Shown: one piece after another, positions 1 through 64,000 of the stretch
Position numbering within the stretch: the first letter of the stretch is position 1
How the letters are laid out: the number at the start of each line of letters is the position of its first letter
Source of the DNA: Escherichia coli
GTDB taxonomy: Bacteria > Pseudomonadota > Gammaproteobacteria > Enterobacterales > Enterobacteriaceae
NCBI RefSeq assembly: GCF_011045215.1
Contig: NZ_CP049201.1
Reading direction: 5' to 3' (one strand)
DNA: 64,000 nt
Translations under genes and position numbers: made by a program
Notes under the pieces: generated by a model
Databases searched by the model: none
The model's input: the letters and a program-made list of their open reading frames with translations, nothing else
What the model was told of the DNA's origin: nothing

Positions 1-1
1 C

Positions 2-592
2 GGTAATCCTCCGGCATTTTCCCTGACATCAGACGGGAGACTGACGGCGAAAAATGCGGATATCAGTGGCAGTGTGAATGCGAACTCAGGAACGCTCAAC
101 AATGTCACGATTAACCAGAACTGTACGATTAAGGGCATGCTGGAGGCGACCCAGGTCAGAGGAGATTTCGTTAAAGCTGTATCAAAAGCCTTCCCGAAAA
201 AAGTCGGTACGTGGGGTAACACGGAAACACCAAACGGTACGGTTACAGTCACCATCAGCGATGATCATAACTTTGACCGCCAGATTATTATTCCGCCCAT
301 TATTTTTAACGGTATAGCGTATGACGATCCGGGGAGCGGAAATAACCCAGGAGGCACGCGATACACGGGTTATGGTTTTGAAGTTCGCAAAAACGGCGTA
401 TTAATCGCATCCAGAGAAACTAAAGGGGCCATTCCCGGTAGTTACAGTGCAGTTATTGATATGCCGAGTGGCAGGGGAAGCGTCACTCTGGAGTTTAAGA
501 TTTTCCAGAAAGGCAATCAGGGGGCAGGCAATATCACCGACTGTACGGTGATTGTGACCAAAAAAGCCGCTTCCGGCATCAGTATTCGTTGA
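2..592 (+). CDS. Phage tail tip / host specificity protein J, C-terminal part (5' end lies before the window)
   Basis: The reading frame is open from position 2 to the stop at 592. It is followed by lom, stf and tfa in the canonical lambda order J-lom-stf-tfa. Confidence 0.6.
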   Translation, partial: GNPPAFSLTSDGRLTAKNADISGSVNANSGTLNNVTINQNCTIKGMLEATQVRGDFVKAVSKAFPKKVGTWGNTETPNGTVTVTISDDHNFDRQIIIPPIIFNGIAYDDPGSGNNPGGTRYTGYGFEVRKNGVLIASRETKGAIPGSYSAVIDMPSGRGSVTLEFKIFQKGNQGAGNITDCTVIVTKKAASGISIR

Positions 593-614
593 AATATTTA
601 TAACCCCAATAAAG

Positions 615-638
615 GGCGTCAGGAATGACGCCTTTTTT
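615..638 (+). terminator. Rho-independent terminator after J
   Basis: 7-bp stem GGCGTCA/TGACGCC with GGAA loop, followed by a T6 run. Confidence 0.5.
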
Positions 639-662
639 ATTGCAGAAAAGCGAGAGGTAATT

Positions 663-1262
663 ATGCGTAAAGTTTGTGCAGCAATTTTGTCCGCAGCCAT
701 TTGTCTGGCCGTATCCGGTGCGCCTGCATGGGCGTCTGAACATCAGTCCACGCTGAGCGCGGGGTATCTTCATGCCTCGACGAACGTCCCCGGCAGTGAT
801 GATCTGAACGGGATTAACGTGAAATACCGTTATGAGTTTACGGACACACTGGGGCTGGTGACGTCATTCAGCTATGCAGGAGACAAGAATCGCCAGCTGA
901 CCCGTTACAGCGATACCCGCTGGCATGAAGATTCCGTTCGTAACCGCTGGTTCAGCGTAATGGCGGGGCCGTCTGTGCGCGTAAATGAATGGTTCAGCGC
1001 GTATGCGATGGCGGGTATGGCTTACAGCCGTGTGTCGACTTTCTCCGGGGATTATCTCCGCGTAACTGACAACAAGGGGAAAACGCACGACGTGCTGACC
1101 GGAAGTGATGACGGTCGCCACAGCAACACGTCTCTGGCGTGGGGAGCTGGCGTGCAGTTTAACCCGACCGAATCCGTGGCCATTGATATTGCTTATGAAG
1201 GCTCCGGCAGTGGCGACTGGCGCACTGACGGTTTCATCGTGGGTGTCGGTTATAAGTTCTGA
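663..1262 (+). CDS. lom: Lom-like outer membrane protein (Ail/Lom/OmpX beta-barrel family)
   Basis: 199 aa with a signal peptide (MRKVCAAILSAAICLAVSGAPAWA), alternating beta-strand pattern and C-terminal aromatic residue (GVGYKF). Position between J and stf matches lambda lom. Confidence 0.8.
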   Translation: MRKVCAAILSAAICLAVSGAPAWASEHQSTLSAGYLHASTNVPGSDDLNGINVKYRYEFTDTLGLVTSFSYAGDKNRQLTRYSDTRWHEDSVRNRWFSVMAGPSVRVNEWFSAYAMAGMAYSRVSTFSGDYLRVTDNKGKTHDVLTGSDDGRHSNTSLAWGAGVQFNPTESVAIDIAYEGSGSGDWRTDGFIVGVGYKF

Positions 1263-1290
1263 TTAGCCAGGTAACACAGTGTTATGACAG

Positions 1291-1316
1291 CCCGCCTGTT
1301 CAGGCGGGCTTTTTTG
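1291..1316 (+). terminator. Rho-independent terminator after lom
   Basis: GC-rich stem GCCCGCCTG/CAGGCGGGC followed by a T6 run. Confidence 0.55.
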
Positions 1317-1326
1317 TGGGGTGAAT

Positions 1327-4300
1327 ATGGCAGTAAAGATTTCAGGTGTACTGAAAGACGGCACAGGAAAACCGGTACAGAACTGCACAATCCAGCTGAA
1401 AGCAAAACGTAACAGCACCGCGGTGGTGGTGAACACGCTGGCCTCAGAAAATCCGGATGAAGCCGGGCGTTACAGCATGGACGTTGAGTACGGTCAGTAC
1501 AGCGTTATTCTGTTGGTGGAAGGATTCCCGCCGTCACATGCCGGGACCATCACCGTGTATGAAGATTCCCGACCCGGTACGCTGAATGATTTTCTCGGTG
1601 CCATGACGGAGGATGATGCCCGTCCGGAGGCTCTGCGCCGTTTTGAACTGATGGTGGAAGAGGTGGCGCGTAACGCGTCCGCGGTGGCACAGAACACGGC
1701 AGCCGCGAAGAAGTCAGCCGGCGATGCCGGCACATCTGCCCGTGAGGCGGCAACCCATGCGACTGATGCTGCAGGCTCAGCACGCGCAGCCAGCACGTCA
1801 GCCGGACAGGCCGCTTCGTCGGCTCAGTCAGCGTCTTCCAGCGCAGGAACGGCATCAACAAAGGCCACTGAAGCATCAAAAAGTGCTGCCGCTGCAGAGT
1901 CCTCAAAAAGCGCGGCAGCTACCAGTGCCAGTGCCGCGAAAACGTCAGAAACGAATGCTGCAGCGTCACAACAATCAGCAGCCACTTCTGCATCCACCGC
2001 GACCACGAAAGCGTCAGAAGCTGCCACCTCAGCCCGGGATGCGTCGGCTTCAAAAGAGGCGGCAAAATCATCAGAAACGAACGCATCCTCGAGCGCCAGT
2101 AGCGCATCTTCCTCGGCAACAGCGGCAGGAAATTCCGCGAAGGCGGCAAAAACGTCAGAGACGAACGCCAGGTCTTCTGAAACGGCAGCGGGACAGAGCG
2201 CCTCGGCTGCGGCAGGCTCAAAAACAGCGGCTGCGTCGTCTGCCAGTGCAGCGTCAACAAGTGCCGGGCAGGCCTCAGCCAGTGCCACCGCCGCCGGAAA
2301 ATCGGCAGAAAGCGCCGCATCGTCTGCTTCAACAGCCACAACGAAGGCTGGCGAAGCCACTGAACAGGCCAGCGCAGCAGCGAGGTCTGCTTCCGCAGCG
2401 AAGACATCCGAAACGAACGCGAAAGCGTCGGAAACCAGCGCAGAATCCTCAAAAACGGCTGCCGCATCGTCAGCCAGTTCGGCGGCGTCATCGGCATCAT
2501 CGGCGTCTGCTTCAAAAGATGAGGCGACCAGACAAGCGTCAGCAGCGAAGAGCAGCGCCACGACGGCATCCACGAAGGCGACAGAGGCTGCTGGCAGTGC
2601 GACGGCGGCAGCTCAGAGCAAAAGTACGGCGGAATCCGCGGCAACGCGCGCCGAGACAGCAGCTAAACGGGCAGAGGATATTGCATCCGCCGTGGCGCTT
2701 GAGGATGCAAGTACGACGAAAAAGGGGATAGTACAGCTCAGCAGTGCGACCAACAGTACGTCTGAAACGCTGGCGGCAACGCCAAAGGCAGTAAAATCAG
2801 CCTATGACAATGCAGAGAAACGTCTGCAGAAAGACCAGAACGGCGCTGATATACCCGATAAGGGATGCTTCCTGAACAACATTAACGCGGTCAGTAAAAC
2901 AGACTTTGCTGATAAGCGTGGTATGCGTTATGTGCGGGTTAACGCTCCTGCAGGTGCAACATCTGGAAAATATTACCCTGTTGTTGTTATGCGTTCTGCT
3001 GGCTCAGTAAGCGAACTGGCATCAAGAGTCATTATCACCACGGCAACGCGAACCGCAGGCGATCCGATGAATAACTGCGAGTTTAACGGATTTGTTATGC
3101 CTGGTGGCTGGACTGACAGGGGGCGTTATGCTTATGGCATGTTCTGGCAATATCAAAACAATGAACGAGCCATTCACTCAATAATGATGAGTAATAAGGG
3201 CGATGATTTGCGCTCTGTGTTCTATGTTGATGGCGCTGCTTTCCCTGTTTTTGCGTTTATTGAAGATGGCCTGTCAATATCCGCACCTGGTGCTGATCTC
3301 GTTGTTAATGATACGACCTATAAGTTTGGGGCAACAAATCCGGCGACTGAATGTATCGCGGCGGACGTTATCCTTGATTTTAAGAGTGGGCGTGGTTTTT
3401 ATGAGTCTCATTCGTTAATCGTTAACGATAACTTGTCGTGCAAAAAACTTTTTGCCACAGACGAAATTGTAGCGCGTGGTGGTAATCAGATTCGAATGAT
3501 AGGTGGGGAGTATGGGGCATTATGGCGTAATGATGGCGCTAAAACTTACCTGCTGCTTACCAATCAAGGTGATGTTTATGGTGGCTGGAATACATTAAGA
3601 CCGTTTGCTATTGATAACGCAACCGGCGAACTGGTTATTGGAACCAAACTGTCCGCAAGTCTGAACGGTAATGCATTAACAGCAACAAAGCTGCAAACGC
3701 CAAGACGGGTTTCTGGTGTTGAGTTTGATGGTTCCAAAGATATTACTTTAACCGCCGCGCATGTGGCTGCTTTTGCCAGAAGGGCAACGGATACATATGC
3801 CGATGCGGATGGTGGCGTTCCCTGGAATGCCGAATCAGGCGCTTATAATGTCACCCGCTCTGGCGACAGCTATATTCTGGTTAACTTCTATACCGGAGTC
3901 GGAAGTTGCCGGACCCTGCAGATGAAGGCGCATTACAGAAATGGTGGTCTGTTCTACCGTTCTTCAAGAGACGGTTATGGTTTTGAGGAAGACTGGGCAG
4001 AAGTTTATACCTCGAAAAATCTTCCACCAGAAAGCTACCCAGTCGGCGCACCAATCCCGTGGCCATCAGATACCGTTCCGTCTGGTTATGCCCAGATGCA
4101 GGGGCAGACTTTTGACAAATCTGCCTACCCGAAACTTGCAGCCGCTTATCCGTCAGGCGTGATCCCTGATATGCGTGGCTGGACGATTAAGGGCAAGCCC
4201 GCCAGTGGTCGTGCCGTATTGTCTCAGGAACAGGACGGCATTAAATCGCATACCCACAGCGCCAGCGCATCCAGTACGGATTTGGGTACGAAAACCACAT

Positions 4301-4728
4301 CGTCGTTTGATTACGGAACCAAATCCACGAATAACACCGGGGCGCATACCCATAGTATTAGCGGGACTGCAAATAGTGCCGGTGCGCACCAACACAAGAG
4401 TTCCGGTGCATTTGGTGGCACGAACACGAGCATTTTTCCTAATGGTTATACTGCGATTTCAAATCCAAGCGCGGGGATTATGAGCACAACAAGCGGTACT
4501 GGCCAGACTCGTAATGCAGGGAAGACATCATCAGATGGTGCTCATACCCACTCACTGTCCGGCACTGCTGCAAGCGCAGGTGCACACGCACATACTGTCG
4601 GTATTGGTGCTCATACGCACTCCGTTGCGATTGGTTCACATGGACACACCATCACCGTTAACGCTGCTGGTAACGCGGAAAACACCGTCAAAAACATCGC
4701 ATTTAACTATATTGTGAGGCTTGCATAA
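1327..4728 (+). CDS. stf: Side tail fiber protein (Stf family)
   Basis: Long ORF whose N-terminus ([26 protein letters not shown]...) matches the prophage side-tail-fiber family. It has an Ala/Ser/Thr-rich repeat tract and C-terminal GAHTHS-type repeats. ATG at 1327 is preferred over the GTG at 1321 used by the ORF track. Confidence 0.85.
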
Positions 4729-5309
4729 TGGCATTCAGAATGAGTGAACAACCACGGACCATAAAAATTTATAATCTGCTGGCCGGAACTAATGAATTTA
4801 TTGGTGAAGGTGACGCATATATTCCACCTCATACAGGTCTGCCAGCAAACAGTACCGATATTGCACCGCCAGATATTCCGGCAGGCTTCGTGGCTGTTTT
4901 CAACAGTGATGAGGCATCGTGGCATCTTGTTGAAGACCATCGGGGTAAAACGGTTTATGACGTGGCTTCCGGCGACGCGTTATTTATTTCTGAACTCGGC
5001 TTATTACCGGAAAATGTCACCTGGTTATCCCCGGAAGGGGAGTTTCAGAAGTGGAACGGCACAGCCTGGGTGAAAGATGCAGAAGCAGAAAAACTGTTCC
5101 GGATCCGGGAGGCGGAAGAAACAAAAAACAACCTGATGCAGGTAGCCAGTGAGCATATTGCGCCACTTCAGGATGCTGTAGATCTGGAAATCGCAACGGA
5201 GGAAGAAAACTCGTTGCTGGAAGCCTGGAAGAAGTATCGGGTGTTGCTGAACCGTGTTGATACATCAACTGCACCTGATATTGAGTGGCCTGTAATACCA
5301 GAAGTTTAA
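4728..5309 (+). CDS. tfa: Tail fiber assembly protein (Tfa)
   Basis: 193 aa; its start overlaps the stf stop (TAATG). Sequence and position are typical of lambdoid Tfa chaperones. Confidence 0.8.
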
Positions 5310-5314
5310 AATAA

Positions 5315-5340
5315 AAGCCCGCTTAAAATATCGCGGGCTT
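5315..5340. terminator. Bidirectional terminator hairpin between tfa (+) and the catalase gene (-)
   Basis: Stem AAGCCCGC/GCGGGCTT. On the minus strand it is followed by a T-rich tract (complement of TTTAAAATAAAA). Confidence 0.45.
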
Positions 5341-5428
5341 CGAAATATAAATGTATTTTCAGAGGCTAGAGCTTAGGATATCTCAGCGGCAATTAACTTA
5401 TGAGGGATAGCTAAATACCAGAAGATAA

Positions 5429-6319
5429 TTAGTTTTTACTATTTATCTTTGTTTGTGGTTCTCCTTCAGCAAGCTCAGCGCCAGTGACAGGATTGATGTC
5501 TTCATGGGATTTCAACCTTGTTGCCATAGCTTTTATCATAGCTTCTTGCTTGGTCGAAAGATTTATCGAGGCCTTCCCATCCCCACCGTCAACCGCTGGA
5601 ACTGGATCGGAAATATAGTCAAAGTTTTCATCACTGTTCCAACTACCTCTGACGTCTTCACCTTCTGACATGTTGTAATATACGTTTTTGTATTTCTCAA
5701 TTGGTGGTAATTTTCCTGGTGGAAAGGTGTTGCGAATTGAATGTAATGCTTTTTCAAATGAAAGCATGTGTGCTGCTTCCCTGGTCATTAAAAATGCCAG
5801 AGTGTCTTTTACTCCAGGATCATCAGTAACATTAATGAGACGTTCGTAAATGATCTTTGCCCGAGCTTCAGCTGCAATATTTGAACGAAGATCGGCCGTG
5901 ACTTCGCCAATAGTATCAACATAAGCTGCAGTCCAGGGTACTCCAGCTGAATTAGTTAATGCTGGGCCTCCTCCGTAGAGGAGAGAAGTTATATGGCTGT
6001 CATTGCCATTTTGAGTTAAGGAACGGTAAAGCTCAGCTTCATTCTCAGTTCCTTCAGCAAGTGCTCCTTTTGCACCTTTGTTGAGCATACCAACAAGAGA
6101 ACCAATAATTTCGAGATGACTTAGTTCTTCTGTTGCTATGTCCATCAGCATATCCCTTCGGCCTGCATCTTCATCACTTAAGCCTTGAGTGAAGTATCGG
6201 CATGCTGCTGCAAGCTCACCCTGTGGCCCGCCGAATTGTTCTAAAAGTAGATTAGCCAAGCCTGGGTTTGGCTCACTTACACGTACTGTATATTGAAGTT
6301 TTTTCACGTGTCTAAACAT
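5429..6319 (-). CDS. katN: Manganese (non-haem) catalase, KatN-like
   Basis: 296-aa protein with ferritin-like di-metal catalase features, resembling Salmonella KatN. A GAGGAGG ribosome-binding site lies 6-12 nt upstream. It is the last gene of a co-directional four-gene cluster. Confidence 0.8.
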   Translation of the reverse strand: MFRHVKKLQYTVRVSEPNPGLANLLLEQFGGPQGELAAACRYFTQGLSDEDAGRRDMLMDIATEELSHLEIIGSLVGMLNKGAKGALAEGTENEAELYRSLTQNGNDSHITSLLYGGGPALTNSAGVPWTAAYVDTIGEVTADLRSNIAAEARAKIIYERLINVTDDPGVKDTLAFLMTREAAHMLSFEKALHSIRNTFPPGKLPPIEKYKNVYYNMSEGEDVRGSWNSDENFDYISDPVPAVDGGDGKASINLSTKQEAMIKAMATRLKSHEDINPVTGAELAEGEPQTKINSKN

Positions 6320-6337
6320 AATGCCTCCTCAAAAGAA

Positions 6338-6844
6338 TTATTTTTTGGCTTCAACTCCATCAATTTCAGATCTGACCATGAATTGCTCAGTGGTGTCAGG
6401 AATATGGTTAAGAAGCCATTCAGCCATTTGTTTTTCTTCATTAAGAATTGCTTCAATAATGGGTACTGAAGCTGTATCACCCGCATTTTTGGCTGCTGCG
6501 AGAAGAGATGTGTAGCACGCAATTTCAAATTGTTCGAAAACATAGCCACTGATCGAACCTTTGACAATTTCATCAGATGGAAAAATTCCACCAATGGATT
6601 GCCCAAACGCGGCCATTTTACTCATAGAGTCTTTAATGACAGAGCGCGAAATATTATTACGATCAAGTATGCTTTCAAGCTGTGAAAGCTGGTTCTTTGT
6701 TTCGCTAATGTGCTGCTCAATTCTGGAACGTAACTCTGGATAGTTTTCTATCCGGCTGGCCATAGACTCAAGCATTTTTTCAGCTTGTTTCTCCATCGCA
6801 TGTGCATCACGAAGCCAGTCATGGTAATGTTCAATTCTATTCAT
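6338..6844 (-). CDS. yciE: YciE-like ferritin-like (DUF892) stress protein
   Basis: 168 aa; resembles YciE; tightly linked upstream of the catalase gene. Confidence 0.75.
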   Translation of the reverse strand: MNRIEHYHDWLRDAHAMEKQAEKMLESMASRIENYPELRSRIEQHISETKNQLSQLESILDRNNISRSVIKDSMSKMAAFGQSIGGIFPSDEIVKGSISGYVFEQFEIACYTSLLAAAKNAGDTASVPIIEAILNEEKQMAEWLLNHIPDTTEQFMVRSEIDGVEAKK

Positions 6845-6880
6845 AATCTGTTTATCCTAAAAGAAATTGAAGTCTATAGT

Positions 6881-7387
6881 TCAGGAGTTATCCTGAGCTT
6901 TTTTATTAACGTTATTAAATGCCAGGTCTGTTAATTTGACATCAGTAGCTTTTTCCTCTTCCAGTGTTTCTTTCAGGAGTTTAGCCGCTTTTTTATATCC
7001 TAATTGCTCAGCGAGTGTTACCAAAGTGCCATAACTGGCAATTTCATAGTGCTCTACTTTTTGTGCTGCAGCAATCAATGCAGCATCACGTACTTCATTT
7101 TTATCAGTGCTTTCAATTACCTCATTCGCCTCTTCGATAAGTCCTTCCATTGCGGCACACTTAATTCTTTTCAATTTAAGACCATCTTCAGAATCAACAA
7201 TCTGATCGATGCGTTCAATTTGACCATGTGTCTCATCAAGATGTGACTGAAAAGCAGCGGTTAATTTATCACTATATGCAGAGCGACTAAGTTTAGACAG
7301 TGCCTTTGTTAGTTGTTTCTCAGCGCTGTATGTATCCGATAATAAGTGGATGAAGATATCTTCAACAGATTTAATTTGCATAATCAC
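6881..7387 (-). CDS. yciF: YciF-like ferritin-like (DUF892) stress protein
   Basis: 168 aa; YciF-like sequence; same orientation and operon context. Confidence 0.75.
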   Translation of the reverse strand: MIMQIKSVEDIFIHLLSDTYSAEKQLTKALSKLSRSAYSDKLTAAFQSHLDETHGQIERIDQIVDSEDGLKLKRIKCAAMEGLIEEANEVIESTDKNEVRDAALIAAAQKVEHYEIASYGTLVTLAEQLGYKKAAKLLKETLEEEKATDVKLTDLAFNNVNKKAQDNS

Positions 7388-7400
7388 TCCAGAGTTTTCA

Positions 7401-7422
7401 CTGCGAGCCCGTAGGCTCGCAG
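7401..7422 (-). other. Perfect 9-bp stem hairpin between the yciG-like and yciF-like genes
   Basis: CTGCGAGCC-CGTA-GGCTCGCAG. No clear U-tract follows, so it is more likely an RNA stabiliser or partial attenuator than a full terminator. Confidence 0.3.
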
Positions 7423-7459
7423 TTAGCTTCAGTTATTCACGAATGTAGGGGATGATAAA

Positions 7460-7642
7460 TTAAGAGTCAGATTTACGGCCGCCACCATGGCTATTCTGAC
7501 CACCTTTTTTCCCTGCTTCTGATGCTCTTTGTGGATCGTTTTTAAAATTACCGCCACTATGTTGGCCGCCTTTACGACCAGCGTCAGAAGCTTTTTGTCG
7601 ATCTTCAGCGAAATTACCTGCACCGCCACGATGTTCGGTCAT
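7460..7642 (-). CDS. yciG: YciG-like KGG-repeat general stress protein
   Basis: 60 aa with repeated KGG and GGNF motifs (MTEHRGGAGNFAEDRQKASDAGRKGGQHSGGNFKNDPQRASEAGKKGG...); first gene of the cluster. Confidence 0.7.
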   Translation of the reverse strand: MTEHRGGAGNFAEDRQKASDAGRKGGQHSGGNFKNDPQRASEAGKKGGQNSHGGGRKSDS

Positions 7643-7707
7643 ATCATTTCTCCTCTGATTTTCAAATTGTAAATAACATGTGCCTTGTCAGCACCCAATT
7701 AACTTTA

Positions 7708-7770
7708 GTAACAAATAAGAAAGTGTCAAATAACAGATTGGTATGCGCATTTTGATGTGACAAATAACAG
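7708..7770. promoter_or_regulatory. Putative promoter/operator region of the yciG-like operon with direct repeats
   Basis: Two near-identical 14-mers, GTGTCAAATAACAG (7723-7736) and GTGACAAATAACAG (7757-7770), plus a partial third copy ACAAATAA (7711-7718), in AT-rich DNA just upstream of the yciG-like start. Confidence 0.3.
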
Positions 7771-7872
7771 TTGTAAAAAATATGTGCTCAGTGAGTATAA
7801 TTTATTGATATCTTAGTGATTAATGGGAAGTTTAGGTTGTAACTCAAAAGATTAATATACCCAAATTTACAT

Positions 7873-8211
7873 TTATATATTATTTGATGCTCCTGGTGTT
7901 GTTTTTCTCAATAAGAATACTCTGTAAAATAATTCAATCGTAAGATGGTGGTTATTCATATTTTTGAGATACTTCCTAATAGAGTCCATCCCTTGAATAA
8001 ATAATTGTTTTAAAATTTCGTCTAACAAACTAATTACAAAAACTTTTATATAACCCAAAGAATCATGATTATTCTTAATCGTCAAGATTTGACCGTAAAA
8101 ATTTAAGCACAGAAAATTGTGTGCAAGGATGTGTTGTTCAGTCTGTCGAACTTTCGATAGTTTGAGTATTAAATGATTTCCAGCCGTTATTGATTTTACG
8201 CGTAATTCCAT
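7873..8211 (-). CDS. Hypothetical protein (AT-rich orphan ORF, may be spurious)
   Basis: 112-aa ORF in a strongly AT-rich stretch between the stress operon and ydfJ. No recognisable motif and no obvious ribosome-binding site. Confidence 0.2.
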   Translation of the reverse strand: MELRVKSITAGNHLILKLSKVRQTEQHILAHNFLCLNFYGQILTIKNNHDSLGYIKVFVISLLDEILKQLFIQGMDSIRKYLKNMNNHHLTIELFYRVFLLRKTTPGASNNI

Positions 8212-8377
8212 AAAAAACTTATCTGTTGGAGAGTTATTTGGGGCATATATGGGACAGAAATCGGCCCCAGATAGACAGTGAGATCGATCTCAGGACGCTT
8301 TTGAAAAAATGCAACTATCTGAAAAAACGTAGAAAACGCCAAGGAACCCACAGGATGTGAAAAAACACCTGTGAATT

Positions 8378-9661
8378 ATGGATTTCCAGTTATATTCGCT
8401 CGGCGCAGCGTTGGTGTTTCATGAAATATTTTTTCCTGAATCATCAACGGCAATGGCGTTAATTCTGGCAATGGGAACCTACGGTGCAGGTTATGTCGCG
8501 CGTATTGTCGGAGCATTTATTTTCGGCAAAATGGGCGACAGAATAGGGCGTAAAAAAGTGCTCTTTATTACCATCACCATGATGGGGATCTGTACCACCT
8601 TAATTGGTGTGTTACCGACCTATGCACAGATTGGTGTTTTTGCACCCATCTTGCTGGTGACGCTGCGTATTATTCAGGGATTGGGTGCAGGTGCGGAAAT
8701 TTCCGGTGCCGGTACGATGCTGGCGGAATATGCGCCAAAAGGTAAGCGCGGAATTATCTCCTCATTTGTGGCTATGGGAACTAACTGCGGAACCTTAAGC
8801 GCAACGGCAATCTGGGCCTTTATGTTCTTCATTCTCAGTAAAGAGGAACTGCTGGCGTGGGGATGGCGTATACCGTTCCTGGCGAGCGTTGTCGTGATGG
8901 TCTTTGCTATCTGGTTGCGTATGAATCTGAAAGAAAGCCCGGTCTTTGAGAAGGTTAACGACAGCAACCAACCAACAGCAAAACCTGCACCTGCTGGTAG
9001 CATGTTCCAGAGCAAATCCTTCTGGCTGGCAACAGGGCTGCGTTTTGGTCAGGCAGGTAACTCCGGATTAATTCAGACTTTCCTTGCAGGCTATTTAGTG
9101 CAGACGTTATTGTTTAACAAAGCAATTCCAACAGATGCATTGATGATCAGTTCGATTCTCGGCTTTATGACCATTCCGTTCCTTGGTTGGTTATCCGATA
9201 AAATTGGTCGCCGGATCCCGTATATTATTATGAATACCTCCGCGATTGTGCTGGCATGGCCAATGCTTTCTATCATCGTAGATAAAAGCTATGCCCCGAG
9301 CACCATTATGGTTGCACTGATTGTGATTCATAACAGTGCGGTGCTGGGATTATTTGCTCTGGAAAATATTACCATGGCAGAAATGTTTGGTTGTAAAAAC
9401 CGCTTTACCCGGATGGCTATTTCAAAAGAAATTGGTGGTCTTATCGCTTCCGGTTTTGGTCCTATCCTGGCAGGTATTTTCTGCACCATGACGGAATCCT
9501 GGTATCCGATCGCCATTATGATCATGGCATATTCAGTGATTGGTTTAATCTCTGCGCTGAAAATGCCAGAAGTGAAAGACCGTGATTTAAGTGCGCTGGA
9601 AGACGCTGCGGAAGATCAACCGCGTGTTGTAAGAGCTGCGCAACCTTCCAGAAGTCTGTAA
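8378..9661 (+). CDS. ydfJ: MFS transporter YdfJ (apparently N-terminally truncated)
   Basis: 427 aa with an MFS signature (GKMGDRIGRKK loop). The first transmembrane region expected in this family appears to be missing, consistent with a gene interrupted at a prophage junction. Confidence 0.85.
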   Translation: MDFQLYSLGAALVFHEIFFPESSTAMALILAMGTYGAGYVARIVGAFIFGKMGDRIGRKKVLFITITMMGICTTLIGVLPTYAQIGVFAPILLVTLRIIQGLGAGAEISGAGTMLAEYAPKGKRGIISSFVAMGTNCGTLSATAIWAFMFFILSKEELLAWGWRIPFLASVVVMVFAIWLRMNLKESPVFEKVNDSNQPTAKPAPAGSMFQSKSFWLATGLRFGQAGNSGLIQTFLAGYLVQTLLFNKAIPTDALMISSILGFMTIPFLGWLSDKIGRRIPYIIMNTSAIVLAWPMLSIIVDKSYAPSTIMVALIVIHNSAVLGLFALENITMAEMFGCKNRFTRMAISKEIGGLIASGFGPILAGIFCTMTESWYPIAIMIMAYSVIGLISALKMPEVKDRDLSALEDAAEDQPRVVRAAQPSRSL

Positions 9662-9669
9662 ATCCTCAA

Positions 9670-9699
9670 TCCCTTCTCTTACCGGAGAGGGGATTTTTA
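9670..9699 (+). terminator. Putative terminator after ydfJ
   Basis: Imperfect hairpin CCCTTCTCTTACCGGAGAGGGG followed by ATTTTTAT. Confidence 0.35.
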
Positions 9700-9749
9700 T
9701 CCATATAACAAAACATGTAGCTTGCCATATTTAAATTTAAGGAATTGTT

Positions 9750-11210
9750 ATGGGAAATAATTTGTTATCAGCAAAAGCGACACTCCCTGTTTATGATCGT
9801 AATAACCTGGCCCCAAGAATTGTTCATTTAGGCTTTGGTGCATTTCACCGTGCGCATCAGGGCGTGTATGCCGATATTCTTGCTACAGAACATTTCAGTG
9901 ACTGGGGATATTATGAGGTCAACTTAATCGGTGGCGAACAGCAAATTGCCGATTTACAACAGCAAGATAATCTTTATACCGTTGCGGAAATGTCGGCCGA
10001 TGCGTGGACGGCTCGCGTCGTTGGCGTCGTTAAAAAAGCCTTGCACGTACAGATAGATGGCTTAGAAACCGTGTTGGCTGCGATGTGTGAACCGCAAATC
10101 GCGATTGTCTCTCTGACAATCACCGAAAAAGGGTATTTCCACTCTCCGGCGACCGGACAGTTAATGCTCGATCACCCGATGGTCGCTGCCGACGTGCAAA
10201 ATCCCCACCAGCCGAAAACAGCAACAGGGGTGATTGTTGAGGCGCTGGCTCGCCGTAAAGCGGCAGGACTTCCCGCATTTACCGTCATGTCATGTGACAA
10301 CATGCCAGAAAACGGTCATGTTATGCGTGACGTTGTCACTTCCTACGCGCAAGCCGTTGATGTAAAACTGGCACAATGGATCGAAGATAACGTGACTTTC
10401 CCATCAACAATGGTGGACCGTATTGTGCCCGCAGTGACAGAGGATACGCTGGCGAAAATCGAACAACTTACCGGTGTGCGCGATCCTGCTGGCGTTGCCT
10501 GTGAACCTTTCCGCCAGTGGGTAATAGAAGATAATTTTGTTGCCGGACGTCCGGAATGGGAAAAAGCGGGAGCAGAACTGGTTAGCGATGTACTGCCTTA
10601 TGAAGAGATGAAGTTGCGCATGCTCAACGGCAGTCATTCATTCCTGGCGTATCTGGGTTATCTTGCCGGATATCAGCACATTAATGACTGTATGGAAGAT
10701 GAACATTATCGTCATGCGGCGTATGGCTTGATGTTGCAGGAACAAGCGCCGACGCTGAAAGTGAAGGGCGTTGATTTGCAAGATTACGCTAACCGATTAA
10801 TTGCACGCTATAGCAACCCGGCGTTACGTCATCGAACCTGGCAGATTGCGATGGATGGCAGCCAGAAATTGCCACAGCGGATGTTGGATTCTGTTCGCTG
10901 GCATCTGGCGCATGACAGCAAGTTCGATCTGCTGGCGCTGGGCGTCGCGGGTTGGATGCGTTATGTCGGTGGTGTTGATGAACAGGGAAATCCGATAGAA
11001 ATCAGTGACCCACTGTTACCTGTTATTCAGAAGGCTGTACAAAGTAGTGCCGAAGGGAAAGCGCGCGTCCAGTCATTGCTGGCGATTAAGGCGATTTTTG
11101 GTGGTGATTTGCCAGACAATAGCTTGTTTACTGCAAAAGTGACGGAAGCGTACTTGTCTTTATTAGCGCATGGCGCGAAAGCGACCGTGGCGAAATATTC
11201 CGTGAAGTAA
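9750..11210 (+). CDS. ydfI: Mannitol dehydrogenase-family oxidoreductase YdfI
   Basis: 486 aa; N-terminal Rossmann motif ([13 protein letters not shown]) typical of the mannitol/altronate dehydrogenase family. Confidence 0.85.
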
Positions 11211-11217
11211 AAAAAGC

Positions 11218-11238
11218 AATGCCGCCATCGGCGGCATT
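11218..11238. terminator. Bidirectional terminator between ydfI and ydfZ
   Basis: Stem AATGCCGCC/GGCGGCATT with a short loop, preceded by an A-run. Confidence 0.45.
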
Positions 11239-11245
11239 CACACGC

Positions 11246-11449
11246 TTAGTTCATGCCGAGACGAATCAGGTCCAGAGGTGCCAGTTTCTCTTCACAACCT
11301 TCAACAACTACGGTTTTTCCGCGGCGGATTTGCTCAGCGGTCAGACCTTCAGTATCAATCGACAGGATCTTGCCAGTGTGACCGGTGCCGCTAACCATAA
11401 CACGGCTGCCAGTGGTGATTGCGTTACGGTTACGATCGTAGGTCGTCAT
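11246..11449 (-). CDS. ydfZ: Small protein YdfZ
   Basis: 67-aa ORF ([27 protein letters not shown]...) matching YdfZ; conserved position between ydfI and rspR. Confidence 0.8.
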
Positions 11450-11625
11450 AGGTGTTTTCTCCTTTCTGATTTACAGTCGAAGCCCACGTAACGGGCGCAA
11501 TATAAATACTCCTGTCGAGTGAAATATTTTTTGTTTTTGATCAAGCTCACATCTTTTTTGATGCATGCATGAGCCATAAGGCGGGGGTAAAGACTCTCAT
11601 CCCGGATGGGATGAGAGGAAATGAA

Positions 11626-12312
11626 TTACTCTTCGCTAAACCAGTCGCTGTTTTCCTGGCGGATCTGGCGCACGGATTCGCTGATTTCCTGCAAATGTTG
11701 CGTCATTGCACGTTCTACCGCATCGCCATCACGTTTTTGCAGGGCAGAGAAAATATCAAGATGCTGGCGTAACAGCATTTCTGGTGGAGAAACATGGTCG
11801 AAACTCATATAGCGCACGCGATCAACGGTCGCTTTCAGGTTCTCAATGGTATCCCACGCCAGTTGACAGTCGGCAATCTGCGTCAGGAGTTGATGGAAGT
11901 TGTCATCAAGTTCAAAAAAATCATCCAGTTGCTTGCGCTCAATGGCAATGCGTTGCTGGTGAAGATTTTGTTCCAGTTGGTAGCACTGGCTTTCAGTAAT
12001 CATGCTCGCCGCCCGACGCGCCACCGCGCACTCAATGGCCTGACGGATAAAACTGCCGTTGCGCACCTGGGCCATGGAAATTTTGTTGACGTAGCTGCCA
12101 CGCTGCGGACGAATTTGAATCAGACCATTTTCCGCCAGTTTAATAAAGGCTTCACGAACCGGCTGGCGTGACACATTGAAACGAACAGAAACTTCTTTTT
12201 CCGACAACGGTGTGCCTGGAGCAATCAGGCAATGGACAATGTCGCGACGAAGGATACGATAAATTTGCTGATTGACAGGCTGTGTGGGATTAAGTTGCGT
12301 TTCGACGGTCAT
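11626..12312 (-). CDS. rspR: GntR/FadR-family transcriptional regulator RspR (YdfH)
   Basis: 228 aa with an N-terminal GntR helix-turn-helix and a FadR-type C-terminal domain. Confidence 0.85.
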
Positions 12313-12400
12313 TCGTTCTTGCTTGTGAGTGAGTTAACTGCATGAGTCTACCACTTTTTTGTGACAAGCAATAACCCGGCAGTTACGCCGGGTATAAAAA

Positions 12401-13147
12401 TTACTGACGGTGGACATTCAGTCCGGCATAGCTTTGGGTAACCGGCATCATTTCCAGGGTATTGATATTGACGTGAGCAGGCAGCGTTGACACCCACCAG
12501 ACGGCTTCGCTGACATCTTCTGGCGTCAATGCAACGGTATTTTGATAGGTTTTTTCCGCTTTACTGTCATCGCCTTTAAAGCGGACATTGGAAAACTCGG
12601 TGCCACCCACCAGACCCGGTTCGATGTCGGTGACGCGCACCGCCGTACCATGCAGATCCGTACGCAGATTCAGGCTAAACTGACGAACAAACGCTTTCGT
12701 CGCACCGTAAACGTTACCACCGGCATACGGCCAGCTACCTGCCGTTGAGCCAATGTTAATAATATGACCATGATTACGTTCAACCATACCCGGTAAGACG
12801 GCGCGCGTCATATATACCAGGCCTTTGTTGTTGGTATCAATCATCGTCTCCCAGTCTTCAACGTTGGCTTTATGCGCAGGCTCCATGCCCAACGCCAGGC
12901 CAGCATTGTTTACCAGGATATCAATATTGCTCCACTCGGCAGGGAGCGATGCCAGCATCTCTTCAATAGCGGCGCGGTTGCGAACGTCCAGTTGGGCGAT
13001 ATACAGATTATCTCCCAGTTCGTCTTTTAACTCCTGCAACCGTTCCTGGCGACGGCCAGTGGCGATAACTTTATGCCCTTGTTGAATAAAACGACGAGTA
13101 ATGCATTCACCAAAACCTGCCGTTGCTCCAGTTACTAAAACGATCAT
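12401..13147 (-). CDS. ydfG: NADP-dependent 3-hydroxy acid dehydrogenase YdfG (SDR family)
   Basis: SDR motifs TGATAGFG and YxxxK. Start placed at MIVLVTGA (248 aa) rather than the longer ORF-track start. Confidence 0.85.
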   Translation of the reverse strand: MIVLVTGATAGFGECITRRFIQQGHKVIATGRRQERLQELKDELGDNLYIAQLDVRNRAAIEEMLASLPAEWSNIDILVNNAGLALGMEPAHKANVEDWETMIDTNNKGLVYMTRAVLPGMVERNHGHIINIGSTAGSWPYAGGNVYGATKAFVRQFSLNLRTDLHGTAVRVTDIEPGLVGGTEFSNVRFKGDDSKAEKTYQNTVALTPEDVSEAVWWVSTLPAHVNINTLEMMPVTQSYAGLNVHRQ

Positions 13148-13283
13148 CTCACTGTTCCTCAACGCTTTTGTGTGTCAATAACATAGCACGTGATGCTTAA
13201 GAGCGGGTAATACTGGTTTGCAAGATTGCACTCCGTTATCAGTAAGCCTACGCTATGGAACACCTCGCGTTCAGGAGAAGAAA

Positions 13284-15329
13284 ATGACAACAATGAATCC
13301 TTTCCTTGTGCAAAGCACATTGCCGTATCTGGCTCCTCATTTTGATCAAATTGCCAATCATCACTATCGCCCGGCATTCGATGAGGGAATGCAGCAAAAG
13401 CGGGCAGAAATTGCTGCCATCGCGCTTAACCCGCAAACGCCTGATTTCAACAATACTATTCTGACACTGGAACAAAGCGGAGAATTACTTACCCGCGTTA
13501 CCAGCGTCTTTTTTGCGATGACTGCGGCGCATACCAATGATGAATTACAGCGTCTTGATGAACAGTTTTCCGCTGAACTGGCGGAACTGGCTAATGATAT
13601 CTATCTGAACGGTGAATTATTCGCGCGGGTAGATGCTGTCTGGCAGCGCCGTGAATCCCTGGGGCTTGATAGTGAATCCATCCGCCTGGTGGAGGTGATT
13701 CATCAACGTTTTGTCCTTGCCGGAGCCAAACTTGCGCAAGCTGATAAAGCAAAATTAAAAGTACTGAATACAGAAGCTGCGACCCTAACCAGTCAGTTTA
13801 ACCAGCGATTACTGGCAGCAAATAAATCCGGCGGTCTGGTTGTGAACGATATCGCGCAGCTGGCAGGAATGAGTGAGCAAGAGATTGTACTGGCGGCAGA
13901 GGCGGCTCGCGAGAAAGGTCTGGATAACAAATGGCTGATTCCGCTGCTGAATACCACCCAACAACCGGCGCTTGCCGAAATGCGCGATCGTGCGACGCGA
14001 GAACAACTGTTTATTGCGGGCTGGACGCGAGCGGAAAAAAGTGATGCCAATGATACCCGCGCTATCATTCAACGTCTGGTGGAGATCCGTGCACAACAGG
14101 CTACATTACTTGGTTTTCCTCATTATGCCGCATGGAAAATCGCCGATCAGATGGCAAAAACACCTGAAGCAGCGCTCAACTTTATGCGGGAAATTGTTCC
14201 AGCGGCGCGTCAACGTGCAAGCGATGAATTAGCCTCCATACAGGCGGTTATCGATAAGCAGCAGGGCGGGTTTAGCGCGCAGCCGTGGGACTGGGCATTT
14301 TATGCCGAACAGGTACGGCGGGAGAAATTTGATCTTGATGAGGCGCAGCTCAAGCCATATTTTGAATTAAACACGGTGTTGAATGAAGGTGTATTCTGGA
14401 CCGCGAATCAGCTCTTCGGTATTAAGTTTGTCGAACGTTTTGATATTCCTGTCTACCATCCTGACGTTCGGGTGTGGGAAATATTTGATCATAATGGCGT
14501 GGGGCTGGCGTTATTTTACGGTGATTTCTTCGCCCGTGATTCAAAAAGCGGCGGTGCATGGATGGGCAATTTTGTTGAGCAATCAACGCTTAATGAAACG
14601 CATCCGGTAATTTATAACGTCTGCAATTATCAGAAACCCGCTGCCGGTGAGCCTGCGTTGTTACTCTGGGATGATGTCATAACCTTATTCCATGAATTTG
14701 GTCATACGCTGCACGGCCTTTTTGCCCGCCAGCGTTATGCCACGCTCTCCGGCACCAACACGCCGCGTGATTTTGTCGAATTTCCGTCGCAAATCAACGA
14801 ACACTGGGCAACGCATCCGCAGGTATTCGCTCGCTACGCCCGGCATTATCAGAGCGGGGCAGCAATGCCTGACGAACTGCAACAGAAAATGCGTAATGCC
14901 AGCCTGTTCAACAAAGGGTATGAGATGAGCGAACTGCTTAGCGCCGCACTTCTCGATATGCGCTGGCATTGCCTGGAAGAAAACGAAGCAATGCAGGATG
15001 TCGATGATTTTGAATTGCGGGCGCTGGTGGCAGAAAATATGGATCTTCCTGCTATACCGCCACGCTATCGCAGCAGTTATTTTGCCCATATTTTTGGTGG
15101 CGGATATGCCGCAGGTTATTACGCTTATCTGTGGACGCAAATGTTGGCCGATGATGGTTACCAGTGGTTTGTTGAGCAGGGCGGATTAACGCGTGAAAAT
15201 GGGCTGCGTTTTCGCGAGGCGATCCTTTCCAGAGGTAACAGCGAAGATCTGGAACGCCTGTATCGACAATGGCGCGGTAAGGCTCCTCAGATTATGCCGA
15301 TGCTGCAACATCGTGGCTTGAACATATAA
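13284..15329 (+). CDS. dcp: Dipeptidyl carboxypeptidase II (M3 zinc metallopeptidase)
   Basis: HEFGH zinc-binding motif; start at MTTMNPF with an upstream AGGAGAAG ribosome-binding site. Confidence 0.9.
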   Translation: MTTMNPFLVQSTLPYLAPHFDQIANHHYRPAFDEGMQQKRAEIAAIALNPQTPDFNNTILTLEQSGELLTRVTSVFFAMTAAHTNDELQRLDEQFSAELAELANDIYLNGELFARVDAVWQRRESLGLDSESIRLVEVIHQRFVLAGAKLAQADKAKLKVLNTEAATLTSQFNQRLLAANKSGGLVVNDIAQLAGMSEQEIVLAAEAAREKGLDNKWLIPLLNTTQQPALAEMRDRATREQLFIAGWTRAEKSDANDTRAIIQRLVEIRAQQATLLGFPHYAAWKIADQMAKTPEAALNFMREIVPAARQRASDELASIQAVIDKQQGGFSAQPWDWAFYAEQVRREKFDLDEAQLKPYFELNTVLNEGVFWTANQLFGIKFVERFDIPVYHPDVRVWEIFDHNGVGLALFYGDFFARDSKSGGAWMGNFVEQSTLNETHPVIYNVCNYQKPAAGEPALLLWDDVITLFHEFGHTLHGLFARQRYATLSGTNTPRDFVEFPSQINEHWATHPQVFARYARHYQSGAAMPDELQQKMRNASLFNKGYEMSELLSAALLDMRWHCLEENEAMQDVDDFELRALVAENMDLPAIPPRYRSSYFAHIFGGGYAAGYYAYLWTQMLADDGYQWFVEQGGLTRENGLRFREAILSRGNSEDLERLYRQWRGKAPQIMPMLQHRGLNI

Positions 15330-15373
15330 ACACCACCAATGGCTGTCCTGGAGATATCGCCAGGCCAGCCTGG

Positions 15374-15892
15374 TTATAGCAGTAACTGCAGCAGCTGGGC
15401 GAGGGCAAACCTCACCGCTAAAGCTAATACCGTTTCGCAGTCGCCAGCAAAATGCATAACCGCAGTGTAGTTCTGGCCTTTAATATGCCACGCGAACCAG
15501 ACGGTACCCGCTGGCGTACCATCTTCACCGCCCTCCGGTCCGCCGTAGCCGGTAATGGCAATACTGACATCAGCATCCGCACGCTCTATGGCACCGGTTG
15601 CCATTTCTGCTGCCACTTTCTCACTCACCGCAGAATATCGTTCAAGAGATTGCTGGCTTACGCTGAGGATTTTCATCTTTGCCTGATCGGTGAAAGTAAC
15701 AAATCCTGCACCGTAAAATTTGGGTGTATCTTCAGCTGCACACAGGGCGCTAGCCAACTTACCGCCGGTGCATGATTCGGCGGTAGTTAAGCGTAATTGA
15801 TCCGCGATAAGTCTTTGACTCAACGCGGATGTCAGGTTTTCAATAGTGTCGGTATCTGCAAGTTGTACAATTTTATTTCTATTAATGTTCAC
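15374..15892 (-). CDS. ydeJ: CinA-like C-terminal domain protein YdeJ
   Basis: 172 aa; CinA/PncC-like sequence. Confidence 0.8.
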   Translation of the reverse strand: MNINRNKIVQLADTDTIENLTSALSQRLIADQLRLTTAESCTGGKLASALCAAEDTPKFYGAGFVTFTDQAKMKILSVSQQSLERYSAVSEKVAAEMATGAIERADADVSIAITGYGGPEGGEDGTPAGTVWFAWHIKGQNYTAVMHFAGDCETVLALAVRFALAQLLQLLL

Positions 15893-16167
15893 TGTTTTTT
15901 GTCCACGCTTTTATATGTAAAGGTGATTTGCTTTTTCTGTATGCTCGTCCAATATAATAATTTCCAAACATATAAATCCGATTATTCTGAAAATATGTTT
16001 AAGACTTTTCAATCTTCTTAACTTTAGTGAGTTAAATTCTCTGAATATTTGACAGCTAGTTGGCTGATTTTAAATGCCTTATAACAATTGGCAGTATTCT
16101 TATTTGGCAATTATAAAAATAGCAACCAGACTTAATAAGTCAAACCAAACGCAATTAAGGAGTTAGT

Positions 16168-16560
16168 ATGAAATTTCAGGCCATTGTATTAGCAAGTTTT
16201 CTTGTCATGCCTTATGCGTTGGCAGATGACCAGGGCGGTTTAAAACAGGATGCAGCGCCACCGCCGCCTCATGCAATAGAAGATGGCTATCGCGGCACCG
16301 ATGATGCAAAAAAAATGACCGTTGATTTCGCAAAAACCATGCACGATGGCGCTTCGGTTTCACTACGCGGTAATTTGATTTCTCACAAAGGAGAGGACCG
16401 TTACGTTTTTCGCGATAAGAGCGGTGAAATTAATGTTGTTATTCCTGCGGCCGTCTTTGATGGACGAGAAGTTCAGCCGGACCAGATGATCAACATTAGC
16501 GGCAGTCTCGATAAGAAAAGCGCGCCGGCCGTCGTTCGGGTCACTCATTTGCAGAAATAA
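16168..16560 (+). CDS. ydeI: Periplasmic OB-fold (YgiW/BOF family) stress protein YdeI
   Basis: 130 aa with a signal peptide; YgiW-family sequence. Confidence 0.8.
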
Positions 16561-16814
16561 AAATAAATTAGCCTGATGGCCTGAACTACTGGGCCATTAG
16601 GGTATTGGGTTATGCTATTTGTCATCCTTTTATTTACGATAATGCAGAGGTAATTTACAGAATTAAACACTTTTTTATCCGCTGATTTTGTTTTAAATCA
16701 CAATGTTATCTCAGAAATGACTCATAACTTCGGATTTCTATGAAAATATTGACGTAATTTTGCTTTTCTCTCGTTAGAATAGCGCACACAAGGAACTGTG
16801 AAAAAGGAGTGGCA

Positions 16815-17705
16815 ATGATCAAGAAGACAACGGAAATTGATGCCATCTTGTTAAATCTCAATAAGGCTATCGATGCCCACTACCAGTGGCTGGTGAGTAT
16901 GTTTCACAGCGTGGTCGCGAGAGATGCCAGTAAGCCAGAAATAACGGATAACCATTCTTATGGACTGTGCCAGTTTGGTCGGTGGATTGATCATCTGGGG
17001 CCACTCGATAACGATGAATTACCTTACGTTCGGCTAATGGATTCTGCCCATCAACATATGCATAACTGTGGTCGGGAATTAATGCTGGCTATTGTTGAAA
17101 ATCACTGGCAGGACGCGCATTTCGACGCCTTTCAGGAGGGGTTGCTTTCTTTTACTGCGGCATTAACCGATTACAAAATTTATTTGCTGACGATCCGTAG
17201 CAATATGGATGTTTTGACGGGATTGCCGGGTCGTCGGGTTCTTGATGAATCCTTTGATCATCAGTTACGCAACGCTGAGCCTCTGAATCTTTATTTAATG
17301 TTGTTGGATATTGACCGATTTAAATTGGTTAATGATACCTACGGGCATTTAATCGGCGATGTAGTATTACGCACCCTGGCAACTTACTTAGCCAGTTGGA
17401 CGCGTGATTACGAAACGGTTTATCGCTACGGGGGCGAAGAATTTATCATTATTGTCAAAGCGGCTAATGATGAAGAAGCATGTCGTGCAGGTGTCAGAAT
17501 TTGCCAGTTAGTCGATAACCATGCCATCACACATTCTGAAGGGCATATCAACATTACCGTGACAGCAGGTGTCAGTCGCGCATTTCCTGAAGAGCCTCTG
17601 GATGTGGTCATTGGAAGAGCAGACCGGGCAATGTATGAGGGTAAGCAAACCGGAAGAAATCGCTGCATGTTTATTGACGAACAAAATGTGATTAACCGAG
17701 TTTAA
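16815..17705 (+). CDS. dgcZ: Zinc-sensing diguanylate cyclase DgcZ (YdeH)
   Basis: N-terminal zinc-binding (CZB) domain and C-terminal GGDEF domain (RYGGEEF); ribosome-binding site AAGGAG; start at MIKKTTEID. Confidence 0.85.
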   Translation: MIKKTTEIDAILLNLNKAIDAHYQWLVSMFHSVVARDASKPEITDNHSYGLCQFGRWIDHLGPLDNDELPYVRLMDSAHQHMHNCGRELMLAIVENHWQDAHFDAFQEGLLSFTAALTDYKIYLLTIRSNMDVLTGLPGRRVLDESFDHQLRNAEPLNLYLMLLDIDRFKLVNDTYGHLIGDVVLRTLATYLASWTRDYETVYRYGGEEFIIIVKAANDEEACRAGVRICQLVDNHAITHSEGHINITVTAGVSRAFPEEPLDVVIGRADRAMYEGKQTGRNRCMFIDEQNVINRV

Positions 17706-17820
17706 GCTCCGTTTAACATTCATTGAGAAAACTGATGCTACTGTGTCAACGATCCGTTATCAGTGCAGGAAAATGCCTGTTAGCGTAAAAGCAAAACACA
17801 AATCTATCCATGCAAGCATT

Positions 17821-17849
17821 CACCGCCGGTTTACTGGCGGTTTTTTTTT
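17821..17849 (+). terminator. Rho-independent terminator after dgcZ
   Basis: Stem CCGCC...GGCGG followed by a T9 run. Confidence 0.5.
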
Positions 17850-17924
17850 CGCCGTCATAAAAATCAGGCCCCTTGTACACAACTGTAACAAGGGGCCGGT
17901 TAGGTGAGGGATTATCTCCGTTCA

Positions 17925-18020
17925 TTAGTCATCCCATTTGTGGCTGAAATACGCGGCCAGAAAACCAGAAAATAAAATTATTCCCAGTACGGCCATAAAA
18001 ACATTCATATTACCCAGCAT
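17925..18020 (-). CDS. mgtS: Small membrane protein MgtS (YneM)
   Basis: Minus-strand translation gives MLGNMNVFMAVLGIILFSGFLAAYFSHKWDD (31 aa), matching MgtS. Too short to appear in the ORF track. Confidence 0.7.
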   Translation of the reverse strand: MLGNMNVFMAVLGIILFSGFLAAYFSHKWDD

Positions 18021-18146
18021 TATTTGCCTCCGTTTATGGTGTGGTGTGTTTCCTCGCTTACCTTAATTTTTATCTCAATGAGAAAGATATTAGCAGAGGT
18101 AACCTAAACGAAGGCTGAATTAAATTTTTATTGTGTTCGACTTAAA

Positions 18147-19334
18147 TCAACAAAGCGCGGGCTGCCCCCACGGTTTTGCACGAATCCCTTTTAACATCAG
18201 CACCCACGCAGCAATGATCACCAACGCTAAGATGATAAACAGCGAGGAAGGCGGCAGGCTGGTTAGCACTACGCCACTCACTAATGGGTTAATCGCGGCA
18301 CCAAGCCAGCCTAAAGACTGGGCGGAAAAATAGCTGGCTTTCATTCCTGGCGGCGCAATATGGTCAATCAACATATACTCGCCCGGCGCATAAATGATTT
18401 CACCGACAGTAAATACCGCAGCTGACATACCCCACAATAGCAGGCTGTTGCCGGAAAAAATAAAACCGACCAGACCGATGACGAAACAGAGGGTGCCAGC
18501 TGTCATCAGCGCGCGGATGTTAGCCGGGTTAAGGCGGCGGCCCACGGAATATTGCAACGTAACCACCATGGCAGCATTCACCGGAAGAACAACCGCGACC
18601 ACCTTTTCGGCAAAATCCCCATCAGCAATCACCATCACATATTGTGAAATGCATGATGCAAATGCGCCGCTAACAAAAGAAGCCAGAAAGCCAGAGCAGG
18701 TAAACCACAACAGTGCTTTATCTTGTAATAAAACTTTCGGCGACCAGACACTGCCTGTTTCCGTGGCGATGATTTTCTCGCTGCGCTTTACCCAAATTTG
18801 AATGAAAAGCATGGGAAACGCGGAACAGATAGCTGCCAGCCAAAAGGGCAGATTGATGCTCTGCATCACCAACAGCGTGCCGAGCGGCGGACCGATGGTC
18901 CAGCCAATGTTGAGCATGGTGTAGTTGATTGAGAAGATTTTCGTTTTGCTGGTGGACGAAAGATTGTCGGCAAACCAGGCTTTCAACACGGTAGCAAAAA
19001 CGGAATAGGCGCAGTTAATGAGGGCAAAAAAGAGCACCACCAGCGTTACGTTATTCACTAAAGGAATGGCAATAAAACCGCTGGCGAAGGCGGTAATTGC
19101 CAGTAACATATAGCGTTTCTTGTCGAACTTATCCGCCAGGATACCAAAACCGAGGCTAAAAACGACGCCAATAGTGAGCGCAATTGTCATCGCATAACCG
19201 ATTAGATCGACACTCAGGCTGTACTGGCGACTCAAGTAAATGGTCATAAATGGCAGCGTAGCGCCGCGTCCGATGGTTAATAACAATGACGAGGCAAGAA
19301 GGGCGCTGGTAGAGCGTCGTAGGGATAAGTTCAT
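18147..19334 (-). CDS. ydeE: MFS efflux transporter YdeE
   Basis: 395 aa; polytopic MFS sequence. Confidence 0.85.
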   Translation of the reverse strand: MNLSLRRSTSALLASSLLLTIGRGATLPFMTIYLSRQYSLSVDLIGYAMTIALTIGVVFSLGFGILADKFDKKRYMLLAITAFASGFIAIPLVNNVTLVVLFFALINCAYSVFATVLKAWFADNLSSTSKTKIFSINYTMLNIGWTIGPPLGTLLVMQSINLPFWLAAICSAFPMLFIQIWVKRSEKIIATETGSVWSPKVLLQDKALLWFTCSGFLASFVSGAFASCISQYVMVIADGDFAEKVVAVVLPVNAAMVVTLQYSVGRRLNPANIRALMTAGTLCFVIGLVGFIFSGNSLLLWGMSAAVFTVGEIIYAPGEYMLIDHIAPPGMKASYFSAQSLGWLGAAINPLVSGVVLTSLPPSSLFIILALVIIAAWVLMLKGIRAKPWGQPALC

Positions 19335-19528
19335 TTGTCTGTCCGGCAGTGCGTTTCGTTATGTTTTGTTTTAGAGATGTAAAGAAATAGCATGGCAAAA
19401 ATCCGAAGTATAGCGACTTATTTGCGCATTAATGCCGTCGTAACCGGCGACTAACGAATCAACTGTTAAAGAAAAGTAAATTCAGCTAAGTTGATTGCTT
19501 ACAAAAGATGAAATTCAGAGGCGGTAGA

Positions 19529-20428
19529 ATGTCGCGAAAAGATGGGGTGTTGGCGCTACTGGTAGTGGTCGTATGGGGGCTAAATTTTGTGGTCATCAAA
19601 GTGGGGCTTCATAACATGCCACCGCTGATGCTGGCCGGTTTGCGCTTTATGCTGGTCGCTTTTCCGGCCATCTTTTTTGTCGCACGACCGAAAGTACCAC
19701 TGAATTTGCTGCTGGGGTATGGATTAACCATCAGTTTTGCGCAGTTTGCCTTTCTGTTCTGCGCCATTAATTTTGGTATGCCTGCTGGACTGGCTTCGCT
19801 GGTGTTACAGGCACAGGCGTTTTTTACTATCGTGCTTGGCGCGTTTACTTTCGGGGAGCGACTGCATGGCAAACAATTGGCGGGGATCGCCTTAGCGATT
19901 TTTGGCGTACTGGTGTTAATCGAAGATAGCTTTAACGGTCAGCATGTGGCGATGCTCGGTTTTATTTTGACTCTGGCAGCGGCATTTAGTTGGGCGAGTG
20001 GCAATATCTTCAACAAAAAGATCATGTCTCATTCATCCCGTCCGGCGGTAATGTCTCTGGTCGTCTGGAGCGCATTAATCCCGATAATTCCGTTTTTTGT
20101 CGCCTCGCTCATTCTCGATGGCTCCGGAAAAATGATTCACAGTCTGGTCACTATCGACATGACCACCATTCTGGCGTTGATGTATCTGGCATTTGTAGCG
20201 ACGATAGTTGGCTACGGGATTTGGGGTACGCTGCTTGGACGCTATGAAACATGGCGTGTCGCACCATTATCATTACTGGTGCCGGTAGTCGGTCTGGCAA
20301 GTGCAGCGTTACTGCTGGATGAACGCTTAACAGGTCTGCAATTCTTAGGGGCTGTGCTCATTATGGCCGGACTGTATATCAATGTATTTGGTTTGCAGTG
20401 GCGTAAAGCGGTGAAGGTAAGAGGTTAA
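19529..20428 (+). CDS. eamA: Cysteine/O-acetylserine exporter EamA (YdeD), DMT family
   Basis: Start at MSRKDGVLALLVVVVWGLNFVVIKVGL; 299 aa with two EamA-type repeats. Confidence 0.85.
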   Translation: MSRKDGVLALLVVVVWGLNFVVIKVGLHNMPPLMLAGLRFMLVAFPAIFFVARPKVPLNLLLGYGLTISFAQFAFLFCAINFGMPAGLASLVLQAQAFFTIVLGAFTFGERLHGKQLAGIALAIFGVLVLIEDSFNGQHVAMLGFILTLAAAFSWASGNIFNKKIMSHSSRPAVMSLVVWSALIPIIPFFVASLILDGSGKMIHSLVTIDMTTILALMYLAFVATIVGYGIWGTLLGRYETWRVAPLSLLVPVVGLASAALLLDERLTGLQFLGAVLIMAGLYINVFGLQWRKAVKVRG

Positions 20429-20431
20429 CAA

Positions 20432-20449
20432 GCCCCGATATGCCGGGGC
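20432..20449. terminator. Hairpin between convergent eamA and marB
   Basis: Stem GCCCCG/CGGGGC with a 6-nt loop, immediately after the eamA stop. Confidence 0.4.
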
Positions 20450-20458
20450 CTGAATATA

Positions 20459-20677
20459 CTACATGGCTTGTTGGTTATAATAGGGCACGCCCAGCGCATC
20501 CGATTTGTCACTGCCTGTACCCATGTGATTTAAATCGAACGGTGGTTGTTCCTGCGATGGGGGAACAACCACCACATCGCCACAGGAAGTAACGAGCGGT
20601 TGCTGGGTTTGTTCCGCAAAGCCCTGCGCGGAAAAGAGAATAAGCGCAGCTGCTATTGCGGATAAAAGTGGTTTCAT
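20459..20677 (-). CDS. marB: Periplasmic protein MarB
   Basis: 72 aa with a signal peptide; last gene of marRAB. Confidence 0.8.
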   Translation of the reverse strand: MKPLLSAIAAALILFSAQGFAEQTQQPLVTSCGDVVVVPPSQEQPPFDLNHMGTGSDKSDALGVPYYNQQAM

Positions 20678-20708
20678 GATTGCCTCAGTGACGTTGTCAC
20701 GTTATCAA

Positions 20709-21092
20709 CTAGCTGTTGTAATGATTTAATGGATGTAAAAAGCGCGATTCGCCCTGCATATTGGTCATCCGGTATTTATGCGGCGGAACATCAAAGTAAT
20801 TTTTGAAGGTTCGGGTCAGAGTTTGTTGCGACTCGAAGCCATATCGTTCTGCCAGATAGAGTATTGGCTCGTTACTTTCCTTCAGCTTTTGCGCGATTTC
20901 CGTCATCTTACGGCTGCGGATGTATTGGCCTAATGAATGACCGGTTTCTTTTTTAAACATCCGTTGCAGGTGCCATTTGGAGTAACCCGAACGCTCTGAC
21001 ACTTTCTCCAGTGACAGTGGCGATTCCAGGTTGTCCTCGATCCAGTCCAAAATGCTATGAATGGTAATAGCGTCAGTATTGCGTCTGGACAT
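20709..21092 (-). CDS. marA: AraC/XylS-family multiple-antibiotic-resistance activator MarA
   Basis: Dual helix-turn-helix AraC sequence ([28 protein letters not shown]...). An alternative start six nucleotides upstream (MTMSRR, at 21098) is possible. Confidence 0.9.
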
Positions 21093-21112
21093 CGTCATAC
21101 CTCATTTTTTGT

Positions 21113-21547
21113 TTACGGCAGGACTTTCTTAAGCAAATGCTCAAGTGTTGCCACTTCGTCCGCCGTCAGGTTTTTTGTTAATTCTTGATGCAGGTCCTGG
21201 CCAACTAATTGATGGCATTGTTCACATATTGCCGCGCCGCTGGTGGTAAGTTTTACCAGTACGCCGCGCTTATCATTCGGGTTCGGCAACCTTTCAACCC
21301 AGCCTTTACAGACCAGGCGATCCAGCATACGGGTCAGTGCTCCCAGGTCGACCGACAACACTTTTTTCAGTTCAACCGGAGTAATACACGCCGCGCAGCG
21401 GATAGAGCAGAGCACCTTAAACTGTGCCGCAGTAATATCCAGCGGAGACAGATACTCATTAAGCAGACGATCTTTCTTCTGATTAACCATATGGATTAAG
21501 CGACCCAATGGAATAATTTCATTGAACAGATCGCTGGTACTTTTCAC
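21113..21547 (-). CDS. marR: Transcriptional repressor MarR
   Basis: 144 aa; winged-helix MarR sequence. Confidence 0.9.
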   Translation of the reverse strand: MKSTSDLFNEIIPLGRLIHMVNQKKDRLLNEYLSPLDITAAQFKVLCSIRCAACITPVELKKVLSVDLGALTRMLDRLVCKGWVERLPNPNDKRGVLVKLTTSGAAICEQCHQLVGQDLHQELTKNLTADEVATLEHLLKKVLP

Positions 21548-21758
21548 ATTAGTTGCCCTGGCAAGTAATTAGTTGCAGAGGATAATATTGCCCAGGCAAG
21601 TATAAGTCAAATGAATGAATTGACCGATGCCACGTTTTGCTAAATCGGTTCAAGTTTTGGTCAATGCGATGCAAGGTTAGCTAAAGAGTGACACTTTATC
21701 CTTGTTTACCCCTTATACTTTTCGCTGATAACCCAGATACACAGGATAACAACCACCA
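21548..21758. promoter_or_regulatory. marO divergent promoter/operator region (marRAB versus marC)
   Basis: Intergenic region between divergent marR and marC. Known to carry MarR operator sites and the marbox; individual sites were not mapped here. Confidence 0.6.
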
Positions 21759-22424
21759 ATGTTAGATTTGTTTAAAGCAATTGGCCTGGGGCTGGTGGTG
21801 TTACTGCCGTTAGCTAACCCATTAACAACTGTCGCGTTATTTCTTGGCCTGGCAGGCAACATGAACAGTGCCGAACGTAATCGTCAGTCGTTGATGGCCT
21901 CGGTGTACGTATTTGCCATCATGATGGTGGCGTATTACGCCGGGCAACTGGTGATGGATACATTTGGCATTTCGATTCCCGGTCTGCGAATTGCAGGCGG
22001 CTTAATCGTCGCTTTTATCGGTTTTCGGATGCTTTTTCCGCAACAGAAAGCGATTGATTCACCGGAGGCGAAAAGCAAGTCGGAAGAGCTGGAAGATGAA
22101 CCCAGTGCCAATATTGCCTTTGTGCCACTGGCAATGCCAAGTACCGCCGGTCCGGGAACCATTGCGATGATTATTAGCTCGGCGTCCACAGTGCGTCAGA
22201 GTTCAACCTTCGCTGATTGGGTTCTGATGGTTGCGCCGCCGCTGATCTTTTTCCTGGTGGCGGTTATTTTGTGGGGAAGCCTACGCAGCTCCGGCGCAAT
22301 TATGCGGCTGGTGGGCAAGGGGGGAATTGAAGCGATCTCCCGCCTGATGGGGTTCCTGCTGGTATGTATGGGTGTGCAGTTTATTATTAACGGCATCCTG
22401 GAAATCATTAAAACGTACCATTAA
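21759..22424 (+). CDS. marC: Inner membrane protein MarC (MarC/UPF0056 family)
   Basis: 221 aa; polytopic membrane protein. Confidence 0.85.
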
Positions 22425-22425
22425 A

Positions 22426-22445
22426 AAAGGCCCGAATGGGCCTTT
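22426..22445. terminator. Bidirectional terminator between marC and sotB
   Basis: AAAGGCCCGAATGGGCCTTT, flanked by an A-run and a T-run. Confidence 0.5.
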
Positions 22446-22448
22446 CAA

Positions 22449-23639
22449 CTATTGCGTCTGTTCTTCGAGTGTCACTGGCCAGCGGCGAAATATAATGATT
22501 GACCATATTAACGCGGCAAAAGCAGGCACCGCGCCCACATAACCAATCATCGACATTGACCAGTGCAGACTCACCTGATTACCTACCAACGCACCCGCCC
22601 CGATTCCAATATTAAATATCCCGGAGAATAGCGCCATCGCGACGTCGGTGGCATCTGGTGCCAGCGCCAGCACTTTAACCTGCATACCAAGCCCGATGAT
22701 CATCATCGCGATCCCCCAGAAAATACTCAGCACCCCGAGGTGTATTTCACTGTTCGCCGCAGGTAGCAGCAGTGCCAGACACACCAGCAACAGCGCAATC
22801 GCCGTACTTACCAACGCAGACGCATATTGATTACCCAGTTTACCGAAAATCACGCTGCCAATAATGCCCGCACCACCGAGTAATAACAGTAATGCCGTGG
22901 CAAAGTTGGCGCTGAATCCCGCAATGTTTTGCACAAAAGGCTCAATATAGCTGTATGCCGTGTAATGGGCGGTGACAACCACCACAGTTAACAAATAAAT
23001 GCTCATCAATGCCGGGCGGCGGAACAATAGCGGGAGGCTTTTCAATGAACCGGAATGCTCACTGGGCAGTAAGGGAAGTAACTTAATCAGGCACAAAAGG
23101 GTAATAAGCGCCCCGATACCAATCGCGAAGAAGGTCATTCGCCAACCGAAATACTGCCCCACAATGCGCCCGAGAGGTAATCCTAATACCATTGCCAGTG
23201 CTGTACCTGTGGCAATTAAACTCAATGCCTGTGCTCGCTTCCCGGCCGGAGCCATACGGATCGCCAGGGACGCCGTAATCGACCAGAAAATCGCATGTGC
23301 AAAAGCCACACCAATGCGACTGATCACCAGAACGGTAAAGCTCCACGATAAAAACGACAGTACGTGGCTGGCAATAAACACCACAAACAGGCAGATCAGT
23401 AATTTGCGCCGTTCAACCTGGCTGGTCATTAGCATAAAAGGCAATGACATTAGCGCTACTACCCATGCGTAAATGGTCAACATAATGCCGACCTGAGCGG
23501 TTTGCATGTGAAAACTTTGCGCAATGTCAGAGAGCAGGCCAACAGGGACAAATTCGGTGGTGTTGAAGATGAAGGCGGCGACTGCCAGCGTAACGACCCG
23601 TAGCCACGCCACTTTGCGGGAAACAGTGTTTGTTGTCAT
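22449..23639 (-). CDS. sotB: MFS sugar efflux transporter SotB (YdeA)
   Basis: 396 aa; MFS sequence. Confidence 0.85.
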
Positions 23640-23789
23640 AACAGATTATCGGGTGAGTTGCGAAAAAGTGATGAAATGATCTTAAAACGGTTAATGATGT
23701 GAATACAATGCATTTGTGATCTGGATCGCGTTTTCCGTTTCTCTGACGCTGATTCTTTCACGCGTCAGAGAGACGGTAAACATCACGGT

Positions 23790-24905
23790 TTAATGACGAT
23801 CAGGAATGTCTGGCGTTTTGGAGGTTGCGGGTATAGGTGGTCTGACAGGGGAGCGAGGCCTGTTTTTCACCAGGTCTTCATGAGTAACTTTTGGCGGTGT
23901 TTCATTTTTTACAAAAAGTTTGAGGGTCTTGCGCGCCATATGTTTGATAATTTTATCATCACTTAATGATGCTGGCATCAACACGTCATTCAAATCACTT
24001 TCATTGGGATTCATAAATTGGTGATAGTGTAACAACATATTGGCGAAAAATAAAAACAAGTCCTGAAAATGAGGAGGTTCTTGTTCTGCTAAAAGGGATA
24101 AAAAGCAGATGCAGACTTCGGGTAGTACATGTTTGTTAGAACCTAATGAATCCATCAGGCTTTGCAATAAATCCTCTTTTAATTCGCTGTCCGTTATGTC
24201 GAGAATGGCGGTGATCAAGTTAGGATCTTTATTGACGAACCATCTGTGAACCTCAGAGTTATTCCATAATCGGGGGAGTATGACAAAATTACCGCGAGAG
24301 ATAAAATTCAGGACAAGCAAATCAAACTGGCGTAAGTAATCTGCAGCGGTATGGTGATCCGGAGGCAGGGGTTCAATATGTGGTGTATGCGCTCTTTTGA
24401 TGGGAACGGCAGGGTTGATCATTGGAAATTGTTCAATAAAATCATTCAGAAACAGAAAGAGCACACGCTCGACGCCGGTCTGAAATACGCGCCCCATAGT
24501 GACAGGCTTTGGGTTGGGAGCGCAAAAAATATTAATTTCTCCATCATGGCGGAAATTATCTAAATAAATAGGGCTTAAATTTATTACTACCTGAAATTCA
24601 ATATTTTCTTTGTGTCTTCCATTCCTGGCGGGATAAGTGAGTTTAAACTGAACCTTTTCATTGTATAGCGTGTCGTTACCCCGAAAAGAAGTCCTCTGAA
24701 TATATGATAAGTTGTCAAGGTTATTAAATATCTTTTTTGTGGCTGAGTTGATGTTTAAAGACGTGCGCCACTCTTCATTACATATTATTGTACTAAGTGC
24801 ATCAATAAAATCCTTTAAAACTTCTTTTACCTGCGGTGCAATATTACGAACGGGAAAATCATCAGGAAGAGATATGTAATTGCTGATGCTTACTGGCGTA
24901 ACCAT
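23790..24905 (-). CDS. yneK: Uncharacterised protein YneK
   Basis: 371-aa ORF in the conserved position between sotB and yneJ; relatively AT-rich. Confidence 0.7.
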   Translation of the reverse strand: MVTPVSISNYISLPDDFPVRNIAPQVKEVLKDFIDALSTIICNEEWRTSLNINSATKKIFNNLDNLSYIQRTSFRGNDTLYNEKVQFKLTYPARNGRHKENIEFQVVINLSPIYLDNFRHDGEINIFCAPNPKPVTMGRVFQTGVERVLFLFLNDFIEQFPMINPAVPIKRAHTPHIEPLPPDHHTAADYLRQFDLLVLNFISRGNFVILPRLWNNSEVHRWFVNKDPNLITAILDITDSELKEDLLQSLMDSLGSNKHVLPEVCICFLSLLAEQEPPHFQDLFLFFANMLLHYHQFMNPNESDLNDVLMPASLSDDKIIKHMARKTLKLFVKNETPPKVTHEDLVKNRPRSPVRPPIPATSKTPDIPDRH

Positions 24906-24982
24906 ATTTGCCCCATATAGTCATAAGTCATCGGAACATCACTATATAGAGCATATTAACCGCAAGAACTATCAAAAATAGC

Positions 24983-25864
24983 TCATTGATATCCCTGTCT
25001 TGCCGAGTCAGGCACATCCAGCAGTTGAATAAATGCCTCGAGCGGACGTGTTTTCGCACCACGACGCCAGACCAGCCAGGTTGTTAACCAACGCCATTGC
25101 TCAGCTAACGGCCACGCTTCAACCTGGTGATGCCCCGGCATACTTTCCAGCATAGAGCGCGGAATAAGCGCAATGCCTGCTCCTGCGACTACACAGGCCA
25201 ACATTCCGTGATAAGACTCCATCTCATGGATAGTTCCCGGAGCGGCACCGTCAGCATGAAACCAGCTCTCGAAGTGGCGACGATACGAACAATTGGCACG
25301 GAAGGCATAAATGTTACTGCCATTAACCTGACTGGCACGGATTACTGGCGCATGACCTTGTGGCGTGACGATCATCAGCTCCTCGCGGTATACCGGTATC
25401 CCGTCAATGGCAGTATGGTTAATGGGTCCATCAATAAACGCCGCATTAAGTTTTCCCTCCAGCACACCTTCCAGCATAGTGCCGGAAGGGCCGGTGGAAA
25501 GTGAAAACTGAATTTTGGGATAACGACGGTTGAATTCCGCCAGCGTGGCCGGAATGCGAACTGCTGCGGTGCTTTCCAGCGAACCCAGAGAAAATAAACC
25601 TTGCGGCTCATCGCCAGCGACAACGCTCCGCGCTTCATCCACTAACGCGAGAATTTGTTGGCTATAGCGTAAAAAGTTATGCCCGGCAGGAGATAGACGT
25701 AAACGCTGATTCTCGCGAATAAACAGATCTACCCCCAGTTCTGTTTCCAGCTGGCGTAGACGGGTAGTGAGATTCGACGGCACGCGATGCACTATTGCTG
25801 CAGCCTGCGTAATGCTGCCAGCTTCGGCAACCGCGTTGAACATCTCCAGTTGGGTCAGATCCAT
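24983..25864 (-). CDS. yneJ: LysR-family transcriptional regulator YneJ
   Basis: N-terminal LysR helix-turn-helix ([22 protein letters not shown]); divergent from sad. Confidence 0.8.
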
Positions 25865-25964
25865 AACATTCTCGATTCGTGAATAAGTGGCTTAATATTA
25901 TTCATTTTAAAGCAAGAGTAAATCTGCGTATCTTCATACCATGACTCATAAAGGAGATACCCCG

Positions 25965-27353
25965 ATGACCATTACTCCGGCAACTCATGCAATTTCGATA
26001 AATCCTGCCACGGGTGAACAACTTTCTGTGTTGCCGTGGGCTGGCGCTGATGATATCGAAAACGCACTTCAGCTGGCGGCAGCAGGCTTTCGTGACTGGC
26101 GCGAGACAAATATAGATTATCGTGCTGAAAAACTGCGTGATATCGGTAAGGCTCTGCGCGCTCGTAGCGAAGAAATGGCGCAAATGATCACCAGCGAAAT
26201 GGGCAAACCAATCAACCAGGCGCGCGCTGAAGTGGCGAAATCGGCGAATTTGTGTGACTGGTATGCAGAACATGGTCCGGCAATGCTGAAGGCGGAACCT
26301 ACGCTGGTGGAAAATCAGCAGGCGGTTATTGAGTATCGACCGTTGGGGACGATTCTGGCGATTATGCCGTGGAATTTTCCGTTATGGCAGGTGATGCGTG
26401 GCGCTGTTCCCATCATTCTTGCAGGTAACGGCTACTTACTTAAACATGCGCCGAATGTGATGGGCTGTGCACAGCTCATTGCCCAGGTGTTTAAAGATGC
26501 GGGTATCCCACAAGGCGTATATGGCTGGCTGAATGCCGACAACGACGGTGTCAGTCAGATGATTAAAGACTCGCGCATTGCTGCTATCACGGTGACCGGA
26601 AGTGTTCGTGCTGGAGCGGCTATTGGCGCACAGGCTGGAGCGGCACTGAAAAAATGCGTACTGGAACTGGGCGGTTCGGATCCGTTTATTGTGCTTAACG
26701 ATGCCGATCTGGAACTGGCGGTGAAAGCGGCGGTAGCCGGACGTTATCAGAATACCGGACAGGTTTGTGCAGCGGCAAAACGTTTTATCATCGAAGAGGG
26801 AATTGCTTCGGCATTTACCGAACGTTTTGTGGCAGCTGCGGCAGCCTTGAAAATGGGCGATCCCCGTGACGAAGAGAACACTCTCGGACCAATGGCTCGT
26901 TTTGATTTACGTGATGAGCTGCATCATCAGGTGGAGAAAACCCTGGCGCAGGGTGCGCATTTGTTACTGGGCGGGGAAAAGATGGCTGGGGCAGGTAACT
27001 ACTATCCGCCAACGGTTCTGGCGAATGTTACCCCAGAAATGACCGCATTTCGGGAAGAAATGTTTGGCCCCGTTGCGGCAATCACCATTGCGAAAGATGC
27101 AGAACATGCACTGGAACTGGCTAATGATAGTGAGTTCGGCCTTTCAGCAACTATTTTTACCACCGACGAAACACAGGCCAGACAGATGGCGGCACGTCTG
27201 GAATGCGGTGGGGTGTTTATCAATGGTTATTGTGCCAGCGACGCGCGAGTGGCCTTTGGTGGCGTGAAAAAGAGTGGTTTTGGTCGTGAGCTTTCCCATT
27301 TCGGCTTACACGAATTCTGTAATATCCAGACGGTGTGGAAAGACCGGATCTGA
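25965..27353 (+). CDS. sad: NAD(P)-dependent succinate-semialdehyde dehydrogenase Sad (YneI)
   Basis: Aldehyde dehydrogenase family with a catalytic Cys region; start at [10 protein letters not shown]. Confidence 0.85.
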
Positions 27354-27416
27354 CGCGACATATTTAGCTCTGATATACTCGCAGGTCTTTTCAGACCTGC
27401 GGTCCAGGAGTAGAAA

Positions 27417-28343
27417 GTGGCAGTCGCCATGGATAATGCAATTTTAGAAAACATCTTGCGGCAAGTGCGGCCGCTCATTGGTCAGGGTAAAGTCGCGGAT
27501 TATATTCCGGCGCTGGCTACGGTAGACGGTTCCCGATTGGGCATTGCTATCTGTACCGTTGACGGACAGCTTTTTCAGGCCGGAGACGCGCAAGAACGTT
27601 TTTCCATTCAGTCTATTTCCAAAGTGCTGAGTCTCGTTGTCGCCATGCGTCATTACTCCGAAGAGGAAATCTGGCAACGCGTCGGCAAAGATCCGTCTGG
27701 ATCACCGTTCAATTCTTTAGTGCAACTGGAAATGGAGCAGGGTATTCCGCGTAATCCGTTTATTAATGCCGGTGCGCTGGTGGTCTGCGATATGTTGCAA
27801 GGGCGATTAAGCGCACCACGGCAACGTATGCTGGAAGTCGTGCGCGGCTTAAGCGGTGTGTCTGATATTTCCTACGATACGGTGGTAGCGCGTTCCGAAT
27901 TTGAACATTCCGCGCGAAATGCGGCTATCGCCTGGCTGATGAAGTCGTTTGGCAATTTCCATCATGACGTGACAACCGTTCTGCAAAACTACTTTCATTA
28001 CTGCGCTCTGAAAATGAGCTGTGTAGAGCTGGCCCGGACGTTTGTCTTTCTGGCTAATCAGGGGAAAGCTATTCATATTGATGAACCTGTGGTGACGCCA
28101 ATGCAGGCACGGCAAATTAACGCGCTGATGGCGACCAGTGGTATGTACCAGAACGCGGGGGAGTTTGCCTGGCGGGTGGGACTACCGGCGAAATCTGGCG
28201 TTGGTGGCGGTATTGTGGCGATTGTTCCGCATGAAATGGCCATCGCAGTCTGGAGTCCGGAACTGGATGATGCTGGTAACTCGCTTGCGGGCATTGCCGT
28301 CCTTGAACAATTGACGAAACAGTTAGGGCGTTCGGTTTATTAA
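27417..28343 (+). CDS. glsB: Glutaminase 2 (GlsB/YneH)
   Basis: 308 aa; serine-dependent glutaminase family. Confidence 0.85.
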
Positions 28344-28702
28344 TGCAGTCTCTCGATCCACTCTTCGCGCGTTTATCCCGTTCAAAATTTCGATCTCGCT
28401 TTCGTTTGGGCATGAAAGAGCGTCAGTATTGTCTGGAGAAAGGCGCGCCAGTCATCGAACAACATGCGGCGGATTTTGTCGCTAAACGTCTTGCTCCGGC
28501 ATTACCGGCTAATGACGGTAAGCAAACCCCCATGCGCGGGCATCCGGTGTTTATCGCTCAGCACGCCACTGCAACCTGTTGTCGCGGTTGTCTGGCTAAG
28601 TGGCATAACATTCCGCAGGGTGTTTCGTTAAGCGAGCAACAACAACGTTATATCGTGGCGGTAATCTATCACTGGCTGGTTGTACAGATGAATCAGCCAT
28701 GA
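28343..28702 (+). CDS. yneG: DUF4186-family protein YneG
   Basis: 119 aa; start overlaps the glsB stop. Confidence 0.7.
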   Translation: MQSLDPLFARLSRSKFRSRFRLGMKERQYCLEKGAPVIEQHAADFVAKRLAPALPANDGKQTPMRGHPVFIAQHATATCCRGCLAKWHNIPQGVSLSEQQQRYIVAVIYHWLVVQMNQP

Positions 28703-28840
28703 GAATTGCGGAAAACGACAAAATAGTATTCCCAGGGTACCTTTATTTGCCGCCGCTGTCAGCGAACATGCTATCCTTTATGAGAATTTACTTATTACGT
28801 TGAGATAATTGCCACCCGCAATTGTATGGACAGATAATTA

Positions 28841-30259
28841 ATGCATGTACACCCCATTTCAACTTTCCGTGTGTTCCAGGAAGGTCATCTGCTACGTAAT
28901 AGCATCGCTATTTTTGCGCTAACCACGCTGTTCTATTTTATTGGTGCAGAGTTACGGCTGGTTCACGAACTTTCTCTTTTCTGGCCGCTGAATGGCGTAA
29001 TGGCGGGGGTGTTTGCCCGCTATGTCTGGCTTAATCGACTGCATTACTATGCGATCAGTTATGCGGCGATGCTGGTTTATGATGCCATAACCACCGAATG
29101 GGGACTGGTTTCACTGGCTATCAATTTCTCCAATATGATGTTTATTGTTACCGTCGCCTTACTGGTCGTGCGGGATAAGCGTCTGGGGAAAAATAAGTAT
29201 GAGCCAGTAAGTGCCTTACGGCTATTTAATTACTGTCTGATTGCCGCATTATTATGCGCTATTGTCGGGGCGATTGGTTCGGTCAGTATTGATAGTCTGG
29301 ATTTCTGGCCTTTGCTTGCGGACTGGTTCAGTGAGCAATTCTCAACGGGCGTGTTGATCGTGCCTTGTATGCTGACGTTGGCTATTCCTGGAGTGCTGCC
29401 GCGCTTTAAAGCAGAACAGATGATGCCCGCCATCGCGCTTATTGTGTCGGTTATTGCCTCGGTAGTCATTGGCGGAGCGGGGAGTCTGGCGTTCCCGCTG
29501 CCTGCATTAATCTGGTGTGCAGTGCGCTATACGCCGCAGGTAACATGTCTGTTGACCTTTGTTACCGGTGCGGTGGAAATCGTACTGGTGGCTAATTCGG
29601 TGATTGATATCTCGGTCGGTTCGCCGTTCTCCATTCCGGAAATGTTCTCCGCACGTCTCGGTATTGCCACGATGGCGATATGCCCAATTATGGTTTCTTT
29701 TAGCGTGGCAGCGATCAATTCGCTAATGAAGCAAGTTGCGCTGCGAGCCGACTTTGATTTTCTGACTCAGGTTTACTCACGGTCCGGTCTTTATGAGGCG
29801 CTGAAAAGTCCATCGCTGAAACAGACACAACATCTGACTGTCATGCTGCTTGATATCGACTATTTCAAAAGTATTAACGATAACTATGGACATGAATGTG
29901 GCGATAAAGTGTTAAGCGTGTTTGCCCGGCATATTCAGAAGATTGTCGGTGATAAGGGGCTGGTGGCGCGCATGGGCGGCGAAGAATTTGCTGTTGCAGT
30001 GCCGTCGGTGAATCCTGTCGATGGTCTGCTAATGGCGGAAAAAATCCGTAAAGGCGTTGAACTGCAACCATTCACCTGGCAACAAAAAACGCTTTATCTC
30101 ACGGTAAGTATTGGCGTCGGTAGTGGTCGCGCATCGTACCGAACGCTGACCGATGACTTTAATAAATTGATGGTCGAAGCCGATACGTGTCTGTATCGCT
30201 CGAAGAAAGATGGGCGCAACCGTACCAGCACTATGCGTTACGGTGAGGAAGTTGTCTGA
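28841..30259 (+). CDS. dgcF: Membrane-anchored diguanylate cyclase DgcF (YneF)
   Basis: N-terminal polytopic membrane sensor region followed by a GGDEF domain (RMGGEEF). Start codon is uncertain. Confidence 0.7.
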   Translation: MHVHPISTFRVFQEGHLLRNSIAIFALTTLFYFIGAELRLVHELSLFWPLNGVMAGVFARYVWLNRLHYYAISYAAMLVYDAITTEWGLVSLAINFSNMMFIVTVALLVVRDKRLGKNKYEPVSALRLFNYCLIAALLCAIVGAIGSVSIDSLDFWPLLADWFSEQFSTGVLIVPCMLTLAIPGVLPRFKAEQMMPAIALIVSVIASVVIGGAGSLAFPLPALIWCAVRYTPQVTCLLTFVTGAVEIVLVANSVIDISVGSPFSIPEMFSARLGIATMAICPIMVSFSVAAINSLMKQVALRADFDFLTQVYSRSGLYEALKSPSLKQTQHLTVMLLDIDYFKSINDNYGHECGDKVLSVFARHIQKIVGDKGLVARMGGEEFAVAVPSVNPVDGLLMAEKIRKGVELQPFTWQQKTLYLTVSIGVGSGRASYRTLTDDFNKLMVEADTCLYRSKKDGRNRTSTMRYGEEVV

Positions 30260-30485
30260 CATCTTTGTTCATTCAGAGCGATTTAAATGCAATGTGTTCT
30301 ACCACTTTATGATCCAGGAAAAGGCGTTTTTCCTCGATTAAACCATGATCCGCGCCACACTTTTCTCATAAAACTGCTCATTAATCATCAGGAGTTGATC
30401 AAAACAGGGGTTCGGCGTATTAAAGTTTGTTAACCTGTCGTACCAATTCAAACAGGTTGTATGACTAATCAGAAGGGAACCCATT

Positions 30486-31937
30486 GTGAAAACACTAAAT
30501 CGTCGCGATTTTCCCGGTGCACAGTATCCAGAACGTATCATTCAGTTTGGTGAAGGTAACTTCCTGCGCGCCTTTGTTGACTGGCAAATAGATCTCCTGA
30601 ATGAGCACACCGATCTGAATTCTGGCGTGGTCGTTGTTCGTCCGATTGAAACTTCATTCCCGCCGTCACTGAGCACGCAGGATGGTCTGTACACCACCAT
30701 TATCCGTGGCCTGAATGAGAAGGGGGAAGCGGTCAGCGACGCGCGTCTGATTCGCTCGGTTAATCGTGAAATCAGCGTCTACAGTGAATACGATGAATTC
30801 CTGAAACTGGCGCACAACCCGGAAATGCGCTTTGTTTTCTCTAACACCACCGAAGCGGGTATCAGCTACCATGCGGGCGATAAATTCGATGATGCGCCAG
30901 CGGTAAGCTATCCCGCAAAACTGACACGTCTGCTATTCGAGCGTTTTAGCCATTTCAACGGTGCGCTGGATAAAGGTTGGATCATCATCCCGTGTGAGTT
31001 GATCGACTACAATGGCGACGCGTTGCGTGAACTGGTGCTGCGCTATGCGCAAGAGTGGGCACTGCCAGAAGCATTTATTCAATGGCTGGATCAGGCTAAC
31101 AGCTTCTGTTCTACGCTGGTGGACCGTATCGTTACCGGTTATCCGCGTGATGAAGTGGCTAAACTGGAAGAAGAACTGGGTTATCACGATGGTTTCCTCG
31201 ACACCGCTGAACACTTTTACCTGTTTGTGATTCAGGGACCGGAATCCTTAGCGACCGAGCTGCGTCTGGACAAATATCCGCTCAACGTGCTGATTGTTGA
31301 CGATATTAAACCGTATAAAGAACGCAAAGTGGCAATACTCAACGGTGCACACACCGCGTTGGTGCCGGTGGCGTTCCAGGCAGGGCTGGATACCGTAGGT
31401 GAAGCGATGAACGATGCTGAAATTTGCGCATTCGTTGAAAAAGCCATCTACGAAGAAATTATTCCGGTACTGGATTTGCCACGCGATGAACTGGAATCTT
31501 TCGCCAGTGCAGTCACCGGGCGTTTCCGTAACCCGTACATTAAGCATCAGCTGCTGTCTATCGCGCTCAACGGTATGACCAAGTTCCGTACCCGCATCCT
31601 GCCGCAGCTGCTGGCAGGGCAGAAGGCAAACGGCACACTTCCGGCGCGCCTTACTTTCGCATTAGCGGCGTTGATTGCGTTCTATCGTGGTGAGCGTAAC
31701 GGAGAAACATATCCGGTACAGGACGATGCACACTGGCTGGAACGTTATCAGCAACTCTGGAGCCAGCATCGTGACCGTGTTATCGGTACCCAGGAACTGG
31801 TAGCGATTGTGTTGGCAGAAAAAGACCACTGGGAGCAGGACCTGACGCAAGTGCCTGGTCTGGTCGAGCAGGTTGCTAATGACCTGGATGCGATTCTTGA
31901 AAAAGGGATGCGCGAAGCTGTACGTCCGTTGTGCTAA
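30486..31937 (+). CDS. uxaB: Altronate oxidoreductase (tagaturonate reductase) UxaB
   Basis: 483 aa; mannitol-dehydrogenase-family N-terminus ([13 protein letters not shown]). Confidence 0.85.
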
Positions 31938-31944
31938 TACTCTG

Positions 31945-31968
31945 AACCCGGTTTCGACCGGGTTTCTC
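31945..31968 (+). terminator. Rho-independent terminator after uxaB
   Basis: Stem AACCCGGT/ACCGGGTT with a TTCG loop, followed by a T-rich tract. Confidence 0.5.
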
Positions 31969-32133
31969 ATTTCACTATATTAGTTACAACATCCTATATG
32001 CCTTTATCATTAACAGGTGCCACATGCAGCACCTGTTAATGTTGTAAGCTTGCAGGTAATTTGTAAATCGTGTCTTGAGAATGTGATCGTAATCACGTTT
32101 AATAGGGCAACTTTTCCACGCCTGAAGATAACC

Positions 32134-33048
32134 ATGATCGTTCGCCCACAACAACACTGGCTGCGCCGTATTTTTGTCTGGCACGGCTCAGTATTATCCA
32201 AGATATCCTCGCGCTTACTACTCAATTTTCTCTTTTCTATCGCTGTTATTTTCATGCTGCCCTGGTACACGCATTTGGGCATCAAATTCACCCTCGCACC
32301 GTTCAGCATTCTCGGTGTCGCCATCGCCATTTTTCTTGGTTTTCGTAATAATGCCGGTTACGCCCGTTACGTTGAAGCGCGAAAACTTTGGGGGCAGTTG
32401 ATGATTGCCTCGCGGTCGTTACTGCGCGAAGTAAAAACGACATTGCCGGATTCGGCAAGTGTAAGGGAGTTTGCCCGGCTGCAAATCGCCTTCGCCCACT
32501 GTTTACGCATGACATTACGCAAACAGCCACAGGCGGAAGTGCTGGCTCATTATCTCAAGACTGAAGATCTTCAGCGTGTACTGGCTTCGAACTCTCCAGC
32601 TAACCGTATCTTGTTAATAATGGGAGAATGGTTGGCGGTTCAGCGCCGCAATGGACAGCTTTCAGATATCCTGTTTATTAGCCTCAACGATCGGCTTAAC
32701 GATATTTCAGCGGTTCTGGCAGGCTGCGAGCGCATTGCCTACACGCCAATTCCCTTTGCCTACACCCTGATTTTGCATCGTACCGTTTATCTGTTTTGTA
32801 TCATGCTGCCGTTCGCGCTGGTCGTGGACCTGCATTACATGACGCCTTTTATTTCTGTGCTGATTTCCTACACTTTTATTTCGCTGGATTGTCTGGCGGA
32901 AGAACTGGAAGATCCGTTCGGTATTGAAAACAATGATTTACCACTGGATGCCATCTGCAACGCTATTGAAATTGACCTGTTACAGATGAACGATGAAGCC
33001 GAAATTCCAGCAAAAATTCTTCCCGATCGTCATTACCAGCTGACGTGA
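32134..33048 (+). CDS. yneE: Bestrophin-family putative anion channel YneE
   Basis: Start at MIVRPQQHWLRRIF (304 aa); the ORF-track start at 32017 is an upstream in-frame extension. Confidence 0.8.
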   Translation: MIVRPQQHWLRRIFVWHGSVLSKISSRLLLNFLFSIAVIFMLPWYTHLGIKFTLAPFSILGVAIAIFLGFRNNAGYARYVEARKLWGQLMIASRSLLREVKTTLPDSASVREFARLQIAFAHCLRMTLRKQPQAEVLAHYLKTEDLQRVLASNSPANRILLIMGEWLAVQRRNGQLSDILFISLNDRLNDISAVLAGCERIAYTPIPFAYTLILHRTVYLFCIMLPFALVVDLHYMTPFISVLISYTFISLDCLAEELEDPFGIENNDLPLDAICNAIEIDLLQMNDEAEIPAKILPDRHYQLT

Positions 33049-33051
33049 TAA

Positions 33052-33810
33052 TTACTCCGTACGGCGGGCAACAATAAACAGACGCGGAAATGCCAGCAGT
33101 ATCTGTCCGTTCTCTTGCAGTGGATACTGCTCTTCCAACATCTGATGGTAACGCGTAAGAAAATGCTGCTGTTCGCTCTCGGTCAGATCTTGTAACCACG
33201 GACGTAATCCAGTGGCGGTCACCCAATCGACAATCGCCTGGTGCGACGGCATCTGGTGATAGTAAGTGGTTCGCCAGATATCGACCTTACATCCGGCTTC
33301 GCTCAAAATATCGTAGTAAGCATGAACGCCTGCCAGCGGCTCACGCCCGCGATCCGGGTAGTTTTGTTCCCAGGCAACTTCGCGCATGAGCACATGGGTC
33401 GGCTCCAGCCAGTTATCTGGCATCTGTACTGCCAGCACGCCCTGCGGATTAAGTAACGAAACCAGATGAGGAAACAATTCGTAGTGGTCGGGCAGCCATT
33501 GCAGTGAGGCATTAGCAAAAATCAGATCGAGTGTCTGTTCCGGTTGCCAGTTGCGGATGTCTGCTTCCACAAACTGGCAGTCCGGCAAAGCACTGCGTGC
33601 TTCGGCAACCATCGCCGGAGATGAGTCGATGCCCGTTATCCTGGCAGCAGGCCAACGTTGTTGTAGAAGGGCGGTGCTGTTACCTGGGCCACAGCCAAGA
33701 TCGGCAACATATTCGACATTCTCCAGCGGCACTCTGGCAAGCAGCTCCACCGCCGGACGCGATCGTTCAGCGGAAAAGTGCAGATATAAAGAGGGGTTCC
33801 AGTCAGACAT
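33052..33810 (-). CDS. tam: Trans-aconitate 2-methyltransferase Tam
   Basis: 252 aa; SAM-dependent methyltransferase motif (DLGCGPGN). Confidence 0.85.
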
Positions 33811-33866
33811 TTTTTTACTCCCGTCAGCGCGTTACCCCAATTGTAGATAAAATTGATAAATTCGCC

Positions 33867-34157
33867 TTACGGCATCAACCCATTGAACAGACGTTTTTTA
33901 CGCGGCCCGGTCATTAAAGATTCCAGTTTCGCGACACAGGTTTTGTAGTGGGGCGTGGTTTTATGGAACGCCACTGCGTCTTCATCTTTATAGGCTTCGT
34001 AGATATAAAAGCGCGAATTCACTTCCGGGTCCTGTAAGACATCGAAGCGCAAATTGCCTTCTTCCTGTACAGAGCCCAGGTGGTTCTGGCGAAAAACTTC
34101 GATAAACTCGTCAACCTTGTCTTCATGAACGTTAATTTCAACCAGTGTGACGTGCAT
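33867..34157 (-). CDS. lsrG: (4S)-4-hydroxy-5-phosphonooxypentane-2,3-dione isomerase LsrG
   Basis: 96 aa; antibiotic-biosynthesis-monooxygenase-like fold; last gene of the lsr operon. Confidence 0.85.
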
Positions 34158-34180
34158 AATTCTTCTCCTTAAATCCGCAG

Positions 34181-35056
34181 TTACTGTTTTTCACTCAGAT
34201 AGAGTTCATATGCCCGATCAGCCGTTTCGTTATGGTGTACCACCGCCTGTACGGCTTTCATCATCGCCACCGGATGGTCAGACTGGAAAATATTACGCCC
34301 CATATCCACACCAGAAGCGCCCTGATCGATAGCCTGCCAGCACATTTCCAGCGCCTCGCGCTCCGGTAATTTTTTACCGCCAGCAATAACAATGGGTACC
34401 GGACATCCGGCAACAATCCGTTCAAAACCTTTTTCGACATAATAGGTTTTGATAATTTGCGCCCCCATTTCAGCGGCGATTCGAGTCGCGAGCGAGAAAT
34501 AACGCTGATCGCGCACCATGTCTTTGCCCACGCCAGTCACGGCCATGGTCGGCATTCCCACTTTCATTCCGGCATCGACCAGCTGAATAATATTTTTGAT
34601 CGACTGATGTTCATATTCGCTGCCGATATAAACCTGCGCCGCCACCGCACAACTGTTCAGGCGCACGGCGTCATCCATCGATAACGCCACGGCTTCATTG
34701 CTTAATTCCGCCAGGATAGAGTTCGCACCTGACGCCCGCAGTACCACCGGCTTATTGGTCGCCGGGGGAACTACGCTGCGCAAAATGCCGCGCGTACACA
34801 TTAATACATCGGCATGTTCAAACAGCGGGGCGATATTTATATCAATGCGTTCAAGTCCGGTAGTCGGTCCCTGAAAATAACCATGGTCAAAAGCCAGCAT
34901 CACGGTTTTACCCGTTTTCGGATTAAATATCCGCGATAAGCGTGACTGCATTCCCCAATCCAGCGCACCGCAACCTTTCAGGGTAAAAGGGATATTTTTT
35001 TGCGGTTGATCGGTACGAAAATCTTTACCATCTTTAATATCGTCTAAATCTGCCAT
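34181..35056 (-). CDS. lsrF: 3-hydroxy-5-phosphonooxypentane-2,4-dione thiolase LsrF
   Basis: 291 aa; class I aldolase-like. Confidence 0.85.
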
Positions 35057-35082
35057 AACTTACTCCGGTTAAGTAATGCACA

Positions 35083-36105
35083 TCAGAAATCGTATTTGCC
35101 GATATTCTCTTTGTTGAATATCACGCGCTCCGGTAACAGTACGATGCCATTACCATCCGCTTCGTAGTCATAGCCCTGAACGCTGTTTGGCGAGACTTCC
35201 ACCTGACCTACGCCCTGGATATCCAGCTTGTCGCCCGTTTTCATTGATCCTTTTTTCAATAATGCATCCGCGACATACACTGAAATTTTGCCTTGCTGAA
35301 CCACATCCCACAGGCCAAATTCTTTCACCGTGCCGCGTTCCACATATGGACGCATCACGTTTGGCGTACTGAATCCGACAATCGCAACTTTGTCATTTTT
35401 CAGGTTTTCTGCGGCTTGTGCGGCAGCGGGCAGGGCGTTGGCATCGGGGGCGATAATGGCGTCGAGATCGCTATACGCTTTTAATATTCCTTCTGCGGTT
35501 TGTAATGATTTAGTGGCATCGTTATAGCCAAACTGCGTAGTGACAATTTCCCAGCCAGGATGCTCTTTGGCGATTTTCGCTTTCGCTTCTTTCACCCACT
35601 GGTTTTGGTCCGTAACGGTGGGGCTTGAGTAGAAAAACGCGACTTTGGCTTTGTCTTTATTCACCTGACGCGCCGCCATATCCACCAACATACCTCCCAA
35701 CTGGGCGGGCGTTCCCTGATTAATGTAGTAAGAGCGGCACTCCGGTTTAGTATCAGAGTCCCAGGTCAGCACTCTCACACCACGTTGCATGGCGCGTTTC
35801 AGTGCCGGACACAAGCCATCAGGCGAAACCGCAGAAACGATAATGGCGTTATAACCCTGATTGACGAAGTTATTAATCAACTGTACCTGACCAGAAACAC
35901 TGGGTTCTGTCGGCCCGTCGTAGGTCACATCAACGCCCAGCTCTTTACCCGCTTGTTGTGCGCCGTTGCCACCGCTGGTAAAAAATCCCACGCCAACCAG
36001 TTTGGGAATAAATGCAATACGCTCTGCGGCCTGCACATTCATAGAGATTGCGGCAATGCCAAGAGCGCTAAGTAAGGCGATTTTCTTAAAGCGATGAAGT
36101 GTCAT
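35083..36105 (-). CDS. lsrB: Autoinducer-2 periplasmic binding protein LsrB
   Basis: 340 aa with a signal peptide; periplasmic sugar-binding fold. Confidence 0.85.
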
Positions 36106-36116
36106 GAAGATATCCT

Positions 36117-37109
36117 TTATGGCAATGGGTTATTGGCCCGACGCGCCAGCCACTCTTTAATTTGCTGGCGATGCAGGCTAACGGAACGACCTACGACAAC
36201 GACGATAAGTAGCGCACCGGAAAGGGCGCTGGACACCTGATTTGGCACTCCTGCCATTTGCAAACCTTGTTGCAAATATCCCACTAATAAAACCGCAATG
36301 GCGGTGCCGATAATGGAACCGGAACCACCATAAATATTGGCCCCGCCAAGCACCACGGCGGTGATGGCGGGCATCAGAAACGACGCACCGAGATCGGAAC
36401 GTGCTGAACCAAAATACGATACCAGCAGCACAGCGGCGACCGCAGACGCCAGCCCCGTCATGGCATAGAGCGCACATAAGGTGCGGTTAACTGGAATCGC
36501 GCTATAAAGCGCCACGCGCGGGCTTTGCCCAATGAAAAACACATTACGTCCGGCATGGGTTTTATGCAGCCAGAGCCAGAAAACGAGGAGACATATCAGG
36601 AAGATAATCAGCGGAACGGGGAGTCCCAGCACATCCAGGTTAGCGAAATCTGTAAACGCCATCGGGAATCCACCAATACCTTCGTACCCCGTCGCTCCGG
36701 CCATCCCGGAAAGCAGCAGAGCGCTTCCAGCAAACAGATACAGCGTGCCAAGCGTAATCACCAGCGGGTTAACTTTGGTATAGATAATTAATCCGGCGTT
36801 GATCAGCCCGCACAATGCGCCGAGCAGTAAGGTCAGGAGAATCGCCAGCGGCATCGGCACACCACTTTGAAACAGTACGCCCAATGCAATGGCGCAGAGG
36901 CCGATGGTCGAACCAAACGAAATATCTATCCCGCCACTGACAATCACCATCGTCAGCGGTAGGGCGACAATGCCAATGCAGATAAAGTCACTGGTGCTGA
37001 ACAGCAACATATTGAGATCTAACATCCGCGGGTTAATTGCACCAAATGCGACAATCTCAATAACGAGCAGTGCGGCAAGAGCCAGTTCCCAACCGTAGCG
37101 AATACGCAT
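36117..37109 (-). CDS. lsrD: Autoinducer-2 ABC transporter permease LsrD
   Basis: 330-aa polytopic permease. Confidence 0.85.
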
Positions 37110-38137
37110 TATGCGGCCTCCCGTTTTTTACCTGACGAAGCAGTTTTAACGGATGGCGGTGGCGTCATAAAGCGGGCATATTTTTGCCGCCGCAGATTAC
37201 GTTCCAGCGCACAACGCAGGCGTCCATCAAACACCAGCACCGCCAGCAGAACCAGACCCGCGATAAAATCATTCCACCATGCCGGAATGCGCAACAGCAC
37301 CAGTACGCTATCGATCTGCGTCAGGAACCATGCGCCGAGTACCGCACCGATGATCGCACCGGAACCGCCGAGCAAACTAATACCGCCCAGCACGCAGGCT
37401 GCAATTGCTTTCATTTCCAGCCCGGTACCGGTCTGGTTGGGGATAAAACCAATCTGCGAAGCAAACACAATTCCCGCCAGTGCCGCCATGCAGCCGTTCA
37501 ACGAAAATGCCACAATGCGAATGGCTTCCGTACGAACGCCCAGTTGACGAGCGCCCTGTAAATTATCGCCCGTGGCATAAAAACTGCGTCCAAACGCTGT
37601 CTTCGCCAGCAGCCAGGCCATAAATGCCACCAGAATTATCGTTAACCAACCAATTGCTGAAACGCCAAGCAGCAGCGGTGCGGAGAGCTGTTTCAGTTCG
37701 GCGGGTAACCCCTCAATCCATTTACCGCCAGTCCACAGCAACATGATGCCTCTGTACAACCCTAACGTGCCAAGGGTGGCAACAATGGCAGGGATCTTTA
37801 GCCACGCGACCAGGACACCGTTGAAAAATCCCGCGAGCAAACCAAGCAGTAAAGTCGCGACACAGGCAACAGGTAGTGAATACCCCGCGTTCAGTAACAT
37901 CCCCAACAGCACCGCGCACATTCCGGTAATCGAACCCACTGAAACATCAATATTGCGCGTAAGCATTACCAGCGTCGCGCCCATTGCCAGCAGGATCAGG
38001 ATTTGCGCGCTGCTATAAACCATGGTCAGCGTTTGCACACTTAAATACTGGCGGTCGAGAAAACCGGGTAATACAAACAGCAGCACCACCGCCAGCAGTG
38101 CCGTGATTTCACGGTTGTTCTGAATAAACTTCAGCAT
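37109..38137 (-). CDS. lsrC: Autoinducer-2 ABC transporter permease LsrC
   Basis: 342-aa polytopic permease; start overlaps the lsrA stop. Confidence 0.85.
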
Positions 38138-39666
38138 GACGCCTCCTGACGCTGACTATCGCCGAAGGCAACGCGCATAATAGTCTCGACATTAATATCG
38201 CGCCCGGTCAGTGCAGAGTGGGTAATTTCGCCCTGATGCATCACATACACACGATCTGCCATCAGTTCGATCTCTTCCAGATCAGAGGAGATAAGCAGCA
38301 CTGCCACATTCTGTGCGGCGATGCTGCGCAACAGCTGGTAGATATCATTACGGGCCGAGACATCCACGCCGCGCGTCGGCTCATCGACAATCAATGCTTG
38401 CGGCGAAGCTTCCAGGCATTTGGCAATGAGGATTTTTTGCTGGTTGCCACCGGATAATGTCCGTGCAGCTTGTTCCGGTTGGTTAAATTTAATATTCAGC
38501 GCCCGACGATAACGTTCCAGGGTGGCATTATCTTTCGCGGTTTTCGCCCAGAATCCACGAAGGTTATGAGTAAGGGCGCAGACGTTCCAGGCCAGCGAAG
38601 CATCGAGATTCAGTCCGGATGACTGGCGATCTTCCGGCAGATAAACCAGACCGCGCAGTAAACGTTCTCCAGTGGAGAATCTATTGATCTCTTTACCATT
38701 CAGCATAATGCGTCCGCCACGCAAAGTACGCAGACCATAGAGCGTCTCGGCCAGTTCTGTGCGTCCGGCTCCCACCAGCCCAGCCAGGCCCAGAATTTCT
38801 CCGGCATTGAGCGTCAGGCTGACATTCCTGAAACCTTCGCCGGTCAGATTTTCCAGTGTCAGCACCGGCGTTCCGGCGGCATGTTGTGGGCGGTTACCAG
38901 GTAACTCCAGCCATAATTTTTGGCTGGCAGAGAGCGATTTTTCCCGTACCACTGGCGTGATGGCCTGAATAATGTCGTCGGTAGACAGTTCGCTGGTTTT
39001 GCCGCTTAAGGCGATGGTTCCGTCGCGCATCACGCTAATTCGATCGGCAATCTGGCGAATTTCCGGCAGCTTATGCGAGATAAAAACAATACCCACGCCA
39101 GTAGCAAGCAGCTCTTGCAAGCGAGTAAACAAGCGTTCGGTTTCCGCAGGGGTAAGCGAGGCGGTAGGTTCATCGAGGATCAGAATCCGCGAGTCGCGCA
39201 TCAGCCCGCGGAGGATTTCCACCATTTGGCGATCGGCGATATCCAGCGATCCTGCCAGACTATGCAGATCAAACTGGCAGCCCAGCGCCGCCAGCAAGTT
39301 CTTCATTTTCTGCATGGAGAGCTGTTTTTTTGCCAGCCCAAACAGGATGTTTTCTTTTATCGACAGGCTTGGGAAAAGCAGCGGTTCCTGGGGAACGAGA
39401 TAAATACCCAGCTGATGAGCATGAACTGGCGTTAATCTGGCGTAGTTGTTGCCCCCAATCTCCAGCGTACCGCTATCAGCAGGGGTAATACCGGCAATAA
39501 TCTTCATTAACGTCGATTTACCGGCACCATTGCCGCCGAGCAGGGCGTGGACCTCCCCCTGATGCAACGTAAAATCGATGCCTTTCAGGACATTGACCCC
39601 AGAATACTGTTTATAAACCGAGCGGGCGCAAAGTAGCGGTAACGCGCGGGTATCACTCGTTTGCAT
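38131..39666 (-). CDS. lsrA: Autoinducer-2 ABC transporter ATP-binding protein LsrA
   Basis: 511 aa with tandem ABC domains (two Walker A motifs, GGNGAGKST and GLVGAGRT). Confidence 0.85.
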
Positions 39667-39914
39667 ATTTCCCCCGTTCAGTTTTGCAGGTGAGTTTTGA
39701 ACAAATGTATTTCTGCTTTTAATTTGTTCATAACCTTAGGTGGACATTGCACATATTTCCGACGAATAGATCACAATTTATGCTATTTTGATTTTCACGG
39801 TTGCGTTTGTTCATACTCGTAGAGTCAAACTGTGGTTGCCATCACAGATATAAATGCGCAAGAACTGAACAATTGCATTAAAGATTTAAATATGTTCAAA
39901 GTGAAGAATGAATT
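39667..39914. promoter_or_regulatory. lsr divergent regulatory region (lsrACDBFG versus lsrRK)
   Basis: Intergenic region between divergent lsrA and lsrR. Known to carry LsrR operators and a CRP site; individual sites were not mapped. Confidence 0.6.
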
Positions 39915-40868
39915 ATGACAATCAACGATTCGGTAATTTCAGAACAGGGAATGTGTGAAGAAGAACAGGTCGCGCGGATCGCGTGGTTTTACTACCACGA
40001 CGGGCTGACCCAGAGTGAGATCAGCGATCGTCTCGGCCTGACCCGTTTGAAAGTGTCGCGATTACTGGAGAAAGGGCATCAGTCCGGCATCATTCGCGTG
40101 CAGATTAATTCTCGCTTTGAAGGCTGTCTGGAATATGAAACACAATTACGTCGTCAGTTTTCGCTGCAACATGTCCGGGTGATCCCTGGGCTTGCGGATG
40201 CTGATGTCGGCGGGCGACTGGGGATAGGCGCGGCGCATATGTTGATGAGTTTACTTCAACCACAACAGATGCTGGCGATTGGTTTTGGCGAGGCAACCAT
40301 GAATACGCTGCAACGCTTAAGTGGTTTTATTTCGTCACAGCAAATTCGCCTGGTCACGCTCTCCGGTGGCGTCGGTTCTTATATGACGGGTATCGGACAG
40401 CTTAACGCGGCGTGCAGTGTGAATATTATTCCGGCTCCGTTGCGGGCATCCTCCGCTGACATTGCGCGTACGCTAAAAAATGAAAATTGCGTCAAAGATG
40501 TTCTGCTAGCCGCGCAAGCAGCGGATGTGGCGATTGTCGGCATTGGTGCTGTGAGTCAACAGGACGATGCGACAATCATTCGCTCCGGTTATATCAGCCA
40601 GGGCGAACAGTTAATGATTGGCCGAAAAGGGGCGGTTGGCGACATTTTAGGCTACTTTTTTGATGCAAAAGGTGACGTTGTCACGGATATCAAAATACAT
40701 AACGAACTGATTGGCTTACCTTTAAGCGCGCTGAAGACCATACCCGTCCGGGTTGGCGTGGCAGGGGGAGAAAATAAAGCCGAAGCAATTGCCGCTGCAA
40801 TGAAAGGTGGTTATATCAACGCACTGGTTACCGATCAGGACACAGCAGCGGCGATTTTACGTAGTTAA
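39915..40868 (+). CDS. lsrR: Transcriptional repressor LsrR (SorC family)
   Basis: 317 aa; N-terminal helix-turn-helix and SorC-type sugar-phosphate binding domain. Confidence 0.85.
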
Positions 40869-40946
40869 ATTTGCATGACCTTATTACCGGGAATGATGGA
40901 GAACGTATAGAGGAACAGACAGAACGCATAAGCCGAGGATAATCTA

Positions 40947-42539
40947 ATGGCTCGACTCTTTACCCCTTCAGAATCAAAGTACTACCTGATGGCGCTGGAT
41001 GCAGGCACCGGAAGTATTCGGGCTGTAATATTCGACCTGGAAGGCAATCAAATAGCAGTGGGACAGGCGGAGTGGCGGCATCTGGCAGTACCGGACGTTC
41101 CTGGTTCTATGGAATTTGATCTCAACAAAAACTGGCAACTGGCGTGTGAGTGTATGCGCCAGGCGTTGCACAACGCCGGCATAGCCCCGGAGTATATCGC
41201 TGCCGTTTCGGCATGTTCGATGCGTGAAGGCATTGTTTTATATAACAATGAAGGAACACCGATCTGGGCCTGCGCCAATGTGGATGCCAGAGCGGCGCGC
41301 GAAGTTAGCGAACTTAAAGAATTGCACAACAATACCTTTGAAAACGAAGTTTATCGCGCGACCGGACAAACACTGGCTTTAAGTGCCATCCCCAGATTAC
41401 TTTGGCTGGCGCACCATCGTTCCGATATTTACCGTCAGGCATCAACCATCACCATGATCAGCGACTGGCTGGCCTATATGCTCAGCGGCGAACTTGCGGT
41501 GGATCCCTCTAACGCTGGCACCACGGGACTTCTTGATCTAACCATCCGTGACTGGAAACCTGCATTGCTGGATATGGCTGGCCTGCGTGCCGATATTCTT
41601 TCTCCTGTCAAAGAAACCGGCACATTGCTGGGCGTGGTAAGTTCACAAGCGGCGGAACTCTGCGGTCTGAAGGTGGGCACTCCGGTGGTCGTTGGAGGAG
41701 GCGACGTGCAGCTTGGTTGCCTGGGGTTAGGCGTTGTGCGTCCGGCACAAACCGCGGTTCTTGGCGGCACATTCTGGCAGCAAGTTGTAAATTTAGCCGC
41801 GCCGGTGACAGACCCAGAAATGAACGTGCGCGTTAATCCCCATGTTATTCCTGGCATGGTACAAGCTGAATCTATAAGCTTTTTTACCGGACTCACCATG
41901 CGCTGGTTCCGCGATGCTTTCTGTGCCGAAGAAAAACTGATTGCCGAACGTTTAGGCATCGACACCTATACGCTGCTGGAAGAGATGGCCAGTCGGGTGC
42001 CGCCTGGGTCGTGGGGCGTAATGCCGATCTTCTCCGACAGAATGCGCTTTAAAACCTGGTATCACGCTGCGCCTTCCTTTATTAACTTGTCCATTGACCC
42101 GGATAAATGTAACAAAGCGACATTGTTCCGTGCGCTGGAAGAAAATGCGGCGATTGTATCAGCGTGTAACTTGCAGCAAATTGCTGATTTTTCGAATATT
42201 CATCCTTCATTGTTAGTCTTTGCAGGCGGAGGTTCAAAAGGGAAATTATGGAGTCAAATTCTCGCTGATGTCTCGGGATTACCCGTCAATATTCCGGTGG
42301 TCAAAGAAGCCACTGCATTAGGATGTGCCATTGCAGCTGGCGTCGGTGCCGGAATTTTTTCATCAATGGCAGAAACCGGAGAACGCCTGGTTCGCTGGGA
42401 ACGGACGCACACACCAGACCCGGAAAAGCATGAACTTTATCAGGATTCACGCGATAAGTGGCAGGCAGTTTATCAGGATCAGCTGGGGCTGGTTGATCAT
42501 GGACTGACGACGTCGTTATGGAAAGCGCCTGGGTTATAG
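40947..42539 (+). CDS. lsrK: Autoinducer-2 kinase LsrK (FGGY carbohydrate kinase family)
   Basis: 530 aa; FGGY-family kinase. Confidence 0.85.
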
Positions 42540-42548
42540 TTTCATTGA

Positions 42549-42574
42549 CAGCCACATCATGATGACCGTGGCTG
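42549..42574 (+). terminator. Putative terminator hairpin after lsrK
   Basis: Stem CAGCCAC/GTGGCTG enclosing the palindrome ATCATGAT, followed by TTAGTTTT. Confidence 0.4.
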
Positions 42575-43068
42575 TTAGTTTTGAGTATAGTTATTCTTAA
42601 TTCCCTTCTTTTAGAACTGGCTTGTTAAATGCCAGCTTGCAGATTCATCCTTCCATCACCAGTAATATATTCAAGGGGAAATTGCTATTTTTCTTAAAGC
42701 ATTAAGCATAACCCTTATTTTATAGCGAATATTCCTAAAGACACTAATGGATGCAAAAGGGGTTTAATAAACCTCGTTTTTTAGCAATTAGTGCTATTCT
42801 TTGTTAAATATGATGATGATAATTTTCTTATTGAAAGAAACAGTTTTCTTATTAAGCAGCAATAACTCATGATTCATTTTTAAATAAAATAAGAACTATG
42901 CAATTTTTAATCTATCAATTCGAAAGCATTAGCAAATTAGCCAAATTGACACCTTCCCACCTCCAACTAACACTCAATACAGACCTCTGACAATTTAATA
43001 AGTTTCATTTTTAATGTCTGGCGACTCATCTCTTTCGTGGCTGTATTGTTTGTATATGGAGCGTTTAT

Positions 43069-46000
43069 ATGAATAGAATCTATCGCGTGATATGGAATTG
43101 CACTCTACAGGTATTTCAGGCCTGCTCTGAATTAACTCGCAGGGTAGGTAAAACATCAACGGTTAATTTGCGTAAATCCTCTGGACTGACAACGAAATTC
43201 AGTAGATTGACGCTGGGTGTTTTGCTGGCACTAAGCGGTTCAGTGTCTGGTGCGAGTCTGGAAGTTGATAATGGTCAGATTACCAATATTGATACTGATG
43301 TTGCTTATGATGCCTACCTGGTTGGCTGGTATGGCACTGGAGTGCTTAATATTTTGGCTGGCGGTAATGCCGCCTTAACCACTATTACTACCAGCGTCAT
43401 TGGCGGTAATGAGGATTCGGAGGGTACCGTTAATGTTTTGGGTGGCACCTGGCGATTGTATGATAGCGGAAATAATGCAAGGCCTTTAAATGTGGGTCAA
43501 TCCGGAACGGGGACGCTGAATATTAAACAGAAGGGTCACGTCGATGGAGGCTATTTAAGATTAGGTACACAAGCTGCAGGCGTCGGGACGGTTAATGTTG
43601 AGGGAGAGGACTCGGTTTTGACGACCGAATTATTCGAAATAGGTAGCTATGGCACAGGTTCATTAAATATTACGGATAAGGGTTACGTCACGAGTTCAAT
43701 CGTCGCCATTTTAGGCTATCAGGCGGGCAGTAATGGCCAGGTTGTCGTTGAAAAGGGTGGCGAGTGGCTAATAAAAAATAATGATTCCTCAATTGAATTT
43801 CAAATTGGTAATCAAGGAACTGGGGAGGCGACTATTCGCGAGGGGGGGCTGGTTACGGCTGAAAATACGATTATCGGTGGCAATGCCACCGGTATCGGAA
43901 CCCTGAATGTGCAGGATCAAGACTCTGTCATCACGGTACGCAGACTCTATAATGGATATTTCGGTAATGGCACAGTCAATATTTTCAATAATGGACTGAT
44001 TAATAACAAAGAATATTCATTGGTGGGCGTTCAGGACGGTTCCCACGGTGTCGTCAACGTGACCGATAAAGGGCATTGGAATTTCCTCGGAACGGGCGAA
44101 GCTTTCCGCTATATCTATATCGGTGATGCTGGCGACGGTGAACTTAATGTCTCGAGTGAAGGCAAAGTAGATTCGGGAATTATCACTGCGGGGATGAAAG
44201 AAACAGGCACAGGCAACATTACTGTTAAGGATAAGAACTCCGTTATCACTAATCTCGGAACTAATCTTGGTTATGACGGCCACGGCGAAATGAATATCAG
44301 TAATCAGGGGCTTGTTGTCAGCAACGGAGGAAGTTCACTCGGTTATGGAGAAACCGGCGTCGGGAATGTCAGCATCACCACGGGGGGAATGTGGGAGGTC
44401 AATAAGAATGTCTATACCACCATTGGTGTTGCGGGCGTCGGAAACCTCAATATTAGCGATGGCGGTAAGTTCGTATCGCAAAATATTACTTTTTTGGGTG
44501 ATAAAGCAAGCGGTATCGGCACATTGAACCTGATGGATGCGACATCATCGTTCGATACTGTGGGTATCAATGTCGGTAATTTTGGTAGCGGCATCGTAAA
44601 TGTCAGTAATGGCGCCACCCTTAATTCAACGGGCTATGGATTTATCGGAGGAAATGCCTCCGGTAAGGGAATAGTTAATATTTCAACGGATAGTCTCTGG
44701 AATTTAAAGACGTCTTCTACTAACGCCCAATTGCTACAAGTCGGTGTATTAGGCACGGGTGAACTGAATATTACCACCGGAGGTATAGTTAAAGCGCGTG
44801 ATACACAGATAGCTCTCAATGACAAAAGTAAGGGCGACGTGAGGGTGGATGGGCAGAACTCTCTTCTTGAAACATTCAATATGTACGTAGGGACATCTGG
44901 TACGGGTACGTTAACCCTGACGAATAGCGGCACGCTGAATGTCGAAGGTGGAGAAGTTTACTTAGGTGTTTTTGAACCTGCTGTAGGAACGCTAAACATT
45001 GGTGCAGCTCACGGTGAGGCGGCGGCAGATGCCGGATTTATCACCAACGCGACGAAAGTAGAGTTTGGCTCTGGCGAAGGTGTTTTTGTCTTTAATCATA
45101 CCAATAACAGTGATGCCGGCTACCAGGTCGATATGCTGATTACAGGTGACGATAAAGACGGAAAAGTGATCCATGATGCAGGCCATACGGTGTTCAATGC
45201 AGGGAATACTTATAGCGGTAAAACGCTGGTCAATGACGGCCTCCTGACCATTGCGTCTCATACGGCAGATGGGGTAACGGGCATGGGGTCGAGTGAAGTA
45301 ACCATTGCAAACCCCGGTACGCTCGACATTCTCGCATCAACGAACAGTGCAGGAGATTACACGCTGACCAATGCGCTCAAAGGCGATGGCTTGATGCGAG
45401 TGCAGCTGTCATCCTCCGACAAGATGTTTGGCTTTACCCATGCAACAGGGACTGAATTCGCCGGTGTTGCCCAATTTAAAGACAGTACCTTCACTTTGGA
45501 ACGCGACAACACCGCAGCGCTTACTCACGCGATGTTGCAGTCTGACAGTGAAAATACCACATCGGTAAAAGTTGGAGAGCAATCCATTGGTGGACTGGCC
45601 ATGAATGGAGGTACCCTCATTTTCGATACGGATATTCCTGCTGCGACGCTCGCGGAGGGATATATCAGCGTCGATACGCTGGTTGTCGGCGCGGGTGACT
45701 ACACCTGGAAAGGCCGTAACTATCAGGTAAACGGGACGGGCGACGTGCTTATCGACGTGCCTAAACCGTGGAATGATCCCATGGCGAATAACCCTCTGAC
45801 GACGCTCAATTTGCTGGAACACGATGATAGCCATGTCGGCGTTCAACTGGTGAAGGCGCAAACGGTTATTGGGTCGGGTGGCTCATTAACGTTACGTGAT
45901 TTACAGGGCGACGAGGTGGAAGCGGACAAAACGTTACACATTGCGCAAAACGGAACGGTGGTCGCCGAGGGTGATTATGGATTCCGCCTCACGACCGCAC

Positions 46001-64000: not shown

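Follow-up and report, generated by a model that had tools for sequence, protein, structure and literature searches.

A lom gene between two predicted Rho-independent terminators in the tail operon of a lambda-like prophage of Escherichia coli

Organisation of the locus

The stretch of Escherichia coli DNA analysed here (64,000 nucleotides of contig NZ_CP049201.1, hereafter the window) opens inside the J gene of a lambdoid prophage, of which the first 592 nucleotides encode the Ig_GpJ_C receptor-binding domain. The matching J in a nearly identical E. coli genome (NZ_CM128595.1) is annotated as gpJ. There a prophage occupies ydfJ, the Qin site; the same block makes up its right arm, and the head and tail genes upstream appear intact.

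The features of the locus are listed in Table 1. The J stop codon is followed by a spacer of 70 nt, the lom gene, a second spacer of 64 nt, and then the side tail fibre gene stf. The gene lom is a known accessory outer-membrane-protein gene of lambda-like prophages, located between two terminators in the tail operon. Its Shine-Dalgarno sequence is invariant across 80 related loci, and the phage 434 record labels it a ribosome-binding site. The region as a whole is a mosaic, with a GC content of 48.6% at the J end, 55.7% in lom and 58.0% in the N-terminal part of stf.

Table 1. Features of the lom locus and of the adjoining prophage right arm, in window coordinates.
Feature	Position	Strand	Basis or remarks
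J (tail-tip / host-specificity gene), 3' end, partial	1–592	+	Stop TGA 590–592; Pfam Ig_GpJ_C PF12421, E 1.9e-26
Intrinsic terminator 1 (predicted)	615–638	+	Stem GGCGTCA/TGACGCC 615–621/626–632, loop GGAA, T6 633–638
lom cassette (present/absent unit): 21-nt leader, lom, 3' spacer, terminator 2	642–1315	+	Alignment with lom-less Tritos and ev207; edges uncertain by 1–2 nt because both junctions lie within T runs
Shine-Dalgarno GAGAGG	652–657	+	5 nt 5' of the lom ATG, read from the sequence
lom, Ail/Lom-family 8-stranded outer-membrane beta-barrel precursor, 199 aa	663–1262	+	Pfam Ail_Lom PF06316, full length
13-bp perfect palindrome TAACAC-A-GTGTTA	1272–1284		Between the lom stop and terminator 2
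Intrinsic terminator 2 (predicted)	1289–1315	+	9-bp stem AGCCCGCCT/AGGCGGGCT 1289–1297/1302–1310, loop GTTC, T run 1310–1315
stf (side tail fibre)	1327–4728	+	Pfam phage_tail_N, Gp34_trimer, Collar
tfa (tail fibre assembly)	4728–5309	+	Pfam Caudo_TAP, E 3e-44
Manganese catalase	5429–6319	-	Four-gene cluster
Two ferritin-like ORFs, 168 aa each	6338–6844, 6881–7387	-	Four-gene cluster
con-10-like ORF, 60 aa	7460–7642	-	Four-gene cluster

A lom gene with flanking terminators is already known and ordinary, and the locus belongs to the 434/mEp460 type of lambdoid tail module. Phages 434 (OL657226), mEp460 (NC_019716), ev243, PhiR42_1 and many Stx-converting phages are 95–99% identical in DNA to the window over the J end, lom and the start of stf. 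Loci of the 434/mEp460 type differ from it by point differences only, for example compensatory changes of GT/AC to AC/GT or GC/GC in the first hairpin. The lom-containing form is found in 4,086 of 5,426 complete E. coli genomes (approximately 75%), often in several copies, and the GenBank records of phages 434 and mEp460 annotate both terminator sites as rho-independent terminators, by prediction only. With lom so common between J and stf, and with its terminators annotated in reference phages, the arrangement carries little weight beyond annotation.

The lom gene of lambda (NC_001416, 18965–19585, between J and stf/orf-401) belongs to the same family and occupies the same slot in the order J, lom, stf, tfa. 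The two Lom proteins have only 44% amino acid identity overall, whereas their last 27 residues are identical, and the 3' spacer, terminator 2 and the start of stf are nearly identical in DNA. The contrast between this low overall identity and the near-identical 3' end (window approximately 1180–1330 against approximately 1205–1372 of the lambda locus) points to a mosaic structure, with a recombination joint in the 3'-terminal part of lom.

The Lom protein

The lom reading frame matches the Pfam family Ail_Lom (PF06316) with 405.4 bits (cut-off 23) and an E value of 5e-122, residues 1–199 aligning to profile positions 1–199. The preliminary description of this DNA had called the gene lom-like and of the Ail family, and this identity is confirmed by the full-length match. 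Among solved structures, sequence comparison finds lambda Lom (9wso_C, E 2e-50), OmpX (1qj8/1orm, E 3e-18) and Ail (3qra, E 3e-17). The translation reads as a signal peptide (MRKVCAAILSAAICLAVSGAPAWA, followed by SEHQ...) with cleavage after ...APAWA and before SE, and it ends in ...VGVGYKF, an aromatic beta-signal.

The protein thus shares sequence homology with the 8-stranded barrels OmpX, Ail, Rck and PagC, but differs from them in being phage-borne and in having longer loops. The NCBIfam models for Rck and OmpX both match it below their cut-offs. Judged by these equivalog cut-offs, under which it falls, the Lom of the window is neither OmpX nor Rck. PDB entry 9wso contains lambda Lom as its chain C, 206 aa in length, under the name 'Outer membrane protein lom'. 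A search for partner chains of Lom in this entry used the C-terminus of lambda J and the N-terminus of Stf, and found neither of them there.

If Lom masks the receptor cognate to its phage, the protein would be expected to be coupled to J, and Lom was compared with the J receptor-binding domain on this rationale. Among IMG/VR loci L004–L083, the same Lom allele (96–99% identical), together with the same first hairpin, is found downstream of two groups of J, in which the C-terminal 135 residues are either at least 93% identical to those of the window or only about 38–44% identical. There is thus no tight coupling, the same Lom allele standing beside J C-termini that are about 39% identical to that of the window. 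The conserved block begins at the J stop codon, and the point between the J stop and the first hairpin is therefore a recombination boundary.

The flanking terminators

The preliminary description placed Rho-independent terminators at 615–638 and 1291–1316, on either side of lom. Both folding and a strict scan bear this out to within 1–2 nt. Terminator 1 begins 23 nt past the J stop, and folds with -17.6 kcal/mol (z = -4.4), a stability reached by none of 200 shuffled sequences. Terminator 2 begins 27 nt past the lom stop, and folds with -19.0 kcal/mol (z = -2.8), one of 200 shuffles being as stable. The strict scan demanded at least seven perfect pairs, of which at least five G-C, a loop of 3–8 nt, and at least six T in the next 7 nt. 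Over the 64 kb of the window, on either strand, it returned exactly two sites, which are terminators 1 and 2. Two such terminators flanking one gene are far beyond chance: the mean over 30 dinucleotide shuffles was 0.03 sites per strand.

A second terminator scan lists terminator 2, and shows terminator 1 on the minus strand only. We attribute the latter to the upstream A-tract (AATAAA), which pairs with the T-tract and so extends the stem until it absorbs the T tail. The A-rich 5' flank at 609–613 lends terminator 1 a bidirectional look. Both hairpins are, as predictions from sequence, credible Rho-independent terminators. A search of Rfam at permissive thresholds over positions 500–1450 gave only sub-threshold matches to small RNA and leader families, and thus no known RNA family in this interval; in our reading these matches reflect generic features of terminators. 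The palindrome between the lom stop and terminator 2 is shared by lambda and by almost all related loci; taken alone, it does not exceed what chance would produce.

The conservation of the first hairpin was assessed in 80 IMG/VR loci with this lom allele, together with the phage 434 locus and the lom-less phage Tritos. There are 11 distinct variants, and all seven core pairs are kept in every one of them (77 of 77 cells paired). Two of the pairs show compensatory changes, from GC to AU and from CG to UA, and the covariation score was reached by none of 500 shuffles. The second hairpin is 97.9% paired in 12 variants, in which there are wobble changes only, and so it gives no covariation signal. 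The T runs directly 3' of both stems are invariant.

Two further sets of sequences bear on the conservation of position. In loci of the type represented by L026 and L137, unrelated sequence has taken the place of the lom 3' end and of the entire spacer after it; this sequence ends in a strong 12-bp hairpin and a tract of six or seven T directly before stf. A second collection of loci, seeded with lambda Lom, contains four lom alleles that are 44–62% identical, all in the same slot between J and stf. Nearly all of its members keep a hairpin and T tract that end approximately 30 nt before the ATG, the stems themselves being different. Lambda is the exception, with a weak and short upstream hairpin (5–6 bp, z = -0.5, no better than shuffles) in contrast to the strong terminator 1 of the window.

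It is worth considering whether the hairpins could be inverted repeats that arose by chance and have no function. Weak terminator-like matches are indeed common, and 11 were found in the first 6 kb as against 6.9 expected. Such an origin can nevertheless be regarded as effectively refuted, given that the strict scan found just the two sites in 64 kb against the 0.03 expected, that hairpin 1 has undergone compensatory substitution, and that position is conserved across diverged lom alleles and in a non-homologous replacement terminator.

Another alternative is that the hairpins serve mainly to stabilise 3' ends of mRNA, or as processing boundaries, within an antiterminated late transcript, termination being secondary. 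In this way the J, lom and stf-tfa segments would be kept at steady-state levels that differ from one another. The two hairpins lie exactly at the cistron boundaries of genes that are necessarily co-transcribed, the structure of hairpin 1 is kept through compensatory change, and the demand for the products is unequal, in that few copies of J are needed per virion and side fibres are optional. All of this would suit such a function. The invariant T runs 3' of the stems are harder to accommodate, as they are needed for termination and not for protection from exonucleases, and the independently derived replacement in the L026/L137 type again has a tract of six or seven T. We consider stabilisation or processing as the main function improbable.

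One locus (L167) shows an unusual form of hairpin 1. Approximately 29–48 nt upstream of lom it has GGGCGCC-ATTTCT-GGCGCC, where other loci have GGGCGCC-AGAAAT-GGCGCC. The stem is the same and the loop is the reverse complement, as would result from an inversion of the complete hairpin.

lom as a present/absent cassette

Lom-less phages were found using a chimeric query composed of the end of J and the start of stf. In Tritos and ev207, J and stf are approximately 89% identical to those of the window and are joined directly, with only 60 nt between them. The order at this junction is the J stop, hairpin 1, TTTTTTATT, and then the stf ribosome-binding site and start codon, TGTGGAGTGAGT-ATG. A lom-less J-stf junction occurs in 261 of the 5,426 complete E. 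coli genomes. From these alignments, lom is evidently dispensable extra DNA in the J-stf slot.

Terminator 1 is retained in Tritos and ev207. Since phages that have no lom keep hairpin 1, this terminator belongs to the J-stf junction and not to the lom cassette. The cassette itself has probably either been inserted at the T tracts of the two terminators or is deletable between them. The lom-less form is nearly clonal, its junctions being 100% identical to that of Tritos in at least ten genomes, and four diverged lom alleles share the slot. Both observations hint at a recent loss of lom by deletion.

At the edges of the lom cassette there is a clustering of insertion sequences and deletions. 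In one locus (L078, 1407–2945) the sequence up to the lom leader, including J and hairpin 1, has given way to an IS66-family transposase; in a second (L111, approximately 2150 onward) an apparent IS element lies directly after the palindrome 3' of lom; and in NCTC9066 (L088) a prophage deletion extends from the terminase gene to just past the lom stop. As possible exceptions to the native arrangement these three were set aside, being secondary disruptions that are uninformative on it.

Search for a promoter

The preliminary description went further, and regarded lom as an autonomous transcription unit inside the tail operon, to be checked by a promoter search of positions 593–662. On the plus strand, neither a consensus scan nor a position weight matrix (PWM) scan finds a sigma-70 promoter above chance in or near this interval. 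The best site with a -10 element ending within 540–660 has a PWM score of 3.0, whereas on that strand a score of 4 or above is reached by more than 1,000 sites across the window. Scans of this kind detect sigma-70 sites and miss weak, activator-dependent and alternative-sigma promoters.

Several individual candidates were inspected. The only better-scoring site nearby, at 636–664, was rejected because its -10 element overlaps the lom ATG. A motif resembling a PhoP box and an A/T tract resembling an UP element were noted by eye within 593–613, and neither is convincing. Downstream of lom, the PWM scan finds no promoter-like site in 1263–1326, before stf, and the consensus scan likewise has none above chance ahead of stf. 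The stf ATG is 11 nt beyond the T run of terminator 2, and is equally near to hairpin 1 in the lom-less phages. Since stf and tfa are intact virion genes and this interval provides no promoter, their transcription must pass both terminators.

The suggestion of autonomy is thus unsupported: there is no detectable promoter in 593–662, and the DNA that belongs to the cassette begins at 642, after terminator 1. What the two terminators show is insulation, not autonomy. On the sequence, an autonomous transcription unit for lom appears unlikely.

Is lom a moron?

The gene had also been described as a moron. The concept (PMC3594210), of which the type example is gene 15 of HK97, refers to an extra gene that separates two tail genes which in related phages are neighbours, and lom resembles this in several respects. 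It lies between J and stf, which are directly joined in Tritos and ev207; it has its own downstream factor-independent terminator, terminator 2 being inside the cassette; and it encodes a protein of the host envelope. In GC content it stands above the J end and below the N-terminal part of stf. It differs in that the defining upstream promoter is undetectable, the leader specific to the cassette being only 21 nt long. The accessory status and the terminator of its own therefore stand, and the promoter of its own does not. This provides a useful correction, since to equate moron with autonomous unit in the present case is to argue from the terminators and from nothing else.

The alternative that has to be weighed most carefully is nevertheless that lom is a classical moron, with a promoter of its own just upstream. 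It would be transcribed in the repressed prophage, with terminator 1 shielding it from the tail operon and terminator 2 ending its transcript. The promoter would in that case be weak or unconventional, and would have been missed by the sequence scans. Part of the case for it comes from the literature. The gene is cited as a moron and as expressed from the prophage (PMC3594210, PMC7067206), and lambda lom is stated to be constitutively expressed from the repressed prophage (PMC7067206, PMC3594210, PMC12366544), which implies a promoter of some kind. In phage phi24B, induction leaves the level of lom transcript unaffected (PMC3342100), but the genomic surroundings of this lom are different. The same reading would be in keeping with two real terminators and with a lom that varies in presence among genomes.

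There is also a conserved motif between the J stop and hairpin 1 (TTTATAAC, 597–604) which contains TATAAC (599–604) and has the look of a -10 element. It was rejected as such, since it lacks both a usable -35 and a TG extension, and since transcripts would start just upstream of terminator 1. The remaining evidence weighs against a promoter at this place more generally. No sigma-70 site is above chance, the gap between the T6 tract and the lom ATG is only 24 nt and has to hold the Shine-Dalgarno sequence, and the lom-specific DNA begins after terminator 1. An array study of lambda did not detect lom in lysogens and noted that little is known about its promoter, which is uncharacterised (PMC2147009). 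Overall we regard the classical moron, in which the scans would have overlooked a weak or unconventional promoter, as rather unlikely.

It is worth adding that phi24B has a small RNA, 24B_1, described as lying 'between lom and vb_24B_43'. It was dismissed as a counterpart for the present locus on the grounds of its other genomic context, and the paper that describes it reports it to be absent from the analogous region of lambda.

Probable expression of lom as part of the late operon

The explanation that we favour, and that we hold to be probable with some reserve, is that lom is a promoter-less cassette, consisting of a ribosome-binding site, a reading frame and its own terminator, which is insulated within the late operon and expressed mainly late, by antitermination. 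Late transcription in lambda starts at pR' and is carried out by a Q-modified RNA polymerase that is resistant to terminators. The terminators of the late operon are reportedly the subject of a paper by Luk and Szybalski from 1983.

The cassette occupies the J-stf slot of a lambdoid prophage at the ydfJ (Qin) site of E. coli, directly after a terminator that is the property of the junction with or without lom. We hypothesise that during lytic growth the Q-modified late polymerase would ignore both terminators, and Lom would be made together with J, Stf and Tfa. This step is taken from lambda biology, the Q gene and pR' being located outside the window. In the repressed prophage, terminator 1 would block stray transcription from the tail genes, so that lom would be transcribed only weakly, through leakage or from a weak or non-sigma-70 promoter, and terminator 2 would serve to keep this weak transcription out of stf. 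The protein would be exported by means of its signal peptide and inserted in the outer membrane as an 8-stranded barrel similar to OmpX and Ail. There it may alter adhesion or block the adsorption of related phages, as has been reported for lambda Lom.

Published observations on lambda bear on this explanation. According to ribosome profiling by Liu et al. (2013), as it is quoted in PMC12366544, lysogens contain little Lom, and its level increases dramatically at late stages of infection. A cassette without a promoter, placed within the late operon, would show just this pattern. The same 2025 study (PMC12366544) found that over-expressed Lom protects specifically against lambda-vir, and it proposed that the role of Lom is to prevent non-productive adsorption. 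Our analysis supports the view, put forward recently, that Lom has a late role in infection. It also calls for caution in inferring expression in the lysogen, and hence relevance to virulence, from the presence of flanking terminators.

A broader proposal can be put forward more tentatively. It is possible that no lom allele has a promoter, that lom, stf and tfa are all expressed by Q-antiterminated read-through of a conserved J-stf terminator, and that Lom is primarily a late lytic protein. We would not place this above the level of a working suggestion. If true, Lom may block the wasteful adsorption of progeny to infected cells and debris, and would not be a factor of lysogenic conversion. 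The terminator-flanked moron would then be the wrong model for lom.

Other features of the window

Between tfa and the truncated ydfJ, on the minus strand, there is a cluster of four genes (5429–7642; Table 1), which appears to be cargo in the right arm of the prophage. We take it to resemble the RpoS-dependent yciGFE-katN stress operon of Salmonella. Just past the tfa stop, at approximately 5318–5340 on the minus strand, there is a hairpin GCCCGC...GCGGGC followed by TTTTATTTT, which looks like the terminator of this cluster.

Two Rfam matches reach gathering level. One is IS009 (RF02111, 227 bits), at 5071–5269 on the plus strand, inside the 3' half of tfa. The other is the Hfq-binding small RNA STnc560 (RF01407, 277 bits), at 17717–17931 on the plus strand, in the chromosomal part of the window.

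Follow-up and report, generated by a model that had tools for sequence, protein, structure and literature searches.

The window analyzed here, a stretch of 64,000 nt from Escherichia coli (RefSeq assembly GCF_011045215.1, contig NZ_CP049201.1), carries the end of a lambdoid tail operon. ORFs for the J C-terminus (74-592) and for Lom (663-1262) are followed by stf, an stfR-like side tail fiber gene (1321..4728, plus strand), and by tfa (4728..5309, plus strand), which specifies the tail fiber assembly chaperone and is named tfaQ or tail fiber assembly protein in matching genomes. Records of lambda and E. coli agree with this J-lom-stf-tfa order at the operon end. Counted from the GTG at 1321, the stf ORF encodes 1,135 aa. 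The true start is likely the ATG at 1327 (MAVKIS), which lambda shares; residue numbers used throughout run from the GTG, and subtraction of 2 converts them to lambda numbering. Features within stf lie on the plus strand unless otherwise indicated. When the N-terminal part of the gene (nt 1321-2900; 1,580 nt) served as the query, it proved 99.9% identical to an E. coli gene annotated as stfR, and matches to it, at roughly 16,000 places, were found in 4,950 of 5,426 complete E. coli genomes. The prophage copy of stf in the window adjoins ydfJ (Qin locus), and that of the best-matching genome adjoins pinR/ydfK.

Pfam matches in Stf comprise phage_tail_N (aa 3-136), Gp34_trimer (aa 665-764), and Collar (aa 909-956). 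The first of them (PF08400; E = 3e-71) marks the N-terminal collar domain that characterizes lambdoid Stf/StfR proteins. The StfN collar domain itself, i.e., the tail anchor of the fiber, spans aa 3-96 (1327..1608), as delimited with phmmer (E = 1e-50 to residues 1-94 of the "Tail fiber protein" in PDB 9e7m/9mgh) and the description by Yu et al. (2025). Next comes a short Pro-containing linker, EDDARPE (aa 97-103; 1609..1629), which is the counterpart of lambda residues 92-101 and after which a heptad register starts. In the sequence layout, the heptads stop at a conserved post-tract unit (aa 461-495; 2701..2805) that is present as a tandem duplicate in P0001-type alleles. The segment from the tract end through this unit (aa 442-523) matches residues 90-172 of the Mu tail fiber S (PDB 5yvq). 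The protein ends in a T4 gp37-like receptor-binding tip (aa 904-1135; 4030..4725; phmmer E = 2e-82 to PDB 2xgf). Such a gp37-related distal tip, together with a Tfa chaperone gene downstream, further characterizes lambdoid Stf.

The region between the linker and the post-tract unit consists of 51 heptads (aa 104-460; 1630..2700), the last 49 of which (aa 118-460; nt 1672-2700) are of the S-A-x-x-A-x-x type. Between aa 151 and 450, Ala, Ser, and Thr make up 72-80% of every 50-aa block, which confirms the Ala/Ser/Thr-rich tract of about 1 kb that a previous sequence-only reading had placed within this gene. The quasi-periodicity claimed in that reading also goes beyond compositional bias, with a residue autocorrelation of 0.38-0.46 at all lags divisible by 7 as far as lag 98, compared with 0.22 in shuffles (z = 7-10). 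Laid out in sevens, the sequence forms 49 S-A-x-x-A-x-x rows with zero register shifts. Position 5 is Ala in 47 of these rows (96%) and Val in the remaining two, Ser fills position 1 in 37 of 49, with Asn, Lys, or Gln as occasional replacements, and Ala fills position 2 in 35 of 49. At both tract ends, Leu, Phe, Met, Val, and Ile are found at positions 5, 1, and 2. The dominant unit is SAxxAxx, with a period of 7, instead of the SAxxSAS formerly suggested.

SETNA does have four occurrences, which lie 42, 28, and 84 aa apart (all divisible by 7), but the fuller motif KTSETNA, for which four copies had been counted, is exact in only three. These are a heptad-spanning copy assigned to DNA repeat family D3 (aa 207-213; 1939..1959), a second one at aa 277-283 (2149..2169), and a third one at aa 361-367 (2401..2421); the fourth is a KSSETNA near copy (aa 249-255; 2065..2085). 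Literature searches for "SETNA" returned only unrelated text matches. No super-period above 7 aa (14, 28, 77, 105, or 112 aa) was robust to heptad-order and column-preserving shuffles. Of the 34 lags tried, 11 and 22 heptads scored highest (z = 2.7-2.9), and the top diagonal score of 17 compares with a null of 12.6 +/- 2.5.

The most probable interpretation, to which we assign a probability of about 0.88, is that the Ala/Ser/Thr tract forms the proximal shaft, a coiled coil, of a lambdoid side tail fiber, that the nucleotide features of the region are side effects, and that the shaft evolves by rare changes of whole heptads. The heptad pattern, which is the actual explanation of the periodicity, went unnoticed in the sequence-only reading. 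In Ur-lambda, gpStf is divided into gpStfN (residues 1-91), which forms a dodecameric collar, a "flexible linker" (92-101), and a proximal coiled-coil (102-393) (Yu et al., 2025, Sci Adv, PMC12617516). Cryo-EM/cryo-ET and AlphaFold3 describe its proximal part as a trimer, and in tomograms the proximal rod is rigid and moves as a rigid body (PMC12617516). In the Stf of the window, the approximately 357 residues that follow the collar domain and the short linker (aa 104-460) run in uninterrupted heptads, whose positions 5 (Ala), 1 (Ser), and 2 (Ala) would line an alpha-helix with a single seam of small residues. Winding together by these seams, three Stf chains would form a parallel trimeric coiled coil, a thin and stiff rod that would keep the T4-gp37-like tip, along with the hinge and the distal rod, at a distance from the tail. 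With a rise of about 0.148 nm per residue, the rod would measure roughly 53 nm. The trimeric coiled-coil state and the proximal-rod role are predicted by analogy with the lambda homologue, for which the literature describes them.

Several features of the protein are those of a coiled coil. Heptad periodicity is maintained in one phase over 49 heptads with no register breaks, and apolar or small residues lie 3 and 4 positions apart, as in an a/d seam, in what would be an unusually polar/small core; the seam positions probably correspond to a and d. A single-sequence AF2 model of the monomer is helical over aa 100-253, 265-380, and 398-506 (model residues 6-159, 171-286, and 304-412), with a pLDDT mostly of 70-87 in the helices and two low-confidence turns between them. 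The modeled monomer folds back into an antiparallel three-helix bundle with a pTM of 0.27 and was taken as informative of helicity only, not of architecture. The designation "coiled coil" is a model-dependent one, drawn from the heptad pattern and from the lambda model, in which AlphaFold3 predictions were fitted into tomographic density of limited resolution. Ala/Ser cores are atypical among coiled coils.

A disordered low-complexity Ala/Ser/Thr linker, mucin-like or acting as an entropic spacer with no folded rod, would share the observed composition (72-80% Ala+Ser+Thr) and would fit with the failure of aa 97-441 to match any PDB chain in phmmer searches and of aa 137-441 to match any Pfam family. 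However, such a spacer would not be expected to hold a strict register through 49 units, with Ala at one of the positions in 96% of them, or to preserve this register across length variants. The continuous helices in the AF2 model and the rigid proximal rod in the Ur-lambda tomograms (PMC12617516) also speak against disorder, as does purifying selection on the tract (dN/dS of approximately 0.16-0.25, the lambda-based estimate leaving out the segment downstream of a 315-nt gap in the alignment). We thus regard a disordered linker as highly improbable.

At the DNA level, the tract had been described as a GC-rich imperfect tandem array. It is indeed GC-rich (0.58-0.64 versus 0.42-0.55 in the flanks) and weakly periodic, with an identity of 45% at lag 21 nt compared with 36% in codon shuffles (z = 7). 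The array itself did not hold up. Tandem Repeats Finder, run on nt 1-6000 with a minimum score of 30, detected no array and only a single 22-nt 9-mer repeat, and identity at multiples of 21 nt was indistinguishable from that of synonymous-codon shuffles that keep the protein (z of 1.4 to -1.3). The 21-nt periodicity is therefore wholly an imprint of the protein repeat. High GC content, the excess of A over T, the 21-nt periodicity, and the additional ORFs discussed below would all be by-products of the use of GCN, TCN/AGY, ACN, AAA, and GAA codons.

The sequence-only reading further considered the tract prone to recombinational expansion or contraction. In its strong form, this idea would make the tract a VNTR or contingency locus, with frequent shifts in copy number through slippage or through unequal exchange mediated by RecA. 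Detectable 21-nt periodicity, whole-heptad differences in length among homologues, and indel junctions on short direct repeats are compatible with this idea. Nonetheless, the longest exact direct repeat within the 1,029-nt tract is 12 nt, and efficient RecA recombination needs roughly 20-30 bp, which counts against such proneness. Beyond the lack of a TRF array and of any excess identity over synonymous shuffles, there are no head-to-tail DNA units with a similarity exceeding coding constraint; adjacent segments resemble each other no more than shuffled heptads do, and no recent tandem duplication was seen. Copy-number polymorphism is infrequent among close homologues, since 114 of the 117 that have both anchors show exactly the same tract length, and alignments with thousands of E. 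coli genomes, at 95-99% identity, contain no gaps. The tract is not a slippage-prone VNTR, and frequent copy-number change is an unlikely account of its history.

Changes in length are rare but real, and both short in-phase microhomologies and exchange with other fiber genes play a part in them. The best 120 protein homologues listed for Stf are near-identical E. coli fragments, so that diversity was drawn from a search of representatives in which the N-terminal domain was the query. Across 150 phage_tail_N family representatives, the tract extends from a few to 49 heptads, from a common start residue and mostly with no register shifts. Anchor-to-anchor distances of 132, 139, 153, 244, 251, and 356 aa, each equal to 6 modulo 7, account for 18 of 21 proteins; the rule is broken in a few members, with distances of 103 and 148 aa and variants of +/-3 aa. 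All four indels mapped at the DNA level (315, 315, 336, and 672 nt) are divisible by 21. Copy-number comparison among homologous stf genes, proposed in the sequence-only reading, thus uncovers whole-heptad differences, though rare ones, and its suggestion that the tract sets the shaft length gains support from these differences and from the match with the Ur-lambda proximal rod.

Protein and DNA alignments delimit one 315-nt segment (15 heptads; 2235..2549) that is present here and missing from lambda stf. The origin of these 15 heptads in a recent tandem duplication was considered and rejected, as no super-period is robust (best z of 2.7-2.9). The three indel junctions that do not involve lambda fall on exact in-phase microhomologies of 9, 11, and 8 nt, and just 1.0% of in-phase position pairs lie within exact runs of at least 8 nt. 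An 11-nt exact repeat, GAAACGAACGC (2074/2410), marks the junction in a natural variant that has a 336-nt deletion. Exact repeats of at least 8 nt number 27 in phase versus 31 in frame but out of phase, and those of at least 11 nt number 6 versus 1; the in-phase bias of indels may therefore stem in part from the placement of microhomologies and not from selection. With a DNA identity of 91-95%, the variants that lack 15-32 of the heptads are not recent.

On evolutionary timescales, the rod would grow, shrink, or re-join other fibers by whole heptads through rare recombination at short in-phase microhomologies, e.g., at the KTSETNA-coding motif, and any in-register join would leave the coiled coil continuous. 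This tolerance is probably the reason for fiber mosaicism. A 116-nt segment of the tract (2053..2168; blastn) that is approximately 82% identical to T5 ltf (pb1) constitutes the crossover zone of natural chimeras; the second KTSETNA copy lies at its right end, where mEp460-type alleles diverge. In mEp460, stf nt 1-848 is 94.7% identical to the window, and nt 733-978 is 81.7% identical to T5 pb1; this stf is a natural chimera whose crossover lies in window nt 2053-2168. Literature searches on fiber mosaicism, coiled coils, and shaft length yielded nothing relevant.

Spurious long ORFs on the opposite strand and in another frame, anticipated in the sequence-only reading, are readily found. A +1 frame ORF of 335 aa, rich in Arg, Pro, and Gln (1724..2731, plus strand), belongs to no Pfam or PHROG family in the searches made, and its frame stays free of stops in every synonymous permutation (100%). 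An antisense ORF of 249 aa (1824..2573, minus strand), open to the same extent in 71-74% of permutations, matches phrog_560 ("unknown function"; E = 6e-123) and is the counterpart of lambda orf206b, which is annotated in the same frame according to a derivation by hand from the coordinates. The +1 and -1 frames are open because of the amino acid sequence alone, since synonymous shuffles reproduce their openness. A second antisense ORF of 241 aa, rich in Leu, Arg, Trp, and Pro (1919..2644, minus strand), is more open than codon shuffles predict, its frame containing 2 stops where 9.1 +/- 2.4 are expected under synonymous permutation (P < 0.002).

This deficit, the presence of 0 stops in the same frame of lambda and Cyrano, and the existence of annotated antisense ORFs (lambda orf206b) that form PHROG families 560 and 3324 could be taken to mean that there is a genuine overlapping gene among the long alternative-frame ORFs, with 1919-2644 as the foremost candidate, and that it shapes codon choice in the tract. 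Nevertheless, dS versus lambda is 0.378 in the tract and 0.382 in the N-terminal domain, with no drop over the antisense ORFs, even though each third-position change hits the second codon position of the 1919-2644 frame. This open frame is not kept in diverged homologues, the tracts of SSU5 and T5 having 8-9 stops there, and the Leu/Arg/Trp/Pro-rich translations have no Pfam match. Depletion of CT|A is general (ratio of 0.80 in the other ORFs of the window), and correction for it leaves a stop deficit of only about P = 0.05. An antisense gene in frame -2, suggested by the stop deficit, was rejected on account of dS and lack of conservation. An overlapping gene is scarcely credible here; the alternative-frame ORFs are compositional by-products without coding constraint, like lambda orf206b and phrog_560.

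The chief value of these findings lies in annotation hygiene and context. Annotators should treat the tract neither as a hypervariable DNA repeat nor as low-complexity junk, and lambda orf206b, phrog_560, and phrog_3324 are artefact ORFs in databases that should not count as genes of unknown function. Since the length of natural variants changes only in whole heptads and chimeras found in nature have their crossovers inside the tract, in-register fusion points should be safe. In-register fusion within the tract could thus be used in engineering to graft receptor-binding ends or to alter fiber reach. The Nature 2024 paper on chimeric STFs gives no details on fusion points inside the tract.

The shaft nature of the tract is already known from phage lambda; it is real but ordinary and leaves the current view of lambdoid fibers unchanged. 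The proximal domain of Ur-lambda gpStf shares 83% of its protein sequence and approximately 85% of its DNA sequence with the present allele outside a single 105-aa (15-heptad) gap, and it has the same arrangement of StfN, linker, S-A-x-x-A-x-x heptads with KTSETNA motifs, and a common post-tract unit. Unlike the present allele, with 49 such heptads, it has 34, and the extra 315 nt at 2235-2549 would make the rod described here about 15 nm longer than that of lambda. The part distal to the tract is also longer here and includes a gp34-like trimerization domain. In contrast, stfR-type genes from lambdoid phages and prophages of E. coli (e.g., ev099, PhiR34_1, and Kati) show no substantive difference from the present stf, aligning gap-free over nt 1321-2900 with 95-99.9% identity and thus having an equal number of heptads.

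Outside the lambdoid Stf proteins, S-A-x-x-A-x-x tracts with recurrent SETNA are found in T5 pb1 (Ltf) and in the SSU5-like and Cyrano fibers, with 22, 40, and 44 heptads, respectively, and DNA similarity of the tract reaches 82% over 116 nt in T5 and 91% over 825 nt in Cyrano. These fibers differ from Stf in their N-terminal anchors, which lack PF08400, and in their distal ends, those of T5 and SSU5 carrying an S74 intramolecular chaperone; they attach to the tail via other proteins, e.g., the T5 p132 collar. A strict register and recurring, DNA-conserved KTSETNA-type heptads would let unrelated fibers swap modules. It is conceivable, if rather doubtful, that the Ser/Ala tract, beyond any role as a passive spacer, serves as a shared "universal adaptor" of enterobacterial fibers (lambda-type Stf, T5 pb1, and SSU5/Cyrano-type) that permits swaps of the distal receptor-binding module and tuning of the rod in 1-nm steps by rare in-phase recombination, with rod length adapted to O-antigen or capsule thickness. 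A weaker extension of this idea is that avoidance of NCT|A junctions could reflect selection on the DNA or RNA of the tract.

In its general working, and not by any known sequence relationship, the proposed shaft can be likened to trimeric alanine-zipper coiled coils such as E. coli Lpp-56 and to segmented trimeric phage rods such as T4 fibritin. Both are parallel three-stranded helical rods in which the heptad count sets the length, and the cores of rods of this kind can consist of small residues. Compared with them, Ser at the second core position and an extreme, stutter-free length are particular to the fiber tract.

The Ala/Ser/Thr-rich tract lies inside stf where the sequence-only reading had placed it (Ala, Ser, and Thr make up 72-80% of residues 151-450), and its periodicity goes beyond compositional bias. 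Residue autocorrelation reaches 0.38-0.46 at all lags divisible by 7 through lag 98, against 0.14-0.26 at other lags and 0.22 in the shuffled tract (z = 7-10 for multiples of 7). Set out seven residues to a row, aa 118-460 (nt 1672-2700; numbered from the GTG at nt 1321, with lambda numbering equal to these positions minus 2) form 49 successive S-A-x-x-A-x-x heptads with zero register shifts. Ala fills position 5 in 47 of the 49 (Val in the remaining two), Ser fills position 1 in 37 (otherwise Lys, Asn, Gln, His, Ala, or Ile), and Ala fills position 2 in 35 (otherwise Lys or Glu). This run is preceded, from aa 104, by two extra heptads in which Leu, Phe, Met, and Val occupy the same positions. 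The motif KTSETNA, said to recur four times, has only three exact copies (aa 207, 277, and 361), accompanied by one KSSETNA (aa 249); the four SETNA copies are spaced 42, 28, and 84 residues apart, all in register. No convincing higher-order repeat above the heptad was found in the tract.

At the DNA level, the description of a GC-rich imperfect tandem array was borne out only in part. The tract is GC rich (0.58-0.64), with A strongly exceeding T, and has a 21-nt periodicity (lag identity of 45% versus 36% in codon shuffles; z = 7), but Tandem Repeats Finder returned no array. When the protein was held fixed and synonymous codons were permuted, the DNA periodicity was gone (z from 1.4 to -1.3 at lags 21 to 126). 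Across the 1029 nt, exact direct repeats extend to at most 12 nt, with none as long as 14 nt. This vanishing under synonymous permutation, together with the short exact repeats and the lack of a higher-order unit, identifies the DNA periodicity as a property of the protein. A DNA tandem repeat locus was accordingly rejected on Tandem Repeats Finder, synonymous permutation, and exact-repeat length alike; the synonymous sites of the tract are randomized, and it is not a recently amplified or homogenized DNA array.

The three long ORFs attributed to the other frame and the opposite strand all appear in the ORF listing, and their dismissal as spurious is supported. All synonymous permutations (100%) leave the +1 frame without stops, and 71-74% of them reach the observed openness of the -1 antisense frame, which makes both ORFs automatic by-products. 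The reference annotation of lambda holds the same artifact as orf206b (L001, 2653-3273). The antisense ORFs 1824-2573(-) and 1919-2644(-), in frames -1 and -2, respectively, have no Pfam match; the former aligns along its entire length with the PHROG family phrog_560 ("unknown function"; E = 6e-123), and the latter matches phrog_3324 (E = 7e-24). The entries orf206b, phrog_560, and phrog_3324 are probably database contamination by non-genes.

The -2 antisense frame contains 2 stops versus 9.1 ± 2.4 expected under synonymous permutation, a deficit that persists if the permutation is confined to heptad columns (10.3 ± 2.4 expected). This frame is open because NCT codons almost never precede a codon starting with A; over 1672-2700, such CT-A junctions (GCT, TCT, or ACT followed by A) occur twice against 9-10 expected, and their scarcity leaves the frame of 1919-2644 open for 247 codons. 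CT-A depletion is only mild (ratio of 0.80) in the window's other long ORFs, and the stop deficit left after this general bias is borderline (about P = 0.05 for this sequence). Each synonymous third-position change in stf is nonsynonymous in the -2 antisense frame, yet synonymous divergence (dS) measured against lambda is 0.378 for the tract versus 0.382 for the N-terminal domain. The tracts of SSU5 and T5 carry 8-9 stops in this frame. Neither comparison detected coding constraint from an overlapping gene in the tract; a coding explanation is unlikely, and the CT-A junction bias is recorded as a minor feature.

The gene itself sits in the terminal part of a lambdoid tail operon with which the window opens: the J C-terminus (74-592), lom (663-1262), stf (1321-4728; 1135 aa), and tfa (4728-5309). 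The mechanical stf ORF starts at GTG 1321 (MNMAVKIS), whereas lambda Stf and the PDB sequences begin at the Met of ATG 1327, which is likely the real start (MAVKIS, as in lambda). Pfam assigns phage_tail_N (aa 3-136), a gp34-type trimerization domain (aa 665-764), and a Collar domain (aa 909-956), with no domain at aa 137-664. In a PDB sequence search, the N-terminal 94 residues matched the lambda Stf collar domain (9e7m/9mgh; E = 1e-50) and residues 904-1135 the T4 gp37 tip (2xgf; E = 2e-82), with no matching chain for residues 97-441. Over its first 1580 nt, the gene shares 99.9% identity with an E. coli chromosomal gene annotated stfR, and matches turned up in 4950 of 5426 complete E. coli genomes. 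By every defining feature tested, the tract-bearing gene is a member of the Stf/StfR family, and sequence identity indicates an allele essentially the same as thousands of database copies. Beyond tfa, the DNA corresponds to the ydfJ (Qin) region of, among others, E. coli 55989. Right after tfa, 5429-9700 carries a manganese-catalase family gene (5429-6319, minus strand), ferritin-like/YciE-YciF stress genes, and ydfJ, an arrangement with at least 80% query coverage in only 5 complete-E. coli-genome records, including 55989. At the best stf match elsewhere, pinR/ydfK come next, and the stfR copy is annotated as frameshifted.

Among 150 representatives (50% identity clusters) of family members with the N-terminal domain, the tract begins at an identical residue and counts from a few to 49 heptads (commonly 17-19, 22-27, 31-34, and 48-49), mostly without register shifts. 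As an alignment-free measure, the spacing between two flanking motifs, EEVAR ahead of the tract and G[IV]V.LS behind it, was taken. In 18 of 21 proteins it was 132, 139, 153, 244, 251, or 356, values that all equal 6 mod 7; the exceptional values were 103 and 148. In four variants mapped on the window DNA, every gap is an exact multiple of 21 nt, each in a different place: lambda lacks 315 nt (2235-2549), and the homologous alleles P0134, P0141, and P0146 lack 315 nt (1936-2250), 336 nt (2059-2394), and 672 nt (1805-2476). The three non-lambda junctions sit on exact in-phase microhomologies, namely, TGCCAGTGC, GAAACGAACGC (a SETNA-coding motif), and CGTCAGCC, and exact runs of at least 8 nt cover only 1.0% of in-phase position pairs. 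In-phase gaps and microhomology junctions support the proposal that recombination between internal repeats alters copy number, as an evolutionary process but not a frequent one, since 114 of 117 close homologues are equal in length. The length variants have diverged by 5-9% in DNA, and efficient homologous recombination needs far longer homology than these microhomologies. Exact repeats of at least 8 nt are roughly as common in phase as in frame but out of phase (27 versus 31), and those of at least 11 nt number 6 versus 1, so that register selection and mutational opportunity are not fully separable as sources of in-phase indels. In some E. coli alleles (P0001 type), a unit just past the heptad tract is duplicated in tandem, adding 44 aa after window aa ~470 (nt ~2730), which accounts for the +132-nt blastn matches H9 and H11. 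The stf of phage D2 (L006, 3156-5087) has only ~18 heptads and seems to slip register by 1 residue at aa ~172-180; mobile-element genes directly adjoin it downstream, so the fiber may be truncated or disrupted.

The S-A-x-x-A-x-x tract with recurrent SETNA heptads also occurs in T5 pb1 (22 heptads near the N-terminus, aa 53-206), the SSU5 fiber (40 heptads), and the phage Cyrano fiber (44 heptads; 91% DNA identity to window nt 1860-2684), which lack the PF08400 anchor and differ from the window Stf at their distal ends. The mEp460 stf (L004, 3150-6758) is 94.7% identical to the window as far as nt 2168, is 82% identical to T5 pb1 from 116 nt before that point, and terminates in a T5-like Peptidase_S74 chaperone domain. 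Its product is a natural chimera of a lambda-type N-terminal anchor and first 24 heptads followed by T5 pb1-like heptads. The crossover falls within 2053-2168, 116 nt common to the window, mEp460, and T5 ltf (L002, 4153-8343) with KTSETNA at the end, and similarity to the window breaks off exactly at 2168 in several other phages and E. coli genomes as well. Tail-fiber genes have long been pictured as mosaic, and a crossover in a shared segment fits this picture. It suggests that an in-register join anywhere along the coiled coil would give a functional rod.

Alpha-helical coiled coils are recognized by a strict heptad in which small residues recur at spacings of 3 and 4. In the tract, the most conserved positions 5, 1, and 2 would correspond to a, d, and e, and the Asn found at position 1 in the two opening heptads would be compatible with a trimer. 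A single-chain AF2 model of aa 95-520 places helices at 100-253, 265-380, and 398-506 (pLDDT mostly 70-87), broken by two low-confidence turns where the monomer folds back on itself. We treat this fold-back as an artifact of single-chain modeling; the same trouble was reported for the full-length lambda fiber by Yu et al. 2025 (PMC12617516), who resolved the Ur-lambda side fibers by cryo-EM, cryo-ET, and AlphaFold3 as trimers whose proximal domain moves as a rigid body. In their model, gpStfN covers residues 1-91, a flexible linker 92-101, and the proximal coiled coil 102-393. Over the tract region, the window protein is 83% identical to lambda Stf, with a single gap of exactly 105 residues. 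This alignment and the published Ur-lambda structure together identify the tract, by homology, as the predicted proximal coiled-coil shaft, 15 heptads longer than that of lambda. At the canonical helical rise of ~0.148 nm per residue, its 357 residues would span ~53 nm versus ~37 nm in lambda, a computed rather than measured length.

The sequence-only reading described a real feature at the right place, one that the literature already explains; in-phase indels, microhomology junctions, and a joint common with T5-type fibers are tidy illustrations that hold no surprises. The tract works in the same way as the published lambda proximal coiled coil. By analogy only, it also resembles alanine-zipper trimers such as Lpp-56 and segmented phage rods such as T4 fibritin.

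Follow-up and report, generated by a model that had tools for sequence, protein, structure and literature searches.

The side tail fibre gene (stf) near the start of a 64,000-nt stretch of Escherichia coli DNA (contig NZ_CP049201.1; hereafter the window) encodes a protein with recurring histidine motifs close to its C-terminus. What these histidines do, and which part of the fibre tip would recognise the host, are the questions that this locus raises. The initial annotation had proposed that regularly spaced GAHxH-type motifs between positions 4230 and 4680 coordinate metal or form a receptor-binding knob. We consider, with a probability of roughly 0.9, that the His pairs are metal-binding layers of a tail-fibre tip of the T4 gp37/lambda Stf type, a reading that rests on homology to a tip of known structure.

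The motifs lie in the stf gene of a lambdoid prophage

All features described here are on the + strand. In the list of open reading frames, stf occupies 1321..4728 and encodes 1135 amino acids from a GTG at 1321 (translation of 1321–4725); its true start is likely the ATG at 1327, judging by how RefSeq annotates a 99%-identical locus, where the product is named ‘prophage tail fiber N-terminal domain-containing protein’. Stf matches the Pfam N-terminal domain PF08400 (E = 3.2e-71), as well as PF21446 (Gp34_trimer) and PF07484 (Collar). Upstream are the 3′ end of gene J (74..592; central tail fibre, C-terminal receptor-binding domain; PF12421, E = 1e-26), with a full gpJ annotated at the equivalent position of the 99%-identical locus, and lom (663..1262; Ail/Lom outer-membrane protein; PF06316, E = 5e-122). 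Downstream, the stf stop codon is overlapped by the start of tfa (4728..5309; tail fibre assembly chaperone; PF02413, E = 3e-44), the product of which shares 94% identity with lambda Tfa and 35% with the N-terminal part of T4 gp38 (E = 3e-17).

The gene order J, lom, stf, tfa matches that of lambda and of a RefSeq prophage. Both this order and the PF08400 domain, which together define a lambdoid Stf, are present here and are shared with Stf of Ur-lambda (orf401 plus orf314 in lambda PaPa) and its accompanying Tfa. The stf gene is intact here, whereas that of laboratory lambda is frameshifted. The host element is an ordinary E. coli lambdoid prophage.

Stf contains seven His-x-His motifs maintained at the protein level

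Seven HxH motifs are present in Stf, starting at residues 977, 1009, 1023, 1075, 1089, 1098 and 1107 (nt 4249–4647). Motif 1, KSHTHS (H977/H979; 4249..4257), is the sole one without a Gly. The remaining six have the form GxHxH: motif 2, GAHTHS (H1009/H1011; 4345..4353; GAHTH from residue 1007, nt 4339–4353); motif 3, GAHQHK (H1023/H1025; 4387..4395; GAHQH from residue 1021, nt 4381–4395); motif 4, GAHTHS (H1075/H1077; 4543..4551; GAHTH from residue 1073, nt 4537–4551); motif 5, GAHAHT (H1089/H1091; 4585..4593; GAHAH from residue 1087, nt 4579–4593); motif 6, GAHTHS (H1098/H1100; 4612..4620; GAHTH from residue 1096, nt 4606–4620); and motif 7, GSHGHT (H1107/H1109; 4639..4647; GSHGH from residue 1105, nt 4633–4647). 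All of the motifs named in the initial annotation were thus found in the translation of 4230–4680, but its list of five was not complete and did not quite follow their order in the sequence.

Stf has 20 His residues, 14 of which fall within the last 190 residues, all in HxH pairs, and these same 14 are the only His in the last 232 residues. In composition-preserving shuffles (n = 5000), HxH motifs averaged 0.34 in the whole protein, with no shuffle above 3, and 0.80 in its last 232 amino acids, with no shuffle above 5. Seven motifs were reached in 0/5000 shuffles in either case, which rules out chance or low complexity as the origin of the motifs.

The start-to-start spacings are 32, 14, 52, 14, 9 and 9 residues, with the 32-residue gap covering TDLGTK/FDYGTK units and the 52-residue gap covering the distal head. 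Across 126 tip sequences (see below), the 9-residue step occurred 295 times and the 14-residue step 123 times, with other values seen only 6 times. The regular spacing originally proposed therefore holds for the 9- and 14-residue steps, which are periodic across the family, but is broken by the gaps of 32 and 52. At the DNA level, the motifs share near-repeats of at most 18 nt and no tandem array was detected in the motif DNA by TRF. The repeat is therefore preserved in the protein, and an origin of this copy by recent duplication or slippage of the DNA was rejected.

The motif-bearing region is homologous to the T4 gp37 tip

A phmmer search of the PDB with a query beginning at Stf residue 701 matched chain 2xgf_A, the tip of T4 gp37 (E = 4.1e-82). 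Stf residues 904–1135 (aligned query part 204–435; 4030..4725) matched chain positions 27–242, a region that spans the collar, needle and head of the receptor-binding tip. In a MAFFT alignment these residues share 71% identity with T4 gp37 and 78% with lambda Stf, and 14/14 tip His are unchanged among the three proteins. A comparison with known tail-fibre tips had been proposed in the initial annotation; in the alignment to 2XGF, the seven Stf pairs align one-to-one, in order, with T4 883/885, 915/917, 929/931, 966/968, 980/982, 989/991 and 998/1000.

The phage tail collar domain (residues 909–956; 4045..4188; PF07484, E = 1.6e-11, 44.4 bits against a cut-off of 24) lies directly N-terminal to the needle, as in gp37-type tips. 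The conserved C-terminal tail (4654..4725; 81–97% column identity in the 126 tip sequences) is mostly the same in T4 and lambda, apart from three residues of the NAAGNA stretch at which T4 deviates. The Pfam Phage_fiber repeat PF03335 scored below threshold in Stf (18.9 bits against a cut-off of 20), in a single stretch at residues 1004–1017. A precomputed PF03335 label is present on close relatives.

Like Stf, the T4 gp37 tip (PDB 2XGF, residues 785–1026) has seven HxH motifs, three ascending and four descending, with spacings of 32, 14, head, 14, 9 and 9; it also has the matching C-terminal stretch, and a homologous chaperone gene lies immediately downstream. By this alignment, Stf motifs 1 and 2 would lie on the ascending strand, motif 3 would close the ascending series at the head's base, and motif 4 would open the descending series. 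The heads differ in sequence, with 34 residues between motifs 3 and 4 in T4 and 49 in Stf. Outside the tip, Stf is a lambdoid Stf and not a T-even gp37 shaft, and the particle context also differs, Stf being a siphovirus side fibre and gp37 a myovirus long tail fibre.

HxH sites are also found in the T4 gp12 short fibre, the P2 gpV and Mu gp45 spikes and R-pyocin fibres, which share a common principle: three chains each contribute an HxH to an octahedral metal site located on their three-fold axis. Each of these proteins carries a single site or a few, in an unrelated fold, and Stf does not belong to their families. No gp12 chain was found in the PDB sequence search, and the sole short-fibre match (9cuy, E = 5e-10) spans query positions 200–279, the collar region. 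A Foldseek search with the predicted Stf monomer showed no T4 gp12-type fold beyond the collar and the HxH motifs themselves (1ocy, E = 0.04, TM-score 0.24; 5lye, 56 aligned columns).

Structure prediction of Stf residues 904–1135 was of low confidence. An AlphaFold2 monomer model from a 23-sequence alignment had an overall pLDDT of 62; the collar alone was confident (80–89), and the needle reached 45–65, as expected of an obligate interdigitated trimer modelled as a monomer. A pseudo-trimer (three copies in one chain with 20-residue Gly/Ser linkers between them, 8-row alignment) gave a mean pLDDT of 38 and an unusable model. The top Foldseek hit of the low-confidence monomer in the PDB was 2xgf_A (E = 7e-18) at a TM-score of only 0.27; the match thus reflects sequence and local 3Di similarity and adds nothing beyond the sequence match.

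Conserved His pairs flank a hypervariable head

The Stf tip matched 1834 cluster representatives, and conservation was assessed in 126 tip sequences, i.e. the query and 125 representatives of 50%-identity clusters. Motifs 1, 6 and 7 were 100% conserved and motifs 2 and 5 were 99% conserved, so that 10/14 His are conserved in at least 99% of sequences. Poor conservation of the His residues, which the initial annotation had named as evidence that would count against it, was therefore not what we observed. Motifs 3 and 4, which flank the distal head, were conserved in 48% and 70% of sequences, respectively, and motif 3 is missing from relatives with shorter needles. Some layers are thus dispensable within this family.

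Between motifs 3 and 4 lies a His-free segment (residues 1026–1074; 4396..4542) with low column identity. Identity is 9–15% at residues 1024–1063, compared with 66–97% in the flanking blocks 904–1013 and 1084–1135. This segment corresponds to the specificity segment 932–965 of T4 gp37 and is the putative receptor-contact part of Stf, for which such variability is expected; receptor specificity likely resides here. T4 gp37 recognises OmpC and LPS (PMC6957217), and lambda Stf, which resembles the gp37 tip in both sequence and structure, binds OmpC (PMC12617516). Since the Stf head differs in sequence from that of lambda, OmpC specificity should not be assumed for the prophage fibre. Placing the likely specificity determinant at residues ∼1026–1074 is useful for host-range prediction, and the conserved, His-bearing flanks offer natural splice points for engineering chimeric Stf fibres.

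The His pairs probably form metal-binding layers of a needle

In the 2XGF structure paper, Bartual et al. (2010) reportedly described His pairs that face the three-fold axis, with the irons buried on the needle axis. The motifs were reportedly termed His boxes by Tetart et al. (1996/1998); neither ‘GXHXH’ nor ‘His box’ was found as a term for them in the literature that we searched. Seven coordinated iron atoms, held by paired His, are arranged along the T4 gp37 needle, and for H929/H931, the only motif described at the level of single residues, either H929A or H931A abolishes plaque formation (PMC6957217). The coordination sphere of the T4 irons is octahedral, and the HxH motifs are conserved in lambda (PMC11705849). 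The HxH iron motifs of gp37 and lambda Stf tips are already known biology.

By homology, three Stf chains would intertwine, with folding aided by the adjacent Tfa chaperone. Each chain is predicted to run up the needle (motifs 1–3), form the distal head (residues ∼1026–1074) and return down the needle (motifs 4–7). At each HxH level, every chain would contribute two His, and the resulting six imidazoles would hold one metal ion, octahedrally coordinated on the three-fold axis. The metal would be iron, as in T4, with seven ions per fibre stapling a thin, six-stranded needle. The His residues would thereby be clustered in space, as judged from the homologous crystal structure, and would act in structure, folding and stability, leaving specificity to the His-free head. 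The trimer, its hairpin topology, which ions it holds and how many, and the binding of a receptor by Stf are all features transferred from homologues. The metal coordination first proposed for the motifs thus gains its support through homology, i.e. 71% identity to 2XGF with all seven pairs matching T4 pairs. The proposed receptor-binding knob does not fit the His residues, which map to the needle shaft, while the knob corresponds to the hypervariable segment. The motifs mark the C-terminus of the prophage stf as a probable iron-stabilised, receptor-binding tip of the gp37/Stf type, which matters little beyond correct annotation.

Several other explanations of the motifs were weighed. With the same architecture, the ions could be Zn2+, Ni2+ or Co2+ in place of iron, since sequence cannot tell metals apart. 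The His site of the T4 short tail fibre gp12 binds Zn2+, the short-fibre structures 1ocy and 5lye are weak fold matches to Stf, and the HxH sites of P2 and Mu spike proteins and pyocin fibres are likewise described as metal sites. However, the 71% identity to 2XGF and the same aligned His geometry make iron the default, and another metal is unlikely. That the His pairs contact the receptor directly, as the binding surface of a knob, is suggested by their position within the last 160 residues, near the distal tip, but residues that stay constant while the heads change from fibre to fibre cannot be the source of specificity, and the equivalent of T4 932–965, which is the sole hypervariable part, has no His. 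We regard such contact as extremely improbable.

The motifs might also serve mainly as short homology patches for recombination and head swapping, with a secondary role in the protein. A hypervariable head bracketed by highly conserved, motif-bearing flanks would suit such exchange, the same tip occurs in lambdoid prophages, P2-like phages and T4-like phages, the g37/g38 end of T4 was reportedly acquired from a lambda-like phage, and the number of units varies among relatives. Yet the DNA repeats between motifs are no longer than 18 nt, conservation is at the amino-acid level (at least 99% for the His), and the lethality of H929A and H931A in T4 argues that these residues are required in the protein itself (PMC6957217). 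Recombination is best viewed as something that the conserved flanks allow, and it does not explain why the His residues are there; as their main role we find it highly improbable. Conservation also counts against the idea of a ‘Ferrojan horse’, in which fibre-bound iron is bait for host siderophore or iron-uptake receptors: the His residues stay invariant where host specificity changes, and the determinants of specificity map to the head, which has no His. The T4 irons, moreover, are reportedly buried on the needle axis. This idea has been discussed for HxH tail fibres, including those of lambda and T4 (PMC11705849), but T4 gp37 is known to use OmpC and LPS as receptors, and lambda Stf to use OmpC (PMC6957217, PMC12617516), and we give it a very slim chance. 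Metal-binding layers in the needle shaft remain our preferred explanation of the His pairs.

Needle units vary in pairs among relatives

The number of HxH units in relatives ranges from 4 to 10. An extra ascending 10-residue unit of the FDYGTK type was paired with one extra descending 9-residue HxH unit in 119/126 sequences (Spearman 0.84), and such paired counts are predicted by an up-and-back, antiparallel needle. In comparison with the seven motifs here, lambda Stf has eight, with one more 9-residue GAHQHPVVI unit, and it also has one more FDYGTK unit; by the family rule, the lambda needle would be one layer longer. A tentative, and on balance doubtful, joint reading is that the 9-, 10- and 14-residue units act as a modular ruler, by which needle length and iron content (4–10 layers) could evolve to suit how deep the surface layer of the host is, and that the 49-residue head allele binds a receptor other than the OmpC and LPS used by T4 and lambda. 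If true, neither part would alter the general view of the tip as one of the gp37 type, stapled by iron.

The nearest phage-borne copies of this tip allele are in the lambdoid Escherichia phages ev099 and mEp332, which show no substantive difference in the tip. In amino-acid sequence, their head alleles share 96–98% identity with that of Stf; in nucleotide sequence, the tip shares 97% identity with ev099.

A cluster of seven His-x-His pairs at the Stf tip

The locus forms one end of a lambdoid prophage, with the gene order J-lom-stf-tfa. The side tail fibre gene stf (1135 aa; window 1321-4728, + strand) encodes PF08400, the N-terminal domain of prophage tail fibres (E = 3e-71), together with Gp34_trimer-like and phage tail collar domains. 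Gene J, of which the 3' end is present (74-592; PF12421), and lom (663-1262; PF06316) precede stf, and its stop overlaps the start of the tail fibre assembly gene tfa (4728-5309; PF02413). A 99%-identical locus with the same annotation adjoins a truncated ydfJ in E. coli strain 100181, and a 1.5-kb stf-tfa segment has matches in 5240 of 5426 complete E. coli genomes.

Within stf, the His motifs are confined to the last 160 codons. The initial annotation had listed five regularly spaced GAHxH-type motifs; these are real, but seven HxH pairs are present, at residues 977, 1009, 1023, 1075, 1089, 1098 and 1107 (nt 4249-4647). All but the first, KSHTHS, follow the pattern GxHxH. Successive motifs are 32, 14, 52, 14, 9 and 9 residues apart, so that spacing is regular within each of two halves but not across the whole set. 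All 14 His in the C-terminal 190 residues fall inside these pairs, and the remaining 945 residues contain only six. The repetition is genuine, since none of 5000 shuffles reached seven HxH (at most 3 over the full protein length, and 5 within the last 232 residues).

The Stf tip is homologous to the T4 gp37 tip

The Stf His motifs are textbook phage biology. Homology between Stf and gp37 has been known since the 1980s-1990s, and the iron-binding HxH needle reportedly dates from 2010. [quoted passage not shown] The tip shares 71% identity with T4 gp37 (from J02509) and 78% with lambda Stf (from OM418626), and all 14 tip His are invariant in the alignment of the three proteins. In T4 gp37, the seven pairs correspond to H883/885, 915/917, 929/931, 966/968, 980/982, 989/991 and 998/1000. 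Tfa shares 94% identity with its lambda counterpart and 35% with the N-terminal part of T4 gp38.

The T4 irons are bound by paired His (HxH) with a described octahedral coordination sphere, and the HxH motif is conserved in lambda (PMC11705849). In the gp37 needle, three chains intertwine into a six-stranded antiparallel structure, and the head at its end carries a specificity region at residues 932-965 (PMC9659904). Along its length, the needle holds seven coordinated iron atoms, and plaque formation by T4 is abolished by H929A and H931A (PMC6957217). Ur-lambda Stf, which has this type of tip, binds OmpC (PMC12617516). Metal coordination, as initially suggested, is thus supported by homology: the Stf pairs align with the HxH pairs of gp37, and every tip His is retained.

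Structure prediction, the check initially proposed, was run and gave no usable needle model. The AF2 monomer of the tip had a mean pLDDT of 62 (collar 80-89; needle and head 45-65), and a three-copy linker-joined construct reached 38. The best PDB match of the monomer was again 2xgf_A (E = 7e-18, 66% identity), with a TM of only 0.27. Low-confidence models are usual when a trimer is obligate and interdigitated and requires metal and a chaperone as well. Therefore, spatial clustering of the Stf His is inferred from homology to the crystal structure.

A matching rule for ascending and descending units

When 1.84 billion cluster representatives were scanned without a profile, 1834 relatives were found at E < 1e-3, 263 of them below 1e-30. 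Conservation was assessed among the matches listed, using 126 sequences (the query and 125 whole-tip matches). In this sample, motifs 1, 2, 5, 6 and 7 were 99-100% conserved, while motifs 3 and 4, on either side of the head, were 48% and 70% conserved. Column identity was only 9-15% at residues 1024-1063, and a C-terminal 12-residue stretch was 97% conserved.

Relatives among these listed matches carry 4 to 10 HxH motifs. Successive motifs within the needle were 9 residues apart in 295 cases, 14 in 123 and another distance in only 6. Splitting the motifs at the head gave ascending/descending counts of 3/4 in 47 of the 126 sequences (including Stf here and T4), 2/3 in 37, 2/4 in 21 and 3/5 in 9. 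Motifs 1 and 2 were 32, 42, 52 or 62 residues apart when descending minus ascending motifs equalled 1, 2, 3 or 4, respectively. This rule was true in 119 of the 126 sequences (Spearman 0.84, uncorrected for phylogeny). Therefore, there is one extra descending HxH unit per extra ascending FDYGTK-type unit, which is exactly the prediction of an up-and-back antiparallel needle. At the sequence level, this matching is independent support for the 2XGF topology in the Stf/gp37 tip family.

One 938-aa protein from the scan (P0121) has ten HxH motifs and two separate tip matches, and scores above near-identical matches (611 bits). This suggests partial duplication of the needle or tip.

Proposed role of the His pairs

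We propose that three Stf chains, with the help of Tfa, would fold into a collar-needle-head tip. Each of seven levels would hold one axial ion (iron in T4), bound by six His side chains of which each chain supplies two, and this binding would stabilise a very thin beta-structure. Receptor contact would be made by the His-free head (about residues 1026-1074). Lambdoid phages ev099 and mEp332 carry a head allele 96-98% identical to that of Stf, and the heads of some T4-like phages are about 55% identical; by analogy only, the receptor may be OmpC or LPS.

A metal other than iron in the HxH layers is unlikely, though sequence alone does not discriminate. It is highly improbable that the His pairs touch the receptor directly, and just as improbable that iron serves as bait (the 'Ferrojan horse'); the variable head is His-free, which conflicts with both. 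The irons of the T4 gp37 tip are reportedly buried on the axis, which speaks likewise against these two readings. Both also conflict with the known receptors OmpC and LPS (PMC6957217, PMC12617516). The conserved flanks could plausibly serve as recombination sites as a by-product. However, recombination cannot account for the His pairs, since substituting H929 or H931 is lethal in T4 (PMC6957217) and DNA-level repeats are very short (near-repeats between the motifs of 18 nt at most; no tandem array over the motifs by TRF).

Other features of the fibre and window

Directly upstream of the collar, Stf residues 815-909 (window 3763-4047) match the phage Mu tail fibre S/S' structure 8JU3 (E = 3e-21), and residues 709-779 match T4 gp34 and Mu gpS domains. 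The fibre is therefore a mosaic of modules that also occur in myovirus fibres. Residues about 120-480 (window about 1680-2760) form a long Ala/Ser/Thr-rich low-complexity shaft stretch with recurring KTSETNA- and SAAKSSE-like strings. Long spurious ORFs overlap this stretch in other frames, and TRF found no DNA tandem repeat in it.

A four-gene stress cluster (window 5429-7642, - strand) encodes a Mn catalase (PF05067), two DUF892/ferritin-like proteins and a KGG/con-10 general stress protein, and resembles yciG-yciF-yciE-katN. The cluster is flanked by tfa and by an ORF (8378-9661), the counterpart of which is recorded in the 99%-identical locus as ydfJ truncated at its N terminus. The cluster is therefore at the prophage-chromosome junction and may be prophage cargo. 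Elsewhere, window 43069-48489 (+ strand) encodes an intact type V autotransporter of 1806 aa with an ESPR signal, a PATR repeat, pertactin/autochaperone domains and a beta-barrel.

Follow-up and report, generated by a model that had tools for sequence, protein, structure and literature searches.

The DNA analysed here, called the window throughout, is a 64,000-nucleotide stretch of Escherichia coli contig NZ_CP049201.1. It carries four co-directional minus-strand open reading frames in the order yciG-yciF-yciE-katN, separated by spacers of 77, 36 and 18 bp (ORF list). The left neighbours are lom, stf and tfa, and a truncated ydfJ lies to the right. The features of the locus are the following.

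4728-5309, plus strand: tfa, tail fibre assembly gene, left neighbour (PHROG 105 'tail fiber assembly', 3e-99)
5291 to about 8104-8151, minus strand: entire cassette, ~2.8 kb (homology breaks against cassette-free prophages)
5305-5341, minus strand: predicted intrinsic terminator of the operon, arms AAGCCCGC and GCGGGCTT, then UUUUAUUUU (sequence and fold)
5429-6319, minus strand: katN, manganese (non-haem) catalase, 296 aa (PF05067, 1e-86; 1JKU, 5e-35)
6338-6844, minus strand: yciE-like gene, DUF892 ferritin-like protein, 168 aa (PF05974, 1e-50; PDB 3OGH, YciE, 3e-97)
6881-7381, minus strand: yciF-like gene, DUF892 protein, 166 aa (PF05974, 3e-54; PDB 2GS4, 2e-82)
7401-7422, minus strand: GC-rich hairpin between the yciG-like and yciF-like genes, stem of 9-10 bp, without a U-tract (-24.7 kcal/mol, z = -3.7)
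7460-7642, minus strand: yciG-like gene, small hydrophilic general stress protein, 60 aa (two PF10685 matches)
7643-8104, minus strand: AT-rich upstream region, 29% G+C (composition; conserved with a Citrobacter copy to 7924)
7699-7729, minus strand: predicted core promoter, -35 TTGACA, 16-nt spacer, C-TAAAGT-TAA (top promoter-scan match, 10/12)
7723-7770, minus strand: two copies of the 14-mer CTGTTATTTG(T/A)CAC, 34 bp apart (repeat family D8)
8105-8145, no strand assigned: decayed copy of a hairpin element, GCAGCACG...TGCAAG.ACGTGCTGCGGTTGG (junction comparison of the window with loci L002, L028, L012 and L023)
8152-8389, no strand assigned: phage arm and attR (90% identical to the segment abutting the integrase gene in free phage Tritos)
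8378-9661, plus strand: ydfJ', MFS transporter gene without its N-terminus (TIGR00883 match starting at profile position 7)

An earlier note on this DNA, made from the letters alone, described a minus-strand cluster encoding a KGG-repeat stress protein, two DUF892 proteins and a manganese catalase. The four frames are present (5429-6319, 6338-6844, 6881-7387 and 7460-7642), and Pfam bears out every family, with PDB in agreement for the catalase, YciF and YciE. The mechanically called yciF-like frame (6881-7387, 168 aa) becomes 6881-7381 (166 aa) when it is started at the ATG used by RefSeq and by native YciF. The ATG of the yciG-like gene is preceded by GAGGA at 8 nt, and its product has KGG repeats (PF10685) at residues 10-30 and 32-52, the type of the KGG-repeat/con-10 stress proteins YciG and YmdF. 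NCBIfam gives no match for the YciE-, YciF- and YciG-like proteins, whose assignments rest on Pfam and PDB. A 112-aa frame at 7873-8211 was considered as an extra gene and set aside as spurious, with no NCBIfam or PHROG match and no RefSeq call in strain 55989.

The KatN match to PF05067 (1.1e-86) runs across residues 1-270, and its PDB sequence matches include 6J42 and 4R42 (~1e-46) and the Lactobacillus plantarum manganese catalase 1JKU (5e-35). Residues E35, E65, H68, E151 and H184 correspond to E35, E66, H69, E148 and H181 of 1JKU, which we take to be the dimanganese ligands in the numbering of that structure. All five are kept, so the loss of ligands that the earlier note had named as grounds against a catalase is not seen. 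KatN E181 is the counterpart of 1JKU E178. With 167 bits the protein falls short of the 350-bit cut-off of the NCBIfam equivalog 'ManCatBAC', which we take to mean that this model perhaps represents a different catalase subfamily than KatN. The YciF-like protein keeps the di-iron residues Q54, E113 and E143 (Salmonella YciF numbering). Salmonella YciF has demonstrated ferroxidase activity that requires these three residues, and the YciF-like protein is probably a ferroxidase as well.

A single promoter upstream of the yciG-like gene would drive the operon. The predicted core has sigma-S-type features, a C at -13 and TAA following the hexamer, and the block TTGACA-16 nt-CTAAAGTTAA can be aligned with the promoters of native yciG in E. 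coli, Salmonella and Kluyvera, to which it appears homologous. DNA upstream of about -40 gives no alignment to these native promoters. Control by YncC/McbR, known for the native yciGFE operon and with a published motif that is only vaguely AT-rich, cannot be assumed for the cassette. The paired 14-mers are possible regulator sites, and the promoter-proximal copy includes the -35 hexamer. Transcription would end just beyond katN at the predicted hairpin and U-run, the latter overlapping the stop codon of tfa. The pattern scan did not list this terminator, presumably on account of its loop length. The hairpin between the yciG-like and yciF-like genes is also conserved in the native E. coli, Salmonella and Kluyvera loci, the Kluyvera copy showing a compensatory change. 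Rfam returns no structured RNA within 5291-8151.

The limits of the cassette are defined by comparison with prophages that do not carry it. The operon directly follows prophage tfa, as had been claimed and as both the ORF and the annotation confirm, and the last 19 bp of tfa (from 5291) are themselves cassette-linked sequence, homology to cassette-free prophages breaking at 5290. Against a pinQ-type prophage (L012) homology stops at 5290 and restarts at 8152, the cassette taking the place of pinQ-ydfK-ynfT in ydfJ-site prophages that are otherwise 97% identical. In O157:H7 the cassette is a ~2.8 kb insertion between tfa and a methyltransferase gene, and the corresponding segment (8983-11783 of L002) is missing from the ompW-site prophage of 55989 (L028). 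In several prophages the hairpin element delimits the cargo slot on the right; the window's copy (8105-8145) folds no better than shuffles. The earlier note had placed the cluster at 5429-7800. An end at 7800 cuts the regulatory region, since conservation with the Citrobacter copy extends to 7924 and the cassette to about 8104-8151. The AT-rich flank of that note stands for the upstream DNA (29% G+C over 7643-8151 against 47% for the window). The low G+C of the genes themselves, by contrast, was discarded as evidence of transfer, the native E. coli yciGFE genes also having ~42% G+C. Transposon-like or invertase-driven mobility was likewise rejected: neither direct nor inverted repeats flank the cassette at 5291 or 8104-8151, and the junctions have no Din-type crossover site (AAACCNNGGTTT) nearby.

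To the right of the cassette the attR core overlaps the first ~12 bp of the ydfJ remnant. The missing N-terminus of ydfJ (8378-9661), correctly noticed before, is due to prophage insertion, and RefSeq notes the same 'missing N-terminus' in 55989, HS and Z22-6. A chromosomal island next to the prophage rather than part of it, whether ancestral at ydfJ or independently inserted, would fit the absence of any integrase or phage gene between the cluster and ydfJ, a region over which RefSeq annotation is empty (7643-8377). Such an island is nevertheless extremely improbable. The DNA at 8152-8389, right of the cluster, is phage-arm sequence that adjoins int in a free phage and also occurs in pinQ-type prophages of the ydfJ site. 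In prophages that are otherwise identical, the cluster and pinQ-ydfK-ynfT replace one another, and tfa precedes the cluster at other chromosomal positions and in a second genus as well. The acquired, prophage-carried cassette proposed in the earlier note is thus supported, lying inside the prophage rather than merely at its edge.

The comparison across E. coli genomes that had been proposed links presence and absence of the cassette to prophages. It occurs in 380 of 5426 complete E. coli genomes on at least three prophage backbones, while the arrangement at the ydfJ site is found in only 3 of the 5426. Elsewhere the cassette follows tfa in a CP-933X-type prophage adjoining ompT, and in strain A34 it is carried by a prophage with myovirus-type baseplate genes. 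A prophage remnant of Citrobacter cronae bears a copy that is 91.8% identical over 5427-7924. Nine IMG/VR prophage contigs carry the cassette, and full-length PHROG families exist for all four proteins. As expected of a moron, it lies inside the prophage limits, and prophages that are otherwise homologous may have it or lack it. The pinQ-ydfK-ynfT moron of Qin uses the same tfa-att slot, shows the same presence/absence polymorphism and has its own promoter and terminator, as predicted for the cassette. Its cargo is an invertase and a cold-shock-like gene, whereas that of the cassette is a host-type stress operon. The same four-gene module, katN-yciEFG, is also mobile-element cargo in ICEPanBD442 of Pantoea ananatis (PMC4458695), a likeness of gene content in a different lineage and on an ICE instead of a phage.

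The operon has two chromosomal counterparts. The native yciGFE-katN locus of Salmonella enterica has the same gene order and orientation, as the earlier note had claimed, and shares the core promoter block and the yciG-yciF hairpin. Amino acid identities are 83% for YciG, 80% for YciF, 83% for YciE and 82% for KatN. The Salmonella locus is chromosomal, between trpA and ompW, whereas the operon described here is in a prophage, with unrelated DNA upstream of about -40 and a diverged KatN C-terminal tail. The native locus of E. coli K-12 and B, trpA-yciG-yciF-yciE-ompW, has the same order (83% identity for YciG, 80% for YciF, 88% for YciE) but, unlike the cassette, no catalase gene, in agreement with the claim that the K-12 genes sit elsewhere and lack katN. 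Canonical yciGFE is found in 5422 of the 5426 complete E. coli genomes. Strain 55989, the nearest named relative to share this arrangement, holds both the cassette and canonical yciE-yciF-yciG next to trpA. The cluster is therefore not the only yciGFE copy in its ordinary context, a case that the earlier note had allowed for: it lies not in a trpA-yciGFE-ompW setting but between tfa and attR of the ydfJ prophage. Because it is located in this prophage instead of between trpA and ompW, the cluster is, judged by sequence and position, a xenologous extra copy, neither the native copy nor its orthologue, which answers the question of paralogue or orthologue put to the E. coli and Salmonella comparison.

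A recent duplication of the strain's own yciGFE, with the catalase gene gained later, would account for the slightly higher identity of the YciE-like protein to the native YciE of E. coli (88%) than to that of Salmonella (83%). It is nevertheless extremely improbable. DNA identity to the native genes is only ~74%, and in the comparison with native yciE of E. coli the synonymous sites are saturated, too diverged for distance correction. The YciF-like protein is equidistant (80%) from its E. coli and Salmonella counterparts, and native four-gene loci of other Enterobacteriaceae share the gene order and the katN-yciE junction of the cassette. In a protein search no chromosomal KatN exceeds 87% identity, while phage-borne copies group at 94% or more.

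How a xenologous operon came to lie in this slot may be suggested by geometry. In the ompW-site prophage of 55989, tfa, a methyltransferase gene and attR directly adjoin canonical yciE-yciF-yciG, the relative orientation being the same, and the end of this prophage is the cassette-free version of the O157 slot. A tentative scenario, which we consider less likely than not, is an old, independently evolving module that was captured once by an ompW-integrating lambdoid phage from the ompW-katN-yciEFG locus of an unsampled enterobacterium, through imprecise, lambda-bio-like excision. It would then have spread across genera and unrelated prophage backbones, recombining at a fixed slot that lies between the 3' end of tfa and the conserved hairpin element. 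No capture scar is apparent: the spacer 5291-5428 was aligned to the PPompW attachment duplication, to the ompW 3' ends of E. coli and Salmonella and to attL of 55989, and none of these beat shuffles. A local alignment of 7736-8151 to native trpA-yciG intergenic DNA is also no better than shuffles. Since the scar alignments do not rise above shuffles, the basis of the capture scenario is the geometry.

The operon itself is already known, the same cassette having been characterised on the cryptic prophage CP-933X of E. coli O157:H7 as z1921-z1924 (ECs1652 region). DNA identity is 96.4% over window positions 4560-8113. The YciG-like and YciE-like proteins are identical, the YciF-like protein differs at one residue, and KatN differs from the protein of O157:H7 strain 86-24 at 3 of 296 residues (99% identical). 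The left junction in tfa is common to both. The host site is ydfJ/Qin here and ompT/DLP12 in O157:H7, and the right neighbour is the phage arm with attR here as against a class I SAM methyltransferase gene there. Wan et al. 2017 (PMC5363993) described the Z1921-Z1924 operon on CP-933X and named the catalase KatN. The purified EDL933 protein (Z1921) has a catalase activity of 268 U/mg, and the katN deletion mutant is sensitive to H2O2. RpoS is essential for expression of the operon, OxyR acts positively and H-NS represses 450-fold (PMC5363993). Dong and Schellhorn 2009 (PMC2907692) reported RpoS dependence of 35-fold for Z1922, 64-fold for Z1923 and 137-fold for Z1924. The RpoS and catalase experiments suggested in the earlier note have thus already been performed on the O157:H7 copy.

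Taken with the position and spread described above, these data make it very probable that the locus is prophage cargo, a moron: a self-contained cassette of ~2.8 kb carrying a xenologous yciG-yciF-yciE-katN operon in the tfa-attR variable slot of a lambdoid prophage at ydfJ, and acting as follows. Catalase activity, control by RpoS, OxyR and H-NS, and secretion are carried over by analogy from the 99%-identical O157:H7 copy. The AT-rich upstream region (7643-8104) is a presumed H-NS target and would keep the operon silent during growth. In stationary phase RpoS, aided by OxyR, would switch it on. KatN would act as a dimanganese, haem-independent catalase removing H2O2, and the YciF-like and YciE-like proteins as di-iron ferritin-like proteins that oxidise or sequester Fe(II) and so lessen Fenton chemistry. 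The YciG-like product would be a small hydrophilic KGG-repeat stress protein. The net outcome in the present strain would be lysogenic conversion toward tolerance of peroxide and stationary-phase stress.

Whether such cargo still functions can be weighed from its sequence and from the O157:H7 experiments. Silent or decaying cargo, H-NS-silenced and with no function in the present strain, would be consistent with the 450-fold repression of the O157 copy and with the finding that the O157 katN deletion mutant is as virulent as the wild type in mice (PMC5363993), for which reason any fitness benefit is conditional. Disrupted copies also exist, one locus (L016) having an IS629-like insertion and the protein cluster including truncated fragments of 112 aa and 157 aa. 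Such a lack of function is nonetheless very unlikely. In the window all four frames are intact and the catalytic residues retained, and the cassette genes are under purifying selection, with dN/dS of 0.03-0.15 at dS of 0.22-0.31 against the Citrobacter copy. The O157 copy, moreover, is expressed in lysogens, with strong RpoS dependence, and has an H2O2 growth phenotype.

A different function has also been put forward for the catalase. Secretion of the O157 KatN is T6SS-dependent, and the protein is associated with better survival in macrophages (PMC5363993), results repeated by later papers, so the 99%-identical protein of the window could be mainly a T6SS-2 effector that detoxifies reactive oxygen species of the host cell rather than a cytoplasmic stationary-phase catalase. 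This is a possibility of some substance, though the less probable role. The 64-kb window contains no T6SS genes, the operon partners are cytoplasmic stress proteins and the secretion evidence comes from a single laboratory. The native Salmonella yciGFE-katN operon is described as a sigma-S-regulated stress locus in the titles of the literature cited on it (Robbe-Saule 2001; Beraud 2010). Under the preferred reading of the operon as stress-protective prophage cargo, KatN may in strains with T6SS-2 also be exported into host cells.

The present analysis adds to the O157:H7 work the exact limits of the cassette, a conserved, predicted sigma-S-type core promoter and a cargo slot common to several prophages. 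Its practical value is limited because the O157 copy has already been characterised; the O157 results can in turn be transferred to strains that have the cassette in a ydfJ-site prophage. The tfa-att slot is a shared cargo site, and the locus illustrates clearly how a host-type stress operon can bring about lysogenic conversion. In some 7% of sequenced E. coli, mostly O157:H7 together with enteroaggregative strains like 55989, a phage would supply a haem-independent catalase and extra ferritin-like proteins under RpoS/H-NS control, and the cassette may help the cell to survive peroxide, be it in stationary phase, inside macrophages or away from the host.

The four genes of the cassette are co-directional on the minus strand, with prophage tail-fibre genes to the left and a truncated ydfJ to the right. 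The open reading frames, Pfam families and PDB matches all agree with the assignment of the earlier note, and the AT-rich DNA that it described is found between the YciG-like gene and ydfJ. The features are as follows.

4728-5309, plus strand: tfa, the left neighbour together with lom and a long stf
5341-5305, minus strand: hairpin followed by UUUUAUUUU, predicted to be a good intrinsic terminator, downstream of katN and overlapping the tfa stop codon
5429-6319, minus strand: katN, Mn catalase, 296 aa (Pfam Mn_catalase, 1e-86)
6338-6844, minus strand: YciE-like, 168 aa (Pfam DUF892; PDB YciE 3OGH, 3e-97)
6881-7387, minus strand, or 6881-7381 (166 aa) from the ATG used by RefSeq and native YciF: YciF-like (Pfam DUF892; PDB YciF 2GS4, 2e-82)
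7401-7422, minus strand: GC hairpin of 9-10 bp without a U-tract, between the YciG-like and YciF-like genes
7460-7642, minus strand: YciG-like, 60 aa, two KGG repeats (Pfam)
8378-9661: ydfJ without its N-terminus, preceded by ~500 bp of DNA of 29% G+C

In a sequence search of the PDB, KatN matches the Mn catalases of L. plantarum (1JKU, 5e-35) and Anabaena (Alr3090, 5e-47). The dimanganese ligands of 1JKU, which we take to be E35, E66, H69, E148 and H181, align with E35, E65, H68, E151 and H184 of the 296-aa protein, so that all five are kept. The YciF-like protein retains Q54, E113 and E143, which are required for iron binding and ferroxidase activity of YciF in Salmonella (bioRxiv 10.1101/2023.01.20.524870).

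The gene order yciG-yciF-yciE-katN is that of Salmonella, as had been claimed: the native Salmonella locus reads trpA-yciG-yciF-yciE-katN-ompW, whereas that of E. coli reads trpA-yciG-yciF-yciE-ompW. Amino acid identities to native proteins range from 80 to 88%: 83% for YciG-like and 80% for YciF-like in both species, 88% (E. coli) and 83% (Salmonella) for YciE-like, and 82% for KatN in Salmonella, native E. coli having no such gene. In a distant DNA search with the cluster, 5422 of the 5426 complete E. coli genomes had canonical yciGFE (~74% identity); only 380 have the four-gene cluster. Among named strains with the window's arrangement the closest is E. coli 55989 (99.4% over 5310-8377), which additionally holds canonical yciE-yciF-yciG next to trpA. 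In a comparison covering yciE alone, synonymous sites between cassette and native gene are saturated, beyond distance correction. Judged by these sequences, the cluster is an extra, xenologous copy because the canonical genes are near-universal, 55989 has both and yciE is saturated; it sits at a prophage site, not in the ordinary chromosomal context of yciGFE.

Prophages at the ydfJ site that are otherwise ~97% identical (L012, L011) bear pinQ-ydfK-ynfT in place of the cassette, and their homology to the window ends at 5290 and restarts at 8152. The segment 8152-8389 is 90% identical to DNA that, in free phage Tritos, lies right against the integrase gene. It is the phage arm, and its att core overlaps the ydfJ remnant at that remnant's first ~12 bp, which places the cassette within the prophage. 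The earlier suggestion that the prophage carries the cassette holds, the position being inside the prophage. O157:H7 has the cassette (96.4% over 4560-8113) behind tfa in a prophage adjoining ompT, with a class I SAM methyltransferase gene as its right neighbour (L002, L024, L025). The cassette-free form of this slot is the right end of the ompW-integrated prophage of 55989, where tfa and the methyltransferase gene are 30 bp apart; O157 has 2.8 kb there instead (L002 8983-11783).

The left junction is identical in all comparisons, 19 bp ahead of the tfa stop. An Rfam IS009 match (5071-5269, plus strand, 228 bits, gathering score 117) falls entirely in the 3′ portion of tfa and stops ~20 bp short of this junction. 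The right junction falls at a conserved hairpin element (GCAGCACG...TGCAAG.ACGTGCTGCGGTTGG) that delimits the right edge of a variable cargo slot behind tfa in several different prophages (window 8105-8145; L002 11760-11800; L028, from 55989, 6670-6710; L012 7548-7590; L023 9675-9715). The window copy is decayed through many C-to-T changes. The element may serve as a terminator or mark a recombination boundary; no flanking repeats or invertase crossover sites were detected at the cassette junctions.

Geometrically, an attractive origin of the cassette would be imprecise excision from a prophage at the ompW site; a sequence scar of capture from the ompW locus was looked for and none supporting it was found. 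A 50-kb lambdoid prophage occupies the 3′ end of ompW in 55989 (1,408,280-1,458,422), its tail-fibre end directly adjoining canonical yciE-yciF-yciG, and the layout is alike in PPompW phages and P-EibA.

Carriage in a ydfJ-site prophage is limited to 3 of the 5426 genomes (100181, fS25a and 55989). The other right junction, where the match stops at 8113, occurs in sampled carriers that include O157:H7 strains and GF43. In strain A34 the cassette stands behind a tfa fragment, near yfhH, in a prophage whose baseplate genes are of myovirus type. Nine IMG/VR prophage contigs bear it; in one of them (UViG 2700989234_000006) the yciE-like gene is interrupted by 1.3 kb of IS629/IS1203-like DNA (L016 2701-4006), the two aligned pieces sharing 9 bp (window 6779-6787). 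Full-length PHROG families exist for each of the four proteins, and the exact KatN sequence is recorded from 125 contigs. A Citrobacter cronae copy (KatN 94% identical; DNA 91.8% over 5427-7924) lies in a prophage remnant adjoining phoPQ, with DinI, a J fragment and an integrase fragment. Compared with the Citrobacter copy, the window genes give dN/dS of 0.03-0.15 at dS 0.22-0.31, and all four have therefore been under purifying selection. The protein search returned no chromosomal KatN more than 87% identical, the closest being from Kosakonia, [Kluyvera] intestini and Phytobacter, with Salmonella at up to 84%. Two phage records of 2.2 kb and 1.6 kb (OR845539.1, OR851627.1) match katN-yciE at merely ~75% and look like Salmonella-type chromosomal fragments; one is labelled O157:H7 ATCC 43895, yet differs from that strain's own 96-99% identical copy.

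BLAST homology to the native loci is confined to 5577-7654. Multiple alignment of the upstream DNA with these loci reveals a further conserved block, a -35 TTGACA (7729-7724), a 16-nt spacer and C-TAAAGT-TAA (7708-7699), which is also the best match of the promoter scan; DNA further upstream did not align with them. The C at -13 and the TAA behind the hexamer of this predicted promoter are features of the sigma-S type. Conservation with the Citrobacter copy covers 7643-7924. A 14-nt direct repeat, CTGTTATTTG(T/A)CAC, occurs twice on the minus strand, 34 bp apart (7723-7736 and 7757-7770), the proximal copy containing the -35 hexamer; these are candidate sites for a regulator (OxyR, McbR or other). 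Native yciGFE loci of E. coli, Salmonella and Kluyvera share the intergenic hairpin, and that of Kluyvera shows two changes that compensate each other. The hairpin seems to belong to the architecture of this operon family and may lie behind the 137-, 64- and 35-fold gradient of RpoS dependence in O157 (Z1924, Z1923 and Z1922).

Elsewhere in the window, an Rfam match to the Hfq-binding sRNA STnc560 (17717-17931, plus strand, 278 bits) lies directly 3′ of a 298-aa ORF (16809-17705), the positional counterpart of dgcZ in 55989. Relative to that strain, ~730 bp of hipA, the hipBA toxin gene, are missing (window 49055; L026 8006-8737) and a 169-aa ORF (49048-49557) remains, so that hipA looks internally deleted. 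A 6.3-kb segment encoding a GntR regulator, PTS IIA/IIB/IIC components, a carbohydrate porin and a 6-phospho-beta-glucosidase is also missing between eamA and marC (window 20428-20453; L026 37343-43617), which shows that the window comes from a strain other than 55989. The stf gene (1321-4728, plus strand) has a long Ala/Ser/Thr-rich low-complexity stretch (~aa 130-470, G+C ~0.6), and 2787-4044 is without a match in 55989.

The O157:H7 copy has been characterized. Z1921 of EDL933 was identified as KatN (84% identity to the Salmonella protein), forming with z1922-z1924 an operon homologous to yciGFEkatN in cryptic prophage CP-933X, stated to be horizontally acquired (Wan et al. 2017, PMC5363993). 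The purified enzyme is active (268 U/mg) and a katN deletion mutant is H2O2-sensitive; RpoS is essential for expression, OxyR acts positively and H-NS represses 450-fold. KatN was reported to be secreted in a T6SS-dependent manner and to contribute to survival in macrophages, with mouse virulence of the mutant unaltered (PMC5363993). In EDL933, Z1922, Z1923 and Z1924 rank with the genes that depend most strongly on RpoS (Dong and Schellhorn 2009, PMC2907692). A pangenome paper notes the gene (ECs_1652) in nearly all ST11 genomes, and a katN-yciEFG module is known from a Pantoea ICE. Since 0, 1, 0 and 3 residues (YciG-like, YciF-like, YciE-like, KatN) separate the window proteins from their counterparts in O157:H7 strain 86-24, the interpretation and experiments proposed earlier are already realised for an essentially identical cassette. 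The reading as a horizontally acquired stress cassette is real and correct, but ordinary and published. Added here are the proof that the prophage contains the cassette, the cassette limits at base level, its presence in three or more prophage contexts of E. coli and in one remnant in Citrobacter, purifying selection across the whole gene set, and the prediction of a conserved sigma-S-like core promoter and intergenic hairpin.

Follow-up and report, generated by a model that had tools for sequence, protein, structure and literature searches.

An intercistronic mRNA hairpin between yciG and yciF in the yciGFE-katN operon of Escherichia coli

The spacer between the first two genes of a yciGFE-katN-like operon of Escherichia coli carries a perfect hairpin which, as comparison of homologous sequences indicates, is a selected structure of the operon mRNA and neither a REP-like repeat, a DNA operator nor a chance palindrome, because its stem covaries, its G.U pairs occur on the sense strand only and it is present in single copy. 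We consider it fairly probable that the hairpin sets the level of the yciG message apart from the levels of yciF, yciE and katN: it would define and shield the 3' end of a yciG mRNA that is short and abundant, leaving the downstream genes to be expressed by read-through. The operon was analysed within a stretch of 64,000 nucleotides (hereafter the window), to which all positions refer.

The operon and the hairpin in its first spacer

The region from 5300 to 7900 of the window is matched at 95-99% or better in 381 of 5,426 complete E. coli genomes, always on the chromosome. The matching genomes include 55989 and O157:H7, and the window represents an E. coli chromosome of the O157/55989 type at a prophage border. 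Four genes in the order yciG-yciF-yciE-katN, all on the minus strand (Table 1), make up the operon known in EHEC as Z1921-Z1924, or the yciGFE-katN-like operon (PMC5363993). In the annotation of 55989, prophage tail-fibre genes (tfaQ) are followed, on the opposite strand, by a Mn catalase, two ferritin-like (YciE/YciF) proteins and a general stress protein, and then by a 5'-truncated ydfJ; in the window, ydfJ occupies 8378-9661 (+), the gene being annotated without its N-terminus in 55989, and some 730 nt of AT-rich DNA devoid of annotated genes (7643-8377) separate it from yciG. Since the operon, together with this AT-rich stretch, is flanked by the truncated ydfJ and the tail-fibre genes, it is located at a prophage/chromosome junction; the prophage concerned is CP-933X in EDL933, and KatN has been reported as a T6SS-secreted catalase in EHEC (PMC5363993). 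The yciGFE(katN) genes form a strongly sigma-S-dependent stress locus. At 5071-5269 (+), in the interval that separates the prophage tail-fibre assembly gene from the end of the katN operon, Rfam gives a full-length match to IS009 (RF02111), scoring 227.6 bits with a gathering score of 117.

Table 1. Coordinates of the operon and its elements in the window
Feature	Position	Strand	Remarks
yciG-like gene	7460..7642	-	60 aa, KGG-repeat general stress protein; Z1924 in EDL933
yciF-like gene	6881..7381	-	166 aa, DUF892/ferritin-like
yciE-like gene	6338..6844	-	168 aa
katN	5429..6319	-	Mn catalase, 296 aa; Z1921
Intercistronic mRNA hairpin	7400..7423	-	5' arm 7423-7414 (ACUGCGAGCC), loop 7413-7410 (UACG), 3' arm 7409-7400 (GGCUCGCAGU)
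yciG-yciF spacer	7382..7459	-	78 nt
Shine-Dalgarno GGAG of yciF-like gene	7387..7390	-	5 nt upstream of the ATG at 7381; from sequence
Promoter-like site upstream of yciG, TTGACA-16-TAAAGT	7702..7729	-	consensus match only
Canonical intrinsic terminator, operon end	5307..5340	-	AAGCCCGC...GCGGGCUU then UUAUUUUA; -16 kcal/mol, z = -3.6

The preliminary description had set the hairpin within a range of 7388-7459, which is the whole spacer if yciF begins at an upstream GTG; with the ATG at 7381, the start given by RefSeq, most database copies and the 55989 annotation, the range has to be extended to 7382. A consensus scan of the minus strand returned no promoter-like site within this spacer, and folding of the yciF-yciE and yciE-katN spacers revealed no significant structure in either. 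An imperfect inverted repeat across the yciF stop codon (6878-6899) is terminator-like on the plus (antisense) strand, where it is followed by TTTTTATT; on the mRNA strand its fold is weak and not significant (z = -0.75).

On the plus strand the palindrome reads CTGCGAGCC-CGTA-GGCTCGCAG at 7401-7422, and addition of the flanking A/T pair makes the stem a perfect 10 bp; the perfect hairpin that had been described is therefore present, with a stem of 10 bp instead of the 9 bp first counted. Because the genes lie on the minus strand, the relevant RNA is the reverse complement, ACUGCGAGCC-UACG-GGCUCGCAGU, in which the 4-nt loop forms a c(UACG)g tetraloop of the UNCG class and seven of the ten pairs are G-C. 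The sense 24-mer folds at -20.1 kcal/mol (z = -6.7), compared with -18.3 kcal/mol for the other strand, and the 106-nt context around the hairpin retains a z score of -3.5. The hairpin begins 36 nt past the yciG stop codon, so that a terminating ribosome would not melt it; the region on its 5' side is AU-rich, and on its 3' side 9 nt (GAAAACUCU), containing no U-tract, separate it from the yciF Shine-Dalgarno sequence.

Under a first-order Markov model of the window, counting perfect stems of at least 10 bp with loops of 3-8 nt, 0.35 such hairpins are expected by chance per 64 kb, or about 4e-4 per 78-nt spacer. Further long perfect hairpins in the window are found at 32008-32041 (13-bp stem, 8-nt loop), at 59524-59554 (12-bp stem, 7-nt loop) and at 11594-11617 (10-bp stem, 4-nt loop, no T-run). 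A scan of 5000-9000 against Rfam 15, with E values up to 10, gave no match covering 7400-7423, the nearest being a spurious snoR113 match at 7447-7515 (20 bits, with a gathering score of 47), and a consensus terminator scan made no call at 7400-7423.

Conservation, covariation and strand specificity

Comparison with the chromosomal yciGF spacer, as proposed in the preliminary description, shows that the hairpin is kept: the K-12 spacer, obtained through a 72%-identical DNA match, contains CUGCGGGCC-GUAU-GGCUCGCAG at the equivalent place, with a different loop, one A-U pair exchanged for G.U and an upstream flank that does not align, and compensatory changes are seen across genera. Homologous spacers were collected blind to the hairpin in three ways: by scanning one genome per species with a YciF peptide; by tblastn searches with YciF of plasmid records, some of them apparently chromosomal fragments; and by searching metagenome contigs for a DNA pattern in the yciG coding region. 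A homologue search with the YciF protein yielded nothing beyond near-identical E. coli proteins and did not widen the sample. Enterobacteriaceae were the only group in which yciG was found immediately 5' of yciF, apart from Pantoea and Mixta, where the gap is much longer; all spacers with a gap below 200 nt fold into one dominant hairpin each. Most of them belong to a single sequence class, CUGCGRG...CUCGCAG, which occurs in E. coli (both paralogues), Lelliottia, Enterobacter, Leclercia, Citrobacter, Pseudocitrobacter, Salmonella and Klebsiella. In four lineages (Enterobacter sp. R1, Phytobacter, Superficieibacter and Pseudescherichia) the spacer instead holds a strong hairpin unrelated in sequence, which suggests that the element has been replaced rather than lost and points to selection for a hairpin as such. 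These unrelated hairpins (loci L010, L011, L023 and L044) have stems of up to 18 bp and folding energies down to -25 kcal/mol.

Within E. coli, 374 of the 381 genomes with the katN locus are identical over 36 nt, and the divergent strain wlxctx60, with about six substitutions in the flanks of the spacer, has an unaltered 24-nt hairpin. Among homologues, between 17 and 30 nt separate the hairpin from the start codon.

An alignment of 22 distinct sense-strand variants was examined for covariation. Across the 10-pair helix 95.5% of cells pair (197 of 198 in the 9-bp core), and five stem pairs are changed on both sides; when one partner is slid by one to three columns, pairing falls to only 27-38% of cells. 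RNAalifold independently predicted the identical helix, with nine pairs. None of 500 shuffles attained any of the observed covariation measures, a result to be read as counts and not as probabilities, since the sequences are related and shuffles overstate their independence. The informative pairs are columns 16/27 (C-G in 10 variants, U-A in 6, U.G in 5), 14/29 (G.U in 14, A-U in 8), 17/26 and 10/33. The motif used for harvesting the variants prescribes most of the outer stem, and part of the constancy seen there is built in by this choice; the covarying inner pairs lie outside this constraint, and the motif was present in all 19 distinct metagenome spacers that had been found blind to the hairpin.

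Every wobble pair is a G.U when the stem is read as mRNA; read from the opposite strand, or as a symmetric site in DNA, it would become an A.C mismatch. In 19 of the 22 variants the sense strand folds more stably than the antisense strand (mean -17.2 kcal/mol, against -13.0 kcal/mol antisense), and eight of the sense loops, compared with a single antisense loop, are UNCG or GNRA tetraloops. A DNA operator or an antisense RNA was rejected on account of this strand asymmetry of the G.U pairs. A dispersed repeat of the REP/BIME kind was likewise rejected, the window containing one match at up to three mismatches; the hairpin occurs at one place per genome and is confined to the 381 E. coli genomes with the katN locus. 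The reading of the palindrome as a DNA-level element (a protein operator or a REP/BIME-like repeat) or as a functionless chance palindrome draws on the perfect DNA symmetry of the window copy and on the strong conservation of the stem sequence; against the one-sided G.U pairs, the single copy in the window and in E. coli genomes, the lack of a match to any Rfam family, the low chance expectation for the spacer and the unrelated hairpins in the same spacer of other genera, we regard it as very improbable.

Since the outer stem (CUGCGRG/CUCGCAG) is nearly invariant across genera, sequence-specific recognition is possible. Under stress, an RNA-binding protein or an RNase might then act at the hairpin and tune the ratio of YciG to YciFE-KatN; or else the hairpin might be a U-tract-less terminator in E. 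coli. To this pair of options we attach only a small probability.

Expression across the hairpin and the sequence 3' of the stem

A step-down in transcript abundance after yciG, which the preliminary description had put forward as the observation to look for, is present in three published data sets. In stationary-phase RNA-seq of Salmonella 14028, reads per kb amount to 41,351 for yciG, 4,372 for yciF, 3,307 for yciE and 2,078 for katN, with wild-type counts of 7,567, 2,204, 1,677 and 1,826, respectively, and all four genes are down by log2 7.5-10 in the rpoS mutant, i.e. sigma-S dependent (PMC5437024). These reads-per-kb values correspond to a 9.5-fold drop exactly across the homologous hairpin, followed by drops of only 1.3- and 1.6-fold at the next two junctions. 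In nitrogen-starved K-12, the DESeq2 baseMean is 100 for yciG (180 nt), 23.2 for yciF (501 nt) and 32.9 for yciE (507 nt) (PMC10954441), or about 12-fold more yciG than yciF per nucleotide, at low counts. Expression of the exact copy is represented by a microarray of EDL933 only, in which log2 signals at the same locus are 11.1 for Z1924 (yciG-like), 8.9 for Z1923 and 9.9 for Z1922, all RpoS-dependent (PMC2907692), intensities between probes not being comparable. The hairpin is most likely the cause of the yciG-to-yciF step-down, on evidence that is correlative and comes mostly from homologous operons; a yciF segment that decays faster or, in K-12, transcription reading through from trpA could also produce it. 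The three Term-seq or 3'-end data sets searched, and that of an EHEC ProQ study, contained no yciG entry, and the literature searched yielded neither mapped 3' ends nor Northern blots or half-lives for yciG.

For efficient intrinsic termination, E. coli RNA polymerase requires a U-rich tract next to the stem, and UNCG and GNRA loops are typical of terminator hairpins. The window copy possesses the GC-rich hairpin of a canonical intrinsic terminator and lacks the U-rich tract of about 7-9 nt: its tail, UGAAAACU, includes a run of four A and only two U in 8 nt, the fewest among the 22 variants, and its stem is the most stable of them. After the core stem the variants have from two to seven U in 8 nt (counted, as in the ymdF comparison below, after trimmed stems); the homologues from Salmonella, Klebsiella, Leclercia and Citrobacter have five to seven, the tails being UAUUUUGC in Salmonella, UUAUUUUC in Klebsiella, UUAUUUUU in Citrobacter werkmanii and UGAUUUCA in K-12.

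Judged by such tails, orthologue hairpins with a moderate U-tract probably act as leaky intrinsic terminators. The possibility that the window copy, too, is a leaky Rho-independent terminator, which alone sets the yciG:yciF ratio despite its poor tail, gains from the high stability and GC content of its hairpin, from the U-rich tails of the orthologues, from the size of the Salmonella step-down and from the UNCG/GNRA loops among the variants. We nevertheless judge it unlikely: the U-tract is absent, so the window tail should be unable to support efficient intrinsic termination, its d'Aubenton-type score is negative, and the terminator scan made no call. Moreover, termination need not cause the step-down, because K-12, with only UGAUUU after the stem, still shows a large one.

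Stand-alone paralogues of yciG (ymdF type, MANHRGGSGNF...) at metagenome loci L090-L207 (e.g. L096, L097 and L125) are followed in many contigs by a uniform terminator, CCGCCGG-loop-CCGGCGG with U7-8, the sequence of which is unrelated to that of the yciG-yciF hairpin. The median number of U in 8 nt is seven for these stand-alone hairpins and four for the yciG-yciF hairpins (Mann-Whitney p = 4e-4, for sequences that are phylogenetically non-independent). The tails thus compared, together with that of the operon-end terminator, indicate a full U-tract where transcription would have to stop, and a hairpin with a weak or missing U-tract where partial continuation would be needed.

Proposed role and relation to known systems

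According to the mechanism that we favour, transcription would start from one sigma-S-dependent promoter upstream of yciG, and some transcripts would end at the 3' side of the stem-loop or be trimmed to it; the stem-loop would block 3'-to-5' exonucleases, allowing a short, stable yciG mRNA to accumulate, and read-through transcripts would supply yciF, yciE and katN at lower levels. The route by which the 3' ends are made we infer to differ among copies: where orthologues have a U-rich tail, leaky intrinsic termination probably accounts for some or most of the effect, and in the window copy the ends more likely come from endonucleolytic cleavage or from decay of the downstream part, with the hairpin serving as a decay barrier. 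As the tail UGAAAACU provides no U-tract, protection of the 3' end appears more likely than attenuation in the window copy, which has the stable, structurally conserved stem-loop in an operon transcript that is expected of a stabiliser or decay barrier. The suggestion that the element is a partial attenuator or a processing/stability element is supported by the step-down and by conservation; of its two forms, the second fits this copy better.

The hairpin might instead protect the 5' end of a yciFE-katN mRNA from RNase E after cleavage upstream, or organise the ribosome-binding site of yciF. Its position just before the yciF Shine-Dalgarno sequence, the AU-rich flank upstream and the minimum-free-energy fold of the window, which pairs the region after the yciG stop with the Shine-Dalgarno sequence around the hairpin, are compatible with such a role; however, the distance to the start codon is variable among homologues, neither K-12 nor Salmonella keeps the long-range pairing, and the downstream genes are less abundant, the reverse of the effect that a stabiliser dedicated to them would have on its own; we hold this role to be improbable. 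The pairing in question joins AUCAUCC, just past the yciG stop, to the yciF ribosome binding site (GGAGUGAU) in a helix that encloses the hairpin (7424-7459 with 7379-7391, minus strand), and is strengthened by AUCAC in a metagenome variant. Translational coupling through this pairing was rejected, as it is absent from the K-12 and Salmonella folds and the spacing is variable.

The decay-barrier role proposed for the window copy has parallels in the intercistronic stabiliser hairpins of other operons: the puf stem-loop of Rhodobacter capsulatus, the REP stabiliser of malE-malF and the differential stability of papB-papA. As in these systems, a stable stem-loop lies between cistrons of one operon, the upstream segment is much more abundant and a strong U-tract is unnecessary. 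Unlike the malE-malF REP, the yciG-yciF hairpin is single-copy and has a different consensus; and unlike in all three, the protected gene would be a 60-codon first cistron, blockage of exonucleases and processing being predictions for yciG. Intra-operon leaky terminators or attenuators, such as those of rplL-rpoB and T1 of rpsU-dnaG-rpoD, resemble the yciG-yciF element in being GC-rich hairpins within an operon with lower expression of the distal genes, and share a U-rich tail with its orthologues in Salmonella, Klebsiella and Citrobacter, whereas the window copy has no U-tract and is not recognised as a terminator by simple scans or scores. The ymdF-type and operon-end terminators are similar to it in stability (-15 to -20 kcal/mol), and the ymdF-type ones also in following a homologous small gene; they differ from it in what follows the stem, U7-8 and UUAUUUUA, respectively, and the ymdF type also in the sequence of the stem.

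The literature searched, which did not extend to the primary operon papers (Robbe-Saule 2001; Beraud 2010), contained no description linking yciG with a terminator or stem-loop. The yciG-yciF hairpin is an ordinary kind of regulatory element that has apparently not been pointed out for this operon before, and a prior mention is possible. The hairpin would account for a message for the small hydrophilin-like YciG that is about tenfold above those of the co-transcribed ferritin-like and catalase genes. It should be borne in mind when operon fusions, deletions and RNA-seq of the yciGFE-katN locus are interpreted. Homologues of the operon offer a natural allelic series in which the same stem is followed by tails ranging from U-rich (Klebsiella, Citrobacter) to U-less (the window copy), and which could separate termination from 3'-end protection.

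Follow-up and report, generated by a model that had tools for sequence, protein, structure and literature searches.

Where does a prophage end and the bacterial chromosome resume, and what has become of the gene at the join? This question is raised by positions 7643-8377 of a 64,000-nucleotide stretch of Escherichia coli DNA (hereafter the window), where phage tail-fibre genes and a group of stress genes give way to strongly AT-rich DNA and then to a ydfJ transporter gene that appears to lack its beginning. The initial annotation read this zone as a prophage-chromosome boundary created by integration into ydfJ. Our analysis supports that interpretation. In the best reading, to which we assign a probability of about 0.93, positions 7643-8386 are the attR of a lambda-like prophage of about 45 kb, inserted site-specifically in ydfJ.

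A truncated ydfJ

The gene to the right of the AT-rich stretch, ydfJ' (8378..9661, plus strand), encodes a 427-aa MHS-family MFS transporter that, by comparison with intact YdfJ, is without codons 1-28. In strain PI6, where the gene is uninterrupted, YdfJ has 455 aa (L001:5924-7291), and the protein in the window matches residues 29-455 of it with a single substitution; its ATG is therefore the native Met29 codon. The truncation proposed initially thus stands when tested against the length of an intact gene, which is 455 and not 427 codons. The 28 residues lost are MTIEKHERSTKDLVKAAVSGWLGTALEF. They had been described as about one transmembrane helix, which is roughly right in extent; hydropathy places the actual loss in the cytoplasmic N-terminal tail and roughly the first half of the first transmembrane helix (TM1). 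The sequence that is left retains the MFS fold signature (Pfam MFS_1, E=8.9e-37; Sugar_tr, E=1.2e-24), and neither match covers the beginning of its profile, the first aligned positions being 33 and 47, respectively, so that the N-terminus must be missing. A full-length protein would have all 455 residues with a complete N-terminus and TM1, and this one, at 427 aa and with residues 1-28 absent, does not. The PGAP pipeline labels the same reading frame "incomplete; missing N-terminus" in every interrupted genome that we fetched (100181, 55989, 200088, and a K-12-like strain). Inspection of the sequence ahead of the ydfJ' ATG revealed no visible Shine-Dalgarno motif. An upstream start codon supplied by the phage was considered and is ruled out by an in-frame TGA at 8372-8374.

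The order of genes at the uninterrupted locus of PI6 is rspA, rspB, ydfJ (455 aa), ydfI, ydfZ, rspR, ydfG, and dcp, with ydfJ starting 57 bp after rspB in uninterrupted strains. In the window, ydfI (9750..11210, plus strand), annotated as a member of the mannitol dehydrogenase family, follows ydfJ' and has been separated from rspAB along with it.

The crossover core and the attachment sites

We performed a four-way alignment of attB from PI6, attP from the free phage HannyBb, attL from 100181, and attR from the window. The four share just one stretch, the 11-bp sequence TTATGGATTTC (8376..8386, without strand assignment), which marks the crossover region and the exact boundary between prophage and chromosome. 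The attR of the window consists of the P arm of HannyBb followed by the right half of attB, so that after TTATGGATTTC the window reads as ydfJ, while attL is the reciprocal product, in which the left half of attB runs into the P' arm of the same phage. All four sites therefore share one short core, with the arms recombined as B-O-P' and P-O-B'. The Met29 ATG of ydfJ' falls inside the core. The AT-rich zone as a whole had been proposed as the boundary; the boundary is indeed here, but it is a point at 8376-8386 and not a zone of 730 bp, and the alignment places it within 11 bp. With one mismatch tolerated, the core lengthens to TTATGGATTTC[A/C]AG, and the overlaps of split pieces in BLAST searches are 19 bp, matching the 18-19-bp att reported previously (PMC8112680). 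The 11-bp perfect core and the published 18-19 bp differ in how imperfect matches on the flanks are treated.

Several further observations support this reading. The attP match in HannyBb lies in the middle of the phage genome, directly upstream of the integrase and excisionase genes, and the integrase beside attP in HannyBb is 99% identical to that beside attL in 100181. Joining attL and attR at the core in silico rebuilds the wild-type 5' end of ydfJ with one synonymous difference, and hence rebuilds attB. The attR junction string, ACACCTGTGAATTATGGATTTCCAGTTATATTC, is identical in five fetched genomes.

The site is also a common one. A megablast search of 5,426 complete E. coli genomes identified the right-hand gene as ydfJ. 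Of these genomes, 2,009 have an uninterrupted attB and 2,709, about half, have the ydfJ attL junction in one piece. Genomes sampled in the attB survey in which the site is split are broken at an identical position. Few lambdoid insertion sites in E. coli are used as heavily as ydfJ.

The displaced 5' end of ydfJ

The window does not reach the far end of its prophage, and attL was read in the close relatives 100181 and 55989. Strain 100181 is collinear with window positions 1-17699 at 98.8% identity and is identical over 7400-8377. In both genomes, an 84-nt fragment of the ydfJ 5' end, together with the core, sits between rspB and a tyrosine integrase/excisionase pair. Each contains attL and attR as exact strings, 44.9 kb apart in 100181 and 45.7 kb apart in 55989, and the element that they bound has a complete lambdoid gene set, comprising int, xis, exo, dicB, cI/cro-like genes, Q, lysis, terminase, head, and tail genes, J, lom, stf, and tfa. 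The same arrangement, with the string GCGCTTGAATTTATGGATTTCAAGAGTCATGCG beside int and rspB, would be expected at the far end of the prophage in the genome of the window. A search of the window for the 5' fragment, allowing up to 3 mismatches, did not find it, as expected from the orientation of the prophage. An att repeat at the other prophage end, which the initial annotation had made a test of its proposal, is thus present in 100181 and 55989. Its statement that integration removed the ydfJ 5' end needs correction; in these two strains the 5' end has been displaced by about 45 kb and now adjoins xis/int and rspB.

In principle, the ydfJ 5' end might instead have been lost by deletion or illegitimate recombination as a prophage decayed, leaving no fragment at the other end. 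The location of that end beyond the window is compatible with such a loss, as is the existence of decayed prophages at the ydfJ site, including Qin of K-12 with its truncated tail gene. However, the break lies exactly at the core shared by attP and attB, 100181 and 55989 keep the 84-nt fragment and core beside int, and the junction string is the same in all five fetched genomes. We regard a deletion as very unlikely on these grounds and favor site-specific integration.

The two relatives have some irregularities of their own. In the 100181 prophage, the annotation marks the exonuclease gene as frameshifted (L004:41313-43783); otherwise this prophage looks complete and has four tRNA genes ahead of its lysis genes. 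In 55989, the rspB gene beside attL is split by an IS4-like ISVsa5 element (L011:46974-49331). Strain 100181 also carries a 1.75-kb IS200/IS605 tnpA'-tnpB insertion between lsrG and tam (L010:28820-30565) that the window is without (at 33855). In the window, hipA lacks about 730 bp of internal sequence that 100181 has (L010:12891-13620; window 48966-49557, junction at 49055). What is left of hipA forms two ORFs, at 48909-49115 and 49048-49557, beside an intact hipB (48682-48966), so that this strain probably has no active HipA toxin gene.

Composition and modules of the AT-rich stretch

Positions 7643-8377 have a G+C content of 31.7%, compared with 47.4% for the whole window, and form the minimum among all 735-bp windows sampled every 25 bp, which bears out the strong AT-richness noted at the outset. 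The value falls to 27.8% over 7643-8113. The 733 bp to the left of the core (7643-8375) are entirely prophage DNA and are made up of three pieces.

The first piece (7643..8151, minus strand, 28% G+C) is the AT-rich region upstream of the katN stress cassette, with a putative regulatory role. Alignment with other prophages shows that DNA from 7643 to about 8151 moves with the cassette, as it lies upstream of the same KGG gene in prophages at zinT and prfC and in CP-933X of O157, and the 130 bp closest to that gene are almost invariant across prophages. The second piece is a 56-bp block (8152..8207, no strand assigned) that aligns among lambdoid prophages of different integration sites (ydfJ, zinT, and prfC). 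Homology to Qin and to free phages begins at 8152, and the block is probably the point of exchange between cargo and integration modules. The third piece (8208..8375, 168 bp, no strand assigned) is an attP P arm specific to the ydfJ-integrating phages Qin, mEp460, Tritos, and HannyBb. It is 90-95% identical to K-12 Qin and the free phages, and in free phages it lies directly upstream of the core and int.

Short repeated motifs in the P arm suggest where an integrase might bind. TGGGGCA at 8239..8245 (plus strand) is a candidate arm-type integrase-binding site that is repeated in both arms; TGGGGCC, a related candidate copy, lies on the opposite strand at 8263..8269, and the P' arm of attL/attP has two further copies of TGGGGCA, at +70 and +81. 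The 315-bp reconstructed attP holds four copies of TGGGGCA/TGGGGCC, against 0.023 expected in shuffled sequences, for a motif that was chosen after inspecting the sequence. The copies lie at identical positions in HannyBb. These post hoc motifs may be arm-type sites. Separately, an inverted repeat, CACAGG-N13-CCTGTG, lies at 8346-8374, directly left of the core, is conserved in Qin and HannyBb, and may serve the att region as a binding site for a protein.

We observed no known RNA family in 7300-8600, where a permissive Rfam scan returned two chance-level matches, snoR113 (E=0.22) and mir-263 (E=0.53), the latter falling at the inverted repeat at 8346-8374. A scan of the whole window at the Rfam gathering threshold yielded nothing within the AT-rich region. 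Elsewhere, Rfam matches were obtained to IS009 (227.6 bits; 5071-5269, plus strand), within the 3' part of the tail-fibre assembly gene, and to the Hfq-binding sRNA STnc560 (277.5 bits; 17717-17931, plus strand), just upstream of ydeI.

Positions 7643-8375 show zero differences from 100181, against 6-19 per kb in the coding DNA to either side. The junction between cassette and P arm may be of recent origin. A recent independent arrival of the phage was also considered and rejected: the prophage side differs from 100181 by 6-19 per kb and the chromosomal side by 8.5-14 per kb, so the prophage part is not much more similar.

Stress genes as phage cargo

The last structural gene of the prophage ahead of its cargo is the tail-fibre assembly gene tfa (4728..5309, plus strand; Pfam Caudo_TAP, E=3e-44; tfaQ in 100181), which, with an ORF for a 1135-aa tail fibre, precedes a leftward four-gene operon on the minus strand. 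The first gene of this operon (7460..7642) encodes a YciG-like KGG-repeat/con-10 general stress protein of 60 aa (Pfam KGG, E=1.1e-16) and has a GGAG ribosome-binding site. It is followed by two genes for DUF892 ferritin-like proteins resembling YciE/YciF, one at 6881..7387 (E=3.1e-54), for which PGAP sets the start 6 bases further in, and one at 6338..6844 (E=1.2e-50). The last gene (5429..6319) encodes a KatN-like manganese catalase (Pfam Mn_catalase, E=9.6e-87), the EHEC homologue of which is katN (PMC5363993). A KGG gene, two DUF892 genes, and a manganese catalase gene on one strand, in the same order as in the O157 copy, constitute the yciGFE-katN gene set. As initially noted, no integrase or invertase is encoded between the tail-fibre genes and ydfJ, judging from the ORFs and Pfam; an invertase is found at this end in Qin and HannyBb, and the stress cassette stands in its place here.

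The cassette and its upstream region recur after the tail-fibre genes of prophages at zinT and prfC and of O157 CP-933X. Among the 5,426 genomes, 381 carry the cassette, nearly all at 99% identity or more, and five, including 55989, have the direct junction of the katN cassette with a ydfJ-type P arm. This abutment is the only local peculiarity and is ordinary lambdoid mosaicism.

It could be argued that the stress genes and AT-rich DNA form an independent island with boundaries of its own, the prophage ending near 5310, and the initial annotation did speak of a stress island. The cassette is a discrete module with a G+C content of 38-45%, lower than that of its neighbors, and its occurrence in only 381 genomes, with the exact P-arm junction in only five, would suit an independent element. 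Its position argues otherwise: a phage P arm lies between the cassette and ydfJ, which puts the cassette inside the att-bounded element. In addition, prophages at unrelated sites carry it in the same slot, after tfa and before the att end, and neither the ORFs nor Pfam revealed a mobility gene or flanking repeat of its own. A separate island is thus highly improbable, and the stress genes are better described as cargo within the prophage.

In EHEC, katN requires RpoS and OxyR for its transcription, which deletion of hns raises more than 450-fold (PMC5363993). Since the cassette corresponds to this H-NS-repressed operon, the AT-rich DNA is, by analogy, most likely the control region through which H-NS silences the stress operon and RpoS/OxyR activate it. 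What is seen here of katN-type regulation is the AT-richness itself and a set of conserved promoter-like boxes. A consensus scan identified TTGACA-16-TAAAGT (7702..7729, minus strand), matching at 10 of 12 positions and lying about 60 nt upstream of the KGG gene, as a candidate promoter, and a sequence scan found a TATACT box further upstream (7794-7799, minus strand). Promoter-like sites in the AT-rich DNA are not above chance, with five found against 4.2 expected in shuffled sequence. The count of sites thus carries no weight, and TTGACA-16-TAAAGT is kept as a candidate because its hexamers are conserved in other prophages: across four prophages, the -35 hexamer is invariant and the -10 hexamer has one variable position (TA[A/G]AGT).

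The 112-aa reading frame

Only one ORF of at least 60 aa lies wholly inside the AT-rich stretch, a 112-aa frame at 7873..8211 on the minus strand. If this were a real phage cargo gene, the AT-rich DNA would be mainly coding. PGAP does call it in 200088, as hypothetical protein WP_032300779.1, and 31 near-identical sequences of 109-112 aa exist in the protein collection. The same pipeline makes no call in 100181 or 55989, however, and the frame has no Pfam match. A search of 5.8 billion proteins returned only 11 matches, all from E. coli and all at least 82% identical, and nine of the 11 are cut to 65-71 aa. The frame also crosses the module boundary at about 8152, so that it spans two modules of different origin. 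Its O157 copy carries frame-breaking indels of 1, 4, 3, and 1 bases, and the substitutions between the two fall 20/18/28 by codon position, with no third-position excess. The ORF thus has neither homologues beyond near-identical copies nor a frame that is kept in diverged copies, and it looks spurious; that it encodes a genuine cargo protein has very little probability. The ORF list, the lack of a Pfam family, and the restriction to near-identical matches agree with the initial view that the stretch holds only a doubtful 112-aa ORF. A shorter ORF of 51 aa in the same stretch (8196-8351) has no Pfam family match either.

Integration model and likely consequences for ydfJ

Taken together, these comparisons suggest the following sequence of events. 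A tyrosine integrase recombined a phage attP, made up of P arm, core, and P' arm, with the attB in codons 28-32 of ydfJ, the crossover occurring within the 11-bp core TTATGGATTTC at 8376-8386. To the left of the core lie, in order, the tail-fibre genes, the leftward four-gene stress operon, its AT-rich upstream region, the 56-bp block, and the 168-bp P arm, and to the right ydfJ from Met29 on. The first 28 codons of ydfJ and the upstream rspAB would be carried to the other end of the prophage, beside int/xis, which leaves ydfJ'-ydfI without their 5' end and cut off from their former transcription context. An intact ydfJ would be restored if the prophage excised precisely. What makes the stretch so AT-rich is horizontally acquired phage cargo, to which the P arm would add a binding region for recombination proteins.

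Integration would cost YdfJ part of TM1, and with about 45 kb inserted between rspB and ydfJ', the ydfJ'-ydfI pair would lose any transcription from rspAB. The interrupted copies of ydfJ' in the window, 100181, and the K-12-like strain have a clean frame of 427 codons, with no stop codons or frameshifts, and differ among themselves and from the uninterrupted allele at 13-20 nt but at only 0-3 aa, the comparison with an uninterrupted allele alone giving 0-2 aa. These clean frames and few amino acid changes, along with a precise excision that would restore the gene, have led us to consider that rspAB-ydfJ-ydfI might be switched reversibly by the prophage ("active lysogeny"), or that YdfJ' started at Met29 might be functional. 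We consider this very unlikely. Clean frames do not separate present from past selection, and the pattern could equally be explained by selection before integration or by recombination with uninterrupted alleles.

Comparison with known systems

Prophage insertion in ydfJ is already known and ordinary, at the same well-documented site as that of Qin in K-12. A published account describes how site-specific insertion of Qin at the ydfJ 5' end cost the gene its promoter and 28 N-terminal codons (PMC6379469), and a study of ydfJ prophages defined an 18-19-bp att (S7 Fig) and found ydfJ occupied in many strains, including K-12 (PMC8112680). Because both the 28-codon truncation and the att sequence were already published, the arrangement described here is a correct rediscovery. 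It matters little beyond correct annotation, in that ydfJ is a split gene and not a naturally short transporter, and in that the stress operon and its AT-rich control region appear as phage cargo.

The prophage in the window resembles the cryptic prophage Qin (Kim) of K-12 in its integration site, its attR string ACACCTGTGAATTATGGATTTCCAGTTATATTC, and its 28-codon truncation, and the P arms of the two are 93-95% identical from 8152 on. Qin, in contrast, is a decayed remnant with ynfT, ydfK, the invertase gene pinQ, and a truncated tail-fibre gene at its right end, where the window has the stress cassette, and in close relatives of the window the prophage is a full lambdoid genome of 45 kb in which int and xis are intact. 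The ydfJ-integrating phages, comprising PPydfJ of STEC and the free phages mEp460, Tritos, HannyBb, and PhiR42_1, share the P arm at about 90% identity and the same core (PMC8112680). The integrase of the 100181 prophage likewise belongs with that of these phages (99% identity to HannyBb). The cargo beside the P arm differs among them: HannyBb has an invertase together with small ORFs, the STEC prophages have effector genes, and the prophage here has the stress cassette.

In phage lambda, the order is tail genes and b-region, P arm, core, P' arm, int, and xis, and attB lies between gal and bio. A textbook comparison with lambda attP/attR shows the same order of elements here, an AT-rich P arm of about 160-170 bp, and short motifs repeated in both arms. 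The ydfJ site differs in having another core sequence and an attB inside a gene, and its arm sites are candidates.

The stress cassette itself has the same four genes in the same order as the katN operon of EHEC EDL933 (z1921-z1924, CP-933X) and yciGFE-katN of Salmonella. Its coding DNA is at least 99% identical to that of the O157 copy, and the upstream DNA aligns over window 7300-8113 at about 89%. In O157, the next features after the operon are a methyltransferase gene and IS elements, whereas the cassette in the window is carried on a prophage at the ydfJ site and abuts the phage P arm.

Follow-up and report, generated by a model that had tools for sequence, protein, structure and literature searches.

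The described systems closest to the locus analysed here are the yciGFE(katN) operon of Escherichia coli K-12 and Salmonella, with the gene order yciG-yciF-yciE(-katN), and the z1924-z1921 (katN) operon carried by prophage CP-933X of the O157:H7 strain EDL933. Transcription of katN in EDL933 requires RpoS and is promoted by OxyR, and deletion of hns raises it more than 450-fold (PMC5363993); on arrays, Z1922-Z1924 were 35- to 137-fold RpoS-dependent in the same strain (PMC2907692). Both the kind of promoter and the regulation of the operon by RpoS and H-NS are thus already published. For the chromosomal yciG gene, the distance from the start codon to the transcription start site (TSS) is 57 nucleotides in MG1655, and Cappable-seq data for EDL933 give 57/55 (PMC10469882, Table S5 sheet 3). 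The yciG promoter of K-12 and Salmonella is also reported to be bound and activated by McbR/YncC (cited in PMC7705038 and PMC13343897). In a Reg-Seq preprint, yciGFE appears among the candidate targets of an unknown activator linked to osmotic conditions, with no sequence suitable for comparison.

The window, by which we mean the whole 64-kb stretch of E. coli DNA that was analysed, contains the same operon as EDL933. It runs along the minus strand from 7642 to 5429, in the order yciG-yciF-yciE-Mn-catalase, with the yciG-like gene at its head:

7460 to 7642, minus strand: yciG-like gene, encoding a KGG-repeat general stress protein of 60 amino acids (WP_000134810.1)
6881 to 7387, minus strand: yciF-like gene, 80% identity to K-12 YciF
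6338 to 6844, minus strand: yciE-like gene
5429 to 6319, minus strand: gene for a KatN-like Mn catalase

KatN is a Mn catalase reported to be a type VI-secreted effector in EHEC. Because the cluster directly follows prophage tail-fibre and tail-fibre-assembly (tfa) genes and adjoins a truncated ydfJ, the operon is cargo of a lambdoid prophage. The cassette occupies the very end of the prophage, which is inserted in ydfJ (window 5429-8377; flanks 1-5400 and 8378-9661). In other strains the cassette is found in prophages elsewhere, beside zinT, ompT or an alpha/beta hydrolase gene, and a class I SAM-dependent methyltransferase gene, missing in 55989, lies upstream of it. An open reading frame at 7873-8211 was considered as a remnant of the upstream methyltransferase of these other alleles and was rejected on comparison. 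Over the region tested, the window is 99.9% identical to E. coli 55989 (NC_011748.1), and we refer to its allele as the 55989 type.

Similar to the arrangement in K-12 and Salmonella, the yciG-like gene is preceded by TTGACn, a spacer of 16 nucleotides and CTAnnnT followed by T(A/T)A, at a similar distance from the ATG and with a hairpin at the very 5' end of the leader. Unlike the K-12 locus, which lies beside trp/ompW, the window locus is in a prophage, and the DNA upstream of its -35 box cannot be aligned with that of K-12 yciG. The 5' untranslated regions differ slightly in length (53 nucleotides predicted in the window, 57 in K-12), and both the spacer and the upstream DNA of the window hold extra TTATTTG words that are not seen in other genera. 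The EDL933 operon is far closer: its YciG-like (WP_000134810.1) and YciE-like (WP_001079482.1) proteins are identical to those of the window, and the promoter region is 92% identical, with no change from the -35 box to the ATG other than one -10 base. That base, which gives TAAAGT in 55989, whereas every other E. coli allele examined has TAGAGT, is the only variable position of the core promoter. EDL933 differs in its prophage insertion site and in having the SAM-dependent methyltransferase gene upstream, which 55989 lacks. Because the results in the literature come from this other, 92%-identical allele, control by RpoS and H-NS in 55989 is something that we infer.

A preliminary description of the region upstream of the yciG-like gene, made from the sequence alone, had drawn attention to two near-identical 14-mers 20 nucleotides apart and to a partial third copy. 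Both are present. In a repeat search, the 14-mers on the plus strand read GTGTCAAATAACAG (7723-7736) and GTGACAAATAACAG (7757-7770), are identical at 13 of 14 positions and lie 34 nucleotides apart from start to start; the partial copy reads GTAACAAATAAG (7708-7719, plus strand). We found a fourth, also partial, copy at 7669-7682 (TTGTAAATAACAT), which the description had not listed. Numbered in the direction of transcription, with sequences in gene sense and distances counted from the predicted transcription start, the copies are:

7757 to 7770, minus strand: R1, distal copy, CTGTTATTTGTCAC, about -75 to -62, allele-specific
7723 to 7736, minus strand: R2, proximal copy, CTGTTATTTGACAC, -41 to -28, its right half being the -35 region
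7708 to 7721, minus strand: R3, partial copy, TTCTTATTTGTTAC, also readable as (TT)CTTATTTGTTAC, forming the promoter spacer up to C(-13)
7669 to 7682, minus strand: R4, fourth partial copy, ATGTTATTTACAAT, +14 to +27

The preliminary description had placed the repeats in the leader of the operon. This location did not hold, as the repeats it described span -75 to -13 of the predicted start and would belong to the promoter, outside the transcribed leader. The surrounding DNA has a GC content of 26-29% over 7700-8200, compared with 47% for the window as a whole.

The elements of the predicted promoter and leader, several of which overlap the repeat copies, are as follows:

7724 to 7729, minus strand: -35 hexamer TTGACA, from a promoter scan (TTGACA-16-TAAAGT, 10/12)
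7702 to 7707, minus strand: -10 hexamer TAAAGT, with C(-13) before it and TAAT after it; -10 element CTAAAGTTAAT
7695, minus strand: predicted transcription start, a G 7 nucleotides past the -10 hexamer, giving a 5' untranslated region of 53 nucleotides by analogy with K-12 yciG
7643 to 7694, minus strand: 5' untranslated region, with two predicted hairpins (dG -14 kcal/mol, z -3.5)

The TTGACA lies inside R2 and is separated by 16 nucleotides from TAAAGT, so that the core TTGACA-16-CTAAAGT stands 59 nucleotides before the ATG. RpoS-dependent promoters typically have a C at -13 and TAA following the -10 hexamer. For comparison with other species, we took loci encoding relatives of the catalase, located yciG upstream of the catalase gene and extracted the DNA upstream of yciG. 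Of 35 enterobacterial yciG upstream regions, 24 have the layout TTGACn-16-CTAnnnT at 59-80 nucleotides from the ATG, by a search pattern that itself demanded the C at -13, and among the carriers are Salmonella arizonae and diarizonae, Klebsiella, Enterobacter, Leclercia, Lelliottia, Phytobacter and K-12 yciG. In K-12, a start placed 7 nucleotides past the -10 of this layout predicts a 5' untranslated region of 57 nucleotides. Given that this prediction equals the published distance of 57, the layout is the yciG promoter used experimentally, and the window has the same layout. By its sequence, then, the window carries a predicted yciG-family core promoter of the sigma-S type (TTGACn, a 16-nucleotide spacer and TAnnnT with C(-13)), and for the prophage copy we infer a start at about 7695. 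The suggestion in the preliminary description that the repeats could form part of an RpoS-dependent promoter stands for R2, which contains the conserved -35 hexamer, and for R3, which fills the spacer to C(-13), and it agrees with the published RpoS dependence of the EDL933 operon; it does not extend to the distal copy.

The EDL933 Cappable-seq tables tell against this assignment for the prophage copy. Unlike chromosomal yciG, for which a TSS is present, the prophage yciG-like gene (gene 9030) has no TSS among the entries listed for eight conditions, where one would be expected near 1740973 (NZ_CP008957.1). Since none is listed, the prophage promoter could be very weak, silenced or located elsewhere; the missing TSS fits strong silencing by H-NS. 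The same data contain a TSS at 1739556, 41 nucleotides downstream of the annotated katN start codon, in all eight conditions. It corresponds to about position 6278 (minus strand) in the window, where the sequence is identical; either the gene has an internal constitutive promoter, it would seem, or its start codon has been set wrongly.

To get an evolutionary perspective on the repeat, we examined it across alleles. Among 5,426 complete E. coli genomes, 381 have the promoter, the majority of them O157:H7. Seven alleles were aligned, and a fourth allele type and six copies from viral contigs were added. The four allele types differ in the two 14-mers as follows, in gene sense:

55989 type: R1 CTGTTATTTGTCAC, R2 CTGTTATTTGACAC, identical at 13 of 14 positions
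08-00022 type: R1 TTGTTATTTGTCAC, R2 CTCTTATTTGACAC, identical at 11 of 14
2013C-4282 type: R1 TTATTATTTCTCAC, R2 CTGTTATTTGACAC, identical at 10 of 14
EDL933 type: R1 TTGCTATTTCTCAC, R2 CTCTTATTTGACAC, identical at 9 of 14

As the EDL933 copies agree at only 9 of 14 positions, a match that 193 of 500 shuffles attain and that is therefore at chance level, the repeat of the preliminary description is absent from that strain. Of 371 promoter-bearing E. coli genomes, only 5 have an R1 region identical to that of the window, and R1 and R2 show no co-variation among the four allele types. Examination of the variable columns in the seven-allele alignment showed that the stretch that opens with TTTGACAC at the -35 box and runs to the ATG has 2 of 88, compared with 17 of 80 in the 80 nucleotides just upstream of the -35 box and 4 of 14 in R1. 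The boundary runs through R2 itself, whose left part CTGTTA varies in two of six columns and whose remainder, TTTGACAC, varies in none of eight; the R3 and spacer stretch (7722-7708) is likewise invariant in all 15 columns, and the predicted leader varies in 1 of 59. Constraint therefore sets in exactly at the -35 box, and R1 varies like the unconstrained DNA beside it. In 23 other yciG promoters (22 from related loci and that of K-12), no upstream copy of the promoter's own -35 14-mer was found above chance.

How unusual the repeat is depends on the stretch against which it is judged. Markov resampling of the 230-bp promoter region yields a pair of 14-mers with at most one mismatch in 2.4% of cases; for the whole 735-bp AT-rich intergenic region the figure is 14%. 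A 13/14 match to the -35 14-mer was reached in none of 500 shuffles of the 110 nucleotides upstream, and three exact occurrences of TGTTATTT within 230 bp in 0.8% of simulations. In the whole window there are seven local 14-mer pairs of such quality, compared with 0.5 expected under a homogeneous model. Judged by position against the open reading frame list and the annotation, four of the remaining six seem to belong to coding repeats: the pairs at 1937/2006, 2071/2155 and 4536/4605 to tail-fibre genes and that at 7550/7622 to the KGG repeats encoded by yciG. The last two one-mismatch pairs are at 11645/11678 and 21553/21588. A scan of the window with the word CTGTTATTTGWCAC, allowing up to two mismatches, yielded one extra match, itself with two mismatches, for a total of three compared with 0.87 expected and a largest shuffle value of three. 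The repeat thus exceeds chance in the 55989 allele, and only modestly.

We consider it likely that these observations reflect an ordinary sigma-S core promoter of a prophage-borne operon together with an allele-specific repeat of an AT-rich word, the repeat itself being probably fortuitous. The proximal 14-mer would supply the -35 hexamer TTGACA and R3 the 16-nucleotide spacer ending in C(-13), to be followed by the -10 element. RNA polymerase carrying RpoS would most likely start near 7695, transcribing a structured 53-nucleotide leader and the four-gene operon, and the AT-rich DNA around the promoter would be the type of substrate that H-NS silences, as demonstrated for the EDL933 allele. 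The distal 14-mer would be an AT-rich word that closely matches the -35 region by chance, in the 55989 allele only, and would have no separate function; the TTATTTG-type words that recur around the promoter would likewise mostly reflect its AT-rich composition. A binding site for a dedicated regulator is unlikely, because one copy is the conserved -35 box and the other is not conserved in other strains.

Among the alternatives, the first gives the distal copy a role as the mark of a site for McbR/YncC, a GntR-family protein that counteracts silencing by H-NS, with a weak dyad in and beside R1, not the direct repeat, as the relevant element. The reported binding and activation at the yciG promoters of K-12 and Salmonella speak for such a site, as does a partial likeness to Salmonella, where a clear dyad, ATTTAC-GTG-GTAAAT, precedes TTTGAC by about 25 nucleotides; in the window, TTTG-TCACAT-CAAA precedes it by about 27, and GTTATTT occurs in both, 36 (Salmonella) and 38 (window) nucleotides from TTTGAC. 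The likeness is only 10 of 21 outside this shared 7-mer, however, and the window dyad, TTTG-N6-CAAA at about -64, is weak and becomes weaker still in the common alleles. The region 7700-7790 has no canonical GT-N3-AC core of the FadR type, and R1 lacks the ATATAT contained in the ChIP-seq motif of K-12 McbR (PMC13343897), the sole description of McbR recognition found. We regard an McbR site here as unlikely.

It is decidedly unlikely, in our view, that the distal copy forms the spacer of overlapping secondary promoters and acts by promoter competition, not as a repeat bound by a protein. In the sense direction, the promoter scan returned a sigma-70-like TTTACA (7777-7772)-17-CAAAAT (7754-7749) at 9/12, and EDL933 has TTTACA-17-TAAGAT at the same position. 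On the plus strand there is a candidate antisense promoter, TTGATG (7752-7757)-18-AAAAAT, and a perfect, allele-invariant TATAAT at 7796-7801 faces away from the operon. For Salmonella, Beraud (2010) reportedly placed an antisense promoter directly upstream of that of yciG. Promoter-like matches number five in the region, however, compared with 4.2 expected in shuffles, and no TSS here is among the EDL933 entries listed.

The preliminary description had taken the spacing of the 14-mers as typical of operators at which a regulator binds as a dimer or in tandem. Under such a reading the 14-mers and partial copies would form a tandem operator for the regulator of the operon, for instance a response regulator that reads direct repeats. 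The 55989 allele offers some encouragement, since the 13/14 repeat is beyond chance there, one copy covers the -35 box in a position typical of repressors, and the gene-sense strand has four TGTTA words, whose starts are 34, 22 and 32 nucleotides apart, near multiples of 11. The 34 nucleotides between the 14-mers nevertheless amount to 3.2 helical turns, and the extra match in the window is not beyond chance. The variation described above is also against such an operator: among alleles, it is R1 and the left portion of R2 that vary, and they do not co-vary, the R1 of the window is found in only the few genomes counted above, and the repeat is absent from the yciG promoters of other species. 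EDL933 reads TGCTA/TCTTA in R1 and R2, yet its operon is still controlled by RpoS and H-NS. The operator claim is therefore not supported, and we hold a tandem operator to be very unlikely.

Known regulators were also considered one by one. The ArcA box consists of TGTTA direct repeats 11 bp apart, centre to centre. Similar to this arrangement, the window has four TGTTA words on the same strand near multiples of 11 bp, one of them over the -35 box, but the common alleles have lost two of these words. Unlike an ArcA box, the starts (7769, 7735, 7713 and 7681) include no adjacent 11-bp pair, and at those positions 11 bp away on either side that were checked, no more than one to three of five bases agree with TGTTA. 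A CRP site, with TGTGA-N6-TCACA as consensus, was rejected because TCACA at 7760-7756 is accompanied by a left half, ACTGT, that matches at two of five positions and varies among alleles. The consensus of the GadE gad box is the 20-bp TTAGGATTTTGTTATTTAAA. The repeat copies match it at 10-13 of 20 positions, nearly all through the shared TGTTATTT octamer, of which the G and T are allele-variable, and this candidate was rejected as well. By-eye checks against consensus sequences gave no fit for a marbox, an OxyR site or an UP element. R1 is also unusable as the -35 of a second, tandem promoter, because nothing resembling a -10 lies 16-18 nucleotides downstream, where the hexamers read CCAATC, CAATCT and AATCTG. 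Most improbable of all is that 55989 alone gained or preserved, by point changes, a second near-perfect -35 word that places the operon under strain-specific control by an ArcA-like regulator or McbR; if true, this would be a natural case in which control of a stress operon acquired by horizontal transfer has been rewired in one lineage, and not in O157:H7.

Two further features were seen in the AT-rich DNA upstream. At 7798-7810 (minus strand), about -105 from the predicted start, is TATCAATAAATTA, which matches the IHF core WATCAANNNNTTR and also, at 9/10, the high-affinity H-NS motif TCGATAAATT; the match is weaker in other alleles. Farther upstream, an inverted repeat at 7912-7922 and 8067-8077 (TAAGAATACTC and GATTATTCTTA) has arms 144 nucleotides apart, the left of which resembles half of an RcsB box.

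On the other side of the promoter, the leader RNA is predicted to fold into two hairpins. The 5'-proximal one occupies 7680-7694. In the second, R4 (7669-7682, AUGUUAUUU) is predicted to pair with AAAUGAUAU immediately before the AUG, with the Shine-Dalgarno GGAG inside an internal loop. Hairpins of unrelated sequence are found at the 5' end of most yciG leaders from other species, which suggests a conserved feature of mRNA stability or translation control. A scan of 7300-8500 against Rfam returned nothing relevant.

The eye-catching repeat is thus confined to a handful of strains, and recognizing this spares the effort of treating it as an operator or of searching the genome for a regulon. 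What the analysis adds to the published regulation of this operon is a well-supported predicted core promoter for the prophage copy, with the -35 hexamer at 7724-7729, the -10 hexamer at 7702-7707 and a start at about 7695.

Follow-up and report, generated by a model that had tools for sequence, protein, structure and literature searches.

The 112-amino-acid open reading frame (ORF) on the minus strand of the E. coli window analysed here (the whole stretch of 64,000 nucleotides; ATG-started frame at 7873..8211, stop codon included in the coordinates) is very probably not a functional gene, being instead a chance, lineage-specific frame in non-coding DNA at the end of a prophage. It overlies a decayed terminator hairpin and part of a phage attachment arm, its homologues come from the same locus, and it shows no coding constraint. 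The frame arose because of a 1-nt insertion and the decay of the terminator hairpin, and not because of AT-richness. The stretch from 7873 to about 8100 probably acts as DNA, namely as an H-NS-bound silencing or regulatory tract above a promoter-like site at 7702-7729. The remaining stretch from about 8100 to 8211 consists of a decayed intrinsic terminator together with the inner attP arm, which in free relatives are positioned downstream of int across attP. With this analysis a false gene candidate was removed, the disagreement of annotation pipelines about it was explained (the ORF is called in one of five near-identical genomes), and a mutation-by-mutation account was obtained of how a long ORF appeared in non-coding prophage DNA. 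As a by-product, the right end of the prophage was mapped, from a katN stress operon and its AT-rich upstream tract, over the relic terminator and attP arm, to the ydfJ junction.

Length and Composition of the Open Reading Frame

The ORF has a GC content of 29.2% and is located in a gap of 735 bp (7643-8377) with 31.7% GC. As stated by the initial annotation, it is the sole ORF of more than 100 codons in this AT-rich gap; the next-longest ORFs comprise 51, 44, and 33 amino acids. The 500 bp from 7701 to 8200 are the lowest in GC of the whole window (28.4%). Other low-GC stretches of the window were found at about 42551-43200, at about 50051-50550, and at 15751-16250 (31.8%, 33%, and 35% GC, respectively, in 500-bp windows). 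Amino acids with AT-rich codons (F, L, I, N, K, and Y) make up 53% of the residues of the ORF.

When the 735-bp gap was shuffled 5000 times with dinucleotides preserved, 1.2% of the shuffles reached an ORF length of 112 codons or more (mean longest ORF 59 +/- 16) and 0.34% a stop-free run matching the observed 138 codons, both being per-region figures. The ORF is longer than expected by chance, a finding that we count against our own verdict. It favours two alternative explanations, a young gene, with an ORF exceeding those of 98.8% of the shuffles, and the remnant of an older one, with an open frame unusually long for its composition. Nevertheless, length alone is weak evidence for a gene, since 20 obviously spurious “shadow” ORFs with a length of 112 amino acids or more are found off-frame inside longer ORFs across the 64-kb window. 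The ORF resembles such spurious or “shadow” ORFs in possessing an ATG-to-stop frame of more than 100 codons, an inconsistent annotation, no homologues, and no coding statistics. Unlike them it is intergenic, does not shadow a real gene, and is longer than expected at 29-32% GC.

As one possible explanation, an artefact of AT-rich composition had been put forward in the initial annotation. This proposal is sustained insofar as the open frame is non-genic, but the cause which it names was ruled out by the shuffles. AT-rich DNA is rich in stop codons and yields shorter ORFs, so AT-richness makes such ORFs rarer and is not the cause of the one observed.

Anatomy of the Prophage Right End

A lambdoid prophage occupies the Qin-type site in ydfJ, and the locus forms its right end. 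The annotated records show a minus-strand operon left of the ORF, with a gene for a yciG-like con-10 family general stress protein as its first gene (7460..7642), the ferritin-like yciF-like (6881-7387) and yciE-like (6338-6844) genes, and a katN-like Mn catalase gene (5429-6319). The tail-fibre assembly gene tfa, alongside a tail fibre gene, is found on the plus strand at 4728-5309. On the right side, ydfJ' (8378..9661, plus strand) is a 5'-truncated MFS transporter pseudogene at the insertion site (“missing N-terminus”), and ydfI, ydfZ, and rspR are located to the right of it. The katN/yciE/yciF/yciG-like cargo is 98-100% identical (pS 0.01-0.07) among prophages at at least five chromosomal sites, and its genes show a clear third-position substitution bias. 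The moron at this locus is the yciG-katN operon and not the ORF.

The start codon and the first 20 codons of the ORF are supplied by the attP arm of ydfJ-integrating lambdoid phages (8152..8386). At positions 8152-8380, identity to K-12-type Qin remnants (right end) is about 91%. The free phages mEp460_ev081, HannyBb, Tritos, and PhiR42_1 match the same arm at 90.6% identity, and in mEp460_ev081 and HannyBb it directly adjoins the 3' end of int. Window and free phages are collinear through GTGAATTATGGATTTC (8371-8386) and then split, the window continuing into ydfJ and the phages into int; the phage/chromosome junction is found immediately after this sequence. Since the free phages carry 8152-8386 next to int and are collinear with the window up to the junction, this segment is identified as an attP arm, which places the ORF in prophage DNA along its full length. 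For the same reason, an assignment of 8152-8386 to an N-terminal ydfJ fragment or to other chromosomal DNA was ruled out. The ATG of the 427-amino-acid ydfJ' ORF is located inside the core shared with the phages, with an in-frame TGA two codons upstream (8372-8374); the att core or the phage arm may therefore provide the truncated ydfJ with its start.

Further inside the ORF, at about codons 25-37, the relic of an intrinsic terminator was found on the minus strand (8100..8140), of which only a 5-bp stem (8107-8124) is left. All eight diverged relatives, the Qin remnant, and the two free phages read possess at this place a G+C-rich minus-strand hairpin and, after it, a U-tract (L003, about 4461-4499; free phages L017 and L018, 2951-2990). 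The stems of the relatives and the Qin remnant comprise 10-12 bp, with a minimum free energy of -16.6 to -20.1 kcal/mol for the four copies folded (L003-L006; segments of about 57-61 nt). They differ between groups of relatives yet still pair. Decay of the hairpin was observed solely in the window lineage, chiefly by G/C-to-A/T changes.

Measured in the free phages, the hairpin follows the core at a distance of about 235-275 nt and the int stop at about 290-330 nt. In the relatives, the hairpin and its U-tract are on the int-sense strand and, in the free phages, past attP; at this place the window carries the 5-bp stem. We take the place of the hairpin beyond attP to be the position of lambda tI/sib. 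As in the lambda attP P arm with tI/sib, the order in the free relatives is int, att core, about 235-275 nt, and the G+C-rich hairpin with U-tract, and after integration the hairpin of the relatives is found at the far (attR) end of the prophage, as for lambda tI/sib. Presumably, this int/att/hairpin geometry resembles that of lambda. Differences to lambda sib concern the lack of sequence similarity, the lambda-type P arm which the L004 prophage bears in addition, and the decayed hairpin of the window. That prophage occupies the lambda att site; beyond the shared spacer and hairpin it has a second hairpin along with sequence that is presumably lambda sib/P-arm (…TTAGCGCAAGAAGACAAAAATCACCTTGCGCTAATGCTCTGTCTCAGGTCACTAATAC…; L004, about 4600-4760). 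If this recognition holds, the L004 prophage would possess two int-distal terminators in tandem.

Conservation of the Frame Among Related Prophages

A total of 13 copies were read, comprising the window, four near-identical genomes, and eight diverged relatives. The sites of the diverged copies are prfC, lambda att by ybhB/bioA, a CP-933X-type site beside a SAM methyltransferase gene, and the yfhH side. Over 741 bp the window is 100% identical to E. coli strain 100181 and 99.9% identical to strain 55989. The spacer part 7645-8150 was detected in 381 of 5426 complete E. coli genomes, with 5 copies at 99% identity or more, 16 at 90-95%, 356 at 80-90%, and 4 lower. O157-type sequences (about 82% identical) accounted for 39 of 45 copies (about 85%) in an evenly spaced sample of the 381.

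The full 112-amino-acid frame was found in 5 of the 13 copies read, these five being the copies of at least 99% identity among the 381 spacer-bearing genomes and differing by 1-4 nt. Stops or frameshifts break the frame in six of the eight diverged relatives, including all three O157-type loci. In L003, L004, and L007 a T6 or T7 run replaces the T5 homopolymer of the window (7961..7965) and shifts the frame. The O157-type copies L005, L010, and L011 contain two in-frame stops, and no ORF of more than 25 codons exists across the equivalent 500 bp. L008 and L009 retain a piece of 63-69 codons (the range among relatives reaching 71). No conserved frame was found on either strand across the aligned copies.

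The alignment also revealed how the long frame came about. Among the aligned copies, an extra base at 8083 is found in the window lineage only and is missing from all eight diverged relatives. In L003, L004, L007, and L008 an ATG at this point opens a frame of about 70 codons (MVKYNHDSL...); in the window that ATG is lost and the short frame continues into the upstream open frame. Because the insertion at 8083 is unique to the window lineage, the 112-amino-acid form is derived and not ancestral. This 1-nt insertion, together with the multiple hairpin changes in the 55989-like lineage, removed the stops and the frame break. The outcome was the fusion of the frame of about 70 codons with the upstream frame, i.e., two short chance frames joined, and the terminator decayed at the attR end, where it serves no function. 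As in de novo gene birth, a long frame was generated from identifiable recent mutations in non-coding DNA. Unlike in de novo gene birth, no sign of expression or selection was observed, and the ORF is at most a candidate proto-ORF.

Two observations from these comparisons were counted against the non-gene verdict, namely the frame being intact in all five genomes of the lineage and a 6-nt, frame-preserving deletion in the O157-type copy. The deletion, together with the frames of 63-71 codons retained in some relatives, would fit with a decaying remnant of a once-real phage b-region gene, whose frame is best kept in the window lineage. This explanation is at odds with the derived nature of the 112-amino-acid form, given that the insertion is unique to the lineage, and with the first 37 or so codons, which lie on terminator and att arm and are demonstrably non-coding in the free phages.

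Coding Constraint and Expression Signals

No purifying selection on the ORF was detected, neither as a third-position excess nor as a dN/dS well below 1. For the ORF part 7873-8100, variable alignment columns at codon positions 1/2/3 amounted to 25/22/27. Using the closer copies only, 16/9/14 were counted, i.e., no codon-position bias, which also speaks against the remnant of a former phage gene. For the neighbouring genes the corresponding counts were 4/0/11 (katN), 0/2/19 (yciE-like), 4/2/11 (yciF-like), and 0/0/4 (yciG-like). Nei-Gojobori pN/pS values were 0.44-0.99 for the ORF frame, 0.43-1.08 for its two off-frames, and 0.04-0.11 for the cargo genes. The five near-identical genomes encode five different protein sequences, and all four substitutions (4/4) are nonsynonymous. 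A codon log-odds model was built from 25 long window ORFs. The ORF scored -0.32 bits/codon with it, and its frame was not the best among six; all seven real genes tested showed positive codon log-odds with their own frame as the best.

Signals for expression were searched as well. No Shine-Dalgarno sequence was found before the ATG of the ORF, the sequence there being CAACAGATAAGTTTTTT. By contrast, the yciG-like gene has the Shine-Dalgarno sequence GAGGAG. Between 8211 and 8600 no minus-strand promoter-like site was found, and there is no minus-strand gene to the right from which transcription could read through into the ORF, with ydfJ and ydfI both on the plus strand. An autonomous moron is a gene placed between phage genes that brings along a promoter and a terminator. 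For the ORF such a promoter-like site is lacking, and the terminator-like hairpin is located inside the ORF and not after it. Of the features of a protein-coding gene, frame preservation, a family of homologues, and signals for translation and transcription were all found missing. From these sequence features we infer that the ORF is not translated.

Annotation and Homologue Searches

Of the five near-identical genomes, one has the ORF in its PGAP annotation (hypothetical protein WP_032300779.1) and four do not. The protein was also deposited as OKV54151.1, and several submitters label the ORF as hypothetical protein. The exact ORF sequence was found on at least 44 further contigs. The corresponding 90% protein cluster contains 22 member sequences, one of them a C-terminal frameshift variant. 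An AlphaFold2 single-sequence model gave a pLDDT of 49.6 and a pTM of 0.38, where low confidence is expected either way due to the lack of alignment depth.

Two further observations concern the annotation of this type of prophage end. For E. coli 55989 (L002, NC_011748.1 1754665-1755405), the RefSeq locus tags skip from EC55989_RS08700 (yciG-like) to EC55989_RS08690 (ydfJ'), which suggests that a gene model between the two, possibly this ORF, was retired on re-annotation. A plus-strand “capsid protein” of 38 amino acids (WP_369865904.1) is called by PGAP at prophage right ends, where it spans the terminator hairpin (L004 4463-4576 (+), L014 2190-2255 (+)). Its translation INAQHVVCKNVLRLAGELSIVRVLNDFQPLPILLCFQ is without a proper start, and it looks like another spurious call.

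These data bear on the possibility that the ORF is a proto-gene, a young coding gene restricted to the 55989-like lineage, where terminator decay and the 1-nt insertion would have given rise to it, and that it is translated at some level. The intact ORF in 5/5 lineage genomes, its exact sequence on the further contigs, and the calls as hypothetical protein by PGAP and several submitters speak in favour of such a gene. On the other side stand the missing Shine-Dalgarno sequence and upstream promoter-like site, the negative codon-usage score, the exclusively nonsynonymous substitutions within the lineage, the frameshift variant in the 22-member cluster, the low confidence of the AlphaFold model, and the omission of the ORF by PGAP in four of five genomes. 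We consider a proto-gene of this kind very unlikely. A proto-gene just after its birth in H-NS-silenced DNA, possibly translated once silencing is lifted, is in our judgement slightly less probable still.

Homologue searches agreed with the non-gene reading of the ORF. A Pfam search of the 112-amino-acid product gave nothing even at E<=10, in line with the earlier remark that no motif is recognisable. Searching PHROGs, a single weak match to phrog_35010 (function unassigned; E=0.0058) was obtained. We count this match against the non-gene verdict and in favour of a former phage gene; it was uncorroborated by either of the two large protein searches (5.8 billion proteins and 1.84 billion representatives). 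The word-indexed search of the 5.8 billion proteins yielded solely near-identical copies and truncated versions of 65-71 amino acids. The exhaustive HMMER search of the 1.84 billion representatives yielded two matches, both of them truncated E. coli versions from the same locus. A tblastn search of 50,697 phage records gave a single match of 39 residues, which falls within att-arm DNA. The lack of a related protein among the 1.84 billion representatives and the restriction of the tblastn match to the att-arm part add to the evidence against a decaying phage b-region gene, which we regard as highly improbable. The initial annotation had considered a small phage or moron gene and had named a protein homology search as a check. 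The searches found no homologues beyond the locus, and judged by the refuting condition set out in that annotation the gene reading fails computationally, with the frame broken in most copies and no coding signal.

The AT-Rich Spacer Upstream of the katN Operon

Two thirds of the ORF (7873 to about 8100) lie on the operon-distal part of an AT-rich spacer (7643..8100, 23-34% GC) upstream of the yciG-like operon; the spacer is present in 381 E. coli genomes. Divergence of this spacer rises with the distance from the operon, with about 6-11% at 7643-7872 and then 7-27% at 7873-8100. So steep a fall in identity next to the cargo genes points to a boundary of recombination or mosaicism within the spacer, or to a recent spread of the operon among prophages. 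The best promoter-like site of the region is found on the minus strand at 7702..7729 (TTGACA, 16 nt, TAAAGT after C; 10/12 matches). It is located between the ORF and the operon, 144 nt past the ORF stop and about 60 nt ahead of the first codon of the yciG-like gene. Its -35 hexamer is identical in all nine aligned copies. We infer that this sigma-S-type promoter-like site serves the operon as promoter.

The spacer probably represents an H-NS-silenced upstream or regulatory region. It is AT-rich DNA (28.4% GC at 7701-8200) beside a horizontally acquired, H-NS-repressed operon. For the H-NS high-affinity motif, one 9/10 match to TCGATAAATT was detected at 7799-7808, with no enrichment. The katN operon of O157:H7 (z1922-z1924, CP-933X prophage) is activated by RpoS and OxyR, and katN was up about 450-fold in an EHEC delta-hns mutant (PMC5363993). 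No promoter mapping for katN is contained in that paper (PMC5363993), and a 2026 McbR paper offers no usable site. With the yciGFE(katN) upstream region the locus shares the same four-gene operon downstream on the same strand and a very AT-rich tract above it, and the spacer copy of the O157 CP-933X katN operon is 82% identical. In Salmonella and E. coli K-12, the yciGFE(katN) locus reportedly depends on sigma-S and undergoes silencing by H-NS (Beraud et al. 2010). Unlike the spacer, which is matched in 381 of 5426 genomes, the chromosomal yciG upstream region occurs in all E. coli, and it showed no blastn similarity to the spacer.

Instead of serving solely as regulatory DNA, a conserved stretch of this kind might give rise to a structured non-coding transcript such as a small RNA. 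Prophages at different sites show 89-94% conservation in the proximal spacer (7643-7872), and EHEC prophage ends are known sources of sRNAs. Searching Rfam at E<=1, two implausible eukaryotic matches and nothing else were obtained; the terminator, decayed in the window, is the sole strong hairpin that is conserved, and conservation drops smoothly away from the operon, as expected of promoter-proximal DNA beside a recombination boundary. We regard such a transcript as extremely improbable and retain the reading of the spacer as a probable silenced upstream region. In O157:H7 F8492 an inserted IS1203 element (IS3 family; L012, 235-1448) separates the yciG-like gene from the spacer upstream of it, and this insertion should uncouple the katN operon from the upstream region in that strain.

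Follow-up and report, generated by a model that had tools for sequence, protein, structure and literature searches.

The dgcZ–ydeE intergenic space (17706-18146) of the 64,000-nt stretch of Escherichia coli DNA analysed here, referred to below as the window, is the known PhoQ/PhoP-controlled low-Mg2+ module of the E. coli K-12 type. It holds mgtS, the small RNA gene mgrR and the mgtT frame, all of which have already been annotated and experimentally characterised in K-12. In the full picture, which we consider highly probable, mgrR and mgtS are convergent, PhoP-controlled genes that end at terminators of their own, with read-through by a minority of mgtS transcripts accounting for MgtT. The gene identities, the hairpins and their conservation, and the allele frequencies were obtained in this analysis; PhoQP dependence, the RNA 3′ ends, the translation of MgtT and the RNase III site are taken from the literature on K-12. 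The coordinates of all features are collected in Table 1.

Of 5426 complete E. coli genomes, 5416 have the locus, and over a 551-nt stretch it shows 100% identity to strain PapM-32-1. The flanking genes dgcZ and ydeE and the content, order and orientation of the genes between them are the same as in K-12, where they are registered as mgtS (yneM, b4599), mgtT (b4775) and mgrR (b4698). The position of mgtS between dgcZ and ydeE given in the initial annotation was correct. The alignment with K-12 is 99% identical over ∼550 nt, and the MgtS and hairpin sequences are identical. The differences are a T9 instead of a T8 tract in the MgrR terminator, with the 34-aa mgtT becoming a 59-aa ORF, one C/T exchange at position 9 of MgrR, and a change from ATG to ATA in the start codon of the leader ORF CDS58. 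The present strain would be expected to behave as K-12 does.

Table 1. Features of the mgtS–mgrR locus and its flanks (window coordinates)
Feature	Position	Strand	Basis
dgcZ (diguanylate cyclase) CDS	16815..17705	+	PGAP annotation of identical DNA; ORF
mgrR PhoP-box-like hexamers AGTTTA (17699-17704), CGTTTA (17710-17715), CATTGA (17721-17726)	17699..17726	+	pattern match 17699-17715; conservation
predicted mgrR extended -10, TGcTACTGT (-10 at 17739-17744)	17736..17744	+	prediction read from sequence
mgtT frame, ATG 17925..17923	17746..17925	-	ORF; K-12 annotation; PGAP; PF23498; allele counts
mgrR, Hfq-dependent sRNA	17751..17849	+	K-12 b4698 via alignment; Rfam RF01407; fold
MgrR intrinsic terminator: stem 17822-17841, T9 17841-17849	17822..17849	+	repeat/terminator scan; K-12 alignment; Term-seq
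mgtS intrinsic terminator: hairpin 17897..17867, U-tract 17866..17857	17857..17897	-	fold; repeat; covariation; K-12 Term-seq
mgtS CDS, 31 aa, one hydrophobic helix	17925..18020	-	translation; identical-DNA annotation; NF033842; PF22865
position of K-12 leader ORF 'CDS58' (17 aa)	18020..18073	-	PIRT-seq supplement; K-12 alignment; allele counts
Shine-Dalgarno GGAGG, 6 nt before mgtS ATG	18027..18031	-	read from sequence
predicted mgtS promoter: PhoP-box-like AATTCA-GCCTT-CGTTTA 18121..18105, 12-nt spacer, -10 TAATAT 18092..18087	18087..18121	-	positional conservation
ydeE (MFS exporter); same strand as mgtS, upstream of it	18147..19334	-	ORF; annotation
terminator-like hairpin CGTGGGGGCAGCCCGCG, then CTTTGTTGAT, within last ydeE codons	18156-18172	-	

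mgtS and its leader

MgtS reportedly raises intracellular Mg2+, protects MgtA and acts on PitA. The mgtS frame of the window translates to MLGNMNVFMAVLGIILFSGFLAAYFSHKWDD, in which a single hydrophobic transmembrane stretch (VFMAVLGIILFSGFLAAYF) is visible, and membrane localisation has been shown for the K-12 protein. Identical DNA in PapM-32-1 is annotated as mgtS (WP_000901367.1). The translation scores 80.6 bits against the NCBIfam equivalog NF033842 (cut-off 35) and 88.2 bits against Pfam PF22865 (cut-off 27), with residues 1-31 matching profile positions 1-31 (31/31, full length). The alignment of the 31-aa product with MgtS, on which the initial annotation had made its identification depend, was thus obtained. 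Some database entries for 'MgtS' (P0001, P0004, P0006 and P0011) are 61-75 aa long and consist of MgtS sequence over residues 1-25 to 1-31 followed by unrelated tails, and one Salmonella-type long entry runs on into YdeI/BOF-like sequence; these overlong entries look like assembly or frameshift artefacts or deletions.

In K-12 and BW25113, the mgtS 5′ UTR contains the leader ORF CDS58 (MKIKVSEETHHTINGGK), the TAA of which overlaps the mgtS ATG. CDS58 is absent from the window because the codon at its start (18073..18071) is ATA. Among E. coli records, the 61-nt ATG allele is present in 4550 and the ATA allele of the window in 374. The 5′ UTR stretch TTAAGGTAAG(C/A)GAGG is kept across genera whether the CDS58 ORF is present or not. 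In the window, CDS58 and mgtT are both broken while mgtS is intact, which is in keeping with strong constraint at the protein level on mgtS alone among the three. E. coli NCTC10444, and also strain KV7, carry an IS1 insertion 10-19 nt ahead of the mgtS ATG (window equivalent 18030-18039) with a target duplication of ∼10 bp. The insertion cuts mgtS, together with its Shine-Dalgarno sequence, off from the PhoP-dependent promoter.

The convergent partner of mgtS

An Rfam scan gave a single strong match, on the plus strand at 17717-17931, to the family RF01407 (STnc560) with 277.5 bits (gathering score 55, E = 9e-65, model positions 1-214); the model is broader than the 98-nt sRNA and takes in flanking sequence. 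In Salmonella, MgrR goes by the name STnc560. In the K-12 record, mgrR is annotated between dgcZ and mgtS, convergent with mgtS. The gene is 99 nt long in the window and 98 nt in K-12, and here it is preceded by a predicted promoter with PhoP hexamers and a -10 element and closed by a Rho-independent terminator with a U-tail. The K-12 RNA is Hfq-dependent and PhoP-activated, and represses eptB and other targets. At window position 17758, which is position 9 of MgrR, the window has C and K-12 has T (GATCCG vs GATTCG); C is also found in Citrobacter and Salmonella.

The stem of the MgrR terminator comprises 8 pairs, 6 of them G-C, and in K-12 Term-seq data the MgrR 3′ end falls in the T-tract, at 1622824 (-), with ∼2.4 million reads. 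The initial annotation had listed a plus-strand terminator at 17821-17849. The hairpin is real, with a stem that starts at 17822, but it belongs to MgrR, which had been missed. Most of the stretch from dgcZ to the hairpins is taken up by mgrR, so it is this gene, and not dgcZ, that converges on mgtS. The simpler account, in which the plus-strand hairpin is just the dgcZ terminator and the region amounts to mgtS alone, insulated from dgcZ, has in its favour that no other plus-strand terminator follows the dgcZ stop, and for this reason dgcZ transcripts may also end at 17822-17849. However, a 99-nt sRNA gene with a PhoP-dependent promoter of its own fills 17751-17849, and Salmonella and Citrobacter have no dgcZ at this place, yet mgrR and its terminator still adjoin mgtS. 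We regard this account as extremely improbable, and as a complete description it is refuted by the Rfam match and the K-12 annotation.

Conservation of the arrangement in Enterobacteriaceae

Fourteen mgtS-carrying sequences were compared, namely the window and 13 fetched loci, which together represent E. coli, E. albertii, E. whittamii, four Citrobacter-type sequences, Salmonella and four lineages found via MgtS variants. Relatives of MgtS were gathered by a phmmer search of a representative library and by exact look-ups. A contig scan with a 20-nt MgrR core, a pattern too strict for Salmonella, gave 11 loci, seven of them usable (Escherichia/Citrobacter); a C. portucalensis locus ends before mgtS, and the hits in Spirochaetes and Calescibacterium were discarded as chance matches. 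A contig of a metagenome-assembled genome labelled Caldithrix sp. (SMXE01000224.1) carries an MgrR core identical to that of E. coli together with an identical mgtS, probably because E. coli sequence has contaminated this bin.

In 13 of the 14 sequences, mgtS is followed by a hairpin with a U-tract and then by an inverted MgrR, while the flanking genes differ; MgrR was confirmed by Rfam in six representative loci. The G+C-rich hairpin and its U-tract lie 24-27 nt after mgtS (13/14), and the sequence beyond them is variable, with an insertion of ∼35 nt in Citrobacter. In the P0016 lineage (locus L021, ∼784-830), mgtS directly abuts the antisense of the MgrR terminator without a hairpin of its own, so a single hairpin appears to be common to mgtS and mgrR. 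The MgtS protein called at that locus has 41 aa owing to an upstream start.

The Salmonella locus resembles that of E. coli in that STnc560/MgrR and mgtS are convergent, with the same GGCCCCUUG...CAAGGGGCC terminator, TAATG overlap and PhoP-type promoter layout. It differs in that dgcZ is absent and ydeI follows mgrR, that MgtS is changed at 6 of 31 residues, and that the ORF in the mgtT frame has another length and another C-terminus. The convergent mgtS–mgrR pair is a conserved two-gene module that moves between genomic neighbourhoods in Enterobacteriaceae.

The hairpin downstream of mgtS is an intrinsic terminator

On the mgtS strand, the second hairpin reads GGCCCCUUGU-U-ACA-GUUG-UGU-ACAAGGGGCC and is followed by UGAUUUUUAU (17866..17857); on its plus-strand side it is followed by GGUUAGGUGAGG, without a U-tract. 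Its arms (17867-17876 and 17888-17897) are 10 nt each, 100% complementary and 11 nt apart. The initial annotation had given this inverted repeat as 17868-17897; the repeat with its perfect arms is real, but the left coordinate was one base off. The 10+3 bp stem has a predicted energy of -25.3 kcal/mol (z = -3.8), and none of 200 shuffled sequences folded as well. No second copy of the repeat occurs in the 64-kb window, and 100 shuffles gave 0 matches; a dispersed repeat or REP element was rejected on the ground of this uniqueness. A generic terminator scan of the window missed the hairpin because only loops of 3-8 bases were accepted, and here 11 nt separate the perfect arms, with the inner 3 pairs set off by a bulge.

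The pairing has been maintained in evolution. Over 10 taxa, 96.9% of the cells of the alignment are paired, and 6 of the 13 pairs have changed on both sides; no value as high was obtained in 500 shuffles, and slid controls had at most 2 double-changed pairs. The compensatory changes span Escherichia, Citrobacter, Salmonella and two further lineages. Some of the pairs are G-U, which are valid on the mgtS strand only and are A-C mismatches on the other strand. In K-12, Term-seq detected a 3′ end at 1622804 (+), with the sequence ...ACAAGGGGCCTGATT, which corresponds to window position 17862, 5 nt past the mgtS stem, and the local sequence is identical in the window. The number of reads in these data is ∼1000-fold higher for the MgrR 3′ end than for the mgtS 3′ end. 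The hairpin at 17867-17897 thus combines a G+C-rich stem and a U-tract with evolutionary maintenance and a K-12 RNA 3′ end, and it is the intrinsic terminator of mgtS. The initial annotation, which had proposed that it may terminate mgtS on the minus strand, was right on this point.

In principle, the Term-seq peak could mark a 3′ end left by processing and protected by the hairpin, and not a site of termination. The hairpin would then be a processing or stabilising 3′ stem-loop at which exonucleases stall, and true termination would occur further downstream. Such a role would be in line with an end that lies only 5 nt past the stem, trimming being common, and with the read-through RNA that must exist for MgtT. 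However, all lineages with the hairpin have a U-tract after the stem, though the sequence beyond it varies, which is the signature of intrinsic termination, and the next hairpin downstream, the antisense of the MgrR terminator, has no U-tract on the mgtS strand. We judge the processing explanation to be very unlikely.

Because the mgtT frame crosses the same hairpin, the stem might also be kept mainly for the MgtT residues that it encodes (RPL...KGP) and not as an RNA terminator. The invariant stem arms do translate to the conserved RPL and KGP of MgtT, and MgtT has a Pfam family. Yet the changes that are compensatory in the RNA are non-synonymous in the protein (VTVVY, VAVMH, VTTAY, ATFVC), and the hairpin and U-tract persist where the ORF stops in the loop (Citrobacter) or before the hairpin (P0002 lineage). 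In the P0010 lineage, a different hairpin occupies the position of the mgtS terminator. The Term-seq 3′ end directly after the hairpin and the absence of a phenotype of the mgtT deletion also speak against a coding role. Protein-coding constraint as the main cause of the conservation of the hairpin was rejected on these grounds, and we regard it as extremely improbable.

Transcript ends and insulation

The two terminators are placed tail to tail, in the order MgrR stem, T9, CGCCGTCAT, AAAAATCA, mgtS stem, so that each polymerase meets its own terminator first. The dominant 3′ ends in K-12, 1622804 (+) and 1622824 (-), do not overlap and are roughly 12-20 nt apart. The description of the locus as tightly insulated convergent units therefore applies to the main RNA species, but insulation is not complete, as MgtT is translated and an RNase III site is present at the mgrR 3′ end. 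This RNase III-dependent site, reported for K-12 at 1622816 ('intergenic yneM-mgrR'), lies one base past the MgrR 3′ end and was ascribed by the authors of that study to RNase III-dependent antisense transcripts. Some read-through is needed to account for both MgtT translation and this site with its antisense transcripts. Paired or bidirectional terminators of convergent genes likewise end two units within a few tens of bases. Instead of one bidirectional hairpin, the E. coli locus has two separate terminators that work in one direction each and carry a U-tract on one side only.

The mgtT frame

The initial annotation had overlooked mgtT. In K-12, the gene encodes 34 aa (MNGDNPSPNRPLVTVVYKGPDFYDGEKKPPVNRR; window equivalent 17820..17925), and its ATG overlaps the mgtS stop as TAATG (window 17927..17923). 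The frame crosses the 17867-17897 hairpin and then covers 29 nt of antisense to the MgrR terminator. Since it runs through both hairpins, the mgtS terminator is located inside coding sequence, and since the main mgtS 3′ end lies within the ORF, full-length MgtT needs read-through RNA. MgtT was detected in K-12 by ribosome profiling with stalled initiation complexes, confirmed by epitope tagging and detected again by PIRT-seq. The gene is reportedly co-transcribed with mgtS in a PhoQP-dependent operon, with a product that is not a membrane protein and with no phenotype on deletion or overexpression.

Across the two hairpins and the spacer that separates them, the window and K-12 differ only in the MgrR T-tract, which has nine T here and eight in K-12. 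Owing to the additional T/A at 17841-17849, the mgtT frame is shifted after ...GEKK and continues as the 59-aa ORF, and the full-length 34-aa MgtT ending in ...KKPPVNRR is not encoded in the window. PGAP flags mgtT as a 'frameshifted' pseudogene in the identical strain, and Pfam PF23498 matches MgtT residues 1-28 only. The T9 allele (identical 79 nt) is present in 264 of 5416 E. coli records (∼5%) and the T8 allele (78 nt) in 4865. T9 also occurs in one assembly labelled K-12 MG1655 and in one labelled Nissle 1917, and near-identical relatives of the window (matched span 550 nt) carry T8. The T9 tract may reflect real slippage or a homopolymer sequencing or assembly error.

The overlapping start (TAATG/TGATG) and the N-terminal MN-x-D-x-P are kept, with synonymous variation, in 12 of the 14 mgtS-carrying sequences. 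The length of the ORF varies: it has 8 aa in the P0002 lineage, with a stop 1 nt before the hairpin, 14 aa in Citrobacter, with a stop in the hairpin loop, and 30-41 aa in the remaining sequences. The conserved RPL, KGP and KKPPV of MgtT are translations of the stems of the two terminators, and the residues encoded by the loop vary freely, so from the sequence comparison protein-level constraint on most of MgtT looks weak.

PhoP-type sites and promoters

The PhoP-box-like site upstream of mgtS agrees with the consensus at 8 of 12 positions and is for this reason missed by a consensus scan with 2 mismatches. Over the whole window, that scan gave 23 hits with 19 expected, which is no excess over chance, so the mgtS box rests on positional conservation and on K-12 reporter data and not on motif count. 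The layout of box, 12-nt spacer and -10 element is common to Escherichia, Citrobacter (AGTTCAGCCTTTGTTTA, 10/12), Salmonella and the P0005 lineage. In K-12, PhoQP-dependent transcription of mgtS(-mgtT), with induction at low Mg2+, was established with reporters and RNA-seq. The site at 18121..18105 is a candidate PhoP box of mgtS, with transcription predicted to start near 18080; the search for a PhoP box in 18021-18146, suggested in the initial annotation, thus led to a degenerate PhoP-type site with a position that is kept across genera.

PhoP is known to activate mgrR. The hexamers upstream of mgrR are 11 bp apart and overlap the dgcZ stop codon, so that the mgrR PhoP box extends into the last dgcZ codons. 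Conservation of CGTTTA-N5-CATTG covers Escherichia, Citrobacter and, by reading of the sequence, Salmonella. Between the last hexamer and the predicted -10 element are 12 nt, and 6 nt separate that element from the annotated +1 (17751); the exact limits of the mgrR box and the start sites are likewise predictions. The MgrR promoter itself is said to have been defined in earlier work. A sigma-70 scan of the window found neither the mgtS nor the mgrR promoter, as would be expected of activator-dependent promoters without a -35 element.

Elsewhere in the window, a perfect PhoP-box consensus (TGTTTAGTCACGGTTTA) is present at 50240-50256 (+) and a one-mismatch copy (GGTTTATTGATAGTTTA) at 51244-51260 (-), ∼1 kb apart, in a region annotated in other strains as encoding a fimA-like fimbrial subunit, an HTH-domain protein and a fimbrial chaperone. 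The terminator-like hairpin at the end of ydeE, ∼35 nt upstream of the mgtS PhoP box, has a T-rich tail that reaches to ∼10 nt short of the ydeE stop, and may protect mgtS against transcription reading through from ydeE.

Proposed working of the module

At low Mg2+, phospho-PhoP would bind direct-repeat boxes that replace the -35 element at both promoters. Transcription of mgrR (+) would then yield the Hfq-dependent sRNA, and that of mgtS (-) the 31-aa inner-membrane protein that would raise intracellular Mg2+. Each transcript would end at its own Rho-independent terminator, and with the U-tracts facing inward each polymerase would halt before reaching the other hairpin. A minority of mgtS transcripts would read through, and only those could encode full-length MgtT, which in the present strain would be frameshifted by the 9-T run.

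A more speculative proposal, to which we assign a low probability, is that the conserved feature of mgtT is the act of translation and not the protein. On re-initiation at the UAAUG/UGAUG junction, a ribosome would move into the 5′ arm of the terminator or halt immediately before it; its presence there would block the mgtS hairpin, and transcription would read through into the antisense of mgrR. Several observations fit such a role: the end of the mgtT ORF varies from 8 to 41 aa, yet the ribosome would always reach or abut the hairpin; the overlapping start and MNxDxP are conserved (12/14); the main K-12 3′ end is within the ORF; and an RNase III site lies at the MgrR 3′ end.

As a discovery the locus is of small value, and the significance of the analysis is chiefly corrective: mgtS faces an sRNA gene and not dgcZ, and the mgtS terminator sits within a translated small ORF. 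If translation into the terminator is indeed what is conserved, MgtS translation would be coupled to antisense/RNase III control of the ∼1000-fold more abundant MgrR or, alternatively, to the stability of the mgtS mRNA 3′ end.
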